DNA from: a bacterium
GTDB lineage: Bacteria > Hinthialibacterota > Hinthialibacteria > Hinthialibacterales > Hinthialibacteraceae
Reading direction: 5' to 3'
Length of the DNA: 64,000 bases
NCBI GenBank assembly: GCA_963663405.2
Contig: CAXXSM010000012.1
Coordinates: forward strand, 8,989-72,988
Below are positions 1 to 64,000 of this stretch, piece by piece. Each line of letters begins with the position of its first letter. Within the stretch, counting starts at the first letter, position 1. The translations under genes were made by a program, and so were the position numbers. The notes under the pieces are model-generated. The model saw nothing but the letters and a program-made list of their open reading frames with translations, was not told the origin of the DNA and did no database searches.

Positions 1-1
1 G

Positions 2-76
2 ACACAATTAGATCCACCGATGATCTATTTCGATTTCCGGTTTGAAGATTCATTCATTCTTCCGTCTGGATTCTAA
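2..76 (+). CDS. 3' end of a gene entering from the left (partial)
   Basis: Frame 2 is open from the window edge (TQLDPPMIYFDFRFEDSFILPSGF*) and is followed by a terminator. Confidence 0.35.
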   Translation, partial: TQLDPPMIYFDFRFEDSFILPSGF

Positions 77-102
77 ACATTAACATATGGGTAAAACGAG
101 AG

Positions 103-138
103 ACGGCGCTTCCTCTGGGAAGCGCCGTTACTTTTTTT
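103..138 (+). terminator. Rho-independent terminator
   Basis: ACGGCGCTTCC-tctg-GGAAGCGCCGT perfect 11-bp stem followed by a T7 tract. Confidence 0.85.
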
Positions 139-324
139 ATTGCAATTCGTATGAATCTACATGCTTTGTATTGATTCCGGTTTCTAACACGCGCCCGCCA
201 CCGATAAAGGATTGAATCAAGTGGAAAGTATCTTTGGGCTGTTCGGGAATCAAACCCCGTGATAAAATGACATAAAAACCGGATGATATCAACTCAACTG
301 TTTCTGTTTGAAAGGAAATCCAGA

Positions 325-1251
325 ATGCGCGCCGTTTTGATCTTTGCTACGTGTCTCATTGTCGCAGCCGTGGTAGTAGGCGTGGTTCTTTTTGCGCCCG
401 CTCCAACGGAAGAACAAATCGTTGTGAGCCGGATCGAATTAGAACGTCCCCCTCAACCGGTTTTACAAAGCGATCCTGGAGCCAGGCATATTCTTGACTT
501 TTTCCCTGAACTCCCCGATCCTGCGCCACAAGCGGACTCTCCCAGCGTGGAAAGTCAATCCCCCCAGCCGCAAACTTCCTCCAGTGGAACCTCTCAATTT
601 TCTAAAGAGATGGATCGGAACCGTCTGCTCTCTCTCATTGAGGATTGGGTTTATGTGAATTACACGCAGGTCGGTTCAACGAAATTAGGTCAAATCCACC
701 GGACGCGTGAGAAAAAAATGTTCGATATCTTTGAAGGAACGAAGTTTGATAACGGCATCGTTGTGGCGGCTCTGAACAATGACGCAGTAACTCTGCAGCT
801 CGGGGAAGCGACGTATGATATGCGCCTGGCTATTGAGCCGTCTTTTTACGCGGATCTCAAAGATAAGACGCGCCCCATTACGCCGGAAGAACAAAAGGAA
901 GCGTTTGAATACTATATGAGACGGTTTGGCGATAAGTTCAAAGCCAATTCTAAAGGATACACCCCTCCGGCTGGCATGAAAAATCCTACGCGTTCGACCA
1001 AAGAATCACGGGAACAGGGATTAAAGGAATACATGGAACGGTATGGAGATCAATTTAGAAAAGAAACAAAACAGTACCCCGTTCAGTTCAATTACCCCGC
1101 CCAACAGAAAGAACTGTACCAAAAATATTGGGAAAAATTTCATTCAGGACTTCCCATGCCGGATTTTGATCAAGTGTTGGGCGGTCAAAATCAACTCGGT
1201 CCCGGCGCTCGAACGCAGTCATCAGCTCAGTCTTCCGGCGGTTCGCAATAA
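325..1251 (+). CDS. Hypothetical membrane-anchored protein (weak GspC/PilP-like central domain)
   Basis: Long ORF (283 alternative start; AAAGGA RBS before ATG 325), N-terminal TM helix, Pro/Ser-rich linker, beta-rich segment GTKFDNGIVVAALNNDAVTL. Confidence 0.6.
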   Translation: MRAVLIFATCLIVAAVVVGVVLFAPAPTEEQIVVSRIELERPPQPVLQSDPGARHILDFFPELPDPAPQADSPSVESQSPQPQTSSSGTSQFSKEMDRNRLLSLIEDWVYVNYTQVGSTKLGQIHRTREKKMFDIFEGTKFDNGIVVAALNNDAVTLQLGEATYDMRLAIEPSFYADLKDKTRPITPEEQKEAFEYYMRRFGDKFKANSKGYTPPAGMKNPTRSTKESREQGLKEYMERYGDQFRKETKQYPVQFNYPAQQKELYQKYWEKFHSGLPMPDFDQVLGGQNQLGPGARTQSSAQSSGGSQ

Positions 1252-1283
1252 ACCATCTATGATTTCAAAGGAGTATTTGCAGA

Positions 1284-2483
1284 GTGAAGCGATTCCTTCC
1301 TCTTAGCAGTATTATTTTGTCCTTGTATATCTTCGGCGCATGCGGTGATTCCTCTCCAAACCCAGAAACAACGCTTGCAGAGAGTGAAACGCCTCAACAA
1401 TTCCGCGCGAATTTCCAGTTGGATTCCAAGCCCGATTCCATCGATGACAAATTAGTCGCGGAATGGAATGGAGGGAAACTCTACCTATCACAGATTAATA
1501 AGATCCTTGAACCACGGAAAAGAAAACTGCGTGAGGTTACGCAAGATGAGAACACAATCGATCAGATGATCGCGAAAGAACGGCCTCAAATTGTAGAGAC
1601 GCTGGTTGATAATTACCTTCTTCTCATGGAAGCGCGCGATCAAGATGTTATATTATCCCCCCTCGACCAGGACCAAATCCGTAAAGAAATTCATTCCCGG
1701 TTCAATACACAAGAAGAATATGAGGCCTATCTCAAACAATCCGGGGACTCAGAAGAATCTCTATTTCAAGTTCTGGCGAACATCCGTATTGGGCAAAAAT
1801 GCGTCCAGAACGAACAGAAAAAAGTCAAAAAAGAAATCACGACAGAATACATGAAGGCCTATTACGAAGAGAACAAAAAAATGTTCACCCCCCCCCATCG
1901 GTCCGCCGTCAACCGGATTATCATCCGTGAGAATGAAACGCGAACCTTGGAAGAAGCGGAAAAACTGGCGAAACGTTTGTACAATGAAGTGCAAGAGAAA
2001 ATTAATCATTTAGATACGTTTGACGAGAAACGAAAGGTCATGCAGGAATACGCGGAAAAATATTCCGACGCGGCGGAAGCAAAAATTAATTACGGTTTTA
2101 TCTACATTTATCATGATGATTCCGCCAAAGAAAGTTACACCAAAGAATTCTTAGATGAATTACTGCGGGTAAAGGTAGGAGAACTCTCTTCTTTAGTCCG
2201 TACGAAGAAGGGATACGGTTTCTTCTTCCCGAAGGAACAGATTCCCTCCCGCGCCAATCCATTTGAATCCAAAGCGATCCAACGGATGCTGCCCAACATG
2301 ATTCTCGTAGAACGCATGAAAGAGTGGCGGGAATCTTTGAAAGATAAATTCAATCTGCATGTATATTATGAGAATCTCGACCTGCCTCCAAACATGGAAA
2401 AATATGCGCAAAACATCTATCCTTCTACAAAAACCGTCCGATCTACTAGACCATCCAAATCACCACGCCCCGTTATGAAATAA
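1284..2483 (+). CDS. SurA/PrsA-like peptidyl-prolyl isomerase (PpiC-type) lipoprotein
   Basis: Lipobox IFGAC; SurA-N-like helices (LVDNYLLLMEA); degenerate rotamase domain (AEKYSD...VGELSSLVRTKKGY). Confidence 0.75.
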   Translation: MKRFLPLSSIILSLYIFGACGDSSPNPETTLAESETPQQFRANFQLDSKPDSIDDKLVAEWNGGKLYLSQINKILEPRKRKLREVTQDENTIDQMIAKERPQIVETLVDNYLLLMEARDQDVILSPLDQDQIRKEIHSRFNTQEEYEAYLKQSGDSEESLFQVLANIRIGQKCVQNEQKKVKKEITTEYMKAYYEENKKMFTPPHRSAVNRIIIRENETRTLEEAEKLAKRLYNEVQEKINHLDTFDEKRKVMQEYAEKYSDAAEAKINYGFIYIYHDDSAKESYTKEFLDELLRVKVGELSSLVRTKKGYGFFFPKEQIPSRANPFESKAIQRMLPNMILVERMKEWRESLKDKFNLHVYYENLDLPPNMEKYAQNIYPSTKTVRSTRPSKSPRPVMK

Positions 2484-2946
2484 TTCAGTTGAATTTACGC
2501 CATGAATCGATAAACCTGCGCGGAGTCCATAAAAACAAGAAAGCAACATGGAAAGCGATTCTTTTCTGACGATTTTGAATGAATTGAATATACTTACTAT
2601 ACCGTGTGCGCCTTCTTCGGATAGCTCATACGGTGGCGTTTTGTAATTCCCAACTCAACAATCTATTTTTGTATTCTGTGCTGTGACTCCGTCACAGCAT
2701 GATATGTGGGAACCGTCTTGTAAATGATTGAATGATACCGCGCCGTTCCTGGATAGATGCAATTCCGTTCCAAGGAAGCGCCGCGCGTATCGTTGATTTT
2801 CTCGATCGGTTATAGAATGACAGTAAGTCTTTTCCAGGTAAATCTGGTCATTCATCGTTCTGAATCCTTTTTACGCCTGGGAAGGATTTACCGTAATCCT
2901 GCTATCATATTTTTTTTGTATTTTCAACTTAAAAGGAAAAGGCGAA

Positions 2947-4230
2947 ATGACGACGGAAAAAGAAATCAATTTATCGGCCGTTTTTGAAGTGATGTGGGAA
3001 CGAGGGAAACGGATTTTCATTTTTACGCTGGTCTGTATGGTCCTGGGAGCGCTGGCGTCGCTGCTGATTAAAAACCGCTACGCCTCAACCGCGCAATTGA
3101 TAATGATTAAATCGAAACTGGGTGAAAACACATTGAAAAATCCACCCGTTCAAATGGGAACGTTTTCGCATATGATTAAACGCCGCGGAGTTCTGCAGGA
3201 AGCGATTACTCAGTTTGAACTGGATAAAAAACCATATAAGATGAAATACATCGATGATTTAGCCGAGCGGGTGAACGTATATCTTTTTACCGACAGCGCG
3301 TTATTTGATATTTACGTCGAAATGGAAGACATGAATTTAGCGGCGAATATCGCCAACTTCCTTGCCCAAAAAGCGATCGAAGCAAGTTCACAGATGGCGG
3401 CGTATGAAAAAATTACCAGCGCCAGCCATATTGAGATGGAAGTGGAAGCCTTGAATACGCAATTAAACGGTTTTCAGGATGTCTATCTCAATACACTGGT
3501 CACAAACATAAAACCGGTGCTGCAGAAGGAATTGGATACCAATATGACCATTCTCGCCACGCTGCGGCAGGAAAAAGAGACGATCGATGGCGGGATTGTC
3601 CAAATAGAAAATCAAATCGCGAATTACGATCGATTATTTTCCGCAACGGACACGGATTTTACAAAGTTTGTGATTACGCGCAAAAGCATTGTGAACGATC
3701 CTCTTGTATTTGAAGCCGTGCGGGAAAAAGCGAATATCAACCTGGAAGAGATCAGTGACCTCACTTTTCTCAGTGAAGACCTGGATGGAGGCTACGCGAC
3801 TCTCCGGTTGGAATACACGAAATTAAAAGTCGATCTGGAAGCGCAGAAAAAACTATCAGACTATAAAGACCAGCGAATCAAACAATTAGTAAAAACAGTC
3901 GCAGAACAACAAAAGGCCTTTTCGACAATGGATGTCAATGAAATGGTCGCCAAAGCCAATTTCGACCGGGAACTGGAAATCTTCGGTGGAGTGGATAAAG
4001 AGATGGGCTGGGTTGGAACTACAATCGCATCCGAGCGGCAGGATTTATGGTTGTTTGAAAAAGCGATCCCCGATCCAAAAAAAGTCTACCCCAGGCGGTC
4101 TCTGATCGTCGCGTTTATCGGTATCATGGCCTTTTTATTCTCTTTTTTATATTTCCTTCTCCGGGATCTTTACGGCCTCGTTGGATTTTCGATCTTTGAA
4201 GATGTCAAGAATGAAGAATCAAAATCCTAG
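2947..4230 (+). CDS. Wzz/GumC-family polysaccharide chain-length determinant
   Basis: N-terminal EINL..TM..YASTA, coiled-coil periplasmic region, C-terminal A.P..K.YPRRSLIV + TM helix. Confidence 0.8.
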   Translation: MTTEKEINLSAVFEVMWERGKRIFIFTLVCMVLGALASLLIKNRYASTAQLIMIKSKLGENTLKNPPVQMGTFSHMIKRRGVLQEAITQFELDKKPYKMKYIDDLAERVNVYLFTDSALFDIYVEMEDMNLAANIANFLAQKAIEASSQMAAYEKITSASHIEMEVEALNTQLNGFQDVYLNTLVTNIKPVLQKELDTNMTILATLRQEKETIDGGIVQIENQIANYDRLFSATDTDFTKFVITRKSIVNDPLVFEAVREKANINLEEISDLTFLSEDLDGGYATLRLEYTKLKVDLEAQKKLSDYKDQRIKQLVKTVAEQQKAFSTMDVNEMVAKANFDRELEIFGGVDKEMGWVGTTIASERQDLWLFEKAIPDPKKVYPRRSLIVAFIGIMAFLFSFLYFLLRDLYGLVGFSIFEDVKNEESKS

Positions 4231-5375
4231 TCTATCCCAGCATTGAAACAATCGAGTATTTCCCGCGCGGCGTTCGCCGACGCTCTCTTTTCGCCTAACC
4301 GCAACCGGACCGTTTTGAGATCGTCTTTCATCTCTTGATAGCGGCTGGGTGATGAGAGAATGGTCTGCGTATGACGGGCCAGCGACTCAGGGTGACATTG
4401 TTCCTGTATAAATTCCGCGCAAATTCCTTTCTGCGCGATCAAATTCACCATACCTATATACGGCGCCCGGACCAATCGGCGGCCGAGAAAGATATTAACC
4501 GGTCCGGTTCGGTAAACGACCGCCATAGGAATTCCAAGAAGGGCGTTTTCCAACGTCGCGGTTCCCGACGCGGTCCAAGCGAACGTGATTTCCTTCCGCA
4601 ATCGATAATCCGGATCGCGGCGGATTTCGATCCAGGATGGAAGATCAAATCGCTTAAGCGCGTCCTCTGGCAAGGAACTCGCCAAGGGAAAAAGGAATCG
4701 CGCTCGTGGATTCCTCTCCCGGAGCCGCTTCGCCGCCTGTATCAGTGAAGGGAGGATATAACGCAACTCACTCCGCCGGCTTCCCGGCAACAATCCAATC
4801 AGGGGGGATTCGGGAACCGCGTTGGAATAAGAGTCCTGTGGGATTTCCTCCTCCATCACTCCAAACCGTTCCGCAAGTGGATGGCCGACATAGGTTGTAT
4901 GAACGCCCCGCTCCGAGAAAAAAGCCTCTTCAAAGGGAAAGATCACCATTAACTTTTTGATGACCCTCCGCATCAATTCCACGCGCCCTTCACGCCATGC
5001 CCAGGCTTGCGGGGCGATATAGTACAACACAGGGATCCCTAATTCATGCGCCCGTTTGGCCAACCGCAGATGCAGCCCAGGAAAATCGACGAACAAGATC
5101 GCATCCGGTTTGCGTTCATTCCAAATTTCTTCAGCCAAGTGTTTAACGCGAGCCACCTGGGGCAGTTTCTTAATCACTTCCACAAATCCGATTAACGCCA
5201 GATCCGGCAGTGGATAAAGAATCTCAACACCAGCGTCTTTCATCCGGTTCCCGCCAAATCCAAATAATTCAATCCCCGGACATTGGTTTTTTAATTCTTC
5301 ACAAAGCCGCGAAGCGTGTAATTCCGCTGATTCTTCCCCCACGGAGATAAACAGTTTGATTTTTTTTTGTTCCAT
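4227..5375 (-). CDS. lpxB: Lipid-A-disaccharide synthase
   Basis: SVGEESAE, VDFPGL, YYIAPQAWAWR, IFPFE, YVGHP, LLPGSRRSE and SGTATLE motifs; likely start ATG 5375. Confidence 0.95.
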   Translation of the reverse strand: MEQKKIKLFISVGEESAELHASRLCEELKNQCPGIELFGFGGNRMKDAGVEILYPLPDLALIGFVEVIKKLPQVARVKHLAEEIWNERKPDAILFVDFPGLHLRLAKRAHELGIPVLYYIAPQAWAWREGRVELMRRVIKKLMVIFPFEEAFFSERGVHTTYVGHPLAERFGVMEEEIPQDSYSNAVPESPLIGLLPGSRRSELRYILPSLIQAAKRLRERNPRARFLFPLASSLPEDALKRFDLPSWIEIRRDPDYRLRKEITFAWTASGTATLENALLGIPMAVVYRTGPVNIFLGRRLVRAPYIGMVNLIAQKGICAEFIQEQCHPESLARHTQTILSSPSRYQEMKDDLKTVRLRLGEKRASANAAREILDCFNAGID

Positions 5376-5382
5376 AGTCGAT

Positions 5383-7344
5383 TTATTCAAATTTGAAGGG
5401 CCGTTTGGCGCCGGATCTCCACTCTTTAAGGATCTCAAGATTGGCGGAAGGAAGTTTGTAATCTGGATTCACCGCCACAGACATTTTAAAATCATCTTCC
5501 GCCGCGTCCCAATTGCCCCCGATCGCGCGAAGAACGCCTCTTTCATTAAAATAAATATGCGTAAACGGATCGTTGGTCAAAATCATATCCGTGAGCAGGT
5601 GATCGAACAATACGATGAATTCAGGCGCGCGATGACCGTTAATCATCGCTTCAAACGCATAGTAATACCCTAAACGGTTCCATTCAAACTCATAGTATTT
5701 ACCGGCAATATACTTCCAGGGCTGGGGATGTCTGCCTTCGATAACCACAGCGGCGAGCAGAGCGTCCAAGGCTCTGTCCGGCTCGTGATTTTTTAGAAGA
5801 TAAAATCCCTTTTCATAATATACTACCCAAGTAAATCGATCGTACGAACGGTACGTAGAGACATCGGATTGGCGTAAGGCTTCCTGACTTCGCACAACCG
5901 CAACCGCGCAGATCAAATTGAGTAACAGCGCCACTGTCAATACCAGGCCGGAGATAGAAGGGATCAGCGCCGGTTTCCAACGCCGCCCAATCCAATAGAT
6001 CAGCCCCAACACCGTCATTACAGCGCCGGCGCCGAATAATCGTTCAAGACAATGCTCGCCCCATTCTGGCGAGGTGAAATGATTGATCACGCCAGGGAGA
6101 AAACCGGTGTGAATCGCTTTGATGATTTCGGACCAGGTTTGGTAATGGTTCAGTTGGATGGTCCCGCCGACTTCAGCGATTAAGAGTGAGACAGTCCACA
6201 ACGCGGCAAGAACAGCGATACATTTCAACCATATCTTTGGAATCGCGTCAAAAAGAAAAGCCAATCCAATAATGAAAAGCGGCGTACAGCCGATCATCCG
6301 CCGGTTCCCGAATGAACCGCCGGACCACCAGGCCAAGTTACAGGAGTAAATATAGAGCTGCAGCAGCGCAGGAATCGCAAACACAGCGCCCCGTTTCGAA
6401 AGAAACAATCCAAGCAGCCCGATTCCAAACAATGGGCTCCATGAAATCATCCCATGATAATCAGAAAACAGGGTGTTATAGATTTCCGGCTGGGTCCAGA
6501 GCACATCACCCGAACGGGGCAAAGCGAACCAGGATCCATACAATAACTTCCACACAAGCGTTTGGGGGGAAAAAGTCAGCCCCACTCCAAGAAACAACCC
6601 CGCCCAATCGGCTATACGCTTTTTCAAACAACAAGAGGTTTTTGATGACAAGGCTTCTTCAATAATTGGGATCAATATGAATAATAAATTGTGCGGACGC
6701 ACAAGCGCGGCCATACCGATCGCGCAGCCACAAAGGAATCCATGCCAGACGCGGCCCTCTTCTTGATACTGATGTCTCAAAAAAAGAAAAAGCGCAATGA
6801 AAAACGCGGAAGGAGGATGAGAATCCGCCGCATTCACATAGACATGATATGTGAACGAACTCCCTAGCCCAATTAAAGCCGCAGCCCAAATCGCGGAGGA
6901 ATGAGAGATCCTTTCTATCCTACATAACCGGTAGGAAAGCCAGATCGTTCCACCACTATACACCATTGCCGCGCCAAACGTTACGATCCATTTCGATAAC
7001 CAAGTCAGACCGGCGGCTTCTCCACCAGCGCCAAAGAATAGAGCGATCCACTCCACAAAACGCGCAAGTACCAGGAAGGGAATCCAACAGATCCCCGTTC
7101 CCATCGGCCAGTCATTGGCGGGATAGCCTTCCGCAGTTAAATACGTTTCATGAAACGCGAATGGAAACTGCGCATATTGATTGGCGAAACAAAAATCAAG
7201 ATCGTATGTAAGCGAATGCGCGTACGAATAATAAAACGCCAAATCCGGTGGAGCGATGCGCACACGCCCAAAGAGCAAAAGAAAGAGTGAAAAGAAAAGA
7301 AAAAAAGAGAGGAAAACCGGCCGTTTCATTTCTGTTTTCAACAA
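5383..7344 (-). CDS. GT-C-type multi-pass membrane glycosyltransferase-like protein with C-terminal TPR-like repeats
   Basis: PD..FYYSY..SL..D.D loop, many TM helices, WWSGGSFGNRR motif, TPR-like tail. Confidence 0.65.
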   Translation of the reverse strand: MLKTEMKRPVFLSFFLFFSLFLLLFGRVRIAPPDLAFYYSYAHSLTYDLDFCFANQYAQFPFAFHETYLTAEGYPANDWPMGTGICWIPFLVLARFVEWIALFFGAGGEAAGLTWLSKWIVTFGAAMVYSGGTIWLSYRLCRIERISHSSAIWAAALIGLGSSFTYHVYVNAADSHPPSAFFIALFLFLRHQYQEEGRVWHGFLCGCAIGMAALVRPHNLLFILIPIIEEALSSKTSCCLKKRIADWAGLFLGVGLTFSPQTLVWKLLYGSWFALPRSGDVLWTQPEIYNTLFSDYHGMISWSPLFGIGLLGLFLSKRGAVFAIPALLQLYIYSCNLAWWSGGSFGNRRMIGCTPLFIIGLAFLFDAIPKIWLKCIAVLAALWTVSLLIAEVGGTIQLNHYQTWSEIIKAIHTGFLPGVINHFTSPEWGEHCLERLFGAGAVMTVLGLIYWIGRRWKPALIPSISGLVLTVALLLNLICAVAVVRSQEALRQSDVSTYRSYDRFTWVVYYEKGFYLLKNHEPDRALDALLAAVVIEGRHPQPWKYIAGKYYEFEWNRLGYYYAFEAMINGHRAPEFIVLFDHLLTDMILTNDPFTHIYFNERGVLRAIGGNWDAAEDDFKMSVAVNPDYKLPSANLEILKEWRSGAKRPFKFE

Positions 7345-7450
7345 AAGCGATTCATTCGTTATTAATTAATGCGTCTAGCGTACACGGACGAGACATACGC
7401 TCGTCATTACCCTACGATTCAAACGCGGTTTCCTATAAAATAGAAGACCT

Positions 7451-8068
7451 ATGAACGACTCGTGGAATCTCCTGAAAAACGCGCTCTGGCCCGCGGTCTT
7501 TTGGACGTGGGTGATTTGTGTTTCATTATGGGTGGAATTGACTTCGCTGAACTCATCGATGGGCAGCGGCGCCTCCCGATTTTCGGATATTGTATTTACC
7601 GGGATGCGTCTCGAACAGATTATGCAGGATGGGAGCTCGTTGATCATCAATTCCCCCAAAGCCTGGCTGGAAGGCGATGAGAACCGTCTCTATTTACAAA
7701 CACCGGAATTGACACGGAAAGACGCGAGAGATAACGTTTTCTCCGCCTCCTCGGCGATCGGTATCGTCACGGCGCGATTGTCTGAGAGCGCCCTTCCATT
7801 GGAGTTCAATTATCTCGAATTGGCTGGAGGCGCAAACGCTGTAGGCAAAGGATCGTCGGTATCATCGGAACGGATGCTCTTGGATTGCAGAAAAAGAATT
7901 TTTTTTACATCAAATCCATGTCAATTCAAGAAAAACGAGATGAACGCCAACATGAATGTATCATTGCTCTACGACCCACTGAGTGACCGTGGCGAGCAAG
8001 TGAAAGACGAATCAACAATACCCTGGATTCAGAAAAAAACCGGAGATGAGAAAAACGCCGGTCAATAA
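7451..8068 (+). CDS. LptC-like LPS export protein (divergent)
   Basis: Single N-terminal TM then beta-jellyroll-like sequence (AWLEGDENRLYLQTP...VSSERMLLD); lies before an LptA-like gene near lpxB. Confidence 0.5.
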   Translation: MNDSWNLLKNALWPAVFWTWVICVSLWVELTSLNSSMGSGASRFSDIVFTGMRLEQIMQDGSSLIINSPKAWLEGDENRLYLQTPELTRKDARDNVFSASSAIGIVTARLSESALPLEFNYLELAGGANAVGKGSSVSSERMLLDCRKRIFFTSNPCQFKKNEMNANMNVSLLYDPLSDRGEQVKDESTIPWIQKKTGDEKNAGQ

Positions 8069-8097
8069 TTGCATAATCCTTTTAATTTCTATACAAT
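8069..8097 (+). promoter_or_regulatory. Sigma70-type promoter
   Basis: TTGCAT-17 nt-TACAAT upstream of the ORF at 8154. Confidence 0.55.
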
Positions 8098-8153
8098 CAT
8101 CGGAGTAGTAGCAAAGAATCATTGATATTCTATTATGAAAGGACCTTGGGACG

Positions 8154-9227
8154 ATGAGGGTTTCTTATAGCATAGCGCGGATGGGCATTTTTTCCTTTAT
8201 AATTGGCGTATTTATGATGATTGATTGTCTCGCATGGGGACAGTCCTCTATTTCAACGAAGAGCGGGAAAGAGATACAAATCTTCGATGATTCCGAAATG
8301 GAGATGGACAATCCCCTTTCCGATAATCCAACGTACTATTTGACTCCGAAAGAAGGCTCCGCTCTCGCGCATGTGCAAATTAAAGAGGGGACGGAAGTCA
8401 ATGATCTCTTCGCGGAAAAAATCACCTACCTTCCCAAGACAGAGGAATTCAATCTCGAAGGGAACGCCCGGATTCAGCAGGGAAACAATGTTATGTCCGG
8501 GCCCGTGCGCATCCAGTATGAGCCCGCCAAAAAAACCGTCATTCTGACTGGGTCCAAGGAGAAACCCGCCGAGATACTCTACACACGGGATGATGGTACC
8601 CCCGTTCAGATCAACGCCATTCAATTTACATTAACCTTGGATGACAGAGGAAGACTGAAAAATTTCAAAACAAAAGGGCATCTCTACTCGAAGATTCTTA
8701 CCCAAGCCAGCCGGGGAAAGAGCGGTAAAGATATCCAGATCGGCGGCGAGACAGAATTAGAGATGGCCGATCCCTTGACCAAGGCCGCCAAGTATATCTT
8801 AACGCCCAAAACCGGCGCCTCACGCGCGCATGTGCAAATTAAAGAAGGCGCGGAATTGAGTCATCTATTCGCAAAGACAATCACCTACTATCCCAGTACA
8901 GAACGATTCTATCTCAACGGCCAAGGCCGGATCGAGCGGGGAGAGGATTTTATGTCGGGGCCCATCCGGATTGATTACAATCCATCAAGAAACCAGATGA
9001 TTTTAGTGGGATCGGAAAATAATCCCTCTGAAATTCAATTCTCCCGTGAGGATGGAACGCCCATTCATACAAAATCCGTTGGTTATACGCTTTTATTTGA
9101 CACAACGGGAAAATTACAGAATATAAAATCAAAAGGCCAAATTTCTTCCATCGTCCTTTTACCCGGCGAAAAAAAGGCGCCGGTTGCGAAAGAACCGTTA
9201 AGAAGAAAACTAAGCGGCCCGAAATAA
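8154..9227 (+). CDS. LptA/OstA-like periplasmic protein with two tandem 153-aa repeats
   Basis: Signal peptide; OstA-like strands (AEKITY...FNLEGNARIQQGNNVMSG..IQY) present twice. Confidence 0.6.
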   Translation: MRVSYSIARMGIFSFIIGVFMMIDCLAWGQSSISTKSGKEIQIFDDSEMEMDNPLSDNPTYYLTPKEGSALAHVQIKEGTEVNDLFAEKITYLPKTEEFNLEGNARIQQGNNVMSGPVRIQYEPAKKTVILTGSKEKPAEILYTRDDGTPVQINAIQFTLTLDDRGRLKNFKTKGHLYSKILTQASRGKSGKDIQIGGETELEMADPLTKAAKYILTPKTGASRAHVQIKEGAELSHLFAKTITYYPSTERFYLNGQGRIERGEDFMSGPIRIDYNPSRNQMILVGSENNPSEIQFSREDGTPIHTKSVGYTLLFDTTGKLQNIKSKGQISSIVLLPGEKKAPVAKEPLRRKLSGPK

Positions 9228-9388
9228 TCGATGAATAAGCGGCGAAGATAAAAATAGGAAGTTGCGAAGTCGTTTTCCTTTTCTTCATGCATCATTTAAA
9301 ACCGAAAATAAAACGCTTATTATTCAAATAAGCTGACATTTCAAAATCCTGAACGTAAAATATTAAACTTATATCGAATGAATAGGGG

Positions 9389-9417
9389 TTGCCTAAATGG
9401 CGCCGGACTTTTAGACT
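9389..9417 (+). promoter_or_regulatory. Sigma70-type promoter of efp
   Basis: TTGCCT-17 nt-TAGACT. Confidence 0.5.
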
Positions 9418-9495
9418 TCGATCCCAGATAAGAAAAAACGCAGAATGGAACTTCCTGCATACGACTAAATTCCTTACACAATTGGAGAGACTTGA

Positions 9496-10059
9496 ATGGG
9501 CATACCGATCAAAGCGACGGAAATCCGCAATAACACGAAACTGGAAATAGATGGTGAAGTGTATGTCTGCACGAAATTCGAACACCATACGCCGGGTAAA
9601 GGACAGGCGGTGGTCCGGATGAAAATCAAGAACATCAAAACGGGCCGCGTTCTAGACAGAACCGTCCGCTCGGGAGAATTCTTAGATCGAGTCGTGTTGG
9701 AACCCCGGAAAGTGCAGTATCTCTACCGGGATGAAAACTTGAATTTCATGAATGTAGAAGATTACGAGCAATTCGCATTGGCCCCCGAAGCGCTTTTAGG
9801 GAAAGACGTCTGGCTGAAAGAGAATACCGAATTGACACTGCTCTTTCACAACGGTGAACCGATCGATGTGGAAATGCCCGCGCATATGGAATATGAAGTA
9901 ACCGAAACCGATCCAGGCGTGCGGGGTGACACCGTTTCCGGTGGGACCAAACCGGCGACTCTCGAAACCGGCGCTGTGATCCAAGTTCCTCTTTTCATTA
10001 ATATTGGAGACGTTCTCAAGGTTGATACCCGCGACGGAACCTACATCGAGCGTGTCTAA
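9496..10059 (+). CDS. efp: Elongation factor P
   Basis: HTPGKGQA loop, TDPGVRGDT, KPATLETG, VPLFI..GD..KVDTR. Confidence 0.97.
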   Translation: MGIPIKATEIRNNTKLEIDGEVYVCTKFEHHTPGKGQAVVRMKIKNIKTGRVLDRTVRSGEFLDRVVLEPRKVQYLYRDENLNFMNVEDYEQFALAPEALLGKDVWLKENTELTLLFHNGEPIDVEMPAHMEYEVTETDPGVRGDTVSGGTKPATLETGAVIQVPLFINIGDVLKVDTRDGTYIERV

Positions 10060-10102
10060 CGCGCTGTCTCTAACATCAACTCATTCGATTACACAATCAA
10101 CC

Positions 10103-12208
10103 TCACGATCCAGGCCCCTTCAACAAACGGTAGAAACGCACTCTCTCCGTCTGGTAAGGAAGCTGGTACGACATTAGCAATTCGAAATAGTCTGGATTCG
10201 AGAGATAGAATCGATGGCCCAACGATTGTGTGATGGGATGCGTTTCTTCGTCAGGAATGTAAAGATAATACTGGATTCCACGCGCAAGCAGTTCTTGGTG
10301 CACTTTTGGATATGGCTTGCCATAAAGATATAGAATCCCGCAGTCATCCAGATGGATGATCTGAAGATCGTCCCGGTAGACGTGATACCGGTTGTCGTGC
10401 GTCAAGATTTTGGCTCCTGGTTCAACCTTTTCATTAATAAACCGCCAAACCGGCGCGTCTCTGGGAAACGTATAGTGATAAAAATCCTCAGGCGCCAAAC
10501 CAGGATGATGGAAAAAAGGCAAATCGGGGCTCTTCATCTTGGAACCCATGATTGAATACGTAATCCCCGGCGAAAATCCCGCGATGAGAATCATCACGCC
10601 GAACCAATGAACGATCCGGCGGGAGCCGGTTTCCTGCAAAAAACGGCCCATGAAGACCGCCAGAATGGGAAACACGGCGATGATGTGATAGAGATACAAT
10701 CCTGACAAGACATATTGATAGAAAAGGTAGAGAAACACCAAAACACCCATGACGACAAAAAACGGCCGCTCCCGTTTCCATCCGAGGAGGAAAGAGGGAA
10801 ATAGAATCCCCCCCGCGAGTGGAGCCACACGCCAGTTAGCGATAAAAAAACCGGGGCTGTTCAGCAGCCGTTCCCACAAATTCCTGCCCAGATAGGAAAA
10901 ATCGCCATGCGCTCTCCATTCGTTATTGCATGAACGCAGTACATCTGGATCAATGTTTTTCCCCCCGAAAATCGACGGGAAAAAGGCGTAAACCGGATTG
11001 CCGGTTACTATCCAGTTTCGAACGGACCAGATAAGAGCCAGTCCAAACCAGAACGCAAACGATCCAATAACGCAGCGCCAGCCGCCTGATTCGTTGAATA
11101 ATTCCGTACGGCGCATCCAAATCGCGAGCGCCAGACAAGGCCACACAATCCACCCTAGATAATTGATATGCGGCGCGATCGCGCAGCAGCAGAGAAGAGG
11201 CTGCAGGCTTTTACAAGACGAATTATGAAGAAACCAGTACACAAAGAGCATAAAAAGCCCTGTAAAAACCATCACCAACGAATAATCAGAAGCCCAGATC
11301 GTATAAGATGTGACATAGGGAAGCGTCCGGAAACTCAATGCGGAAAGCATCGCGATCAGACGGTTTTTCCACATCGCCAACACGAGGTAATAAACCACTA
11401 TCACCGCCCCCAGCGCCGCGAATGGGCATATAAACTGTCCGTATAAATCCGACCAGGATCCAAACAGCGTCGCCGTCACCGCTTGATGAAGAGGATAGAG
11501 ATGCGGATAATTGGCGCCCAGCCCCAATCCCACCTGCAGACAGACGAGGATGGGAAAACCACCATTTTTATACGTTCGTTCCGCATACTCGACGTAATAG
11601 ATCAACGCGTCCCAATAATCGACGGGAAAGAAAACCGCATGATAGAAACTTAGGACGGTGATCACCGTCAGGCAGACAAAGGCGCCCCAGTAGAGAACGC
11701 GGCTTGTTAAACTTTCGTCTTGATCCACGTCTGTTTGAAAACAAGCATCGCTCGTTCCCCACATTCGATGCAGCGCGCACAATCCCGCAATAAGAACGAG
11801 TAAAGTCAACCAAGCGGTCCATATGTTGAGCAGGAAGAATATCGCAAGTAATTCCAAAACAAACGTCGCCAATCCGATTCCCATGAAAATTCCGGCAATC
11901 CCTTCTAACACACGGGGCAGCCGCACAAACAATCGTAAAAACAGTACGCCGATCGCGCCGTGCAAGATCAAAGAAATGCCCTCGAATACAATCGCGCTCC
12001 AAAATCCTTCTGGAAACCGGAAAAGCGAATCGAAAACAAGTTTGTTAAGCGCTCGGAAAAAAGAAGGAACCGTATACAATAAATCTCTCGTTTCCACCTG
12101 GAGAAAAAAAAGAATCAGGCAAATCCCCAACCAAGTCAGGATAAAATAGGAAACCAGCTGCCCAAAGAGAACAGAATTAGCATTGGAACGATCTTCACTA
12201 GGATTCAC
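10103..12208 (-). CDS. GT-C (ArnT/PMT-like) membrane glycosyltransferase
   Basis: P.DYWDALIYY motif, NYP.L, RNWIVTGNPVY, many TM helices. Confidence 0.7.
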   Translation of the reverse strand: MNPSEDRSNANSVLFGQLVSYFILTWLGICLILFFLQVETRDLLYTVPSFFRALNKLVFDSLFRFPEGFWSAIVFEGISLILHGAIGVLFLRLFVRLPRVLEGIAGIFMGIGLATFVLELLAIFFLLNIWTAWLTLLVLIAGLCALHRMWGTSDACFQTDVDQDESLTSRVLYWGAFVCLTVITVLSFYHAVFFPVDYWDALIYYVEYAERTYKNGGFPILVCLQVGLGLGANYPHLYPLHQAVTATLFGSWSDLYGQFICPFAALGAVIVVYYLVLAMWKNRLIAMLSALSFRTLPYVTSYTIWASDYSLVMVFTGLFMLFVYWFLHNSSCKSLQPLLCCCAIAPHINYLGWIVWPCLALAIWMRRTELFNESGGWRCVIGSFAFWFGLALIWSVRNWIVTGNPVYAFFPSIFGGKNIDPDVLRSCNNEWRAHGDFSYLGRNLWERLLNSPGFFIANWRVAPLAGGILFPSFLLGWKRERPFFVVMGVLVFLYLFYQYVLSGLYLYHIIAVFPILAVFMGRFLQETGSRRIVHWFGVMILIAGFSPGITYSIMGSKMKSPDLPFFHHPGLAPEDFYHYTFPRDAPVWRFINEKVEPGAKILTHDNRYHVYRDDLQIIHLDDCGILYLYGKPYPKVHQELLARGIQYYLYIPDEETHPITQSLGHRFYLSNPDYFELLMSYQLPYQTERVRFYRLLKGPGS

Positions 12209-12423
12209 GAATTGTTTTAACCCCCTTTTTCAAACTGAAAACCACAGCGGCGGTGGAAATAAATATTATTGCTGAACCATGCGCTGCACTGAACGATTGG
12301 AACCATTTCGCATTATACTTGAAAAAGATAAGATTGTCTTTTGACGCGTTCCTCTCAACCGGATTCGGGGAAAGGATAGAGAAGCGATTCAATACAGCGT
12401 TATCTGCAGTGGAAGGAGATGTC

Positions 12424-12906
12424 ATGTCATCGGAAAGCGGTGAGAAGCAAAATCTTGAAACGATCTTAAGCCGATACTGTCAGGAGATGAGAGCATGGGC
12501 GAAAGGGTGGCTGGAAAGCAATTTTCATAAAGAATTGCCGGTGGACGAGAAGGGTGAACTGAATTTAGGTGTAAGTGATGACGCGCTGGATATATGGGCT
12601 CCCAACGAACAGGCGATTGAATTTTCCGAAGAGATCGCTCGTGACTATATCGCGCCCATTCTCACCGGCGGAGGGGGAGAACCAGACGAAGCGGATATCA
12701 TCGCCGCAGAAGAGATCGCCTATAACAGCATCGTTCCCATTCTGCATGATTCATTTATCGAGGAAATTCTTCTACAAAAGTTGAAAATGGAAAAAATCTC
12801 TACGCTGGTCTGGAAAGAAGTGAAAGGCTCACGGTCTATGAAAGGAATCGTTCGAAATATCATAAAAGATATCTATGACGAACAAACGAACGAAGTGGAG
12901 AGTTAA
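12424..12906 (+). CDS. Hypothetical acidic protein
   Basis: GGAAGGAG RBS before ATG 12424; open frame to 12906. Confidence 0.6.
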   Translation: MSSESGEKQNLETILSRYCQEMRAWAKGWLESNFHKELPVDEKGELNLGVSDDALDIWAPNEQAIEFSEEIARDYIAPILTGGGGEPDEADIIAAEEIAYNSIVPILHDSFIEEILLQKLKMEKISTLVWKEVKGSRSMKGIVRNIIKDIYDEQTNEVES

Positions 12907-13250
12907 TCATTTTTTACGATTTGGTGAATACATATCACAACTTCATTGGACAGGTTCGTCTGAAGCGTTTGCAGATCTTTACAAATTGAAACCAGTTTCT
13001 CGATCTCATCGGGAGCCGCGTTTCTATCCCTCGCCTCTTCAACAAGGGCTTCTGCTTTCCTCAATATGGATTGACAATCGGCGAGATTCTCGTGAATCCC
13101 CCGAATTAGATTCACATTGGCTTGAATGGTCTCATGATATTTCTTATCTTCCTCTTCAAATAATAGGGATACATTCTTCTCAAACTCATCAAAATAGGGA
13201 GCGCCATCTCTGAAAAAACGATGAACGCTGGCTTTTTTCTTTTCGCTCAT
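12903..13250 (-). CDS. Hypothetical coiled-coil protein
   Basis: AGAGGA RBS, helical composition, co-oriented downstream of purC. Confidence 0.6.
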   Translation of the reverse strand: MSEKKKASVHRFFRDGAPYFDEFEKNVSLLFEEEDKKYHETIQANVNLIRGIHENLADCQSILRKAEALVEEARDRNAAPDEIEKLVSICKDLQTLQTNLSNEVVICIHQIVKND

Positions 13251-13328
13251 TGGTTATCCTCTTTTTATTGTATTCTAGAAAGATATGAAAACGGACTTAA
13301 TAGAATTAACATAGATCCTACCGGTTTC

Positions 13329-14225
13329 TCATTCTGGATTCCACTTTTTCTGGGTGATTCTCTCATACGCTTCGATGTATCGCTTACGCGTGTTTTCAAC
13401 AATATCATCCGTTAAATCGGGAGGGGGTGGATTCCGGTCCCAGTTGACGCTATTCAGATAATCACGAACGAATTGTTTATCCAACGCTTCCTGTGGTTGA
13501 CCAGGGGTGTAGGTATCCTCCAGCCAGAAGCGGGAGGAATCGGGAGTCAGGATCTCATCAATCAAAATAATCTCATCGTCCAGAAAACCGAATTCGAACT
13601 TCGTGTCGGCGATGATCACGCCTCGTTCTCGAGCGGCCTTAGCCGCGCTTTTATAAAGTTCCAAACTGCGATCCCTCAATTCATCCGCCTCCCAGCCCCC
13701 CACCTGCAGAACGGCTTCTTCAAAGGATATATTGATATCATGACCATCATGACTTTTCGTGGCGGGTGTAAAGATCGGTTCCGGCAATTCATCCGACTCT
13801 TTCAAGCCGGATGGCAGCAGGATCCCGCATACGGTTTGATCTTTCTGATACTCCACCCAAGCCGAACCGGATAGATATCCACGTACGACACACTCAATCA
13901 ATACAGGTTCGGCCTTCTTAGTCAACATTGTACGATGGTAGAGCTGGTCCGGATGAGACCGGAACGGTTCGGGTAAATCCTCTACATCAGTTGAAATGAG
14001 ATGGTTGGGCTTGGCTTCGGGAATCGTATCCATCCAATGCTTCGTCATTTGCGTGAGGATGGCGCCTTTATCGGGAATCCCTTGAGGAAGAATGCTGTCG
14101 TAAGCGCTGATACGATCGGTCGCCACAAGAAGAAGACGGTCGCCAAGGTCAAAAATATCTCGCACTTTTCCTGTACGTATCGGGGAGACACCAGGTATCG
14201 TTATAGTGGTCAATGCTGTGTTCAT
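13329..14225 (-). CDS. purC: SAICAR synthetase
   Basis: GKVRDIF, TDRISAYD, ECVVRGYLSGS, IIADTKFEFG, DEILTPDSSRFW, DKQFVRD. Confidence 0.97.
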   Translation of the reverse strand: MNTALTTITIPGVSPIRTGKVRDIFDLGDRLLLVATDRISAYDSILPQGIPDKGAILTQMTKHWMDTIPEAKPNHLISTDVEDLPEPFRSHPDQLYHRTMLTKKAEPVLIECVVRGYLSGSAWVEYQKDQTVCGILLPSGLKESDELPEPIFTPATKSHDGHDINISFEEAVLQVGGWEADELRDRSLELYKSAAKAARERGVIIADTKFEFGFLDDEIILIDEILTPDSSRFWLEDTYTPGQPQEALDKQFVRDYLNSVNWDRNPPPPDLTDDIVENTRKRYIEAYERITQKKWNPE

Positions 14226-14318
14226 GATTCATCCCTTTCTTTCCCGTCAGGAATCAAAGTAAACAATGATTTTATCGTAAACATCCACAGAACTGAAGCA
14301 TTGTAACTGCATTTCCAT

Positions 14319-15317
14319 TTATACTTTTCGAAGAGATTCCGCCGCTTTCTCCGGAGGCATGGTGTTGATATAAAACCCGGTTCCCCACTCGAATCCAGCG
14401 GCTTTCGTAATTTTAGGCGCGATTTCCAAACGCCAATGATAATACGGGAATTCATCGCCCGGCGCCCGGAGAGGGGACGTGTGCAGCATAAAATTATAGG
14501 CCGGATCGTTTAAATGCGTTTTAATCCGGAATAATACATCCTTCAGCAGAGACGCGAAAGAAACAATCTTGTGTTCTTCAATGGTCTCGAAATGACTCTG
14601 GTGCTGTTTGGGAAGAATCCATGTTTCGTAAGCGGCTCGTGACGCATAAGGCGCGATCGCGATAAAATCCTCATTTTCCACAATCACCCGGATTCCACTC
14701 TTCCGTTCCTGCTGGATAATCTCGCAAAAGACACAGCGGGAATTCTTGGTAAAAAACGCGCCCGCGCCCGCGAGTTCTTCTTTCAACCGTTTCGGGACAA
14801 TCGGCAGGCCGACAATTTGCGAATGAGGATGATTGAGCGACGCCCCCGCTTCCCTACCGTGGTTCTTGAAGATCAGAATATAATGCAGGCGGGTATCGTC
14901 ACGAAGCGCCGCCATACGCTCCTTGTAGGCGTGAACGATCCGCTCGACTTGTGGCAGATCAAAATCCGCGATTGAAAGGTCATGTTCCGGCGACTCAATA
15001 ACAACCTCATGCGCGCCGGTCCCATTCATTCGGACATAGATTCCATCCTCTTCCGGAGCCGGATCTTTCCCAGGCGCAAGCGCTGGGTATTTATTGGGCA
15101 CAACGCGGATCAGCCATTGTTTATTTTGCCATCCCCCATTCGTTGATGGAAAGACCAGGATTGGTTCCAACGTTTTATCTTCCGCGCCGGGACAGAACGG
15201 ACATAATCCCTGAATGGTCTTCTGCTCCTGTTGAATAAAATCCATCGGACGGTCCCCCCGCTCAGCGGCGATGATCACCCAACGGCCGATCACAGGATCT
15301 TTTCTCAATTCCGGCAT
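14319..15317 (-). CDS. galT: Galactose-1-phosphate uridylyltransferase
   Basis: ELRKDP, CPFCPG, NKYPAL, GAHEVVIE, GASLNHPHSQ HIT-like motif, AGFEWGTG; RBS before ATG 15317. Confidence 0.95.
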   Translation of the reverse strand: MPELRKDPVIGRWVIIAAERGDRPMDFIQQEQKTIQGLCPFCPGAEDKTLEPILVFPSTNGGWQNKQWLIRVVPNKYPALAPGKDPAPEEDGIYVRMNGTGAHEVVIESPEHDLSIADFDLPQVERIVHAYKERMAALRDDTRLHYILIFKNHGREAGASLNHPHSQIVGLPIVPKRLKEELAGAGAFFTKNSRCVFCEIIQQERKSGIRVIVENEDFIAIAPYASRAAYETWILPKQHQSHFETIEEHKIVSFASLLKDVLFRIKTHLNDPAYNFMLHTSPLRAPGDEFPYYHWRLEIAPKITKAAGFEWGTGFYINTMPPEKAAESLRKV

Positions 15318-15427
15318 CCACGGCTCCTTCCAACACGCCAAGTAAAATAGGGATAGAATCTTTTAACAGTGTATTCAATTCTTGAGCGATTCCTAGGATT
15401 CCTTGGGCCGTTCGTTTGAAAATGAAT

Positions 15428-15457
15428 CTGCCAAGATAGAGAATTCAGAGGTATAAT
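15428..15457 (+). promoter_or_regulatory. Promoter of rnpB
   Basis: CTGCCA-18 nt-TATAAT immediately upstream of the RNase P RNA. Confidence 0.6.
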
Positions 15458-15464
15458 GCTATCC

Positions 15465-15826
15465 AGCGGGGGGAGGAGGCGATCGCGGGACGGTCTACAC
15501 CGTTTCGAGGAAAGTCCGGACTCCACAGAGCGGGACGCTGGGTAACACCCAGGGGGGGAAACCCCACGGAAAGCGCCACAGAAAAGATACCGCCCGCGTC
15601 AGCGGGTAAGGGTGAAATGGTGGGGTAAGAGCCCACCGCGGTTCCGGGTGACCGGACCGGCACGGCAAGCCCCGTCCGGAGCAACGTCAAATAGGGGAGG
15701 AGGAGTGGCTCGCTCCATTCCGCGTCAGCGGACAACTCCCGGGTAGGCGGCATGAGACCGCCGGTAACGGCGGCCCCAGATAAATGATCGCCCTCGACAG
15801 AATCCGGCTTACACCTCCCCCCGGAT
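15465..15826 (+). ncRNA. rnpB: RNase P RNA, bacterial type A
   Basis: GAGGAAAGTCCGGACTCC, GGAAAGCGCCACAGAAAA, GGGTGAAATGGTGGGGTAAGAGCCCACC, AGATAAATGATCG, ACAGAATCCGGCTTAC; P1 pairing GGGGGGAGG/CCTCCCCCC. Confidence 0.97.
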
Positions 15827-15851
15827 TTTCAATTTTTTAATGGATCTAAGC

Positions 15852-15880
15852 AATGGAGCGCAGGCGTCCCGCCCGCAAAA
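15852..15880 (+). repeat. REP-like palindrome, family A copy 1
   Basis: AATGGAGCGCAGGCGTCCCGCCCGCAAAA; near-identical copies at 28121, 32187 (minus) and 34434. Confidence 0.8.
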
Positions 15881-15913
15881 GAAATTCTAAATTCTCTCAC
15901 AATTCCGGTCAAT

Positions 15914-16666
15914 CTACTTTTTCCTCGCCAACACCACTAGCGACAAACCAATCGGCAATCCTCTCCCAATCACAAATGGCAGTTCACTTGTAAAAAGCCG
16001 GATCAGAAGCCGGTTGATGCGTGGATGGTGATGCATATTGTCGGGACGCGCGCGGTGGTTCTTTTCTTTGATGAACCAGCGCCGGATACGGCGGTACCAA
16101 CGCCAGATAAAAGCCGCGGGGAGTAATACAGCGTTCATGAACGAGTGGTGAACAAGTTCAAAGCCATTCGCTTCAATCATGATTAAAAGGCGTTTGGGCA
16201 GGTACCGGCGCTTATGCTCATTGATCTCGTCGTGTTCCCCCCAGAGAGATGGGTAGACCGGCACAGTAACGAGCAAACACCCTCCTGGTTTGCAGACACG
16301 GGCGATCTCCTGAAGCGCCTTCTCGTCGTCTTCGATATGCTCTAACACGTCCAACGCGGTCACAAGGTCAAATAACCCATCTTCGTATGGCAAGTCCAAG
16401 AGACTCGCCTCTTGGACGTTTCTCTCATTCCGCAGGTGACAGAATCGGATCGCTTCCGGAGAATTGTCAACACCGGTCACGGCGCCGAATTCAGCGAGCC
16501 AGGCGAGATTGACGCCTGTGCCGCAGCCCGCGTCGAGTATCTTCCAGCCAGACGTGTCAGTAGGGAGAACCTTTTGAAGCAAAGCGAATAAAATTTTCCG
16601 CCGGCTGACAAACCACCAGTTGCCGCTCTCGAATTCGTAATAATCTGAATAGTAATCTTCCCGCAC
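15914..16666 (-). CDS. Class I SAM-dependent methyltransferase
   Basis: WWFVSRR, ILDAGCGTG, LDVLEHIEDD, HDEINEHKRRY. Confidence 0.88.
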   Translation of the reverse strand: MREDYYSDYYEFESGNWWFVSRRKILFALLQKVLPTDTSGWKILDAGCGTGVNLAWLAEFGAVTGVDNSPEAIRFCHLRNERNVQEASLLDLPYEDGLFDLVTALDVLEHIEDDEKALQEIARVCKPGGCLLVTVPVYPSLWGEHDEINEHKRRYLPKRLLIMIEANGFELVHHSFMNAVLLPAAFIWRWYRRIRRWFIKEKNHRARPDNMHHHPRINRLLIRLFTSELPFVIGRGLPIGLSLVVLARKK

Positions 16667-16865
16667 AGTCTAAAATAAATTCCTTCTCGATCCAAACAAT
16701 TCGTTGGAAATTGTTCTGATGGGATTTTGTGATTGTATTGACTTTTTCACGTTCCACCAACCTGAATAGCGCAATTCTCCGATTCCGTCCAATAAAAAAA
16801 GAGGAAACCACTCTTAATGATTTCCTCTTGGTTTACTCGATTGATTGCGCGCAGAATCGCGCAGG

Positions 16866-18011
16866 TTATTTCATGATCGATAATCCCCGCAGGGGCGAGG
16901 TGGATTCGCGCAATAAAAGCCGCTGTGGGACTTTGATGATTCGTTCTTCACTCGGTTCCGTGTCCTGTTTTTTCGCTTGAATTTCTTTCAGAAGAACGCG
17001 GAAGAGGGTATCGACGAGTTCAGCCGTAGCCGGCGCTACTGTCGTCAACCGCGGATGAGAATAATGACCCGCTAAATTGTCTCCATGACCGATTAGGGCC
17101 ATATCTTCGGGAATGCGGATTCCGATGGAACTCAGCCCTCTGGCCGCTTCCAGCGCCGTCGCGTCATCGAACGCCAATATCGCCGTCGGCGCTTCAGCAC
17201 CGCTGAACGCTTGTTTGATACGATCGGTATGAACCGGCCAATCTTTGAATATAGAAGGCTTCATGACCCACTCATCCGGATTCCAGAGACCACGGTCTTT
17301 CATTTCATCTTTGTAAGCGTTCCAACGTTCGATCACGGGACCGAAATCGCATTCGCTTCCCTTGGGACCGATATAAGCGACGCGGTTGTGTCCGAGTTCA
17401 AACAAATAATCCAGCGCGCTTTTCGTTCCTTCGTAGTAATCGCTTTGGACACAAAGCAAAGGCGGATCGAAACGCTCGGTTACTTTTTCCGTAATGAGTA
17501 CAGGGATTTTGTTCTTCCCGAAAACAGAGGCGACTCCGACATGCCGTTTCGGCGCGATCGGCGTCCAGACCAACGCGTCAATGCTTTTTTCAAACAAAAG
17601 GCGGGATTGATTCAGTTCAACTTCTTCATCATCCGGCGCGTACATCGCGATGACTTGGATATGGTGAGTGTGCGCTTCATTGATGAATTCAACCGCGAAT
17701 TCTTGAGAATATGCGTTTGACAGTGGAAGGAGCAGCCCGATAGTGATTTGTTCGTTGATGTTTTCAGTGATCGAGTCGGAACGTTTGACAACAAACGTAC
17801 CACTCCCCTGGCGAGAGAGCAGCCAGCCTTGCCGTTCCAGTTCGGAAACAGCGCGGGTTACAGTGCTCAAACTTATATCGAACTCTCTCATCAATTGTTC
17901 GCGGGTGGGAAGAGGATCGCCAGGTTTTAATTTTCCTTCTTCAATCTGTTCCCTCAACTTAATCATGAGTTGGACGTATTTAGGAATACGCAATGATTCA
18001 AAATTGTTCAC
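16866..18011 (-). CDS. GntR-HTH / LacI-type ligand-binding transcriptional regulator (AraR-like architecture)
   Basis: PKYVQL...PGDPLPT...TVTRAVSEL...RQGSGTFV; C-terminal GHNRVAYI, IPEDMALIG, PRLTTV, LLLREST. Confidence 0.9.
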   Translation of the reverse strand: MNNFESLRIPKYVQLMIKLREQIEEGKLKPGDPLPTREQLMREFDISLSTVTRAVSELERQGWLLSRQGSGTFVVKRSDSITENINEQITIGLLLPLSNAYSQEFAVEFINEAHTHHIQVIAMYAPDDEEVELNQSRLLFEKSIDALVWTPIAPKRHVGVASVFGKNKIPVLITEKVTERFDPPLLCVQSDYYEGTKSALDYLFELGHNRVAYIGPKGSECDFGPVIERWNAYKDEMKDRGLWNPDEWVMKPSIFKDWPVHTDRIKQAFSGAEAPTAILAFDDATALEAARGLSSIGIRIPEDMALIGHGDNLAGHYSHPRLTTVAPATAELVDTLFRVLLKEIQAKKQDTEPSEERIIKVPQRLLLRESTSPLRGLSIMK

Positions 18012-18579
18012 AGTATCACCTCGATTATGCTATGTTGCGTTTTCAGTAATGTGTACGAGTGAATATAATAGCCATTAGAATGGAGACATGGAATAGCTAT
18101 AATTCGATGTTTTTCATTTGTCGTTATAGAAATTCTTTTGGTTCCTTCCTTTACGTAATTTATCCATTTGTATTGCATTTAGTAAAGCAACAAATTGATT
18201 TCTTTACATGTTTTATTAGAAAATCATAGCCATTTCCTCCGTGTTTGGCAACCTTTAAAATAGTAATTCGCTTATTCTAACTATTTTCTACTAAAAAAAC
18301 ACTCTTGTTTTGTTCCACTATTCCAAAGGAAGTAATGAATCAATACGTTTTTCTGGAATTATCTTGTCAATGATACGGAAGGATTAAGTTACGTGATATG
18401 TAGTTTAAATCGCCTTGGACGTTTCTTCCTATATCCCATTGGGAATAAAAGACCATTAACCACATAACGCCGATTAAATATTATTATATATATCTCATTT
18501 TCCGTTTTTTGTCAGAAAACAGATTCATTTTTTTGAAGAAATGTGAAGAAATTCTAGTTCGTACTAACGCAGGAATGGA

Positions 18580-19116
18580 TTAAGCAGTGACAAATGTATA
18601 AATAATAAATCCAACGACGGCAAGAAAAGCAAAGAAAAGAAGCAAGGTCAACCATAGTGGAATTCCTGTCTCTTCAACAGTCATCTTGTCCGTTGGGAAC
18701 GCTTGTTCCCACTCATGGCCGGTAATGTTCAGTTTATCTCCTTTGGATTGACCTGATAGAGCGGACGAATCTATGGATACAGTGGAATCGGCGTCTTCCT
18801 GAGAGATCTCTTGTGAAAGGCGTTCTTTCGCTTCCGCTGACCGGAGTTGACTTCGATGAGGCGGTTTTTCGGGCGTCACCCCTTTTAATCCAGACGCCAT
18901 AAGAAAAGTCTTCTCATGCTTGGGATCGAAGACCAATGCTAAATCGTAGTGGTATTTAGCATAGGAGAACTGCTGGAGCGAGCTATAACACAATCCGATA
19001 AAGAAATGAATATCCGGATTTTCTTTATCGTTTTCCAACGCCAATAAGAGCGCGTCAAGAGCGTCCTCAAATTGTGCGCTTTTAGCGAGTTGTTTCCCTT
19101 TTTCTAATAGATCCAT
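18580..19116 (-). CDS. TPR-containing protein with C-terminal TM anchor
   Basis: TPR pattern (ENPDIHFFIGLCY...ALVFDP); hydrophobic C-terminus. Confidence 0.7.
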   Translation of the reverse strand: MDLLEKGKQLAKSAQFEDALDALLLALENDKENPDIHFFIGLCYSSLQQFSYAKYHYDLALVFDPKHEKTFLMASGLKGVTPEKPPHRSQLRSAEAKERLSQEISQEDADSTVSIDSSALSGQSKGDKLNITGHEWEQAFPTDKMTVEETGIPLWLTLLLFFAFLAVVGFIIYTFVTA

Positions 19117-19238
19117 CCTTGAATAACCTTATAAATTGATAGCAGGACCTTTTTTGGCTCTGTATCTTCTAAAGATATATAGCACAAAATAGTGGAATAG
19201 ACAGGAACGCATGACAACTTATGACACAAATGGAAGTT

Positions 19239-20228
19239 CTATGATCCCTGTTCCCATACCTCTGGATTCAGCAGATTGGGGGGACGTCTACCTTCAAAAT
19301 ATGCGATGATATTGTCGGCGGCCATGAGTCCCATACGTGTGCGAGTAGAAGTCGTGGCGCTGCCGATATGCGGACAGAGAACGGCGTTTGGCAATGGAAT
19401 CAATTCAGGATGGACTTTGGGTTCCTCTTCATACACGTCAAGTCCAGCGCCCCAAATCCATTGGTTCTTCAGCGCTTGAACGAGGGCCTCTTCATCAACA
19501 ATCGGACCACGGGCGGTGTTGATCAAAATCGCATGGGGCTGCATCATCCGCAATTCCCGCTCTCCGATCATATGAATTGTATCGGGAGTCATCGGGACAT
19601 GAATACTCACATAATCGCTTTTTTGGAGAAGTTCCTCCAGAGAAACGTGTTCAGCGGTATGCGGATAGGATTCTTCAAATTCCGTATTCCGCCGGTTGGA
19701 ATAGTAAAGAATATTCATCCCAAACGCGGCGCCACGCCGCGCGAAGGCCTGGCCGATTCGTCCCAGACCGATCACGCCAAGAGTCGTTCCCGTGATATCC
19801 TGTCCAAGAAAATGAAGCGGACCCCAGCCCTCAAACTTACCTGCGCGGAGATAATTATCCGACTCGACGATCCGGCGGGCCGTAGCCATCAAAAGCGACC
19901 AGGCCAGATCGGCGGTCGCGTCTGTAAGAACGCCGGGAGTGTTGGTGATGGCAATGCGCCGCCGTGTCGCTTCTTCTAAATCAATGTTGTTGAAACCGAC
20001 CGCGTAGTTGGCGATGATTTTCGCTTGATCCGCCCGTTCCAACACTTCCCGGTCAATAAAATCGGTCAGAATACAGAGAATTCCATCGCGCCCTCCGGCT
20101 TTATCAAGAAGAACAGAGCGGGGAATCACTTGGTCTTCCGGGTATACTTCAACATCGAAGTTTGCGTCTGTTAATCGATCGATCACCGGTTGAGGCAGAG
20201 ATCGGGTTACATAGATTCGTTTAGCCAT
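19239..20228 (-). CDS. D-isomer-specific 2-hydroxyacid dehydrogenase (glyoxylate/hydroxypyruvate reductase family)
   Basis: AVGFNNID, NTPGVLT, GLGRIG, LINTARG, GLDVYEEEP, PHIGSAT. Confidence 0.92.
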   Translation of the reverse strand: MAKRIYVTRSLPQPVIDRLTDANFDVEVYPEDQVIPRSVLLDKAGGRDGILCILTDFIDREVLERADQAKIIANYAVGFNNIDLEEATRRRIAITNTPGVLTDATADLAWSLLMATARRIVESDNYLRAGKFEGWGPLHFLGQDITGTTLGVIGLGRIGQAFARRGAAFGMNILYYSNRRNTEFEESYPHTAEHVSLEELLQKSDYVSIHVPMTPDTIHMIGERELRMMQPHAILINTARGPIVDEEALVQALKNQWIWGAGLDVYEEEPKVHPELIPLPNAVLCPHIGSATTSTRTRMGLMAADNIIAYFEGRRPPNLLNPEVWEQGS

Positions 20229-20304
20229 AACTAAAACTCTCCACTTTTTTGTCTAACAAAGGTTTTGAATATAAGAGGTATGAAAGCCGTTCTTCGTAAG
20301 AGAA

Positions 20305-21297
20305 TCAACCTTTGAATTTTGAGCCGGCGCGTTGATCGACACGATACAGACTTTTCGGAGTGACGAAGGACTTCGTAAGAGATTTGGCGTATTCTTTCAT
20401 TTCCGCGGCGAATTCCGTCATAATCAAATAGCTGTCAATTTGTTGTTGGGCGGTTGTCACAATCCCAATGGAGACCGTCATGAGAGGAAAGCGTCTTTTT
20501 TCTCCTTGTCGATTTTCTGAGACAATATAACCACGTTCCATATCTTCCACATCATATTGAAATGGAATCAACGCGTCGAAGCTGGATGTAACGTAGCTAC
20601 AGACTTCATCAATGTTTTTACCATCGATGATCATGACAAAATCATCCCCCCCGATATGACCGACAAAATCACCCGGCGTGCCGAACATCCCTACCCCTTC
20701 ATTTAAAATGGTCGCTAAAATACGGATAACGTTATCCCCGCGATTGTATCCATATTTGTCATTAAACGCTTTGAAATTATCCAGATCGGCATAACACATG
20801 GCAATTGAAGCGCCGCGCTCCAACCGTTTCGTTGTCTGTTCTTCAATATAAACCGCGCCAGGAAGGCCAGTCAGAGGATTGGAGATTTGAAGGCGGATAT
20901 TTCGCCGGATACTCGTATAAATACGCGCGGCAAGAACTTCCGGTAGAAAGGGCTTCGCGACAAAATCTTCCGCGCCGGCTTCCAGCGCTTGGATCTCCTT
21001 TTCCGTATCCCGGTTTCCCACCACAATGATGATGGGCATGGTGTATGTTAGAGGATTATCTTTTAATTTGTGGGCGATTTGAATGGCGTGATTCCCAAGG
21101 GTATCCATATCAAGGAGTAAAACATTGGGAATTTGAGCGATAATTTGTTCGTATAATTTTTCCGGGTTGGATCGCTTTTCAAGAATATAACCAATCTCTC
21201 GAAGATAATCGAGATATGTCTCATCCGGATCGCTGATTCCTACGGCGATCAAAGTACGTGATTCTTCGAGATGCTGTTCATCCTTTAATTTCATCAT
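20305..21297 (-). CDS. Response-regulator receiver + GGDEF diguanylate cyclase
   Basis: Receiver (LLLD, GAEDFVAKPF); NPLTGLPG, DLDNFKAFNDKYG, HIGGDDF. Confidence 0.9.
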   Translation of the reverse strand: MMKLKDEQHLEESRTLIAVGISDPDETYLDYLREIGYILEKRSNPEKLYEQIIAQIPNVLLLDMDTLGNHAIQIAHKLKDNPLTYTMPIIIVVGNRDTEKEIQALEAGAEDFVAKPFLPEVLAARIYTSIRRNIRLQISNPLTGLPGAVYIEEQTTKRLERGASIAMCYADLDNFKAFNDKYGYNRGDNVIRILATILNEGVGMFGTPGDFVGHIGGDDFVMIIDGKNIDEVCSYVTSSFDALIPFQYDVEDMERGYIVSENRQGEKRRFPLMTVSIGIVTTAQQQIDSYLIMTEFAAEMKEYAKSLTKSFVTPKSLYRVDQRAGSKFKG

Positions 21298-21452
21298 ATC
21301 ACATACAAAAAGTTAAGATCTCGTTCAAAGAAACTGATTGAACAGATTTATCGATGTATAGTTGTTGGTTTTCATTATCCTATTTTGTATCTTAAAATTT
21401 AAAATATTCAATACTTTACAACGAATTTCAATGGAAATCAATTCATAATTTT

Positions 21453-24400
21453 TTATCGCATTTGAGCTTTGACAATTCGGTGATTGCGGGAATCAGCGAT
21501 ATAGAGCGTTCCATCCTGCGCAACGGCGATCCCTTTCGGGCCATTCAAATATCCCATTCCCGCTCCGGTTCCGCCACCCAGAGATACATTTTGACCTAGT
21601 GGATCGAAACGATGAATCATTCCCGCGGTTGAATCTGTGACATAAACATTCCCCGCGCGATCCACCGCTACATAGGGTTCAATCTGTAGATATCCATACT
21701 CGCCTTCCCCTTTCCAGCCGAGGACTTTTCTCTCTTTTACCGCTTGTCCTTTTTTATTGAATGCGACAACATGCTGGTTCACAACACCGCAGACATAAAT
21801 CAATCCATCAGGGGCGGCTGTGACACCGACAGGTTCTTGGATTTCGTTTTTCCCGATCGTTCCTCCAAAAGATCCATCCGGTTTATACCAGGCGATTTGG
21901 TGATGGCCGGTATCCGCCACATACAGCGTTCCATCCATACCGACTCCTAACCCTCGTGGATTGTAAAACGGCTGCTTATCCGCGTTGACAATAGGAGTGA
22001 GGGGATTCCCGTCTTTATCAAACCGCAGAATCCGCCCCGTGCCGGCCCAGGTGTCTGTGACGAAGACCGTACCATCTGGACCTACGCCGATCCCTCCATT
22101 TGGGTTTCCATATTGATTGATTGTCAACTGCCCCGGTCCGGAGCCTTTGGAACCGAATGATTTAATAAAATTCAGGTCCTTGTCAAACACCTGGATACGC
22201 GCGTTGCCCGAATCCAGAACATAGACGGTACTCTCATCCGGCGACAACGCGACGCCTCGCGGATCGTTGAATTCTCCATTCCTGACGCCAAACCGGCCGA
22301 TGGTTTTCAATTGGCGCAACGGGCTCGAGGTTTTTTCATAGCCTTTCGCGACGATCAGTTCGCCTTCCGTTTCTAAAAGCGGTTGACGCACATAGAAGTT
22401 AATGTCTTCTGAACCGGGTGGATACCAGACATCCCGATACAAGAGGTATTTCCACAGCGCGAGCCAAGCTTGCTGCTGCTGTTTGCTTCTTCGAAAATCG
22501 TTAAATGGAAAGACGCGTTGCGAAGCGAGTTCCTTATTCGGATTCTTCGTATCGCCGGGACGGGGCCACCAGACACGGTGCTTTACTCGCCGTTTCGTAT
22601 ACTTGCCCTGGCACCAGACCTTCATCCGCGATTCAAATTCTGTATTGACTAACAAATATGGAATATTCGGTGGTGGAAGCGCGATCGTCTCCTCCCCTTG
22701 CGGGTGGGTTCTGTAATGCCGCAGGTACCACGAGTACGGCCAGTTAGCTTCTCCCCACAGAAAAGCGATCGTTTTTCGAGGCTTTTTTTGAGGATTTATG
22801 GGCATATAATCGAGCCCCAAAATTTGGGCGCCGCGTTCGATTTCTTTCACGATATCCGTCGCGGAATGATCGGTTTGGGTATATACAATGACTTCCCTTG
22901 GATTGTCATTGTTGTATACATTTAAAAAGATATTGGTGCGCGCTTCATAGAGAACGAAAAGACCCACGAAAACAGCGAACACGCTCCGGATCGCCCCCGG
23001 TTTCAGCTGCGCCCAAACATCACCAATAAACACTCCCGCCAGCAAGAGCAACGGCAGTACCTGATGTACGAGAAGCCAAGGCACTTTCTCTTCCAGCAGC
23101 GCATAGATCAATAATGAGCATACGCTCCAATAAATAAGAAAAATCCGGAGACCATTCGGAAGCAGACGATTGGCTGTTTCTTCCTCGGGCGCCGCCTGTT
23201 TTTCCGTTTCCGGTGGGATAAATGAAAACGAGGCGATCAACTTCTTCCCGAACACGATCGCCATAGCGAAACAGAGACAGATCAACCAGATCAGAACCGT
23301 CTGGCTGCTTTGCGGGGAATGGAGAAGAATCACGTGAATGTATAAATACACAGTGCCCAAAAACGCCAGCATGAATCCAGCGAAATTGAACCCTTTTAAT
23401 TTCTTGATCAAGTAAACGAAAAAAGCGATGACAGAGAAGACAACCCCGATGACTTCATAAATAATAATCCGGGGAATGTAATAATCCGACGGGCCGGGAA
23501 TCCGTGGATCGCCCTGCTGGCCCATCCAGTAGAGCAGATAATTGATCACCCCATCCTTCATCCCCTCCGGATGGTGACCGAGGGCGGTGAAGAGAAGGGA
23601 ATAGACCGCCAGCGCGAGAAGTATACACGTCAGAAAAATGATGTTTCCCTGACAGAAGCGTTTAAAAAATGAAACTTCTTTCTGCGGTGGAGAAAGCCAG
23701 GCGCGCAGAATTTCGATCCCAATAAAGATCACCAGAAAAACGCCAAATCCCGTGATGATCCACGCGGGGATAATCCACGAATGAGCGCTTACATATTGGT
23801 TCCAGCTGTTTTCCAGAACGCCCATGGAAAAAGAGCCTTGGCCGCTCTGTGTTTTAAGACGCAACGCGGTTTCCAGAAAGACGGGCCGGTGCGTAACGAA
23901 GGCGACGAGGGAAAAGGCGAAGAAAGAAAACACGGCGTACAACGCCGTCAGTTTCACGAATGGAGCCCGATCGACAAAGATATCACAAAGCGCTTTTCGT
24001 CGGTCTTCTTTCGGAAATTTAAAATAGTAATAGACGCCATATAACACGGCGAATGAACCAAAGAAAAAGCCCGTCATGTACGAATTTTCCTTGCACGTAT
24101 ACATCAGCGCAAGAAAGAATGTCATCCAGATTAAATCCCCGCTGCGCCTCGATCGCAGATATTCCAACGCGAAGACGAGGATCCCCATCGCCATGGCCGC
24201 CATATAAATATCGTTCCGGGCGAATCGGGAAAAATAGGTCAACACAGGCGAAGCGGCGACAAGAAGAAGCGCGGTAAACGCGCCTTCCTTTCCAATCCAC
24301 GGTTTTAACCGCCAGACAAAATATAACAGCAGAATCCCAAACGAAACAAAGGGCAACCGGGCGGTAAAATCATTGTCTCCGAACAGAAGAAAGAAAAGAG

Positions 24401-24623
24401 CGCCGTAATGATAGAGAAACGGACCGTGATAAGTAGGATCGTAAGCCTTAAACTCTTCTCCGGTGTACATTCTATAGGAATAATAAGCATGTATCGATTC
24501 ATCATGATGGATCGCCATCCGGTCCAATTCGTAGAGCCGCATGAATACGCCGAAAAAAACAACCGCGGCCACGCATAGACCAAATCGAGTTATTTGGATT
24601 TGATTCTGAGATCGAGAGGGCAT
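21453..24623 (-). CDS. TIGR03663-like GT-C membrane protein fused to C-terminal NHL repeats
   Basis: HHDESIH, YDPTYHGPFL, SRFARND, KEN, EKVPWL, YTQT, WPYSWYLR; NHL repeats (FNDPRGVA, YVADTGHHQI, YIADSRNHRI). Confidence 0.8.
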   Translation of the reverse strand: MPSRSQNQIQITRFGLCVAAVVFFGVFMRLYELDRMAIHHDESIHAYYSYRMYTGEEFKAYDPTYHGPFLYHYGALFFLLFGDNDFTARLPFVSFGILLLYFVWRLKPWIGKEGAFTALLLVAASPVLTYFSRFARNDIYMAAMAMGILVFALEYLRSRRSGDLIWMTFFLALMYTCKENSYMTGFFFGSFAVLYGVYYYFKFPKEDRRKALCDIFVDRAPFVKLTALYAVFSFFAFSLVAFVTHRPVFLETALRLKTQSGQGSFSMGVLENSWNQYVSAHSWIIPAWIITGFGVFLVIFIGIEILRAWLSPPQKEVSFFKRFCQGNIIFLTCILLALAVYSLLFTALGHHPEGMKDGVINYLLYWMGQQGDPRIPGPSDYYIPRIIIYEVIGVVFSVIAFFVYLIKKLKGFNFAGFMLAFLGTVYLYIHVILLHSPQSSQTVLIWLICLCFAMAIVFGKKLIASFSFIPPETEKQAAPEEETANRLLPNGLRIFLIYWSVCSLLIYALLEEKVPWLLVHQVLPLLLLAGVFIGDVWAQLKPGAIRSVFAVFVGLFVLYEARTNIFLNVYNNDNPREVIVYTQTDHSATDIVKEIERGAQILGLDYMPINPQKKPRKTIAFLWGEANWPYSWYLRHYRTHPQGEETIALPPPNIPYLLVNTEFESRMKVWCQGKYTKRRVKHRVWWPRPGDTKNPNKELASQRVFPFNDFRRSKQQQQAWLALWKYLLYRDVWYPPGSEDINFYVRQPLLETEGELIVAKGYEKTSSPLRQLKTIGRFGVRNGEFNDPRGVALSPDESTVYVLDSGNARIQVFDKDLNFIKSFGSKGSGPGQLTINQYGNPNGGIGVGPDGTVFVTDTWAGTGRILRFDKDGNPLTPIVNADKQPFYNPRGLGVGMDGTLYVADTGHHQIAWYKPDGSFGGTIGKNEIQEPVGVTAAPDGLIYVCGVVNQHVVAFNKKGQAVKERKVLGWKGEGEYGYLQIEPYVAVDRAGNVYVTDSTAGMIHRFDPLGQNVSLGGGTGAGMGYLNGPKGIAVAQDGTLYIADSRNHRIVKAQMR

Positions 24624-24816
24624 TGGATAAAAAATGTCTCCTTATACAGGTTTTTAGACACAATAGCACAAACTAAGAGAATTGTTACGGAGTGGGGGCA
24701 TTTTGTCTAGAGCGTAATCCCTTGTAAAGACAATCATTTTATGACTTTCTTTTTATTCATTTTCAATGTAAAATAAGGATATTCTATTATTTTGTCCGGT
24801 TTTTTTTTGGAGGTGT

Positions 24817-25284
24817 TTGATGGTCCAAGAGCGTGTTTGTGTTGTTTGTGGGGGACCCATGAACAAAATTACTGGTGATATCTGCTGCAAGGAAGAAGAT
24901 CAATATCTCCTACTCGCCTGCAAAGGACACTTGCGTGACTTTGAAGACCGGCAATGTTCGATGGACGATGTCGTTGAATTGCTCTATGACGATCTCGCTG
25001 AATTCCTTGAAAAAAAGAATATGTCTATAGAGGATTACGATTACACCGGCGTTCTCAGTGAACTGGAACGGCGGATCTTTCGTTGGGTGAATAAAGAGAT
25101 GATCAATTTCCGTCAAATCGGCGGCATCGGTTTTTGCTCGATCTGTGGCTGCGCGGTACTGGCGGGATGGACCAAATGCACAAGCTGCTCGGATTCAAGC
25201 GGAATGAGAGATATATTGCAGCAAAGCGCGGGAATGTCAGCCCCAAAACAAGCGCCGAGAAGAGGGATGCATTTCAAAAGATAA
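24817..25284 (+). CDS. Cys-rich putative Zn-binding protein resembling YvyF/TIGR03826
   Basis: GGAGG RBS; CVVCG...ICC...IFRWV..EMINF...CSICG....G.TKCTSC...GMHF layout. Confidence 0.55.
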   Translation: MMVQERVCVVCGGPMNKITGDICCKEEDQYLLLACKGHLRDFEDRQCSMDDVVELLYDDLAEFLEKKNMSIEDYDYTGVLSELERRIFRWVNKEMINFRQIGGIGFCSICGCAVLAGWTKCTSCSDSSGMRDILQQSAGMSAPKQAPRRGMHFKR

Positions 25285-25544
25285 AAAATATTCGTCGAAT
25301 AATACATTAGATATATAGAAATATAATTTTCCTACACTGACATATTAAATTTATCTCTCCTCTAAAAACCAAAAAACTCTATCCCTGTCTCAATAGCGTT
25401 CAAATAAAAAATATTATTTTTAGACAATTCAACGCTCTTCCATTTCACTTTTCAATCTCTCTATCTCCTCTTTTTTGCGGCCTTTCTCTGTATTGGTAGA
25501 AGAGAATCCCGGAAGATTCCACCCATTTGGAGGAGATCATGTTT

Positions 25545-26849
25545 CACCGATTTCGGCAATGGCTGAAGAAAAAAAGCGCCGTCCCCACACCCCACGTTCG
25601 CTCATTCGCTTGGATCCCAGAGAAAAAAACGGATCTGCCCATTCACCCAAAATCCCATCCATTCTCTGAAAATCCCCTTTCGCTGTGGAATGACACGGAT
25701 GATTATTTGGCGCCGGCGGGGATTGATTTCCGAATCTTGTTCCCCATTCTGCGCCGGTTGCGGGATTATATCCCTGATGTGTCCGCCGGTGTGTGGGCGT
25801 GGGTTCGGTTGTGCTCCACTCCCCAATCGTTCTCCCTCTCCGGCGCCAGCGAAGCGGACCAAGCCCATGCGCGGAGTCTCTTATCCAATCTGGATAATCG
25901 GATTTTCGAATTCCAACATGAACGCGACCGGGGTGTGGAGGCGCTTGTTCAATGTTTCTTTCTCTCCGTCTTTACCTACGGCAGTTTTTGTGGGGAAGTG
26001 GTTCTACACGAATCGCGGAAGCGGATTGACCGGTTTATCGTCATCGATCCAGCGGTGATTCGTTTCAAATTGGATCCATCCACAAGAGAACTGCGCCCCT
26101 ATCAAATTTTGAATGACAGCTCACTCATTCCTCTGAATCCCGCTTCGTTTTATTATTTCGGATTGGATACGGATGGTTTGTCGCCGTATGGGCGATCTCC
26201 ATTGCTGGCGTTGCCCTTTGTGGTGAAACTGCAGCAACAGATGTTGGCCGATATGGCGAAGGCGCAGCACAACGCCGGTTATCCAGCCGTTCATTTCCGC
26301 CTTCAAACGCCGGAACGAATGACCAGCGAAACGCCTAATGAGTATTACGAACGAGTATTGAACGAGATTCAAACCACACGCAATGAAATCGAACGGAAAA
26401 AATCTGACAGCAATTTCGTCAGTTTTGACAACATGGATGTGCGCTACATTGGCCCATCCGGTAATACGCTGCAATGGTCTGAAAGCATGCAGGCCATTGG
26501 AGAGCAGGTGGTCTCCGCGCTTCACTTGGCGCCGTTTATGATCGGCCGCAATTGGGGAACGACCCAATCCTGGGGAACGGCGCAGTATCAGCTGTTGACC
26601 AACAACGCGAAAACCGTTCAAGAAGGCGCGAAACGGCTGGCCGAATGGCTGCGGAATCTCGAACTGATTCTACAAGGCTCCCCCGTCAAGGTCACTCATC
26701 ACTTCGCCCCCCATCACCACCTGGACGCGGCCGATCGCGCGAGCGCCTTCAAAACTTCCGCCGAAACATTGGTGATGTTGAACGAGAAAGGTTTCATCGA
26801 TTCCCAAGCGGTGAAACAGCGCATGGAAAATTTATTGCGATTTATGTAA
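25545..26849 (+). CDS. Phage portal-like protein (solitary)
   Basis: LRDYIPDVSAGV, YGSFCGEVV, YGRSPLLALPFV, EQVVSALHLAPFMIG are typical portal-family segments; GGAG RBS before MFHRF (start about 25539-25545, ORF open from 25527). Confidence 0.65.
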   Translation, partial: HRFRQWLKKKSAVPTPHVRSFAWIPEKKTDLPIHPKSHPFSENPLSLWNDTDDYLAPAGIDFRILFPILRRLRDYIPDVSAGVWAWVRLCSTPQSFSLSGASEADQAHARSLLSNLDNRIFEFQHERDRGVEALVQCFFLSVFTYGSFCGEVVLHESRKRIDRFIVIDPAVIRFKLDPSTRELRPYQILNDSSLIPLNPASFYYFGLDTDGLSPYGRSPLLALPFVVKLQQQMLADMAKAQHNAGYPAVHFRLQTPERMTSETPNEYYERVLNEIQTTRNEIERKKSDSNFVSFDNMDVRYIGPSGNTLQWSESMQAIGEQVVSALHLAPFMIGRNWGTTQSWGTAQYQLLTNNAKTVQEGAKRLAEWLRNLELILQGSPVKVTHHFAPHHHLDAADRASAFKTSAETLVMLNEKGFIDSQAVKQRMENLLRFM

Positions 26850-26950
26850 AGCATGTATAAAATAAGGGCGCTTCCGTTCTACGCGCTGGTGGCTAGACTG
26901 ATTGAAAATATCTAATAACTGATGTTACGCAACTTCATTGATTGAGATTT

Positions 26951-27098
26951 TTTTGTCTGAATCCGGATGGACAGGACAACCAGGATATACAGGATAGGTA
27001 TTATCAGAGTGATATTGATCATCGAATAGTAAAATTTGTACTCAAAGTTTTTTATCCTGGTTATCCTTTTCATCTTGGGTATCCAGATTCAGACAAAA
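26951..27098. repeat. Inverted-repeat element with 9-bp periodic arms (family B copy 1)
   Basis: TTTTGTCTGAATCCGGAT-(nnnAGGAY)x3 ... (ATCCT/ATCTT)x3-ATCCAGATTCAGACAAAA around an AT-rich core. Confidence 0.75.
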
Positions 27099-27167
27099 GC
27101 GGATTCAGAGAAGAACTTCAATCTATTGGTTTGCGTAACACCAGCTAATAATACGAATTGAAATCGA

Positions 27168-28079
27168 ATGAATGAAAAAATCCACAAATCCGGTTTCGCC
27201 GCTCTCATCGGCCGCCCCAACGCGGGGAAATCTACGCTGTTGAATCAGATTCTCGGCACAAAATTGATCGCCGTCACTCCCCGCCCGCAGACCACCCGCA
27301 ACCGGATTTTTGGCATCTACGATCGCGAAGACACGCAGATCGTCTTCCAGGACACCCCCGGTTTGCTGGAACCAAAAGACGCGCTGCACCAGTTCATGAC
27401 GCGGGAGGCGGAACGGGCGTTGAAGGATGCGGATGTGGCCGTCTGGTTAATCGATTCGATTAAAGGCGTCACCGCCCGTGAACGCGGGATCGCAACCAAT
27501 GTGCTATCCAATTTGAGTATCCCCTTATTCGCCGCTTTCAATAAAATCGATAAAATCAATCCGGATCAAATCCCCGCATTAGAAAAAGAACTTGAAGGAT
27601 TTCAATTCGATCCACCCCCTACGAAAATTTTCATCTCCGCCTTGCTGGGGCACGGCGTAGGGAATTTATTGCGGCAAGTCACCGAATGTCTGCAAGAAGG
27701 ACCGAAATTCTATCCCCCCGATCAATTAAGCGACCGCACGCAACGTTTCTTCGTGGAAGAGATTGTCCGCGAAAAAGCCTTCCTCCAACTCCGCCAGGAA
27801 CTCCCCTATTCACTCGCGGTCCGGGTGGAAGAGATGAAAGAGCGGGAAAACGGTCTCACCGCGATCCGCGCCGTCCTTTTTGTGGAACGAGAAACCCAAA
27901 AAAGAATCGTCTTAGGCAAAAAAGGCGCGGCGATCAAACATATCGGAATCGAGGCACGCAAAGAAATCGAAACGATGCTGGACGGCAAAGTGTTTCTCGA
28001 ATTATGGGTGAAAGTGAGTGAACGCTGGCGGAAAAAAGAAGACCGCCTCCGTGAATTCGGCTATACCGAAACCACCTAA
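27168..28079 (+). CDS. era: GTPase Era
   Basis: GRPNAGKSTLLN, PQTTR, DTPG, NKID, ELPYS, KH domain VFLELWVKV. Confidence 0.97.
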   Translation: MNEKIHKSGFAALIGRPNAGKSTLLNQILGTKLIAVTPRPQTTRNRIFGIYDREDTQIVFQDTPGLLEPKDALHQFMTREAERALKDADVAVWLIDSIKGVTARERGIATNVLSNLSIPLFAAFNKIDKINPDQIPALEKELEGFQFDPPPTKIFISALLGHGVGNLLRQVTECLQEGPKFYPPDQLSDRTQRFFVEEIVREKAFLQLRQELPYSLAVRVEEMKERENGLTAIRAVLFVERETQKRIVLGKKGAAIKHIGIEARKEIETMLDGKVFLELWVKVSERWRKKEDRLREFGYTETT

Positions 28080-28120
28080 AATCTCTCCCAAATTAAAATG
28101 GATTGTCCAGTACACAGTTC

Positions 28121-28149
28121 AATGGAGCGCGGGCATCCCGCCTGTAAAA
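28121..28149 (+). repeat. REP-like palindrome, family A copy 2
   Basis: AATGGAGCGCGGGCATCCCGCCTGTAAAA. Confidence 0.75.
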
Positions 28150-28255
28150 AAATACATTTTTCGATTGAACTTTAATCCCCCCATTACGTTTCATCAAAGA
28201 GGGTATCTACACCCACAAGTGTTTCACTCCATGTGTCAAGAAAGGAAAAACAACC

Positions 28256-29251
28256 ATGCGTATTCTCACAAGTTCTCTTCTTGGGATTCTGATTGCGGCT
28301 GTGTCCCCCTTCCTAAACGCGAACAGCGCCAGAGCGGAAGAACAAATCGTTCTAAATCCATCACCGCAGGATACACTTCCTATCCTTGGATCAACTGGAA
28401 TGATCGAGAAAGGCGTTGAAACTCTCACAGTCCGGTTGAAGAATGGTGAAACCACCATTGTGCCCGTCCCACTTGAAAATGATGTTCCTCTCGATATCAG
28501 CAAACGGCAATATGGAAAAGGAAAACAATTAGAAAAAGACGCCAAGGATTTTCCCGAATTGGCGAAAACGGGCCTGCACAATGAAGACCAATTGAGAAAG
28601 ACAAAGACGATTACGGGAAAACCAGTTGATGAGATTACAAAAATCGGCCGCCCGAACCAAGCCTCCAGCGCAGGATTCATAGATGAGGATGAAGATATCC
28701 TTTCCGTGTTAATCGGTGACAACCGGCTTGTGCGGAGTATGGGCCTGACACATCCCGAACTGGCCAAACCATTATTCCATATATTGAATCTAGTCCTGGA
28801 CGAATATCAACGCAAAGGGCCCCAGCGCTTCATCCTCAGCGATGTCGAAGCGATTCTATACAATTATGAGGAGATTCACTTTAAGGGAGAGGGATCAAAA
28901 GGCTCTCAAGAATCCATTTTCAACGATGAAATCCGTGGCAACGCGCAATTCAATATCACACGGGATCTGAAGGAAGAAGAACAGGCGTTTTTAAAGAAAA
29001 AATACGCCCGCTTGAATACACTGGAATTTGATAAAATGGTTAAAAAACTCACTCTCATCCATACCGGCGAAATGGAACCGTATTACATCATGCGTTATGG
29101 TTTCTACGAGGGGCACACATACTTTCGCGCGGATCCCATCGCGATCGCGTTTGTTTTTGGATTGCTAAGCATTGAAGAAATTGAGAATGCATTCCCAGGA
29201 TGTCTATATGAAGCATTGACCGAACACTTCACGCCAAAAACAGTTCAATAA
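28256..29251 (+). CDS. Secreted hypothetical protein
   Basis: Signal peptide ending ARA-EE; motif-like C-terminus HTGEMEPYYIMRYGFYEGHT. Confidence 0.75.
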   Translation: MRILTSSLLGILIAAVSPFLNANSARAEEQIVLNPSPQDTLPILGSTGMIEKGVETLTVRLKNGETTIVPVPLENDVPLDISKRQYGKGKQLEKDAKDFPELAKTGLHNEDQLRKTKTITGKPVDEITKIGRPNQASSAGFIDEDEDILSVLIGDNRLVRSMGLTHPELAKPLFHILNLVLDEYQRKGPQRFILSDVEAILYNYEEIHFKGEGSKGSQESIFNDEIRGNAQFNITRDLKEEEQAFLKKKYARLNTLEFDKMVKKLTLIHTGEMEPYYIMRYGFYEGHTYFRADPIAIAFVFGLLSIEEIENAFPGCLYEALTEHFTPKTVQ

Positions 29252-29303
29252 TTCCTTCATATGGGAAATTTTGACGCCTTACACTGCTATACAGGATTCT
29301 TTA

Positions 29304-29385
29304 TTGTCTGAACCTTGATTCGCTTGATTTTCTTGATTTTTGAATCATGGTAATCCTATAATCCTTAGAATCAGGGTTCATACGA
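29304..29385. repeat. Degenerate family B inverted-repeat element (copy 2)
   Basis: TTGTCTGAACCTTGATT-(nnCTTGATT)x2 ... (AATC)x4-AGGGTTCATACGA. Confidence 0.55.
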
Positions 29386-29522
29386 TTATGTTATACTGCA
29401 AGATGAGCATAATGACTACAAGGATTCTTGGAACTGAATTATCGAAATAACATTTAATTCTAAATTCCGTAAATACATAAAAAAAATAGTATTCCATAGA
29501 AACCTTAACAAAGGATTATCGC

Positions 29523-30392
29523 GTGCACATAGTCATCTTTATTATCCTCTTTTTAATCTCACCAATTGCCACCGCAAAAGAACCGTTCGAACCAGAATTA
29601 ATAGAAATCCCCGCTGGGCCGTTTTTGTTCGGTTCGTCCCCCAAAGAACGAAGCGAATTCCTCACCCCCTCTCACGAACCGCATCAATCCAAAGTATTCC
29701 TTAACACATACTACATCGGAAAATTTGAAGTCACAAACGAAGAATACGCTTTCTTCATTGATGAAGGCGGGTATGAAAACAAAACATATTGGTCCGAAGA
29801 CGGCTGGCGGTTTCGAAATCGTTTTTCATGGAAGGAACCCCGCTGTTGGAGGGATAAAGACTATCACCTTTTATGGAAAGAAGGACGCCCCGTCTGCGCC
29901 GTCAGCTGGTTCGAAGCGCAGGCGTACTGTCGCTGGCTCTCGCTAAAGACAAACAAACCCTACCGGCTTCCCACGGAGCAGGAATGGGAAAAAGCCGCGC
30001 GGGGCCCCAACGGCTCCATCTTCCCTTGGGGCGATGAATGGGATCAAACCGCCTGCAATTGGCTGGGCGACCCACTTGGTTACCGCGATCCCAATCTCGA
30101 AATCGATCGTAATATACGCACGGGCCGCGTCGATTTCTATCCAAGTGGAGTCAGCTTTTACGGATGCCACAACATGGCCGGGAATGTGCTGGAATGGGTC
30201 GACGGCCCTTTTTATAAGAATGATGTGTCAAATACAACGATCCGGATCTTTCGTGGAGGTTCGTTCCTCTCCGGCTATCCCCGTTTTCTGCGCTGCGCCT
30301 GGCGAGGCGGAACCCGCCCGGAAATCGGCTATGTCTATTGGGGAATCATCGGTTTTCGAGTGGCGATGGACGCTGGGGAAGAAGAAAGTTAA
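29523..30392 (+). CDS. Formylglycine-generating enzyme (SUMF1/FGE-sulfatase) domain protein
   Basis: IPAGPFLFG, EVTNEEY, PV..VSWFEAQAYC, RLPTEQEWEKAARG, MAGNVLEW, RGGSF, GFR. Confidence 0.9.
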   Translation: MHIVIFIILFLISPIATAKEPFEPELIEIPAGPFLFGSSPKERSEFLTPSHEPHQSKVFLNTYYIGKFEVTNEEYAFFIDEGGYENKTYWSEDGWRFRNRFSWKEPRCWRDKDYHLLWKEGRPVCAVSWFEAQAYCRWLSLKTNKPYRLPTEQEWEKAARGPNGSIFPWGDEWDQTACNWLGDPLGYRDPNLEIDRNIRTGRVDFYPSGVSFYGCHNMAGNVLEWVDGPFYKNDVSNTTIRIFRGGSFLSGYPRFLRCAWRGGTRPEIGYVYWGIIGFRVAMDAGEEES

Positions 30393-30400
30393 TCACAACC

Positions 30401-32128
30401 GTGGAGAAAAATCCCTTCTACGAAAAAAACCTCTCATGCCTGCGCAAACGCGATCCACACTGCGCCGCCCGCTTGCCTTCCTCCGCTCCTATCAAAGAAC
30501 TGTCAACGGAATCCACACCATCACACAAATGGATTCAAGATAGTCTAAAAGAAAACTGCCAGCAAATTATTCTTTTAGGAACTGAATCGGGTCAAACGAT
30601 CAACACGATTTTAGAGCAGTACAATCCATTAAATCTAATCGTCATTGAAAAGAGCATGAAGCGTTTCGCCGGCGCCCTTGCCGCGTCCGATCTCACGAAC
30701 GCGCTAAGCGATCCACATGTATTCTGGATCATCGGCGACTCGCTGAGTGATATTCTGCCGGGGATTGAATATGTAAAAACCTCACTCGCCGCGCATGGTT
30801 TTCAATGCGTTCATTCTCCCAATTCTTCTCCACCCGATCGGCCCTTTTACCAAAAAGTCGCAGAAATCATCCATCGGGAAATAGAGCGTGAAGCAACCCA
30901 CCTCAAAACACGGCTCGCTCGTGGAATGTTGTCTCAAAGAAATCTAATCGCAAATGTTCCTGTTAGTATACGATCCCTTTCACCCGATAACGTGGCGAAT
31001 GCGTTTTTGCGCAAACCAGCGGTTGTAATCGCCGCAGGGCCATCACTCGATCAAAACATTGGCGCATTAGAGAAGGCGAATGATTCAACACTCTTAATCA
31101 GTGTCGACACAGCCACACGCGCGCTTCTGCAAGCGTGCGTTCAACCGCATGTGATCGTCACGTCGGACCCTTCCCCTGATAACGTAAAACATTTTGATGG
31201 AATCGATCTTCCACCGGAGATTCTACTCGCCTATCTCCCCGACACCCATTACGAGATCCTACGCCGGTTCACGAACCTTCCCCGCTTGCTATGCCTATTC
31301 GACGATAGCGCCCGGTTGAACTATTGGCTGCGGGAAATTCTCGGTTTTCATCGATTACTCATCCGTCCAACCAATGTCGCGGAAGCGGCGATCCGGCTCG
31401 CTCTATTGATGGGCTGCGATCCAATCATTCTTGTTGGCTTAGACCTTGCGCTGGCGCCGGTTGGAGGAAAAACGCATACGCAGGCGGGCGCGCTTTCAAA
31501 AACGATTAAAAATTATTCTCAAAATCAGGTCCAGATTGAAACCGAAACAGGCGCCATTATTTCGCAGAACCTTGTCCAGGTTCCCGGCTGGAACAGTGAA
31601 CTATTGCCGTCATATCCATCATTCAAACTCTATCTGGAACGCCTCGAAGAATTAATCGCGGATACCCCCATTACATGGATCGACGCGACGGAAGGCGGCG
31701 CTCGGAAACGGGGATGCGCGCAGATGACGTTAGCCGCCGCGCTGACCTCCATTCCCAATAAGAAACCGTCGATCAACGAACAGCTGCGGCGAATCCCTCC
31801 ACCAGATGATTCGCATTCGAAAAAATACCTAAAAACATTCCAGCAGGCGTTGAACCGCCTTTGTAATTTACGCGATGATCTCCAATCCATCGCGCAAGGA
31901 ACCATCACCGGAAACGCCGCGGAATCGATATGGAATGAGTTTCTACAAAATAAAGAAATAAGAGCCATGCTGGATCACGCTGTATTCCAGTTCCAGCTTC
32001 TTCCCCCACTTTCGAAAATTGTGGAGCAAGAACGGGCTGAGTTTCTGCGCAATCAATCCCAAAACGCCATCGAAATAATCAACCTTTTCATCCCCCTATG
32101 GGAAACCGCGCTCTCCGATTCCAAATAG
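30401..32128 (+). CDS. DUF115/Maf-family (MptE-like) motility-associated glycosyltransferase
   Basis: FYEKNL, VIAAGPSL, SVDTA, LMGCDPIILVGLDLA, IDATEGGA; GTG 30401 likely start. Confidence 0.8.
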   Translation: MEKNPFYEKNLSCLRKRDPHCAARLPSSAPIKELSTESTPSHKWIQDSLKENCQQIILLGTESGQTINTILEQYNPLNLIVIEKSMKRFAGALAASDLTNALSDPHVFWIIGDSLSDILPGIEYVKTSLAAHGFQCVHSPNSSPPDRPFYQKVAEIIHREIEREATHLKTRLARGMLSQRNLIANVPVSIRSLSPDNVANAFLRKPAVVIAAGPSLDQNIGALEKANDSTLLISVDTATRALLQACVQPHVIVTSDPSPDNVKHFDGIDLPPEILLAYLPDTHYEILRRFTNLPRLLCLFDDSARLNYWLREILGFHRLLIRPTNVAEAAIRLALLMGCDPIILVGLDLALAPVGGKTHTQAGALSKTIKNYSQNQVQIETETGAIISQNLVQVPGWNSELLPSYPSFKLYLERLEELIADTPITWIDATEGGARKRGCAQMTLAAALTSIPNKKPSINEQLRRIPPPDDSHSKKYLKTFQQALNRLCNLRDDLQSIAQGTITGNAAESIWNEFLQNKEIRAMLDHAVFQFQLLPPLSKIVEQERAEFLRNQSQNAIEIINLFIPLWETALSDSK

Positions 32129-32186
32129 AAACAAGGTATAGTACTTAACTATTATTGCTAAACAAAATCGACAGATTATATTTCAT

Positions 32187-32215
32187 TTTTGCGGGCGGGA
32201 CGCCCGCGCTCCATT
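32187..32215 (-). repeat. REP-like palindrome, family A copy 3
   Basis: Reverse complement reads AATGGAGCGCGGGCGTCCCGCCCGCAAAA. Confidence 0.8.
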
Positions 32216-32316
32216 ATGATATTATATGAAAATGAGTATCTAAGGCTCTCTCGTTCGTATTCGCTCCCGCAACTCATTTTCATTTGCAGGTTGTGATCTC
32301 AATGATAAGGATTAAT

Positions 32317-34479
32317 ATGAGTCACAAAATTTTTCGTGAATGGCGCGTTTGGTTTTGGTATTTGCCTCTTCTGTATGCTTTGTATTTGGAGATGAAAATC
32401 TTTAAATATGCGCAGGGATTCCCTATTGATGACGCCTATATTTATTCACGCTACATCCACAATCTCACGCAGGGATTCGGCCTCGGTTTCAATCCCGGTG
32501 AATTCAGCGCCGGGATTCCCGGTTTTCTCTACGTAATCCTCTGCGCGGGCGTTTCGATCGCGTTGCCATCATTGGATCTTTTCTTGATTCTCCAATTCAT
32601 GGGGATTTTCTGGTATCTCGTTCTGATTTTCCTCACGCAGAAATTGATCCACGATCAAACGAACAATTTGATCCTGAGCTTACTCGGTGGAATTCTCCTC
32701 GCCTTATGCCGTCCTCTCTATTTCACAGCGCTCGCAGGATTGGAAACGCCCCTATTTCTCACGCTGATGGTTTTTACCTGCTGGCTGGCTCTGCGCGAAC
32801 CACCAGTCAGCCCGGTCTGGTTGGGAGCCACATGCGCTCTGGTCTGTCTAACCCGTCTGGAAGGCGTTGCGATCGCCATGGGCTACTGCTTCTTCATCCT
32901 TCTAGGCGCGTTTGTTTTCAACAAACAAATGAAGGGCTCATTCGTTAAATCTTTATTTGAACTCATCTATTTTCTAAGTGGATTCATTCTCGTAACATTA
33001 CCATTCGCTCTTTTTATCTATATAAAAACCGGTTTTTGGCTTCCTACCGATTATTATGGAGAACTCCTCAATCGGAATGGCTTTTCCACACTCCCCACCG
33101 CCGCTCATTTGGAAAAAGGATTCCTGGCAATCTTTAACGGATACTCGGAAATTCTTACCCTGGATTCAACATCGATCATCTATTGCGGTCTGTTCGCGTT
33201 AAGCGGTGTCTCATTATTGATTTTTATCTATCGCTGCGGAGAAAAACCACCCAGCCTGCGTTTTTTCGCGGCCCGATCTACAATGTTTTCTCTTATACTA
33301 TGGCCGTTTCTCTATGGTTTCTTTTTCAAATTCGATCCTCAATTCGGGCGCCAGTATATTCATTACTTGCAGATTGTGATCGTCATCATTCACATCGAAG
33401 CGATCGTGGGAGTCAACGGCATTCTCCGAAATGCTGTACAGTATATCCCTTACCGAAGCCTTCAATTCGTTATCGTCTGCCTCTGCGCTTATGCGCTAAG
33501 CTATTACACGTGCAAGGCGGTCATCTCCACAGCCCGGCAGTCACATAAAAAAGAATTAACTTCCATGATCGATCGATCACGGGAACACGAACAGATTTAT
33601 AAACAAGCGGCATTATGGATCCGCAGTCATACACCGCCTGGAGCCCGGATTTTAACAGGCTTGATGGGCCCCGGCGCGATTGGTTACTACTCCGGCCGGT
33701 ATGTGATCGAGCAATGTGATTGGGCCGGCGCCGGAAGGTTTACCAGTAGACAATCCTTCTCCCTCGACGATCCTCAACAAAAGCGAAGTTATTGGAAACA
33801 CGCGATGGAAACCATGCGGCTCGAACGTGTCAACTACTTCGTCAGTTCCGCCTCTATGAATATCACACAGGACACCCGCTTCGCCAGAGAAATTCTGACA
33901 CTTTCAGACTCGAAGCGCAAAAACGTGTATCCGGTCATCCATCAAAAAGCGTTTATCTATCATTTTGACGCGCCCGAAGAATATATTTTATGGGACGAAC
34001 ACCCCCAGTTCATCGATCGCGCGAAATTTCCCATCACCGAAGGGCGGATGATCTCCACTTTCTGGCATGATATACCCATCGTGGCCGTGGATGTCCGGGA
34101 GGTGACCTCCGAACTGCGCTATAATGTCATTCTTCCTGACCGCCCTCATCTCGTAGCAGGCGCCGCGTTGGATTTCCCTCCCCGTGACTATACAGAGGAA
34201 GAAACGGTCCATTATACGATTCACATCGAGTTGGAAGAGAAGAAAGATATAATTTACACGAAGACTTTTCAAATGAACCAGGCGAAACCGAGAGATATCC
34301 TGACGGAATTTGATATCGATCTAAAATCATACAGCGGCCGGCATGCGGCGCTCGTATTTTCTCTCTCCGTTCCGCCGAAAAAGTATCCCGGAAAAATCTG
34401 GGCGGGATGGGTTCATCCCCGAATCTTGAACAAAATGGAGGGCGGGCGTCCCGCCCGCCATAAATATAATAAAATATAA
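32317..34479 (+). CDS. GT-C-type membrane glycosyltransferase-like protein
   Basis: IDDAYIYSRY..NL..G.G..FNPGE, GLETPL, LTRLEG, GAIGYYS motifs; start uncertain (ORF open from 32284). Confidence 0.7.
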   Translation: MSHKIFREWRVWFWYLPLLYALYLEMKIFKYAQGFPIDDAYIYSRYIHNLTQGFGLGFNPGEFSAGIPGFLYVILCAGVSIALPSLDLFLILQFMGIFWYLVLIFLTQKLIHDQTNNLILSLLGGILLALCRPLYFTALAGLETPLFLTLMVFTCWLALREPPVSPVWLGATCALVCLTRLEGVAIAMGYCFFILLGAFVFNKQMKGSFVKSLFELIYFLSGFILVTLPFALFIYIKTGFWLPTDYYGELLNRNGFSTLPTAAHLEKGFLAIFNGYSEILTLDSTSIIYCGLFALSGVSLLIFIYRCGEKPPSLRFFAARSTMFSLILWPFLYGFFFKFDPQFGRQYIHYLQIVIVIIHIEAIVGVNGILRNAVQYIPYRSLQFVIVCLCAYALSYYTCKAVISTARQSHKKELTSMIDRSREHEQIYKQAALWIRSHTPPGARILTGLMGPGAIGYYSGRYVIEQCDWAGAGRFTSRQSFSLDDPQQKRSYWKHAMETMRLERVNYFVSSASMNITQDTRFAREILTLSDSKRKNVYPVIHQKAFIYHFDAPEEYILWDEHPQFIDRAKFPITEGRMISTFWHDIPIVAVDVREVTSELRYNVILPDRPHLVAGAALDFPPRDYTEEETVHYTIHIELEEKKDIIYTKTFQMNQAKPRDILTEFDIDLKSYSGRHAALVFSLSVPPKKYPGKIWAGWVHPRILNKMEGGRPARHKYNKI
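34434..34462 (+). repeat. REP-like palindrome, family A copy 4 (inside CDS 3' end)
   Basis: AATGGAGGGCGGGCGTCCCGCCCGCCATA, translated as MEGGRPARH. Confidence 0.75.
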
Positions 34480-34537
34480 GGTTTTTACAAATATCAATTC
34501 ACAAACGAACGCGAAACATACATAACGGACAATATAT

Positions 34538-35584
34538 ATGCCGCAAGTCGAAGGAACCTTTATCGATCGTGTAAAAATCCGTCTCAAAGCGGGAGACGGC
34601 GGGGATGGTGTCACATCCTTCCGCCACGAAAAATACGTGCCGTTTGGAGGGCCTGACGGTGGAAACGGCGGCGCGGGAGGGAATGTGATCTTCCGCGTGA
34701 ATCCGGGGATGAACACACTCGAAAAACTCCATTCCCAACCCTTCTATCGGGCGGAAAATGGAAAAAACGGCGGGAAAAACAACCGTACCGGCGCGACGGG
34801 AGACGATCTCATTCTTGAAGTCCCGCCTGGAACCATCGTTACAAATGACGAGACCGGCGAACTCATCGCCGACATAGAAGAAACCGAAGGCGAAGCGGTC
34901 ATCTGCCAGGGCGGCAAAGGCGGTAAAGGCAATACCACCTTTGCGACCTCAACGAACCAGGCGCCGCGTAAATGCACTCCCGGCGCGCCTGGTGAAGAGA
35001 TCACCGCGTTTCTTGAATTGAAACTCGTCGCGGATATCGGCCTCGCGGGACTCCCCAACGCGGGAAAATCGACGCTGATCTCTTCCATCACCGGCGCCCG
35101 TCCGCGAATCGCTGACTATCCATTTACGACCCTGCAACCCATTTTAGGCACGATCAACTTAATGGACGGCTCCTCAATCGTCATCGCGGATGTGCCGGGT
35201 ATCATTCAGGGCGCGCACGAAGGAATCGGGCTGGGCCTCGATTTTCTGCGGCATATCGAACGAACGAAAATGCTGGTCTTCGTCATCGAACTCTCGCCTC
35301 ACGATCCCAATCTTCCCGCGCAGACCTTCAAAGACTTGCAACACGAAATCCGTCACTATGACGAATCGATCTTAAAACGGCCTTACCTTGTCGCGCTCAA
35401 TAAATCCGACCTTCTCTCCGACAAGGAAGATCTTGAGCTGATCCTAAGCGCCTTCCACGAACAATGCCCCGAAGTCCCCCCGGACGTGATCCACGTCATT
35501 TCCTCCCTCCAAAAAACAGGAACGCAGACACTGCGGGAGACGATTATTTCGATGTACTCAGAAAGATTATCTGAACGGCGCTGA
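34538..35584 (+). CDS. obgE: GTPase ObgE/CgtA
   Basis: FIDRV...GGPDGGNGG, LELKLVADIGL.GLPNAGKST, ADYPFTTL, GLGLDFLRHIER. Confidence 0.97.
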   Translation: MPQVEGTFIDRVKIRLKAGDGGDGVTSFRHEKYVPFGGPDGGNGGAGGNVIFRVNPGMNTLEKLHSQPFYRAENGKNGGKNNRTGATGDDLILEVPPGTIVTNDETGELIADIEETEGEAVICQGGKGGKGNTTFATSTNQAPRKCTPGAPGEEITAFLELKLVADIGLAGLPNAGKSTLISSITGARPRIADYPFTTLQPILGTINLMDGSSIVIADVPGIIQGAHEGIGLGLDFLRHIERTKMLVFVIELSPHDPNLPAQTFKDLQHEIRHYDESILKRPYLVALNKSDLLSDKEDLELILSAFHEQCPEVPPDVIHVISSLQKTGTQTLRETIISMYSERLSERR

Positions 35585-35725
35585 TTAGGAATCTGATAAA
35601 CCAAGCGACGACTCAAGTCATACCACTCCACAAATTAAAATCTCCAGTTAACATCCATAACTAGAGTACGCCCCGGAAACGGGAGATTTGATTCCCCTAA
35701 CACAAAACACGCTCCAATTAAAGCC

Positions 35726-36877
35726 ATGACAAATGCGACACATTTACCTCCAATCGTTGATACGGTTTTGAAAGATTTAAAACGGGTTGTGATTAAAGTG
35801 GGCACGCGGGTAATCGATGATGAGAAAACCCAGTTCAACCGGCCTATAATGAAATCGCTGACGCGGGAGATCGCGGAATTAAAAGCCCGTGGAGTTGAAG
35901 TCATTCTGGTCTCCTCCGGCGCTGTCGGGGCGGGTTTGCGGGGCTTGGGGATTCCGAAACGGCCCCGGTCGATCCACCTGCGTCAGGCCTGCGCGGCGGT
36001 GGGACAGGGACGGCTCATGCACGAATACCAGCGGCTCTTCCACGCGCATGGGATCACAACAGCGCAGGTTCTATTAACGCGGTCGGACCTTGACCGCCGC
36101 ACATCGTATCTCAACGTCCGTGAGACTCTTCTCCACCTTTTGACCCTCGGTGTCCTACCCATTATCAATGAAAACGACACTGTCTCCGCCGATGAATTGA
36201 ATTTCGGGGATAATGATTTTCTGGCCGCCCTGGTCGCAGGTAAGATGGACGCCGGATTGCTCGTTCTCCTCACCCGCGTCGATGGCGTTCTGCGTTCGGT
36301 GGATGGAAATCAATCCGAAGGGGAATTGATCGAAGTAATCGAGGATAACTACAAAGAAGCGCTGGGGGTGGTTCGAGATAAATCTGATCCACTTTCTATG
36401 GGGGGAATGCGTTCCAAGCTGGAAGCGGCGGGGAAAGCTCGTTCAAAGGGGATTCTTGTGGCGATCGCCAACGGTCTTCGGCCGGGTATCCTCGGCGCTA
36501 TCCTATCAGGCCGCGCCAAAGCGACATGGATGCTCCCTACGCGCAAACGGCTGGACGCATGGAAATACTACCTGGCTTTTGCGAAACAACCCTCCAGCGC
36601 CAAAATCATCGTCGATGAAGGCGCGGTGGAGGCGGTCCGGGACCGGGGAAAAAGCCTTCTCGCTTCCGGAGTGAACGCAATCACTGGATCATTCAAAGTA
36701 AAAGATCTCGTGCAGGTATTCGATCCCGAAGGAAACGAAGTGGCGCGGGGATTGGTCAATTACACATCCAGGGAACTCAGAAAAATCCAAGGCCGATCAA
36801 CCAAAGAAATCCGCGAAATCCTTAACCGGCAGGACGCGCAGGAAGTCATTCACCGCAATAATCTCGTCCTTTTCTAA
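35726..36877 (+). CDS. proB: Glutamate 5-kinase
   Basis: VIKVGT, VSSGAVGAG, AAVGQ, PIINENDTV, FGDND, GGMRSK, PUA domain ending HRNNLV. Confidence 0.96.
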   Translation: MTNATHLPPIVDTVLKDLKRVVIKVGTRVIDDEKTQFNRPIMKSLTREIAELKARGVEVILVSSGAVGAGLRGLGIPKRPRSIHLRQACAAVGQGRLMHEYQRLFHAHGITTAQVLLTRSDLDRRTSYLNVRETLLHLLTLGVLPIINENDTVSADELNFGDNDFLAALVAGKMDAGLLVLLTRVDGVLRSVDGNQSEGELIEVIEDNYKEALGVVRDKSDPLSMGGMRSKLEAAGKARSKGILVAIANGLRPGILGAILSGRAKATWMLPTRKRLDAWKYYLAFAKQPSSAKIIVDEGAVEAVRDRGKSLLASGVNAITGSFKVKDLVQVFDPEGNEVARGLVNYTSRELRKIQGRSTKEIREILNRQDAQEVIHRNNLVLF

Positions 36878-36879
36878 AT

Positions 36880-36918
36880 TACAACATCAGGCGGCCGTTG
36901 TGACCGCCTGATGTTGTA
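36880..36918. terminator. Hairpin between convergent proB and rpsA (probable bidirectional terminator)
   Basis: TACAACATCAGGCGG-9 nt-CCGCCTGATGTTGTA perfect 15-bp stem. Confidence 0.75.
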
Positions 36919-36943
36919 TCAAATACTATTGCAACCAAACCGG

Positions 36944-39421
36944 TTAGGAATCAGAAGGTTTATTTTCCTCTTCATCCTCATGTAAAACTGACTCTGGCGC
37001 GCTTTCCGCGGAGGCTTCAGGCGCCGGTTCTGGTTCCACGCTAGCGGTCTCTTCCATCGCTTCCGTGGCCGTTTCCGGCGCTGGCTCCGGCTCGGAGATT
37101 TCTACAGTCTCTTCCACTGCTTCTGGAGCCGGTTCTACTTCCACACTGGCGGTTTCTTCAACTGGCTCAGCAACCGCTTCCGGCGCTGGTTCCGGCTCGG
37201 AGATTTCTACGGTCTCTTCCACCTCTTCTGGAGCCGCTTCCACTTCCACACTGGCGGTTTCTTCAACTGGCTCAGCAACCGCTTCCGGCGCTGGTTCCGG
37301 CTCGGGGGTTTCTACAGCCTCTTCCACCGCTTCTGGAGCCGGCTCCACTTCTACACTGGCGGTTTCTTCAACTGGCTCAGCAACCGCTTCTGGCGCTGGT
37401 TCCGGCTCGGAGATTTCTACGGTCTCTTCCACCGCTTCTTGAGACGGTTCCACTTCCACACTGGCGGTCTCTTCCACCGGTTCAGCAGCCGCTTCCAGCG
37501 CTGGTTCCGGCTCGGGGATTTCTACAGCCTCTTCCACCGCTTCTGGAGCTGGTTCCATTTCCATACTGGCGGTCTCTTCCACCGGTTCAATTACCGCTTC
37601 CGGCGCTGGTTCCGGTTCGGGTTCGGAGGAGGCTTCTTCTTGCTGCTGCATCAGCCGATGCATTTGTTCGCCAAGCAATTCACCCAGCGTCGCGTTACCG
37701 CCGCTTTCATCAGCCATATAACGCTGCACTTCCTGATGTTCCTGTTCTTTCAAGAAATCTTTCAAGGAAAGGCTGATCTTCCGGTTCCCTCGATCGAATT
37801 TGATCACTTTCATCGTGACCACATCACCGACTTTGACGACTTCCTCAGGTTTCTTGCCCTTTTGCGCGGTTAAGGTCGAAGCGTGCGCGAGTCCTTCAAT
37901 GCCTTTTTCCAACTCGACAAACGCGCCGAATTCCGTCATCCGGATGACTTTCACCTCGACGGGCATACCCACTTTGTATTTCTTTTGGGCGACATCCCAC
38001 GGATCAGGCTCCAGCTGTTTGAGTCCGAGAGAGATCCGCTGTTGAGAGGGATCGATTTCAAGGACTTTGGCTTGGATTTTATCCCCTTTTTTAAGGATTT
38101 GTTTCGGGTGGTTTACTTTCTCCGCCCACGACATATCCGAAACGTGAATCATTCCATCCACGCCTTCTGGAAGCCGCACAAACGCGCCAAAGTCCGTCAT
38201 TCCCGTGACATCGCCTTCAATCACTGTCCCTGGCGGATAATTGGTCTTCGCGAGAGTCCATGGATCGACTGTGGTCTGGCGCAGACTCAATGAGATCCGT
38301 TTCCGTTCTTCATCGATGCTGAGCACTTTCACCCGGACTTCTTCTTTTTCTTTCAGAAGTTCGGAAGGATGATGGATGCGTTTCACCCAGGACATCTCCG
38401 AGATGTGGATCAATCCTTCAACGCCTTCTTCCAATCCAACGAAAGCCCCATATTTTGTCAAACTGGTCACTTCTCCCCCCACAAGTGATCCAGGAGGATA
38501 TTTTTCCTGCACGTTCAACCAGGGATCGGGCGCCCGTTGTTTTAAACCGAGGGAAATGCGATCTCCATCCACGCTCAACACCATGACCGTGAATTCATCG
38601 CCGACATTAACTACTTCCCTTGGATGCGCCACATGCCCCCAGGACATGTCATTCACGTGCAAAAGCCCATCGACCCCACCCAGGTCGACAAACGCGCCGA
38701 AATCGGTCAAGTTTTTAACAACGCCTTTGATCCAATTTCCGACCTTCAACGCGGCCATTGTCTCTTTGCGGAGGCGGGAGCGCTTTTCTTCAATCGCCTT
38801 CCGCTGAGAAAGAATCAGATCCCGTTTCCTTCTCATCTCAAGGATCTTCGCTTCGATCCTTTGCCCGATCAACGCTTTTTGGTCCTCTTCATTCCGCGCT
38901 CCGGGTCCCATTTGTGAAAAGGGAATGAAGCCACGCAGGCCATCCACATTCACTTCGAACCCGCCCCGCACGATCGCTTTCACGACACAGAAGACCGGGG
39001 TTCCATTTTCATACGATTCCCGTAACGTCTTTTTAGCGATCCGTTCTTTCGCTTTCCGGCGTGAAAGAACCGGCAGTCCATCATGACCCTCCCGGTTGAT
39101 CACCATCACTTCCACGTCCATGCCTACAAACACATTGGGATCTTTTCCATCTTCAAGAAACTCACGAAGAGGAATCACTCCCTCCGACTTGGAACCGATA
39201 TCCACAACGACGTCATCCGTCGTGACTTTCAAAACCTTGCCGGTAATAATCTGGTTGACAACGATCTCCGTAAACGTCTGATCGATCATTGACTCGAAAT
39301 CTTCGCTGTCATCCATAAAAACATCGGGGTTCTCGTCTTCTGTCACATTGATGTCTTCCCCTAAGGTCCTCTCATCTTGGGCGTCAATCGCCGCCGCTTG
39401 CTCTCGTTCATGACCTATCAT
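36944..39421 (-). CDS. rpsA: 30S ribosomal protein S1 with long acidic repeat tail
   Basis: Six S1 domains (DIGSKSEG, LTDFGAFVDLGGVDGLLH, GVEGLIHISEMSW, RISLGLKQ) and TLGEL end motif, then ~235 aa of E/P/A/V repeats. Confidence 0.95.
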   Translation of the reverse strand: MIGHEREQAAAIDAQDERTLGEDINVTEDENPDVFMDDSEDFESMIDQTFTEIVVNQIITGKVLKVTTDDVVVDIGSKSEGVIPLREFLEDGKDPNVFVGMDVEVMVINREGHDGLPVLSRRKAKERIAKKTLRESYENGTPVFCVVKAIVRGGFEVNVDGLRGFIPFSQMGPGARNEEDQKALIGQRIEAKILEMRRKRDLILSQRKAIEEKRSRLRKETMAALKVGNWIKGVVKNLTDFGAFVDLGGVDGLLHVNDMSWGHVAHPREVVNVGDEFTVMVLSVDGDRISLGLKQRAPDPWLNVQEKYPPGSLVGGEVTSLTKYGAFVGLEEGVEGLIHISEMSWVKRIHHPSELLKEKEEVRVKVLSIDEERKRISLSLRQTTVDPWTLAKTNYPPGTVIEGDVTGMTDFGAFVRLPEGVDGMIHVSDMSWAEKVNHPKQILKKGDKIQAKVLEIDPSQQRISLGLKQLEPDPWDVAQKKYKVGMPVEVKVIRMTEFGAFVELEKGIEGLAHASTLTAQKGKKPEEVVKVGDVVTMKVIKFDRGNRKISLSLKDFLKEQEHQEVQRYMADESGGNATLGELLGEQMHRLMQQQEEASSEPEPEPAPEAVIEPVEETASMEMEPAPEAVEEAVEIPEPEPALEAAAEPVEETASVEVEPSQEAVEETVEISEPEPAPEAVAEPVEETASVEVEPAPEAVEEAVETPEPEPAPEAVAEPVEETASVEVEAAPEEVEETVEISEPEPAPEAVAEPVEETASVEVEPAPEAVEETVEISEPEPAPETATEAMEETASVEPEPAPEASAESAPESVLHEDEEENKPSDS
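37010..37624 (-). repeat. 105-bp (35-aa) in-frame tandem repeat, 5 full copies + partial
   Basis: CTCGG anchor recurs at 37091, 37196, 37301, 37406, 37511; unit EPEPAPEAVAEPVEETASVEVEPAPEAVEETVEIS. Confidence 0.92.
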
Positions 39422-39572
39422 CTAAACCTAAGCCTCCAGTGTCAAAAATAACGGATAATAACTCTAATCAAAAATAATACTTACTAAATCCTCAATATAA
39501 ATATGACCGAAAGGATTCTACAGGATTTTTAAAGCATGTTAAGGCTTTCAAAAGGGAACACACTCTTGGGGA

Positions 39573-40208
39573 TTATTTTGTCATCTTTTCATCCAAGACG
39601 GATTTCAAATGAAATACCGCGCGCTCCATTTCTTTCGTAAACTCTTTGATAAGTTCCGAATCCGCCTTGGCCCGCGTCTCACCTTTTGGAATTAACGGTT
39701 GTCCTATCAGTGTTCGTATTTTCTTGGGACGTGGGAACCATGCCTTTCTTGGGTACGCCTCATACGTCCCGGAGATGTAGACCGGCACAATCGGCGCTTG
39801 GCTCTTATGCGCCAGCCAAGCCGCGCCTGTCTCAAACGGCTGCATCTGACCGTTCTCACTTCGCGTGCCTTCCGGGAACAATAAGATCGCTTTCCCTTCC
39901 CGTAATGTCCGCAACGTAATCATCACGGACCTCATGTCACCTTGACCCCGCGCCACTGGAATGGAACCAATCCGTCTCAGCCACCACCCAAGTAATGGCG
40001 CCGCTCTCAATTCTCTTTTCAAAAGGAATGTCAATTGCCGCTTGATGCCAACAGTAATCAGGGGTGGATCTAGATAACTGCAATGATTGGCCGCCAAAAT
40101 GACTGGACCGGATGAAGGAATATTCTCTTCGCCTTCGGTCGAGAGACGAAAAAATATCTTTGCCAACACCCGGAAAAAATGCCAGTTTATCTTGTAGAAA
40201 AAATCCAT
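39573..40208 (-). CDS. plsC: 1-acyl-sn-glycerol-3-phosphate acyltransferase
   Basis: NHCSYLDP, FPEGTRS, PIVPV. Confidence 0.9.
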   Translation of the reverse strand: MDFFYKINWHFFRVLAKIFFRLSTEGEENIPSSGPVILAANHCSYLDPPLITVGIKRQLTFLLKRELRAAPLLGWWLRRIGSIPVARGQGDMRSVMITLRTLREGKAILLFPEGTRSENGQMQPFETGAAWLAHKSQAPIVPVYISGTYEAYPRKAWFPRPKKIRTLIGQPLIPKGETRAKADSELIKEFTKEMERAVFHLKSVLDEKMTK

Positions 40209-40523
40209 ATCTACACTTGAATCCTATCGATGTACGATATCACCAGACATTCAGAATGGCAAGGTTACAACACGTTTCACTTAAAAAGAAATAAATCAAG
40301 GTTTTGCTGAATTAACGCCAGTATGGCAGGGATTAATATACTTTATATGGTATACACACCTAAATTAAAACACAAGAAATACGAATACTCCAAAAAAGTG
40401 TGTTTTTCTGGGCGCAGAATAATATACACAAGAAGAGAATGTAAAACTTTTCAACGCTATGTGAATGGGAGCGATTTCCCCGCCGGATCAGATTCATCAG
40501 ACATGTCATCATGCCGTCAGAAC

Positions 40524-42362
40524 TCAATCCTGATCCGCCAGCCGATTGGCGGCTCTTGCTATCAGCAATTGTGTTAGATATAGGCAGACTCCACATTGAA
40601 GCGCGACAAAGAAATAAGGGCCAATCCCCTCTTGAAAGGGCAGCAGATTCCGGCCCAAAATATTGACCTGCTCGCTGGGGAAGAGCGATGTCACACCCGC
40701 CAATGGGCTGATCAACGCCAATAAAAGGATTCCAAAACCCGGCGGTGAGTTCGTTGTTGAAAATAAAAACGGCGCGATGATCGTGACGAAGATCACAAGA
40801 CTAGACACAATCAACGCCCGGTTGGTCTGCCGGAAACAGGCGGAACAGTACAGACCAAACGCGGTATAGACCAACAACGCGCACAGCAGAATAATAGGAT
40901 AAAACAAGATTGCGAAGGTATCCCTTACATTCGAGACCAGATCGACTTCATATCCCAGCAAGCCGCACGTGAGTTGAAGAAGCATACCGGGTAGATACAA
41001 CGCCAGCGCGATGAAAAAATTATACTGCAAATTCGTCATGAACTTGGCCCGGACGATCTGATCGGACGAGAGAAGCGACGTTCGGATCAAATCGAGTAAA
41101 CCTCGATCACGGTCCGCGCTGATACTCGTCGCCGCCAACGGCAGCGTAAACAGAGACGCGATCAAAAACGGAAGCGAGAAAAACAACCACGATCCTTCAT
41201 ACGAGGCTAAAGGCAATGTCAGAACCGATGTAATCAGCGCCGTATAAAACAGGCGCATGACCACCGGCAGCCGGGCGAACCATTGTACCCGCCGTTCGAG
41301 CACCAAGCCGGGATTTCCTTCCTCACTCGTTTTATTAAATGAGATATCGTAATCCCGGTCATAAATCTGTGAGTCGTCCTCTTCCTCCAAACTGCGCCCC
41401 CATTCTTCGGTAACGCCTAAAACAATACTCCGTACCCTGCGCGTCGTAGCCCACAATAATACAATACAAAGCGCGAAGGATAGCATTATGTAATGTTTTA
41501 ACACCATCGGCAATCCCATCGGCTTTAAGGTTCCCGACCGAATCAATTCGCTAGGATCATATAAAATCGATACGCCGTTCTTCAGCGCCGCGCTAGGATA
41601 AAACTCCTCCCGCAACGTGAAAAATGGACTGATATACTGAAATCCATGATCCTGCAATCCAAAATCAGTCCATTTCAACGTCGAAAAATAATGCCAGGCG
41701 GATCCATGATACGGAATCAAGAAAGAACTAAAGAACGTCGCGATAACCGCGATCAGGTACACTTCATACACTCGCTTGCGCAAGGTGGAACAAAACAAGC
41801 CTAAACAGCCCATCGTGAATGTGGCGGTAAATAGAATCAGGTACGTGCGTGACACTTCATAAAATGAAAGCCCACCCCCCAAAAAACAGAGGGAAAGAAT
41901 CGGAATTCCAGAGATTAAGAGTATAAATAAATAAATTAACGGGGAGAGCAGTTTTGAAAAAACGAAATGAGAGACCGAAATCGGTGACGAAAGCAGCGTA
42001 TCCAACGTCGACCGTTCCCGCTCTTCCACAATGACGGGCGCCATCAACAACGGTGTCACAATCGTGATAAAAAAGAGATGCCCTTTCGCCAACGTATAAA
42101 ACAACGCCCGCGCGCCTTGCGGGATATCACCATCGGGAGCCCAGGCGCTGGCGAACGCGCCCCAGTTTTGGCTGACAAGATAATTCACTCCTACTAAAAA
42201 TAAAAAAAAGAACACAAACGATTTTGTGCTCCGCAAAAAAGACCGCAATTCCCGCCATAAGATCGGTGAGATCCAGATTCGTAATAAACTTCGCGCCAAC
42301 GCCATGATTGTTATCCTCTTCTCCGAATAATTGACAAGTGGATCGTTCCCATTTGCGAACAA
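40524..42362 (-). CDS. ABC-2-type permease, two fused halves
   Basis: PILWRELR, ERERSTLDTLLSSP and second half ISADRDRGLLDLI; start possibly 42305. Confidence 0.8.
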   Translation of the reverse strand: MFANGNDPLVNYSEKRITIMALARSLLRIWISPILWRELRSFLRSTKSFVFFFLFLVGVNYLVSQNWGAFASAWAPDGDIPQGARALFYTLAKGHLFFITIVTPLLMAPVIVEERERSTLDTLLSSPISVSHFVFSKLLSPLIYLFILLISGIPILSLCFLGGGLSFYEVSRTYLILFTATFTMGCLGLFCSTLRKRVYEVYLIAVIATFFSSFLIPYHGSAWHYFSTLKWTDFGLQDHGFQYISPFFTLREEFYPSAALKNGVSILYDPSELIRSGTLKPMGLPMVLKHYIMLSFALCIVLLWATTRRVRSIVLGVTEEWGRSLEEEDDSQIYDRDYDISFNKTSEEGNPGLVLERRVQWFARLPVVMRLFYTALITSVLTLPLASYEGSWLFFSLPFLIASLFTLPLAATSISADRDRGLLDLIRTSLLSSDQIVRAKFMTNLQYNFFIALALYLPGMLLQLTCGLLGYEVDLVSNVRDTFAILFYPIILLCALLVYTAFGLYCSACFRQTNRALIVSSLVIFVTIIAPFLFSTTNSPPGFGILLLALISPLAGVTSLFPSEQVNILGRNLLPFQEGIGPYFFVALQCGVCLYLTQLLIARAANRLADQD

Positions 42363-42415
42363 TCATCTACCCACTCTCTAATGTAACGATTAAAAGAGTT
42401 CTTACGCTTCACAAA

Positions 42416-44362
42416 TTATTCACTCTGGACTAAATATCTCTCCGCCAGTTTCTTCAGGAAATCCGCGATGGATAAAAACACGACACACTGGATGAACAAA
42501 TAGAGATACGCATATAGCGCTTCATCCGATACGCCGGTCATTTGATAAATATACTGCTGTTCCACTCCCGGACCGGGTTCCAATTTCCCCGGAAGGATTC
42601 CATGCATTCCCAAAAGTGGACAAAAAAGAGCATATATCCTGCTCAAATAAAAAATCGGGAACCATATCAAATTAAAAATAATTCTGTAACTAGAGGGAGC
42701 ATTAAGCCCGAGGAACTGGGGATCGTAAAACCATGAAGTCAATAATTGATACGACTGCTCCCCCCCAATGATCGTAGGAATCAACGTGGCAAAGATAATG
42801 ATTCCCGTAACCAGCAACGCCTTATTGGTCTTTTGAAAAAAAGTAGAAAAAAACAGGCCCATCGAAGAGTAAAACCGCAACGCGCAGTAAAAAAAGAAAG
42901 GAGAGACGATCAGAGCCAGGATATCGAGAACCCATTTTGCTCCCGTCGCTTTAATCACTCCAAACCAAAGAAATAAAGACCGGATTACCATTCCCGGCAG
43001 AAACAGGGCCAGAGCGATAATAAAACTATACGTAAAACATGAGGTGAATTTCGTCTTGATAATCTCGCGCATGGGAATCAATGTCGTTAACAGTAGATCT
43101 AACGTCCCCCGCTCCCGTTCAGTACTAATCGAGGCCGCCGTCATCGGAACGGTGAGAAGGATCGAAACAACCAAAGGAAGGTAAAAAAAGTAGACCGCAT
43201 TCTGATCGGAGATGATTGGAATGATGATAATGGAGAAGATAATTCCACTGTAAAACAGGCGGATTAAAACTGTCGAGCGGGCGAACCATTGCATTCGTCT
43301 TTCCAAGATCGCTCCGGCTTTTTCTTCTTGATGGATAAACCTTTTGGAAAATTCTACAGTTAAATCACGGTAGAGCAGCTTGTTTCTGGATCGATCGACT
43401 GGAATCCGGGACTTCCGGACTTTATAAAGCGAGGTCCGGCCTTGCGCCATCAACTGAACCCGGCGCCGGGCCCAGAACACCATAAGGACACTCACTAACA
43501 AGGACATAACCGGGTAAATGTATAATGGATCGAGTCCTAATCGAATTTTAACATAACGCCCGGCGCCAAGAAATATATACGAAAAGTAATCAAACATCTC
43601 AACGGTATTGATTGCGGAGCCGCTCTGACTCGAGGGATAAAAATCCTCCCAGAGAATCACAAGAGGATTTAACAAATGGCATAAATGATTCGTTTCACTA
43701 ATATGGCGGGCCGGCCGGGTTCCGATCAGATCGATTAACGTTCCATGAAAAGGAATCACGATCGCATAGAGCAGGATCATACCGCCGGTGATTAAATAAA
43801 CCTCATGCAGTTTCGGACGCAGCGTAGAACAAAAAAGACCAATGCTGCCAAACGTAATAATCGTGAGCAGCATGTTTAAATACGCCTTGAAAATAACATA
43901 CGGTGAAAGTCCGCCACCCATCAGACAAAGCGATAAAATGGGAATCGCGGCGGTCAAGAGAAAGACGATGAAAAGCAACGGCGCGAACAACTTCGCCGCC
44001 ACGAGCTGGCGGGGCGTGATGGGAGAAGAAAGCAGCAATTCCAACGTGCCTTTCTCCCGTTCTTCCGCCACCTTCGACGCCGACATAAACGGGGTAATAA
44101 TCATCAAAAAAAGAAGATGGATAAAGGCAAGAGAAAAAAACAATCCACGGGAAACCCTTGCCACATCACTAGATTGGTTCGCCCAGTAAGTGATAACTTG
44201 GCTCCATCCCTGCAGCATGAAAAACGTAAGAGCCGCGAGAAAGAGAAAGAGCATTACAAAGGTCTTTTTTTTTCGTAATATAGAACGGAGCTCCCGTGAC
44301 AAGAGTGGAAAAGAAAAATGAATTTGATTCAACACCGGCAGGACACGCATATGACAAATCAT
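42416..44362 (-). CDS. ABC-2-type permease, two fused halves (paralog of the adjacent gene)
   Basis: PLLSRELR, EREKGTLELLLSSP and ISTERERGTLDLLL. Confidence 0.8.
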   Translation of the reverse strand: MICHMRVLPVLNQIHFSFPLLSRELRSILRKKKTFVMLFLFLAALTFFMLQGWSQVITYWANQSSDVARVSRGLFFSLAFIHLLFLMIITPFMSASKVAEEREKGTLELLLSSPITPRQLVAAKLFAPLLFIVFLLTAAIPILSLCLMGGGLSPYVIFKAYLNMLLTIITFGSIGLFCSTLRPKLHEVYLITGGMILLYAIVIPFHGTLIDLIGTRPARHISETNHLCHLLNPLVILWEDFYPSSQSGSAINTVEMFDYFSYIFLGAGRYVKIRLGLDPLYIYPVMSLLVSVLMVFWARRRVQLMAQGRTSLYKVRKSRIPVDRSRNKLLYRDLTVEFSKRFIHQEEKAGAILERRMQWFARSTVLIRLFYSGIIFSIIIIPIISDQNAVYFFYLPLVVSILLTVPMTAASISTERERGTLDLLLTTLIPMREIIKTKFTSCFTYSFIIALALFLPGMVIRSLFLWFGVIKATGAKWVLDILALIVSPFFFYCALRFYSSMGLFFSTFFQKTNKALLVTGIIIFATLIPTIIGGEQSYQLLTSWFYDPQFLGLNAPSSYRIIFNLIWFPIFYLSRIYALFCPLLGMHGILPGKLEPGPGVEQQYIYQMTGVSDEALYAYLYLFIQCVVFLSIADFLKKLAERYLVQSE

Positions 44363-44416
44363 CCCTTTTTGTATATTTTCAATCGTATCGTGAATTCATT
44401 CATCCCGTCAGACACT

Positions 44417-47074
44417 ATGAAGAAGGGGGTCATTTCATTGTTCAAGCGAACCCAATTCCTCCAGCCACATCGATCCAAATGTTTCACGTTGAATATAACG
44501 GGCTATCATTTACATTTGTTTATCCTTCCCGTGTTGGTATTTTACTCACTGACTGCTATAACCCCCACGGCGCATTCGGCGGAAGATCCTTTAAACGACG
44601 TTTTGGATCAACCAGAGTACTTCGCCGGCGCCACGAATGAACCGTACACTTCCGTCGTCTATGCGGGCTTTGATCCTGAACTGCCCTACCGCCGCGACAT
44701 GTCCTGGGCGCCGATTACGGTCGAACTGACCAGCAACCTAAAAAGCATGGAAGGCGAATTGATCGTCGAACTCAAAGACGGCAATGTCACCTATCGAACG
44801 CCAATAAACTTGCCCCTAAAGTCGAAAAAAGCGTACAGTTTTTTTGTCTACGTTCCCGAAATGCTTGATGAACTTAACTTTTTTATTCAGGAGGGCAGGA
44901 CAAGAACGCCCATCCAAACCGTAACCATCCCCAGTGTCGAATCGGAAAACAACCGCTTCGTCGCGGTTCTCAGTCAGGAACGGGGCACCCACAGCCACTT
45001 AGCGCACAATCCGGGTGACAGAGAAGCGGAGGTTATCCGCCGGGTTTTATATACCACGCCGGATATACTCCCCCGGTTCTGGGTCGGCTATCAAAACATT
45101 GATGTCATGATCTGGGACGGCGGTTCCAGCGCCCCTCTTTCCACCGAACGGGCGGCCGCGCTGGAACAATGGATTCAAACAGGCGGCGTTCTCGTCCTGG
45201 CCGCCGGGGCGCACTGGCAGGAACTGAATAACTCCGCCTTCCGGTTGTATGTTCCACTTACGATGACAAATTCCCGCGTGTTAGAAGCCGGCGCGGAACT
45301 GATTTCTCCCAAAGAAGCGATCCATCCCGTCTTGGCCAATGGCATGGTGATCGCGACGGGTGAACTCTTGGACGATTCTTCAATCAAAGTCTGGCTGAAC
45401 GCTGGAGAGGATCCGTTTCTCGTTGAACGGAAATGGGGCGCTGGACGCATTGTGTTTGTCGCGTCCTCCATCGATCAACCGCTCTTCACGAGTTCTCTGC
45501 AAAACAAAGTCTTCGCGGAATACATCACGGAACGCTCGCATCCCATTCCCCCCCGTGTCGTAAACGACCTCGATCAAAACGTGACAGGATTCCTGCAATA
45601 TATGGTGCAGGCGGAGCTTCCCAGCACTTGGTTCATCGCTGGATACCTTGCATTGTACATCATTATTGTCGTGCCTGTGAATTATCTCCTGTTCCGTTCG
45701 ATCAAACGGCTTGAATGGGCCTGGTTCACAGTGCCCATCTGGGCGGTTATCTTTGCTTACGGCGCGTACTACATCGGCGCGCTGCGGCAAGAGAGCACGG
45801 TCTCCGTCAACGAAATCAGCGTCATTGAATCCAAACCCAACGCCACAGTAGCGGCGACAACGACGTATACTTCTATCTATTCCCCCGTCCGGCGGTGGTA
45901 TACGCTCTCATTTGAAAATCCGCCCGCGTTCCCCCACATCCCAAACTCCCAATCGTCCTTTCAACGCGGCCGGGCCACTTCCAGTGACATTCTTGATATA
46001 TCCTTCTCCGATAAAGGAACCGTTGTGAAGGATTACTTGATTTACCATTGGTCCCAGCGGCAGATCAAAACTCAGCATATTCTCCCCATTGGGAAAGGGG
46101 TGGATGTCGATTTCGAATGGGAAGGCTCCCAGATCATCGGAACCCTGACGAATAACACTGGATTTACACTCATCAATCCAGTCCTTTGGGTGGGATCCTA
46201 TGAAATCAACCTGCCGTCGCTGGAAATCGGGGGGAAGATACATATCGACCGGTATTGGAAATCCCGGACCGAGATCAACCTGAACGATCTCCGCAACCAA
46301 CGGATGTGGGGATCGCAGCGAGGCTATAATGTTCCCCGTGAACGAAGAGACGCCAGCGTCTATATCCAAAATGAGATTCAACAATTTTATCCGGAAATCC
46401 TCCTTGGCGAACCGGGATCCCAAGGTATGGCGATTCTTACGGCGCGGGTGAATCAGCCATCCTTCGCTTTCGATCTCAACGGGGAGAGAGTCGATCCCAA
46501 AGGCCAGGCGCTGTTCTGTCTCATCTTCCCCCTGCGCCAGAATATCGAAGGCCGATTGGTCATCCGGCGAAATTCCTGGCGTTTTCCCACCTCTACGTTG
46601 ATGAACCTTGGCCGGCAGGGAAATATGATGATGGGCACATCAGATACCGAATTTATTAACAATAATCAAGAATCGCTGCGCAACATCATTACTGACGTGC
46701 CTCTGCTGGGCGGAAAAATTGAGGAAATGTACATCAACATGAATTACCCAATGCTTGGTTATCCTCAACAAGTCAGCCAGATCGATCCCAGCCTGCAGCT
46801 GCAAATTCGCAACCGCATCACGAAAAAATACGAGCCGTTATCAGAGATCACCGATAACAGCGGCAAAGTCAAATTCCCCGCGCGTTACTTGAATAAAGCT
46901 CTCGGAGGAATTTCCATTAAAATCAAAGCGCCGTCAAACCGCACAATCCAATTCCCGAATAGCGCCATTGATATCTCATTAACAATGAATTTCGGCGGAG
47001 ACGATCAGTCTACATTCCTTGGACGGCCTTTGGTTGATGAACCTATCGATGAGGAAAGTGACCTTGGGTTATAA
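44417..47074 (+). CDS. Large membrane-associated ABC accessory protein (class-I GATase-like domain + TM hairpin)
   Basis: WAPITVEL, ALEQWIQTGGVLV, GAGRIVF, YIIIVVPVNY..F...RLEWAWFTVP; ORF open from 44318. Confidence 0.7.
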   Translation: MKKGVISLFKRTQFLQPHRSKCFTLNITGYHLHLFILPVLVFYSLTAITPTAHSAEDPLNDVLDQPEYFAGATNEPYTSVVYAGFDPELPYRRDMSWAPITVELTSNLKSMEGELIVELKDGNVTYRTPINLPLKSKKAYSFFVYVPEMLDELNFFIQEGRTRTPIQTVTIPSVESENNRFVAVLSQERGTHSHLAHNPGDREAEVIRRVLYTTPDILPRFWVGYQNIDVMIWDGGSSAPLSTERAAALEQWIQTGGVLVLAAGAHWQELNNSAFRLYVPLTMTNSRVLEAGAELISPKEAIHPVLANGMVIATGELLDDSSIKVWLNAGEDPFLVERKWGAGRIVFVASSIDQPLFTSSLQNKVFAEYITERSHPIPPRVVNDLDQNVTGFLQYMVQAELPSTWFIAGYLALYIIIVVPVNYLLFRSIKRLEWAWFTVPIWAVIFAYGAYYIGALRQESTVSVNEISVIESKPNATVAATTTYTSIYSPVRRWYTLSFENPPAFPHIPNSQSSFQRGRATSSDILDISFSDKGTVVKDYLIYHWSQRQIKTQHILPIGKGVDVDFEWEGSQIIGTLTNNTGFTLINPVLWVGSYEINLPSLEIGGKIHIDRYWKSRTEINLNDLRNQRMWGSQRGYNVPRERRDASVYIQNEIQQFYPEILLGEPGSQGMAILTARVNQPSFAFDLNGERVDPKGQALFCLIFPLRQNIEGRLVIRRNSWRFPTSTLMNLGRQGNMMMGTSDTEFINNNQESLRNIITDVPLLGGKIEEMYINMNYPMLGYPQQVSQIDPSLQLQIRNRITKKYEPLSEITDNSGKVKFPARYLNKALGGISIKIKAPSNRTIQFPNSAIDISLTMNFGGDDQSTFLGRPLVDEPIDEESDLGL

Positions 47075-47197
47075 TACGGGTTGATTGTTCCTCGTTTGGA
47101 TCCCAATCAAGAAAAGCGATAGAACAAAAATAATTGTGAAGAGTATCGTTCCATACAAGTCCGGCCTTCCACCGGCGCGGCAAGATAGGAGACACAT

Positions 47198-48124
47198 ATG
47201 ATTCGAGTGGAAAATTTCACGAAAAAATACGGGGATAAAACAGCGGTCAAGGATTTTACCCTGCACGTCGAAAAGGGTGATATTTTTGGTTTCATCGGCC
47301 CCAACGGCGCAGGAAAAACCACCACGATCCGCTTCCTCGCGACGTTGCTGAAACCAACCGCCGGGGAAGCGACGATTAACGGCTTCAGCGTCACCCGCCA
47401 ACCGATGGACGTGCGCCGCTCAATGGGCTACATGCCCGACTCGTTCGGTGTATATGAAGGAATGCGCGTATGGGAATATCTCGATTTCTTCGCCGCCGCC
47501 TACAATATAAAAAAAGATAAGCGTAAAAAAATCATTCGCGATGTCATCCAACTCCTCGATCTCGACAATAAAAAAGACGATTTTGTTGAAGGGCTCTCGC
47601 GGGGGATGAAACAACGCCTCTGCTTGGCCAAAACATTGGTGCATGATCCGGAAGTCCTCATTCTCGACGAACCCGCTTCCGGACTGGATCCCCGCGCCCG
47701 CCACTACATCAAAGAACTTCTCAAAGAACTGAGGCGTATGGGCAAAACCATTCTCATCTCCTCTCACATCCTGGCCGAATTATCGGACTGCTGTAATAAA
47801 ATCGGCATTATCGAACGAGGCGTTCTCCTCGCGTCCGGTGAGATCAAGCACATTATGAGTCAGGTCCGGGAAAGCATGGTCCTTGAAATCGAACTCCTTG
47901 AAGAAGATGACCGGCTGGAAAAGATCATCTGGGACTTCCCGGGCGTCAAAAACGTAGAAGTGATGGGACAGATTACCCGCGTGGAATACATCGGCGACCT
48001 TCGCGAAGTGCCGGTATTACACAAACAATTGATCGAAAAAGGCATTAATGTCTTATATTTCCGCGAACTGCCCGCGAACCTGGAAGAAGTCTTTATGACA
48101 GTCACAAAAGGCGAGGTCGCGTAA
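47198..48124 (+). CDS. ABC transporter ATP-binding protein
   Basis: GPNGAGKTT, LSRGMKQR, ILDEPASGLDP, ISSHIL, LEEVF. Confidence 0.95.
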   Translation: MIRVENFTKKYGDKTAVKDFTLHVEKGDIFGFIGPNGAGKTTTIRFLATLLKPTAGEATINGFSVTRQPMDVRRSMGYMPDSFGVYEGMRVWEYLDFFAAAYNIKKDKRKKIIRDVIQLLDLDNKKDDFVEGLSRGMKQRLCLAKTLVHDPEVLILDEPASGLDPRARHYIKELLKELRRMGKTILISSHILAELSDCCNKIGIIERGVLLASGEIKHIMSQVRESMVLEIELLEEDDRLEKIIWDFPGVKNVEVMGQITRVEYIGDLREVPVLHKQLIEKGINVLYFRELPANLEEVFMTVTKGEVA

Positions 48125-48372
48125 AGAGCCACTCCATTCAACCACCATCTTTCCCCAATCAACCGGCTCCACAAGGCTCACCCAGTCAGGGAGATCGAAT
48201 TATACTATACTTATTTAGTATCGAATTCATCTCCACAGTTTCCAATAGGACGAACCGGCAAAAAAGTGACATCCCTCAATCTCCCCTGGATGAAAAGAAC
48301 CGGACTGATGTGGTATCATGACGGGAATGCGCCGCCGGAACGCCTTAACCACACTATTGAGAGGTCTTTATC

Positions 48373-49233
48373 GTGAAACGCTTATCGATTCTCTTCCTGG
48401 CCGTGTTCATCGTTTCTATACTGGCGCCGGAAACATTCGCGTTTAAATGGTACAAAAAAGCGTCTGAAGCCTTGGAAACCGCGAAAGAAAAGAAAATGCC
48501 GGCGTTTTTATATTTCTTTCACTCCCTCGCATTACGGAAAGGGAGCCCTGAACGAAAATTGTGGGCGAGTCCTTTATTAAAGAGATATGAAAACTCTTTC
48601 GTCGCCACTTTAGCTGAGGTGGATTCCAACGTCGATCTTATCAAAAAATATGGTGTTTCCTCTTTCCCCGCCATTCTGTTTTTCGATACCAAAGGCCGGG
48701 AAATCCTGGCCCTGCGGATCGAAGATGAAACATTGAAACAAACAATGCTCGCAGTACGAATGAAACGCGTTCTCCGTGAAATCGAACAATTCGAGCTGAT
48801 CGAAAGCCAAATTCAGAAATACAAAGACAACGCCCGTATGGTGCACTCCTACGCCGATGGATTACGCGACCGGGGCCAATTCGAAGAAGCGGAAGAACAA
48901 TACGTCCGCCTGTTCCAATGGGAAAACCTCGATCCCACGATCCTCAAAGAATCAGAAACGTCATACATTCATATGCTTTTTCTCCAAGCGACCCGCGATT
49001 TCTACGCAGGGCGATACAGCAGCTGTATCGATACCATGCGCCGGTTTAAAGCGAAATATCCAGGAGACGACGCCACCACCCAAGCTGATTTCCTGCTTGG
49101 CATGGCCTATTATGAGGCGGGTGATCAAAAAAGCGGAGAACAATTGCTCAAAACAATCGCACGGGATAAGAAGGCGGGGATCTTCCAAGAGAAAGCGAAA
49201 CAATATCTCGATCGGAAGAAAAGTAAAAAATGA
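48373..49233 (+). CDS. Exported thioredoxin-like fold (no CxxC) + TPR protein
   Basis: Signal peptide; ALETAKEKKMP, KYGVSSFPAILFFD..G; TPR-like C-terminus. Confidence 0.7.
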   Translation: MKRLSILFLAVFIVSILAPETFAFKWYKKASEALETAKEKKMPAFLYFFHSLALRKGSPERKLWASPLLKRYENSFVATLAEVDSNVDLIKKYGVSSFPAILFFDTKGREILALRIEDETLKQTMLAVRMKRVLREIEQFELIESQIQKYKDNARMVHSYADGLRDRGQFEEAEEQYVRLFQWENLDPTILKESETSYIHMLFLQATRDFYAGRYSSCIDTMRRFKAKYPGDDATTQADFLLGMAYYEAGDQKSGEQLLKTIARDKKAGIFQEKAKQYLDRKKSKK

Positions 49234-50357
49234 CATACAGAATCGTCCATACCCATTGCCGCCATTATCGCGGTGATCGTCCCTGCCAACCTCATAAAGA
49301 TCACGGCGTTTTTTGCGATGGATGTCCCCATTTCGATCCCGTGAAATCCCGGATTCTTATTATAAAGTTGGGCGCGACCGGGGATGTTCTTCGTACGACC
49401 GCAATCCTGGGATCGGTGAAGGAAGTCTATCCAGACGCGCACATCACCTGGGTCTGCGGCTGGCGAAGTGTCTCTTTAATCCGCCAGAATCCACTGATTG
49501 ACCGTCCGCTCCCTCTCTCAGAAGAGTCTCTCGTGATTCTGGATAACGAACGGTTCGATCTCTGTGTGAACTTTGACCTGGCGCCGGAAGCGGCGTCTCT
49601 CGCGGGCCGAATCAAAGCCGGTGTTCGGAAAGGATTTGCGCGAGACGAAAAGGGCCGCGTCTTCGCCTATGATCACGCCGGAGAAGAATGGCTCGAGATG
49701 AGCCTGTGGGATGATAAAAAGAAAGCCAATCCACTCACATATCAAACTCACATGCGGAGAATCCTCGGCGCGCCCGAGACCAATCATCCCATCATCGCCC
49801 CGCTTCTCCCGGAAGCGTTGAAAAAAGCCGAGGCGTTCGCGGAACAACACGGTTTACGTGACTCCGGACCTGTAATCGGTTTCAACGTCGGCGCCGGGGA
49901 ACGATGGCAGCATAAAAAATGGACGATTGAAGGCTACGTCCAACTCGCGCGGCGAATTACTCAAGAAATCGATGGACGGATTGTTATTCTCTACGGTCCC
50001 GCCGACCGCCGCCGGGCTCAAGAGGCCCTTATCGCGCTGGATGTTCCCCACATCGACGCGGGATTGCGCGCATCCATGATGGAATTCATCGCCATAATGA
50101 ACGTTTGCGATCTTATCGTCACCGGCGACACATTCGGCCTTCATGCGGCGTTGGGATTGGGCAAGCGGGTGGTCTGTCTGGTCGGCCCGACTTCCGCGCA
50201 GGAATTGGAACTCTACGGCCAAGGTGTTATCCTTTCGGGAGAGATCGACTGCCTGGGTTGCTATTTAACCCGCTGCGATAAAGATCCGTATTGCATGAAA
50301 CTGCTCTCGGCTGACACCGTATTCGAGGCGGTTCAAAACCAACTAAAGAAACAATGA
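49230..50357 (+). CDS. Glycosyltransferase family 9 (ADP-heptose heptosyltransferase-like)
   Basis: LGATGDVL, KKW, VTGDTFGLHAA, GPT, CLGC motifs. Confidence 0.9.
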   Translation: MTYRIVHTHCRHYRGDRPCQPHKDHGVFCDGCPHFDPVKSRILIIKLGATGDVLRTTAILGSVKEVYPDAHITWVCGWRSVSLIRQNPLIDRPLPLSEESLVILDNERFDLCVNFDLAPEAASLAGRIKAGVRKGFARDEKGRVFAYDHAGEEWLEMSLWDDKKKANPLTYQTHMRRILGAPETNHPIIAPLLPEALKKAEAFAEQHGLRDSGPVIGFNVGAGERWQHKKWTIEGYVQLARRITQEIDGRIVILYGPADRRRAQEALIALDVPHIDAGLRASMMEFIAIMNVCDLIVTGDTFGLHAALGLGKRVVCLVGPTSAQELELYGQGVILSGEIDCLGCYLTRCDKDPYCMKLLSADTVFEAVQNQLKKQ

Positions 50358-51121
50358 TGACAAAACGAATCCACAATACGAAACAAAGCTGGCGCAACCA
50401 GCAGCGTATCCAGTTTCTAAAAAATTTCTACGCGGCGCGTCAGATGATCGAGAAGTTCTATCAGCAATTTCTCGACAATCAATCGATTTCGTCCGATACC
50501 ATCGATACACTGATCGAACAATACCTCAGGAATTTGAAGAAACTCTCTCAATCGCTCTACCAGGTACAGGACGATGAAGCCGTCGAACGGAAGAAACAGC
50601 GCTTATTCGACAAATTAATCGGGGAACTGTTCCACGAACTCGGGAAAACCCGTGACAACATTCGCTTAGTCGACGCGCACGAAGAGGACGCCGAAGAGCA
50701 TAACGATGAATTTTGGCGATCTCTCACCCGGTTCGGAGGCCAGGTGATTTCCACAGCTCGGAGAGAAATCCCCCTGCAAGTCGGCCGCTCCGTGCTTATT
50801 ATGAACAAACTTGTCCCATTGTTTGAACAAATCCTGCCGATTTACCGTGATAACGAAATCGTATTGCGCACGATCTATTTATCCCGCAATTACTTCGATC
50901 CTCTCACGAAACCTTCCACCATCGAATATTTCTTCCCCATTTTGTACGGCTCTGTCGATGAGGGGTATCGATCTCTCATTCATTCCTTTCTCCAAACCCG
51001 GCACATCGATAACGCGCAAGTGGTTCTCCAAGAATTCCGTCACTGGGCAAAATCAAACGGTCACAAACCGAATCCCGCTCTTGAACAAGCCGAAGCTGAA
51101 TTCAGCGGCTATATAACATAA
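50354..51121 (+). CDS. Hypothetical helical protein
   Basis: Translationally coupled ORF (ATGA overlap) in an operon. Confidence 0.65.
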   Translation: MMTKRIHNTKQSWRNQQRIQFLKNFYAARQMIEKFYQQFLDNQSISSDTIDTLIEQYLRNLKKLSQSLYQVQDDEAVERKKQRLFDKLIGELFHELGKTRDNIRLVDAHEEDAEEHNDEFWRSLTRFGGQVISTARREIPLQVGRSVLIMNKLVPLFEQILPIYRDNEIVLRTIYLSRNYFDPLTKPSTIEYFFPILYGSVDEGYRSLIHSFLQTRHIDNAQVVLQEFRHWAKSNGHKPNPALEQAEAEFSGYIT

Positions 51122-51245
51122 TTTGCGTTTTTCCTCCCGCATCCCAGATCCCCCTCCTATCAACCATTTCATTTTCATGACGATAATAACTAGAGAATTT
51201 TCATCCCTCGGCGAGAACGATCCATAGAGAAGGGCCGCGAACACC

Positions 51246-52412
51246 ATGAAAAAACGGACACGTCCGAAAAAAAAGCCCAAGAGTAAAGCCGAATCCATTC
51301 CCGTTTTCCGTCCCTCGATCACCCAAGAGGAAATTGACGCGGTCGCGGATGTCATGCGGTCCGGCTGGATGGGGCTTGGACCCGTTACGGAAGAATTCGA
51401 AAACGCCCTGGCGAAACATTTCGGCGTAGATTGCGTTATCGCTCTCAATTCCGGAACAGCGGCGTTGCATCTAGCCCTTCATCTTCTCGATCTTAAACCG
51501 GAGGATGAGGTGATTGTCCCCACAATCACGTTTGTATCCACCGCTCATGTCGTTGAGTATTGCGGCGCGAAAGTTGTGTTCTGTGATGTCGAGGAAGACA
51601 CGCTCTGCGTCAATGTCGACGATGTGCGCCGGAAATTGACAAAGAACACCCGCGCGATACTTCCCGTGCACTATGGAGGCCACCCCTGCGACCTGGATGG
51701 CCTTCGCGAAGTTCTCGGTGACCGGAAAATCGTCATTATCGAAGACGCCGCGCACGCCTGCGGCGCGGAATATAAAGAGCAAAAAATCGGCGCTCTTTCC
51801 CCGCTGACCTGTTTTTCCTTCCATGCCGTTAAGAACCTAACCTGCGGGGAAGGCGGCGCCGTTTTCACGAATCATTCACCCTGGGCGAAAAAATTGCGGG
51901 AAATGCGCTGGCTGGGCATTTCGAAAGACACCTATACACGCTCCGCCCGCGAACGCGTCTACGCGTGGCAATACTGGGTCAACGAGATCGGATATAAGTA
52001 TCACATGCACGACATCGCCGCGGCCATCGGCCTCGTTCAACTCCGGCGGCTGGAAGAAAACAACCGGAAACGGCGGCGCATCATGGAACGCTATAACGAA
52101 GCCTTCGAAGGCCAATCCTGGATCGAAACGCCTCCGGAACATGATGATGTACGCTCCTCCTGGCATATCTACCACATTAAAGTACCCGAACGGGACCGTC
52201 TCGTCGCCCATCTGAAACGCAAACAGATTGCTCCCGGCGTGCATTATTACCCCATCCACATGCATCCATACTATGTGAGTTGCAACGCCCAATGTCCTAT
52301 TGCGGAAGAAATCTGGAAGCGTATCATCAGCCTTCCCATGTTTCCCGACATGACGGACGAGCAGATCGATCGCGTCATCGACACTGTTATCTCATTCGAA
52401 AACGATCTATAA
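51246..52412 (+). CDS. DegT/DnrJ/EryC1/StrS PLP aminotransferase (nucleotide-sugar)
   Basis: NSGTAALH, PVHYGG, EDAAHA, SFHAVKNLTCGEGG, SLPMFP. Confidence 0.93.
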   Translation: MKKRTRPKKKPKSKAESIPVFRPSITQEEIDAVADVMRSGWMGLGPVTEEFENALAKHFGVDCVIALNSGTAALHLALHLLDLKPEDEVIVPTITFVSTAHVVEYCGAKVVFCDVEEDTLCVNVDDVRRKLTKNTRAILPVHYGGHPCDLDGLREVLGDRKIVIIEDAAHACGAEYKEQKIGALSPLTCFSFHAVKNLTCGEGGAVFTNHSPWAKKLREMRWLGISKDTYTRSARERVYAWQYWVNEIGYKYHMHDIAAAIGLVQLRRLEENNRKRRRIMERYNEAFEGQSWIETPPEHDDVRSSWHIYHIKVPERDRLVAHLKRKQIAPGVHYYPIHMHPYYVSCNAQCPIAEEIWKRIISLPMFPDMTDEQIDRVIDTVISFENDL

Positions 52413-52439
52413 AATTGTTCTAAATAATGATTGAATGCA

Positions 52440-52970
52440 AAGGAACGAATGATGATCTGTGGGGAACGTATTGTTTTACGCGCTTTGGAAGAGAGAGACG
52501 TGGAACAGCTGCGTCTATGGCGCAATCACCCAGAATTAATCGGTTATCACTGCTCCGATATCCCCGTCTCCCAAATCAGCCAAGCGCGCTGGTATGAGAA
52601 CTGCGCCTCGAATCCCAAACAGATCCTCTTCATCATCGAAGACGAAGAAAACAACCGTATCGGATACACCCTGATTAAAAATCTTGACCACAAAAACCGC
52701 AACGCCGAAATCGGCCTTCACCTCGACCCATCCGCCCAAGGAAAAGGTTATGGCAAAGAAGCCTTTCAAACGCTGATCCAGTACTGCTTCAACGAACTCA
52801 ATCTCCATCGTCTCTATTTAGAGGTCTTCGATTTTAATGAACGCGCGATCAAACTCTACGAAACCCTAGGCTTCCAAACCGACGGCAGAATGCGCGAAGC
52901 CTATTTCACCCAAGGGGCGTACTGTGATATTCTTATTATGTCTTTGTTGGAGAATGAAAATCTCCAATAA
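52440..52970 (+). CDS. RimJ/RimL-type GNAT acetyltransferase (PseH-like)
   Basis: LRLWRN, AEIG, QGKGYG, LNLHRL.LEV...NERAI.LY..LGF. Confidence 0.85.
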   Translation, partial: KERMMICGERIVLRALEERDVEQLRLWRNHPELIGYHCSDIPVSQISQARWYENCASNPKQILFIIEDEENNRIGYTLIKNLDHKNRNAEIGLHLDPSAQGKGYGKEAFQTLIQYCFNELNLHRLYLEVFDFNERAIKLYETLGFQTDGRMREAYFTQGAYCDILIMSLLENENLQ

Positions 52971-53039
52971 TCCGTTTTCTCCATATTCTCTTCTCTAGCG
53001 ATCCATCGGGATAATCCTACTGATAAAATACTCTCCAAG

Positions 53040-53068
53040 TTGCCGAATCCGTTGCCGCTAGGTACAAT
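53040..53068 (+). promoter_or_regulatory. Sigma70-type promoter of hslVU
   Basis: TTGCCG-17 nt-TACAAT. Confidence 0.5.
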
Positions 53069-53129
53069 GGTCTGTTACAATATTGAATAGACTCGATAAT
53101 TCAGATTCCCTTCTTGTAATAGAAGAGAG

Positions 53130-53723
53130 GTGGAGAAAAACTTGAATCAATCATCTAAAACACGCGCCCGCTGCCGGTCCACAACGATTTTATGCGTCCG
53201 TCGGGATGAGGAAGCGGTGATGGCGGGGGATGGCCAGGTCACAATGGGTGACACGGTCATGAAACGCTCCGCTCGGAAAGTCCGCACGATGTACGACGAT
53301 GAAATCCTTGCGGGTTTCGCGGGCACATCGGCGGACGCGTTCACGCTCTTTGAAAAATTCGAAGCGAAACTAGACGAATACAACGGTAATCTGACTCGCT
53401 CAGCGGTTGAATTGGCCAAAGAATGGCGCACGGATAAAATGCTCCGCCATCTGGAAGCCCTTCTGCTCGTCAGTGATCAACATCAAACTCTCGTCATTTC
53501 CGGCACGGGCGATGTGATCGAACCGGATGACGGCGTCATCGCCATCGGTTCGGGAGGCCCCTACGCGCAGGCCGCCGCGAAAGCGCTTCTCAAATTCACA
53601 ACGCTCCCCCTCAAAACCATCGCCGAAGAGGCCATGAAATTGGCCGCGGAGATTTGCGTATATACCAACGAGGAAATCGTGATGGAATACCTTCCCAACG
53701 AGAATGAGGAATCCGGCTCCTAA
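53130..53723 (+). CDS. hslV: ATP-dependent protease subunit HslV
   Basis: [35 protein letters not shown]. Confidence 0.96.
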
Positions 53724-53788
53724 TCGCAGCCTCCGGGATGGAAAGCAGGATTTAATACTATCAAAAATGGAAAACCGGTACAAAACGT

Positions 53789-55207
53789 ATGTCTGAAATA
53801 ACATCCACAACGAATCTCATCCCCACCGGAAAGTCAACGGTTCCTGGATTGACCCCCAAAGAAATCGTCACCGAATTGGATAAATACATCATCGGTCAGC
53901 AAGACGCGAAAAAAGCCGTCGCGATCGCTCTTCGCAATCGCGCCCGCCGCCGCATGCTCGATCCGGACATGCAGGAAGAGGTCTATCCAAAAAACATTAT
54001 CATGATAGGACCGACGGGCGTCGGCAAAACCGAAATCGCCCGCCGCCTCGCCCGCTTGGAAGACGCGCCATTCATTAAAGTTGAAGCGTCGAAATTCACT
54101 GAAGTCGGGTACGTCGGGCGGGATGTGGAATCGATCATCCGCGATCTGATTGAAATCGCGGTCACCCGCGAACGGATCAAAAAAACCGATGAATGCCGCG
54201 CGGCGGCGGAACAGGCGGCGGAAGAACGCCTCCTGGATCTGCTGATTCCACACAACATCCCCCGCCGTTTCAACGAACAGGGAATGACAGTCGATCAACC
54301 GGACAACGAACGAGAAGACCGGATCGCGAACACACGGGAGAAATTCCGGGATATGCTGCGGGCGGGTAAACTCGACGACCGGCTCGTAGAACCGGAAATC
54401 AACGAGCGGGCCAGCAATGTAGTCGTCGGTGTGCCCCCCGGCGTTGGATTTGAAGAGATGGGCATCGACCTTAAAGACATGATCGAAAAAATGATGCCTA
54501 ACAAAAAAAAGCGAAAGAAAATGAAGGTCTCTCAGGCCCGGCCCCTTCTCGAACAAGAAGAGGCCGACCGGATTCTCGATATGGATCAGGTCGTGCAGGA
54601 CGCCTCGGAAAAAGTCGAACAATCCGGGATTGTCTTTCTCGATGAGATTGATAAAATCGTCGGCCGCGACGGCGGTTCGGGTCCGGATGTCTCCCGGTCC
54701 GGTGTGCAGCGCGATATCCTGCCCCTCGTCGAAGGCTCCACCGTCTTCACGAAATACGGCATGATCCAAACCGATCACATTCTCTTTATCGCCGCCGGCG
54801 CCTTTCATGGAACCAGCCCATCCGACTTGATCCCGGAACTGCAGGGACGCTTCCCCATCCGCGTTGAATTAGACGATCTGGACGAAGAAGATTTTCAACG
54901 CATCCTCAAAGAACCGAAAAATTCCCTCCTGCGCCAATACAGCGCCCTGATGGGAACCGAGGGTGTCACAATCGATTTTATAGATGACGGCGTAGAAGAG
55001 ATGGCGCGGATGGCGGCGAAGATCAACCGCGAAACCGAAAACATCGGCGCGCGCCGCCTTCATACCATCCTCGAAACCCTGCTCGAAGAAGTCTCCTTCC
55101 ATGCGCCCGAGATGCCGGGAAACACCGTCACCATCAACGCCGCCTACGTCAAAGAGAAACTCGGCGACATCGTCGAAGACACCGACCTCTCCCGCTATAT
55201 TTTATAA
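53789..55207 (+). CDS. hslU: ATP-dependent protease ATPase HslU
   Basis: [60 protein letters not shown]. Confidence 0.97.
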
Positions 55208-55409
55208 GCGATTCGATGGATCAAACTCTCCCCAAAAACCACGCTTCTTAATTTTCTTCCCCCTCAAAGCCTTCCCAATTCCTTGGATGTTTTTTAGGAT
55301 GAGGAGAATCAATCGTGATATACATAGAGGGATCGCTAAAAGATTCTGGACTTCCAGGATCAATACCCAATTTCAATCCAAAATAAATATTGGAAACCAC
55401 AATAACAAT

Positions 55410-58400
55410 ATGCGTGAACAATCCTTTTCTAAACACGACGCGCTCCGCTTCGCGGGAATTTTAATCGCGGCTATTCTTCTGTTTTGGTGGCGGATCTGGG
55501 CGTTGGCGCCGCTGGACCGGATGCACTTTACAGACGACATTTTTATTAAGGATTACCCCACCCGTCTCGGCCTTTACCGGACGCTTCTCTCCGGTTCGTT
55601 CCCGTTTTGGGATATGTATCAATTCGGTGGCTGGCCCGGAATCGCCAACTGCGAAGCGGGATTCTTTTATCCGTTCAATTGGATTCTCATTCCCTTTGTC
55701 AATTCTCCACAAGCCGGATTCCTTGCCACGCAATGGCTGGTTCTGTTTCATTTTTTTATTGTTGGAATGGGGGTGTACTGTCTAGCGCGTAAAACGGGTT
55801 TATCGCCCTATGGCGCGGGCATGGCGGCGATGGTCTTCACCTTCTGTGGATTTCACTGTGCGCATAAAAAACATACGAACATGCTTTTCACACTTGTCTG
55901 GTTCCCTTGGATTTTGCTCCAAGCCGAACATTGGCTGCGGGAACGATCTCCCCGTTTTTTAATTCGCGTTACGCTGCTCCTTTCCCTCGCCTATCTCGCC
56001 GGACATCCACAAGCCTCTCTCTATATTACGCTATTCCTCCTCGCCCGTTTGATCTATGCAGCGTTCATACACGCGAAGACGGAACGCGGGAAATTCTTCA
56101 CTGCTTTTTGCAAACATTGTTTTCCCGCCATCGCGGCTGTCTTTATTGCGCTTTCTCTCACAGCCTTCCAATGGCTTCCAACAGCCGAACTGATCCAACA
56201 AGGCGAGCGAGCCTCCGCGGACACATTTCAACGAAGCACTGAATTCTCCCTCCCACCTCACGAACTGATTGACACTATCCTTCCCGAAATCCTGAAAGAC
56301 TGGTCGCAGGTGGAAGTGTTCTATTGGGGAATCATTCCCTTGCTGCTGGCGATGATCGCATGGATGTGGGAACAACCGAACGAACTGCGGCGGTATTTGA
56401 TTGGCATGGGAGTGATGGCGTTTCTGCTTTCTCTTGGAGAGCATCTCTTTGTCTACGATCTTTCGTATGTCTTAATCCCCGGCGTCGCATGGGTCCGGGC
56501 GCCAAGCCGGTTGATCTACTTCGCCGGTCTCCCCATCGCGTATTTCGCGGGAAGGGGAATCGATCAACTCTTTTCGGGCGAATCGTTCCTTAGTCACAAA
56601 GACGGAGACGCCTTTTTCCGCCGTATTTTAATCGGCGTTACCGTCTTCCTTGGTCTCCTCTTCGCCATCCTCTTTTTCTGGATCGAAGGACAGGAATCGG
56701 ATTTATTATGGCGGCGGTTTCATGCGGCGGCGGTCGATTCGTCGGGAGTACAATCCGGTCACTATCGATCGCAGTTATTGGAATCCATCATTCTTACGTC
56801 CCTTTTCACGGGCTTTTTCTTCTTTGCCATCTATCTCGTTCAACAGAAGAAGATCACGGTAAAAACCTGCGTGATTCTAACCATTATCCTAACTTGGGTG
56901 GATTTAGGCACGCGCTACCGCGAATTGGATCTGGCGCCCGGTGAGGGAGGATACACGATCAACGAAGAGGTGGAGGAGCTCCAACAAGCGAAATGGAATC
57001 ACCGGACGAAAGTGTTCTTGCAAAGTGGTGGGAATCGGACGCTTTATCATGGAGCCGCGCAAAACTTCCCCGAACTGGACGGCCAATCACCGTTGACGCC
57101 GCTCTTGCATCTGCAGTCGCGGCAAGACACCGCGCTGCTCTTCCCCCAAAAACCGAATACAGCGCTGCTGAAACTCTTTGGCGCGCATGTGGTTCTAACG
57201 GACGCGAAAGATCTGCCACAACCGTTCGAACGGGAAACCGGACAGATGTATATCATCAATGAACCTGCTGTCCACGCGCGTTTTTTGCTGGATGAATTCT
57301 TCGTCAAATCCGAATACCAGCGCGCGCTATTGGCGGTTCAATCCTTCCCCTACAATAACGTGGCGATCGTCGATGAAAAAATCCTCGCGGAAGAGGAACC
57401 CTTGCCTTCCCGCAACCTCTTCCCTAAACCATTCCTTCTCGTGAGCGCGTCCAATGAAGCGGTTTCCATGGCCGCTCATCTCGTTATTGATGGAGAAGAT
57501 CATTTTGCGGAATTGAATGAAGATAAGGGGTATTACATCGCGTCCGCCGATCCCTTCACAGGTTCCATCGAACAAACCGCGACGTTCAATTTAATGAAAA
57601 GCGATTCCACACCCGGCCGTCCCGCACATCACCGGATGCTTGAATTTATTGAATCAATTCCCAACGGACACACCGTCTTCGCGGCTATCCGCGACAACGC
57701 CGTCGATGTTCTCCATCCCGAAGGTCTTGCGGCGCTGCGGGCCATCGGCGCGTCGCTGGACGTGCGCGGTGGTTACAAACTCGCTCACGCGATTGTCGGA
57801 ACAAAAGGCGCGCCCATTGGAAGCGCGTTGGAAATTGTCTCCCCCACGGAAGCGTTTGTGCTTCAAACGCATCAAAATGTGTTTACCGAAGGCCTGATCG
57901 CTGGACAGCCCAAACCGGCGATTATAACCGATGACGAACACGCCGCTGATTGGTTCCATCTCCTTTCGCAACTTGACCGTGATGATCTTCCTCCCGCGCG
58001 CTATCCGCCCAACGTTCGTTTCCATTCGGAGACACTGGGAGTGGATCTCCCGGCGCCGGTCATGGTCTTCTCCGCTCCTAAGAAAGAGGTTCACGCGCGG
58101 ATCGATGATTACGCCGGCATTCAAATCAATGGCGTTGAAGCGGCGCGCAACGAGACTGGATACAATCTCGTTGTAATGAATCCAGAAAGCGGGGCGGTCG
58201 AAGCGAGCGAAACCTTCAACATTGTGCTGGATTATGATCCCCTCTGGGACCAGCGCAGCGAAATAGGAAAGCGCGCGTCCGCGCCGTGGGTAAAAGAAGC
58301 GTCTGAAGAAAACACGAAAATGCGGGCATTCATTCACTCCGTGACAGAGGGCTATTTCATCCTCGGCGCGATTCGCGACGAAGCGACCGACCTGCTGCAA

Positions 58401-59006
58401 CCTGAAACGGTGGAGGCGCTTCGTCAAGTTGGTTCCGCGATCGTAATTAATCCCGAAAATCGGAAACGTTATTCTCACGCCTTCGTAGGAATCAAAGGCG
58501 CGACCCAGTGCATCGAAGCGTTTCGCCAAGAACAAAACGCGATCGTTTTTCTTCGCTATCCCGGTGGACCAACCCTTATGCCACAAGATCTATCCCAAAA
58601 CCAGGATTCATTCACTCCCACCAACACGATCCAAGAAATCACACAGGATTCATCGGATATACCCAGCGCCGGCTCTCCTCCTCCAGGAAAAGTCTTTTCT
58701 ATCGAAGAAAAAAGCGTAAATCGATTGCGGATCGCGGGAAATTTCAGATCCGATGGCATCCTGTTTCTGAGTGAGATGTTTTATCCAGATTGGAAAGTGA
58801 TTGTCGACGGCGTCTCTCAGAATGTGGAACGAATCAATTATTATTTCCGGGGTGTCCGATTGGATCGAGGCGAGCATGAGATCGAATTTTTCTATTCCCC
58901 CGCTTCCTTTTGGAAAGGGCTTTGGATATCCATTATTGCGCTGTTTGTACTGATTCTATGGCGGTTTCTCCTATTCCACCGTTCCAGTCAAGAGACAACG
59001 AAATAG
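55410..59006 (+). CDS. YfhO-family GT-C membrane protein with two ILEI/GG-like domains
   Basis: FPFWD.YQFGGWP, FYPFN, AGHPQ, RAPSR, C-terminal SEMFYPDWKV..DG...F.GV.L..GEH.I.F.Y.P; likely start ATG 55410. Confidence 0.8.
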   Translation: MREQSFSKHDALRFAGILIAAILLFWWRIWALAPLDRMHFTDDIFIKDYPTRLGLYRTLLSGSFPFWDMYQFGGWPGIANCEAGFFYPFNWILIPFVNSPQAGFLATQWLVLFHFFIVGMGVYCLARKTGLSPYGAGMAAMVFTFCGFHCAHKKHTNMLFTLVWFPWILLQAEHWLRERSPRFLIRVTLLLSLAYLAGHPQASLYITLFLLARLIYAAFIHAKTERGKFFTAFCKHCFPAIAAVFIALSLTAFQWLPTAELIQQGERASADTFQRSTEFSLPPHELIDTILPEILKDWSQVEVFYWGIIPLLLAMIAWMWEQPNELRRYLIGMGVMAFLLSLGEHLFVYDLSYVLIPGVAWVRAPSRLIYFAGLPIAYFAGRGIDQLFSGESFLSHKDGDAFFRRILIGVTVFLGLLFAILFFWIEGQESDLLWRRFHAAAVDSSGVQSGHYRSQLLESIILTSLFTGFFFFAIYLVQQKKITVKTCVILTIILTWVDLGTRYRELDLAPGEGGYTINEEVEELQQAKWNHRTKVFLQSGGNRTLYHGAAQNFPELDGQSPLTPLLHLQSRQDTALLFPQKPNTALLKLFGAHVVLTDAKDLPQPFERETGQMYIINEPAVHARFLLDEFFVKSEYQRALLAVQSFPYNNVAIVDEKILAEEEPLPSRNLFPKPFLLVSASNEAVSMAAHLVIDGEDHFAELNEDKGYYIASADPFTGSIEQTATFNLMKSDSTPGRPAHHRMLEFIESIPNGHTVFAAIRDNAVDVLHPEGLAALRAIGASLDVRGGYKLAHAIVGTKGAPIGSALEIVSPTEAFVLQTHQNVFTEGLIAGQPKPAIITDDEHAADWFHLLSQLDRDDLPPARYPPNVRFHSETLGVDLPAPVMVFSAPKKEVHARIDDYAGIQINGVEAARNETGYNLVVMNPESGAVEASETFNIVLDYDPLWDQRSEIGKRASAPWVKEASEENTKMRAFIHSVTEGYFILGAIRDEATDLLQPETVEALRQVGSAIVINPENRKRYSHAFVGIKGATQCIEAFRQEQNAIVFLRYPGGPTLMPQDLSQNQDSFTPTNTIQEITQDSSDIPSAGSPPPGKVFSIEEKSVNRLRIAGNFRSDGILFLSEMFYPDWKVIVDGVSQNVERINYYFRGVRLDRGEHEIEFFYSPASFWKGLWISIIALFVLILWRFLLFHRSSQETTK

Positions 59007-59101
59007 TAACAACCGTTGTGGAGACTCTCAAAACCGCTCTCCATACGAAGTAACTTTCTCCATTTCTACTGCCTTTTATTTCAGAAGACTAATGCAACAG
59101 A

Positions 59102-59176
59102 AACGGCATTCGTCCGAGTGATGGATTTTATGGATTCAATGCCAGGACAGACTTCGCATTGCCCTGGACGCCCGGC
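59102..59176. repeat. Cassette-junction hairpin repeat (family C), copy 1
   Basis: AACGGCATTCGTCCGAGT...GCCAGGACAGACTTCGCATTGCCCTGGACGCCCGGC; near-identical to 63802-63875. Confidence 0.85.
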
Positions 59177-59682
59177 TATAGTTGACAAACATAAACAGTT
59201 AAAACGAAGTCATTATTTTCATCTTCACATGTAACTTCATCTTCCGATTCGATCTCAGTTAAATCATCCCAAGAAATATAATCAACTCCTTTTAAAAAAC
59301 TTGAACATATTGGTTCTACTGAGGCTATCATCTCGACTATGCACTGGAAAGGTAATGGTTCATTAATTGTTCCTGCAATTAAACTAAAATTTAGCGAACC
59401 TGCCATTTCATCATACCAAGAGTAAAATATATGAGGTACGCCTTCCTTTATTTCTACGGCTCTTAATTTCCAGAAACTTACAACCGCATTAATAAAGGCC
59501 ACAATATCACTAATTTTATATTTCTTTCTACTTTCTTCTGGTAATGAGAAAGACCAATGATTTGATCTACATTCATCTTCATTATCCCCACTTAAAACCA
59601 GTGTACATTGTTTGAGTTCATCAAACCATTCTATAAATGGAGTTTTAAGCTGTTTGCTATAATCAAATGTTGAATTGTTCAT
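59176..59682 (-). CDS. AT-rich hypothetical protein, immunity-protein-like
   Basis: Acidic small protein with FYSWYDEMAGSLNFS...LPF; TAATG-coupled to an upstream stub; stop codon abuts the repeat. Confidence 0.65.
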   Translation of the reverse strand: MNNSTFDYSKQLKTPFIEWFDELKQCTLVLSGDNEDECRSNHWSFSLPEESRKKYKISDIVAFINAVVSFWKLRAVEIKEGVPHIFYSWYDEMAGSLNFSLIAGTINEPLPFQCIVEMIASVEPICSSFLKGVDYISWDDLTEIESEDEVTCEDENNDFVLTVYVCQL

Positions 59683-59790
59683 TATTTACCACCAAGTTCA
59701 AACCATTTAATAAATAGACCGATATCACTCTGTGGAGATGGAACATATTCATCAATCCCATTCGCGGCATAAATTAGGGATGGATTGAAG
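59682..59790 (-). pseudogene. Possible C-terminal stub of a lost upstream (toxin-like) gene
   Basis: ...YAANGIDEYVPSPQSDIGLFIKWFELGGK* overlaps the next ATG (TAATG); the upstream part of the ORF is read through a repeat. Confidence 0.3.
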
Positions 59791-59846
59791 ACGGCGAACG
59801 CGGCGCCTAATAGGCAAAGTAGTATGATGGTATTTTTATAAATAAA

Positions 59847-59898
59847 GGTTTCTGGATTCAATGCCATGACAGACTTCGCATTGCCCTGGGCGCCCAGC
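59847..59898. repeat. Cassette-junction hairpin repeat (family C), copy 2
   Basis: GGTTTCTGGATTCAATGCCATGACAGACTTCGCATTGCCCTGGGCGCCCAGC. Confidence 0.85.
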
Positions 59899-59908
59899 AA
59901 ACTACAAT

Positions 59909-60358
59909 TCACGAATCCAGAAATGAATCCTCATGCGCATCATCAAGCGCATCTTCTATGGCAACGGTTAAATCCTTCCATTCCTCCTCACTTAACATAA
60001 CTTTAAATTGTTCTGTTTGTCCTAGTTTTCCTTCTGTTACTTGTTGTATACATAGACGTCCTTCATCAAAAAACCAATTTAAAGATCCACCTAAGCAATT
60101 ATCGATTGTATACTCAGAAAATAAAGTTCCATCTAAGCAATTATCAATTATATACTCAGATGGATTTTCACTACGGATAAAACTAACAATGTTGGTTAAG
60201 ATGGATAAATTTTCAATATTAAACTGAAGCCATATCTTTCCATCATATATAACAGCGCCATATAGAGTTTCTGCTCCTTTTTCAATTTCATCAATCTCCA
60301 CACGCCATTCTCCATATAAGCCGCATCCTAATAAACCACGTGTAATATCCTCATCCAT
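59909..60358 (-). CDS. AT-rich acidic hypothetical protein with internal 42-bp duplication
   Basis: 149-aa ORF; SEYIIDNCLDGTLF/SEYTIDNCLGGSLN. Confidence 0.6.
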   Translation of the reverse strand: MDEDITRGLLGCGLYGEWRVEIDEIEKGAETLYGAVIYDGKIWLQFNIENLSILTNIVSFIRSENPSEYIIDNCLDGTLFSEYTIDNCLGGSLNWFFDEGRLCIQQVTEGKLGQTEQFKVMLSEEEWKDLTVAIEDALDDAHEDSFLDS

Positions 60359-60378
60359 TATTTTTCATTTTCAACTGA

Positions 60379-60475
60379 CGGGTAGCCAGGGCAAGAACTT
60401 GCGCTTATAACGGAGCCTTTATTTTCATCTAAAAGCCGCCACCGCGTGGTGTTGTCGTTACTGTCGTGACATTCT
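60379..60475. repeat. Half family C hairpin plus ~65-bp segment repeated at 63876-63940
   Basis: CGGGTAGCCAGGGCAAG then CGGAGCCTTTATTTTCATCTAA (22 bp identical to 63876) and a diverged continuation. Confidence 0.75.
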
Positions 60476-60519
60476 GTAAATTATGCAAGGGGAGCCGATC
60501 CCAAAAATTACCGCGTCCA

Positions 60520-60652
60520 TCATTCAAGTGGGACGCGGTTCATTTTGCCGTGTTTAACATGCAAAACTTGAACCGTTTGACCTTGAATGCGGAATAAAAT
60601 TCTATAATTTCCAACGATCAGGTTTCTAATTTCAAAATCGTGAAAAGCCATT
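60520..60652 (-). pseudogene. 3' half of RelE/ParE toxin gene, separated by the IS91-like insertion
   Basis: MAFHDFEIRNLIVGNYRILFRIQGQTVQVLHVKHG is a RelE/ParE C-terminus; joins in frame with 63077-63249. Confidence 0.85.
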
Positions 60653-60801
60653 GGACGAAGCGGCTCCGCCGCAGAGTGTCGTACGCCGAATTTTCTAGTT
60701 GAACAATCCCCTTGCGAAATCTCCTGAGTTGTCATGTATTTCTTCTGAGAAGGCAGTGGCTGTAAGACTGCCAACCACTACTTATTTACAGGAGAAAGAT
60801 C

Positions 60802-61116
60802 ATGAAATCATTACGGAAACGCATGATCGAAGACATGACGTTAGCAGGACTGAGCGAAGGCACGCAAAAAGCATACGTCCGAGCCGTCGCCTCATTCGCT
60901 CTAGAATTTGATTGCTCGCCAGAATGCATTAGCGAGGAACTCGTCCGGGTCTATTTACTGAATTTGCGAGACGTGAAGAAAGTCGCTCTCGGAACGTTTC
61001 AGGTCCACTACAGCGCGCTGAAATTTCTTTATCAAACCACGCTGGATCTGGGGTGGCCGTTGTTTGCAAAAAAAAGATTCGTAAGCCTCGCCAAAAGCGC
61101 CTGCCGCATTCATTAA
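60802..61116 (+). CDS. Tyrosine recombinase N-terminal SAM-like domain (ORF A)
   Basis: LRKRMIEDM.L.GLSE.TQKAYVRAV...P.......VRVYLL.L......TF....SALKFLY; AGGAG RBS. Confidence 0.85.
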   Translation: MKSLRKRMIEDMTLAGLSEGTQKAYVRAVASFALEFDCSPECISEELVRVYLLNLRDVKKVALGTFQVHYSALKFLYQTTLDLGWPLFAKKRFVSLAKSACRIH

Positions 61117-61649
61117 CCCATTCCCAAGTTCGCGCCCTCCTGGCCGCCGTCAGGAAAACGCCCTACCGGTTGGCTCTAACGTTGATGTATGCGTGCGGCC
61201 TTCGGACCAGTGAAGTCATCTCTCTTCCGGTGCGGCAGATCGATTCCAACCAAATGAGTTTACGGATTATTGGGAAGGGCGATAAAGAGCGAATCGTTCC
61301 TCTCCCGGACACCTTGTTGGAGCCGATGCGTGAACTCTGGTTGATGCATCGCCATCCCACCTGGCTATTCCCCAACCAACAAGGCTCCAACCACATTCCC
61401 TCATCGACACTCGGCAAAGCGTTTCGCTTGGCCTGTAACGCTACCGGGCTGACAGACGATGTGAAGCCGCATTCGATGCGTCATTCGTTTGCCAGCAGAT
61501 TGCTGGAGAACGGCGAAAGCCTGCGCGTTGTCCAGATTCTTCTCGGCCATTCCAGTATTCGTTCGACACAGATCTACACTCATTTGACTGAGCCGCTTCG
61601 CCACGAGGCTCAGGATCGGATCAACGCCGTGTTCGCCGATCTGATGTGA
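61068..61649 (+). CDS. Tyrosine recombinase catalytic domain (ORF B, -1 frame relative to ORF A)
   Basis: KRLP, YACGLR.SE, GKGDKER, HSMRHSFA, LLGH, TQIYTH: full R-K-H-R-H-Y set. Confidence 0.92.
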   Translation, partial: KKKIRKPRQKRLPHSLTHSQVRALLAAVRKTPYRLALTLMYACGLRTSEVISLPVRQIDSNQMSLRIIGKGDKERIVPLPDTLLEPMRELWLMHRHPTWLFPNQQGSNHIPSSTLGKAFRLACNATGLTDDVKPHSMRHSFASRLLENGESLRVVQILLGHSSIRSTQIYTHLTEPLRHEAQDRINAVFADLM

Positions 61650-61658
61650 GGAGGAATC

Positions 61659-62825
61659 ATGAATTGCACTTCATCGAACCTCGAACTCGGCGATGTGGTT
61701 CGCCGGTTTGGCCCGGCCTATATCCGGCAGCAAGGGAAGCGCCTTTTGCCCTCCCAGCGTAAAGCGCTGCACGATATCATGGCCTGTCATACGGCGGAAC
61801 TGGGAGGGCATCGTTATCACTGTCAGGACTGCGGCGAAGACTTCTGGGTGTATCACGGGTGTGGCAATCGATCCTGTCCGTCCTGTCATTCCCAGGCGAT
61901 GCGGCAATGGATCGAGAAGCGGGAAGACCAGATGCTTGGCTGCCGTTACTTTCATGTAATCGTAACAGTTCCGCAGTCTATCCGGGCGGCTTTCTTGGCT
62001 CATCAAAAGATTCTCTATGGGTTGCTGATGACGACGGCTGCTTCCTGTATCATGGATCTGATGCGCAATCCCCAAGTCGTTGGCGGTACCCCGGCGATCC
62101 TGGCCGTGCTGCACACTTGGCGGGGAGATCTGGAATTGCATCCACATGTCCATCTGTTGGTCAGCGCCGGCGCCGTGAGTGAGGACGGCCACTCTTGGAT
62201 GGAACTCCGCCACCCGAAATGGCTTCTCCATGTGGGAACGCTCAGCTTACTCGTTCGCCGGCGCTTTAAAGAACGGCTCGAAAAAGCGGCGCCGGAGATC
62301 TTCCAAGGCATCGAGACCAAGGTCTGGAATAGAGGCTGGAACTCGTTCTGCAAACCGTATGGCAAAGGCGTGAAAGCCATCTTGAATTACCTGGGGCGCT
62401 ATGTCTATCGCATCGCGATCTCCAACCACCGGCTTCTGGCAATGGACGCTACCCACGTGACGTTCCGCTACAAGACCTTCAAAGAGAAGCATTGGCGAAC
62501 TCTCCGCTTGCCGGGCGAAGAATTTCTGCGGCGCTTCGTGATGCATGTGCTCCCCCGCGGCTTCCATAAAGTCCGCTACTATGGGCTGTGGCATCACTGT
62601 CATCGGGACACACGCAATCGAATCCGTTTGCTCCTCGCCCCCAAGGCGGAGAGCGTTTCTATTCCCGAATCGGTTGAGAATTCCATCGTTTCAAAAGAGA
62701 CCAACGACAAAGCAGTATTCGATCGGACCGGCCAAGAATCGGCGCCGGAATGGCCTAAATGTCCGCGTTGCAAAAGCTGTAACGTGATTGTCATTGAAAC
62801 CCTCAATCGGAATCGAAGCCCCTGA
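61659..62825 (+). CDS. IS91-family (Y2/HUH) transposase with N-terminal Zn-binding domain
   Basis: CHT..LGG.RYHC..C...YHGCGNRSCPSC, HTW....HPHVH (HUH), YLGRY (Y2), EFLRRF..HVLP.GF.KVRYYG; GAGGAGG RBS. Confidence 0.93.
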   Translation: MNCTSSNLELGDVVRRFGPAYIRQQGKRLLPSQRKALHDIMACHTAELGGHRYHCQDCGEDFWVYHGCGNRSCPSCHSQAMRQWIEKREDQMLGCRYFHVIVTVPQSIRAAFLAHQKILYGLLMTTAASCIMDLMRNPQVVGGTPAILAVLHTWRGDLELHPHVHLLVSAGAVSEDGHSWMELRHPKWLLHVGTLSLLVRRRFKERLEKAAPEIFQGIETKVWNRGWNSFCKPYGKGVKAILNYLGRYVYRIAISNHRLLAMDATHVTFRYKTFKEKHWRTLRLPGEEFLRRFVMHVLPRGFHKVRYYGLWHHCHRDTRNRIRLLLAPKAESVSIPESVENSIVSKETNDKAVFDRTGQESAPEWPKCPRCKSCNVIVIETLNRNRSP

Positions 62826-63076
62826 TCGATTCCGATTGTAAGCATCGCGATGGTAATATAAAGAAATTATAACTTTACGCGGGAAGATTTTTTACTTTTC
62901 TTGCCGTGAGGGGATTTCTATAGCTTCAAGAGGATTTTCTCTTTCTAAACTATCAACTTCTCTTCCTCAATTAAGCCGTTTCGCGAATAAATGGCGTGTT
63001 ATTGGTTCTCACATTCCCCCCGCACTTCGTCCAATAGAGTTTGTATCTCGGCTTCGCTCGATAAAAACTCCTATCT

Positions 63077-63249
63077 ATTTCATCCGCATAAGGACAACGG
63101 GAAGGAAACTGAGAAAGGGTTTTAATTTTATCCATGATTTCCCCATACCATTTCACGGCGTTTGGGAGGGAATCTTGTGCGATGACATCAACGTAATACT
63201 CGATTTCATCGATAACGGATGGGGAGATATGAACTTTAAAAACCTGCAT
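63077..63249 (-). pseudogene. 5' half of RelE/ParE toxin gene
   Basis: MQVFKVHISP....EIE....IAQDS...A.KW...I..L.QFP.RCP; overlaps the antitoxin stop codon. Confidence 0.85.
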
Positions 63250-63529
63250 CGGGGTATTTTGCAGATAATTTTTCACTCAGTCTAGCAAACGCTTCTTCCG
63301 CTGATATGGCCTGACCTTCATCATGTTGTTTGACGGCTTTGGTGATTTGTTTTAGGGAATGTAACAAAGAAAACATCTCTTCATAAGACTTTGCGTCTTG
63401 TATGACGATTTCGGCTTTTCCATTTACGGTTAAAACTTCGGGCCGGCCGGTTTCTTTGAGACGTTTTATATATTCCGCCGGTTTGCGGCTAAAATCCGAA
63501 ATGGGGTGTATTGAATCGGTCGTAAACAT
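63236..63529 (-). CDS. Phd/YefM-family antitoxin
   Basis: IHPISDF.R......RLKETGRPEVLTVNGKAEIVIQDA.SYE. Confidence 0.9.
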   Translation of the reverse strand: MFTTDSIHPISDFSRKPAEYIKRLKETGRPEVLTVNGKAEIVIQDAKSYEEMFSLLHSLKQITKAVKQHDEGQAISAEEAFARLSEKLSAKYPDAGF

Positions 63530-63654
63530 TTTATTGACCTTATGACAGAAAATTTACTGATAATTTTCAGTTTATCTTGTTTTTGTGGATCACACAAGAT
63601 AATTTTAACCGTCTGTTTTCCGGGAATTCTTTCCCAGACTACGAAGACGGAGAC

Positions 63655-63756
63655 CGTTCTCTTTATCACCCCAAAGGCGAGACCCGTTGCAGCGTGAGTT
63701 TGTTGAATACGATCGATGAACAATACATCCTGTATCCGTTCTATGGCGTACGGCGG
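63655..63756 (+). pseudogene. IS3-family transposase OrfB relic
   Basis: RSLYHPKGE....LLNTIDEQY..YPFYGVRR resembles the IS3 OrfB N-terminal HTH segment; ends at a family C hairpin. Confidence 0.55.
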
Positions 63757-63940
63757 GTGGCCAGGGCAGATGAAAAAACCTTGCCCTGGGTACCCGGCGG
63801 GAACGGCATTCGTCCGAGTAATGGGTTTCTGGGTTCAATGCCAGGGCAGACTTCGCATTGCCCTGGGTACCCGGCCGGAGCCTTTATTTTCATCTAATAA
63901 CTGCAACTGCGCGGCGTTGTCATTACTGGCGCTACGTTAT
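63754..63940. repeat. Family C composite: hairpin variant + full unit + 65-bp segment
   Basis: CGGGTGGCCAGGGCA..TGCCCTGGGTACCCG (63754-96); full unit 63802-63875; segment 63876-63940. Confidence 0.85.
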
Positions 63941-64000
63941 CACCGGTCACTCCGCCGGAAGCGCATTCCTGATTCGCGTTCGACAAGCTCTTTGAATTCC
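63940..64000 (-). CDS. 3' end of a gene entering from the right (partial)
   Basis: Open frame EFKELVERESGMRFRRSDR* ending directly before the repeat block. Confidence 0.3.
   Translation of the reverse strand, partial: EFKELVERESGMRFRRSDR

Follow-up and report, generated by a model that had tools for sequence, protein, structure and literature searches.

A recombinase-carrying IS91-family element with covarying, foldable ends and a target that follows one of its own bases

The window analysed here is a 64,000-nucleotide stretch of a bacterial contig, and its positions 60651-63077 are an intact, recently active IS91-family element of the recombinase-carrying branch. The element interrupts a ParE toxin gene and carries, in this order, a tyrosine recombinase (TR) gene that is split at a run of eight A residues and a gene for a Y2 HUH transposase. 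The features of the locus are the following.

60520-60651, minus strand: ParE toxin gene, C-terminal part (Pfam PF05016, 25 bits, profile positions 54-88)
60650, plus strand: left flank base A, target-derived, varying among copies and covarying with X1 across the family
60651-60660, plus strand: left-end box TTGGACGAAG, a terIS-like terminus and a perfect inverted copy of 63025-63034
60660-60672, plus strand: left mini-hairpin GCGGC-TCC-GCCGC, with GCGNAGC on the bottom strand, forming in the junction fold
60802-61116, plus strand: TR open reading frame (ORF) 1, N-terminal SAM-like DNA-binding domain (Pfam PF13495, 64.1 bits)
61053-61649, plus strand: TR ORF 2, catalytic domain (Pfam PF00589, 140 bits)
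61068-61076, plus strand: A8-G run at which the TR frame must shift by -1 (recoding site, from the sequence and the ORF list)
61659-62825, plus strand: IS91-family Y2 HUH transposase with an N-terminal zinc-binding domain (Pfam PF04986, PF14319)
63025-63035, plus strand: right-end box CTTCGTCCAA plus X1 (the T at 63035), which pairs with the left end and, beyond that, with one flank base
63037-63070, plus strand: oriIS-like hairpin (fold and family covariation)
63071-63077, plus strand: single-stranded tail CTATCTA, 63077 being the last element base
63078-63079, plus strand: target TT, unduplicated, present beyond the right end of all 13 copies here
63079-63276, minus strand: ParE toxin gene, N-terminal part (ORF list)
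63236-63529: Phd/YefM antitoxin gene (PF02604, 38.5 bits)

The host genome contains 13 full-length copies, 11 of them at least 99.3% identical and two at about 95%, and the element is therefore counted as active. The initial annotation read the ends correctly at 60650, 63025-63035 and 63077-63079: ATTGGACGAAG begins at 60650, CTTCGTCCAAT lies at 63025-63035, and the right end runs as ...AAACTCCTATCTA to 63077, after which comes the TT of 63078-63079. It also took the insert to be bounded by ATT on both sides, and here only the TT beyond the right end holds. The left flank base is A in 10 of the 13 copies (in one of the ten it is the last base of an upstream tandem copy); the remaining three have G, C and T respectively. 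Since this base varies among near-identical copies, it belongs to the flank; the element thus spans 60651-63077, and a 3-bp ATT duplication is ruled out.

Two of the copies form a head-to-tail tandem on G000:C118 (28164-30594 and 30592-33021), where they have one ATT in common and only one TT stands between the units; the predicted joined ends thus occur as chromosomal DNA. In two runs, contigs of the assembly graph end at 60650/60651 and 63079/63080, with a depth of 26-34 at the breaks versus about 3.6 in the flanks. Among the assembled contigs of the two runs, none crosses an empty site and no circle-type joint is listed, which is uninformative either way. The orientation of the insertions relative to local GC skew (9 versus 6) has no bias.

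The transposase is 388 amino acids long and scores 343.8 bits against NCBIfam NF033538, for which the cut-off is 125. Its HUH residues H161 and H163 and both tyrosines, Y244 and Y248, are invariant in 32 sequences. The recombinase is equally well preserved in its catalytic positions, with R51, K75, H140, R143, H166 and Y175 (numbered in ORF 2) invariant in 45 sequences, and it is under purifying selection (35 synonymous versus 17 non-synonymous codon changes). Its interruption is itself a conserved trait: of 120 non-redundant relatives, 101 have a run of seven to nine A residues with a frame change, and the other 19, which are in frame, have a broken run. All diverged copies in the host genome keep the run. 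A literature search on frameshifting returned matches that concerned IS911 and none for IS91.

Judging by profile scores and a passage of a preprint, the recombinase is integron-like. An in-frame relative scores 157.6 bits with the integron-integrase model TIGR02249 (cut-off 265), above the 141-148 bits of the XerC and XerD models, all of these scores being below the models' own cut-offs. The IntI-specific insertion is absent, as had been noted from the sequence: profile stretches 88-176 and 231-303 match with only 13 residues between them, against some 54 positions in the profile. The preprint passage places IS91-borne TRs in an integron-like subgroup, as the closest IntI homologues without that insertion (10.1101/542381).

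A scan of genome contigs with a single protein gave no relatives, and an alignment-based scan found them; 160 related loci, with 34-67% transposase identity, have a layout in common with the element. Homologues number in the thousands among the matches, and 2 of 40 other genomes of the host's relatives contain a transposase homologue. As expected of the recombinase-carrying IS91 subgroup, the TR gene lies inside the element and directly upstream of the transposase gene. In two sets of 80 related loci, the pair was found in 78 and in 76; the loci without TR are truncated or cut by contig ends, and TR is present wherever there is room for it. Locus L064, considered as a recombinase-less relative, was rejected on the ground that it is truncated upstream. 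L055 was considered as a nested insertion yielding an empty site, of which none is readable, the right flank being only a 3' fragment of another copy. A Sphingomonas 'plasmid' of 4,862 bp, on which the two genes are the sole annotations, proved to be no dimer, and no circle junction either.

In this common layout, the left end consists of N|TTGGAC and a mini-hairpin, and the right end of an inverted box of 10-12 nt (..GTCCAA), a covarying 15-bp hairpin and a tail of 5-8 nt, after which comes |TT. The left-end box is conserved as TTGGAC, TTGAAC or TTGCAC, and its bottom strand has the sequence RYYYAA directly before the cut position. The mini-hairpin beside it fits N-CGGC-loop-GCCG-N in 55 of 57 distinct left ends, with a TNC loop in 52 of the 55 and an outer pair that is G-C in 40 and A-T in 8. 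At the right end, the apex GCTTCGC at 63051-63057 is GCGAAGC on the bottom strand; GCTNCGC is the apex in 39 of 51 distinct right ends, with all four bases represented at N. The tail motif (TATCTA, TGTCTG, ..TTCG) is conserved across 50 distinct right ends. Both hairpin tips thus read GCGNAGC on the bottom strand, which matches the ultra-stable 'mini-hairpin DNA' motif described in a portion of PMC13037366.

The joined ends had been predicted to fold, and to do so with covariation in homologues that keep the same ends; both predictions were borne out. The natural junction of the tandem folds at -20.8 kcal/mol on the top strand (z -5.5) and at -20.0 kcal/mol on the bottom strand (z -4.3). The inner hairpin lies wholly within the right end, the joined ends being needed only for the outer stem. 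On its own it is weak in this element (-5.6 kcal/mol, z -2.0); relatives have a clean stem of some 15 bp (-19.6 kcal/mol and z -4.9 in one of them, L073). Across the 51 distinct right ends, 87.4% of its cells are paired versus 40-48.5% with slid partners, changes on both sides occur at 12 of 17 pairs, and the observed score was reached by none of 500 shuffles. Covariation of this strength means that the hairpin is selected.

A hairpin downstream of the transposase gene could also be a transcription terminator, another RNA element of that gene or a chance palindrome. Such an origin is very improbable: the hairpin lies 200-290 nt past the stop codon and is not followed by a T-run, the terminator scan does not list it, the Rfam and promoter scans likewise had no match at the element ends, and the same tip motif recurs at the left end, upstream of the genes. 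The covariation speaks against it as well.

A second alternative is that the ends are double-stranded protein-binding sites, composed of inverted repeats and a palindrome, at which the single-stranded fold is irrelevant and TR acts as a plain duplex resolvase of cointegrates or dimers. Inverted repeats and palindromes would covary under duplex binding too, and IS91 rolling-circle and one-ended events yield products that need resolution, according to parts of PMC13181058 and PMC5737581. However, GCGNAGC is kept at both tips on one strand with N free, and mismatches in the right ends amount to G.T on the bottom strand in 30 cases and to the converse in 7. Inspection of the ends gave no sign of a duplex core site whose two arms are spaced by 6-8 bp, and a flank base outside the element covaries with X1 (see below). 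Finally, the HUH family works on single strands. This alternative is thus unlikely, and the bottom strand is best regarded as the folding strand, as in attC and as the initial annotation had proposed.

The ends have much in common with those of IS91, IS801 and IS1294. Besides the transposase family, they share an oriIS that follows the gene and combines a subterminal palindrome with a ..TCCTATC.. tail, a terIS with one palindrome beside the cut, a short unduplicated target beside oriIS, and a target that resembles the last bases of terIS. The right terminus of IS91, ..TCCTATCGAT or ..AAATTCCTATCGAT, resembles the ..AAACTCCTATCTA of the element. According to PMC13181058, members of the canonical family do not duplicate their short target, which lies at oriIS; both oriIS and terIS bear palindromes, and the joined ends are found in circles of single- as well as double-stranded DNA. 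Subterminal palindromes were found here at both the oriIS-like and the terIS-like end, together with a specific short target that abuts the oriIS-like end and is not duplicated. The differences are that IS91 has orf121 where the element carries a tyrosine recombinase, that the element has an inverted copy of its left terminus 42-46 nt inside the right end, that its flank base is matched to an element base, and that its target is N|TT on the top strand rather than CTTG/GTTC. That tetranucleotide, absent here, is a feature of the studied members and does not define the family. The departure from canonical IS91 insertion that had been noted thus holds for the target, and the ends follow the canonical oriIS/terIS layout.

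The target consists of TT plus one element-matched base, and not of a fixed ATT. Of 96 independent insertions, 95 have TT directly 3' of the right end. The flank base at -1 is complementary to X1 in 58 of the 96 (permuted mean 28.3, sd 4.3; as high in none of 5000 permutations), figures whose significance is overstated because clades are not independent. Taken separately, genomes (37 of 57) and metagenomes (25 of 43) both show the complementarity, as does the pooled set; it fails where X1 is A (1 of 9 insertions). The flank base also follows the tail base, in 55 of 96 insertions. In elements whose tail does not pair with X1, the flank base pairs with X1 in 18 of 44 and copies the tail base in 15 of 44. 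Other preferences among the 96 insertions are weak: position -3 is C in 50, and +3 and +4 are T in about half; in the right flank, TT is followed mostly by T or G. Such low target information is usual for HUH enzymes.

The assignment of each cut to an enzyme, and the role of the box as a guide, are inferences from these observations. The chances are about even that insertion is HUH-driven and box-guided, in the following way. The Y2 HUH transposase would first cut the bottom strand where the right-end tail meets the flanking AA, which is TT on the top strand. The cut strand would be peeled or replicated off, and at the left end it would be cut again, directly after ..GTCCAA. Next to the right-end hairpin, the box of 10-12 nt would pair with the left end and one base beyond it, setting the new 3' end beside the 5' end to give the junction ..TATCTA|TTGGAC.., as in the tandem. 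The same box would then read the target as the complement of AA plus X1, so that the element would land between N and TT with no duplication. TR, made only after recoding at the A-run, would be a second-step enzyme on the same junction, for example resolving tandem or cointegrate products, and would not be the integrase. In IS91, the HUH enzyme alone transposes. To our knowledge, no guide mechanism is known for IS91.

Several points argue against this HUH-driven model. TR is always present, has invariant catalytic residues and is under purifying selection, yet the model gives it no defined job; and the box fits the integron R box (RYYYAA|N), its cut falling where integrons are cut. The one TR-less relative that was examined, IS91, has no internal box, and the box may thus belong to TR. 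The imperfect flank rule, the lack of a known guide mechanism in IS91 and the absence of an orientation bias also count against the model.

A less probable reading is the one proposed in the initial annotation, in which the HUH enzyme only makes a bottom-strand circle. TR would bind the folded junction through the R box GTCCAA/TTGGAC, cut at AA|N and exchange one strand with the target N|TT, and replication would complete the event, as in attC x attI recombination or in CTX phage. Each enzyme would then have one clear job, and a TR that is always present, catalytically intact and recoded would be accounted for, as would the folding of the bottom strand. The flank base following both X1 and the tail base is expected if both swapped ends must pair, and one tandem at a resident left end among only 13 copies also fits. 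The kinship of TR with IntI and its scores, given above, point the same way.

The resemblance to integrons extends to the folded bottom strand, the half of the outer box that comes from the other end, the crossover before TT, the boxes RYYYAA(C/T) and (G/A)TTRRRY, and the integron-like subgroup of TR. The R''/R' boxes are exact in the alphaproteobacterial clade (GTCCAAC ... G|TTGGAC) and off by one base here (GTCCAAT ... A|TTGGAC). The crossover triplet is RTT in most elements, as had been anticipated, being ATT here and GTT in that clade. However, a search for L''/L' recognised no second half-site or conserved extrahelical base: on inspection the lower stem of the hairpin has no likeness to a box and was rejected as the L box, and a 1-nt indel at box position 12, common in one clade, is absent here. 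The IntI part that reads extrahelical bases is also absent from TR. The attC-like layout first proposed thus stands in its R boxes and RYYYAA|N geometry. Unlike an integron cassette, the element encodes both enzymes and occupies scattered sites with no attI platform. No integron integrase scored above the cut-off in the host genome, which is 82% complete. Dispersed repeats near the insert are at most candidate attC sites.

Other points against integration by TR are that both tyrosines of the HUH enzyme and the canonical layout of the ends are conserved, which leaves room for insertion by the HUH enzyme alone; that targets amount to TT, one base and weak preferences, with no TR-binding box; and that the searched literature contained no experiment or paper on the question. 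Of the overall interpretation in the initial annotation, then, three parts survive: the fold, the integron-like character of the recombinase and the geometry of RYYYAA|N. The fixed ATT target does not.

Several other mobile elements offer partial parallels. IS200/IS605 elements such as IS608 have subterminal hairpins at both ends, form a single-stranded circle, cause no duplication, and use element-borne guides of 4 nt that pair with the cleavage and target sites; their enzyme is of the Y1 type, and they lack a recombinase. The present element also has hairpins at both ends and no duplication, and would share the single-stranded circle and the guide pairing, but its transposase is a Y2 enzyme rather than a small Y1 HUH TnpA, and it carries a recombinase. 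CTX phage and IMEX integrate by host Xer at dif. In strand-biased circularizing integrative elements, according to a part of PMC9345347, tyrosine recombinases exchange one strand. Both groups resemble the TR-integration reading in one-strand exchange by tyrosine recombinases on folded or single-stranded substrates, and differ in using host Xer at dif or several recombinases and in having no HUH enzyme.

IS91-family elements with an upstream 'phage integrase' gene include those that ISfinder names ISWz1, ISShvi3 and ISAzo26; two of the three also appear in papers. Such elements are common: a section of PMC9208149 reports 245 'IS91 - XerD' gene couples in 15 phyla, the same gene pair as here, and NCBI annotates such pairs on plasmids. 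Papers on IS91-recombinase elements were searched (ISfinder and TnPedia lay outside the search), and none treats the ends, target rule, recoding or role of the recombinase. The element and its relatives now supply precise ends, a covarying bottom-strand fold tipped by mini-hairpins, a rule that ties the target to a base of the element, and the conserved recoding site of TR. Two questions are now ready for the bench, namely whether an integron-like recombinase acts on HUH-made single-stranded circles, and whether the target is chosen by DNA pairing. If TR does integrate the HUH-made bottom-strand circle, through its folded junction at RYYYAA|N as IntI does on attC, the transposon would set its landing triplet through base pairing with its own DNA, and the widespread IS91-recombinase elements would be living relatives of the system ancestral to integron attC and IntI; we regard this possibility as less likely than not. 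Some IS91-recombinase elements adjoin tet(X)/catB resistance clusters (PMC11194056).

The insert spans 2,427 bp (window positions 60651-63077), carries three open reading frames (ORFs), all on the plus strand, and interrupts a minus-strand ParE toxin gene, whose C-terminal part extends to ~60651 and whose N-terminal part begins at 63079. The features are as follows, with TR denoting the tyrosine recombinase.

60802-61116, plus strand: SAM-like integrase N-domain ORF, the first part of TR (ORF and domain annotation)
61053-61649, plus strand: tyrosine-recombinase catalytic domain ORF, the second part of TR, in the -1 frame relative to the N-domain ORF
61068-61076, plus strand: A8-G run where the two TR frames overlap
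61659-62825, plus strand: IS91-family Y2 transposase (PF04986 and PF14319; NCBIfam NF033538, 343.8 bits against a cut-off of 125)
60520-60651 and 63079-63529, minus strand: interrupted ParE/Phd toxin-antitoxin pair, with the adjoining Phd/YefM antitoxin gene intact

The element belongs to the IS91 family and is not an integron; a search of the genome, which is 82% complete, found no integron integrase. The pairing of TR with this transposase is already catalogued. In the literature searched, the scope of which did not extend to supplements, ISfinder or TnPedia, no paper was found on the ends, target rule, recoding or TR role of this branch.

Transposase homologues with E <=1e-20 number at least 5,441 among the 8,000 candidates scored. 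Thirty-one of the 120 matches listed were aligned with the window protein, and this alignment was used to search for loci; 80 loci were taken from genome contigs (315/527 candidate stretches confirmed) and a further 80 from metagenome contigs (526/599 confirmed). A TR half lies upstream of the transposase in 78/80 and 76/80 of these, respectively; of the six loci that lack it, one (L064) is truncated at the 5' end, and the other five lie on contigs whose sequence begins inside the transposase gene or shortly ahead of it. The pair is also found on four plasmid relatives with 34-37% identity. One locus (L130; NZ_CP155766.1) is a circular Sphingomonas "plasmid" of 4,862 bp, annotated with just two genes, for a site-specific integrase and for an IS91-family transposase; its ends have the same layout in a diverged form, and the remaining ~2.3 kb is unannotated.

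The catalytic R, K, H-x-x-R, H and Y residues of TR are invariant in 45 sequences, namely the window protein and 44 of 50 non-redundant relatives. Between the window element and a 95% identical copy, codon changes are 35 synonymous to 17 non-synonymous in the catalytic part of TR, and 36 to 14 in the transposase. Between the two domains of TR, its gene is split by a frame change at a conserved A-run (window 61068-61076; loci L049-L210). Among 120 non-redundant relatives, a -1 shift is required in 88 (mostly at A8-G) and a +1 shift in 13; in the 19 where the two parts are in frame, the A-run is broken. The split looks like programmed recoding, by frameshifting or transcriptional slippage, rather than decay, and the +1 clade suggests slippage as the common mechanism. 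HMM scores for TR fall between Xer and IntI, all below the cut-offs. The initial annotation had described TR as lacking the IntI-specific insertion, and this agrees with the integron-integrase model, which matches TR in two stretches and skips ~41 residues. A preprint (10.1101/542381) places IS91-borne recombinases as the nearest IntI homologues without that insertion; the corresponding passage of the published version (PMC8138268) keeps the subgroup and does not name IS91.

The genome (8.44 Mb, 170 contigs) contains 13 full-length copies, 11 at >=99.3% identity and two at ~95%, together with two interrupted copies and older relics. In the assembly graphs of two public runs, contigs break at 60650/60651 and 63079/63080, with a depth of 26-34 within the element against ~3.6 in the flanks. 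All 13 copies terminate in ..TATCTA followed by TT, while the base ahead of TTGGAC is A in ten (one of these being the final base of an upstream tandem unit) and G, C or T once each. Since this base varies among otherwise near-identical copies, A belongs to the flank, which puts the join between N and TT. The strings quoted in the initial annotation are present in the window, and its ATT is indeed the preferred target in this genome (GTT in an alphaproteobacterial clade), but the same variation of the left base rules out a 3-bp ATT duplication.

Two copies lie head to tail (G000:C118:28164-33021, loci L004 and L008), with one ATT common to both units and one TT between them. The "circularised" junction therefore occurs as natural DNA, and it folds as had been drawn from the predicted joined ends: -20.8 kcal/mol for the top strand (z -5.5) and -20.0 kcal/mol for the bottom strand (z -4.3). 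By a rough estimate, for a resident left end to be hit among only 13 copies is far above chance.

Homologues had been expected to keep these ends and this fold, and the same layout is found across the whole recombinase-carrying branch. The left end reads N|TTGGAC (variants TTGAAC and TTGCAC), followed within a few bases by a mini-hairpin, N-CGGC-TNC-GCCG-N, a pattern seen in 55/57 distinct left ends, with a TNC loop in 52 of the 55. The right end consists, in order, of an inverted copy of the left end, 1-3 bases, a hairpin of ~15 bp, a tail of 5-8 nt (TATCTA, TGTCTG or ..TTCG) and TT. The inverted box comprises the first 7-14 left-end bases; in one clade it extends to ~38, with an indel of 1 nt.

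In 51 distinct right ends (seven loci with a right end cut by the contig end, disrupted or falsely matched by the motif being excluded), 87.4% of hairpin cells are paired, compared with 40-48.5% for slid partners. The hairpin covaries: both sides have changed in 12/17 pairs, and double-change cells number 121 against 40 in shuffles (0/500 as high). Three lines of evidence point to folding of the bottom strand as single-stranded DNA. The hairpin tip is GCTNCGC in 39/51 cases (N = T 22, C 11, A 4, G 2), giving GCGNAGC on the bottom strand, and the left mini-hairpin carries this motif too. In the upper 15 pairs, 30 mismatches would be G.T on the bottom strand against 7 on the top strand, in cells clustered by clade. 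The IS91 model displaces the bottom strand, which is also the strand that integrons recombine. The GCGNAGC motif, with any N, is described (PMC13037366) as an extraordinarily stable "mini-hairpin DNA".

IS91 itself, taken from a plasmid record, has the right terminus ..AAATTCCTATCGAT, akin to ..AAACTCCTATCTA in the window element, and a left terminus consisting of the cut site and then a palindrome. The likeness of the termini identifies the layout of the window element as oriIS (right end) and terIS (left end). According to a 2026 article (PMC13181058), IS91-family elements do not duplicate their target, and a target tetranucleotide beside oriIS is required if the element is to move again; oriIS has one or two subterminal palindromes and terIS a single one, and circles with joined ends occur in single- and double-stranded form. 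Compared with canonical IS91, the recombinase-carrying branch adds TR and the internal inverted box, and its target differs.

The target was examined in 96 independent insertions with both flanks known, not counting duplicates, the junction inside the tandem or rows whose flank contains N. TT lies 3' of the right end in 95/96; weak general preferences are C at -3 (50/96) and T at +3 and +4 (about half). X1, the base after the right-end box ..GTCCAA (T at 63035 in the window copy), is complementary to the base preceding TT in 58/96 insertions (permuted mean 28.3, sd 4.3; 0/5000 permutations as high), and in the metagenome set alone in 25/43 (8/20000 as high), permutation figures that overstate significance because clades are not independent. 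The genome set alone gives 37/57, or 25/38 with one insertion per element. The base preceding TT equals the last tail base in 55/96 (permuted mean 35.9, sd 4.0). In insertions whose X1 pairs with the tail base, 40/52 flanks satisfy both rules; in the others, 18/44 follow X1 and 15/44 the tail. X1 = A breaks the rule (1/9 obey), and positions -2 to -4 carry no element-specific signal in the 96 insertions.

Two mechanisms might account for this target, and both would share their first steps: the HUH enzyme, i.e., the Y2 transposase, would free the bottom strand, and the box beside the right hairpin would pair with the left end plus one base, giving the junction seen in the tandem. We favour, at about even confidence and from sequence comparison, a mechanism where the HUH enzyme also cuts the target, which resembles the two sites it must cut anyway (AA|X1). 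The box would then act as guide, much as in IS608, which uses a guide borne by the element itself, and TR would act later, on the junction. The initial annotation instead had TR inserting the folded junction of an HUH-made single-stranded circle. Under this model each enzyme would have a well-defined role, and it agrees with the RYYYAA|N geometry and with a flank base that depends on X1 and tail together; we consider it less likely. The targets, however, show no box to which a recombinase would bind, and a second half-site was not found.

The two ~5%-diverged copies (G000:C149:154125-156554 and C6:9467-11895) differ from the window copy almost entirely in coding sequence: their non-coding ends differ at 1/152 and 0/254 positions (C149) and at 0/152 and 8/254 (C6). 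This suggests either mosaic exchange between variants or a very strong constraint on the ends. Both interrupted copies (G000:C103:19125-22063 and 40327-45044) are broken by other insertions, one with an 8-nt query overlap at the break. A left-end fragment is also found duplicated, with the same flank, and the left flank of a relic on C129 is homologous. In a truncated variant with 89% identity (G000:C4:54522-56290), one open frame of 560 aa spans both the catalytic part of TR and the transposase.

The right-end tail is repeated in short tandem after several relatives (20 nt in L117, ~2618-2655; 10 nt in L142; also the right flanks of L098, L199 and L093), and in L055 (4410-4520) TT comes after a full copy, and then the final ~110 nt of another. 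These may reflect abortive or repeated events at oriIS.

Around the element, an intergenic repeat (50-160 nt, containing palindromes) is dispersed between small minus-strand genes, at window 59102-59224, 59849-59902, 60405-60473 and 63781-63938. Within the ORF at 59909-60358, two 39-nt direct repeats (60080-60160; 90% identical, 42 nt apart) encode a repeated peptide segment.
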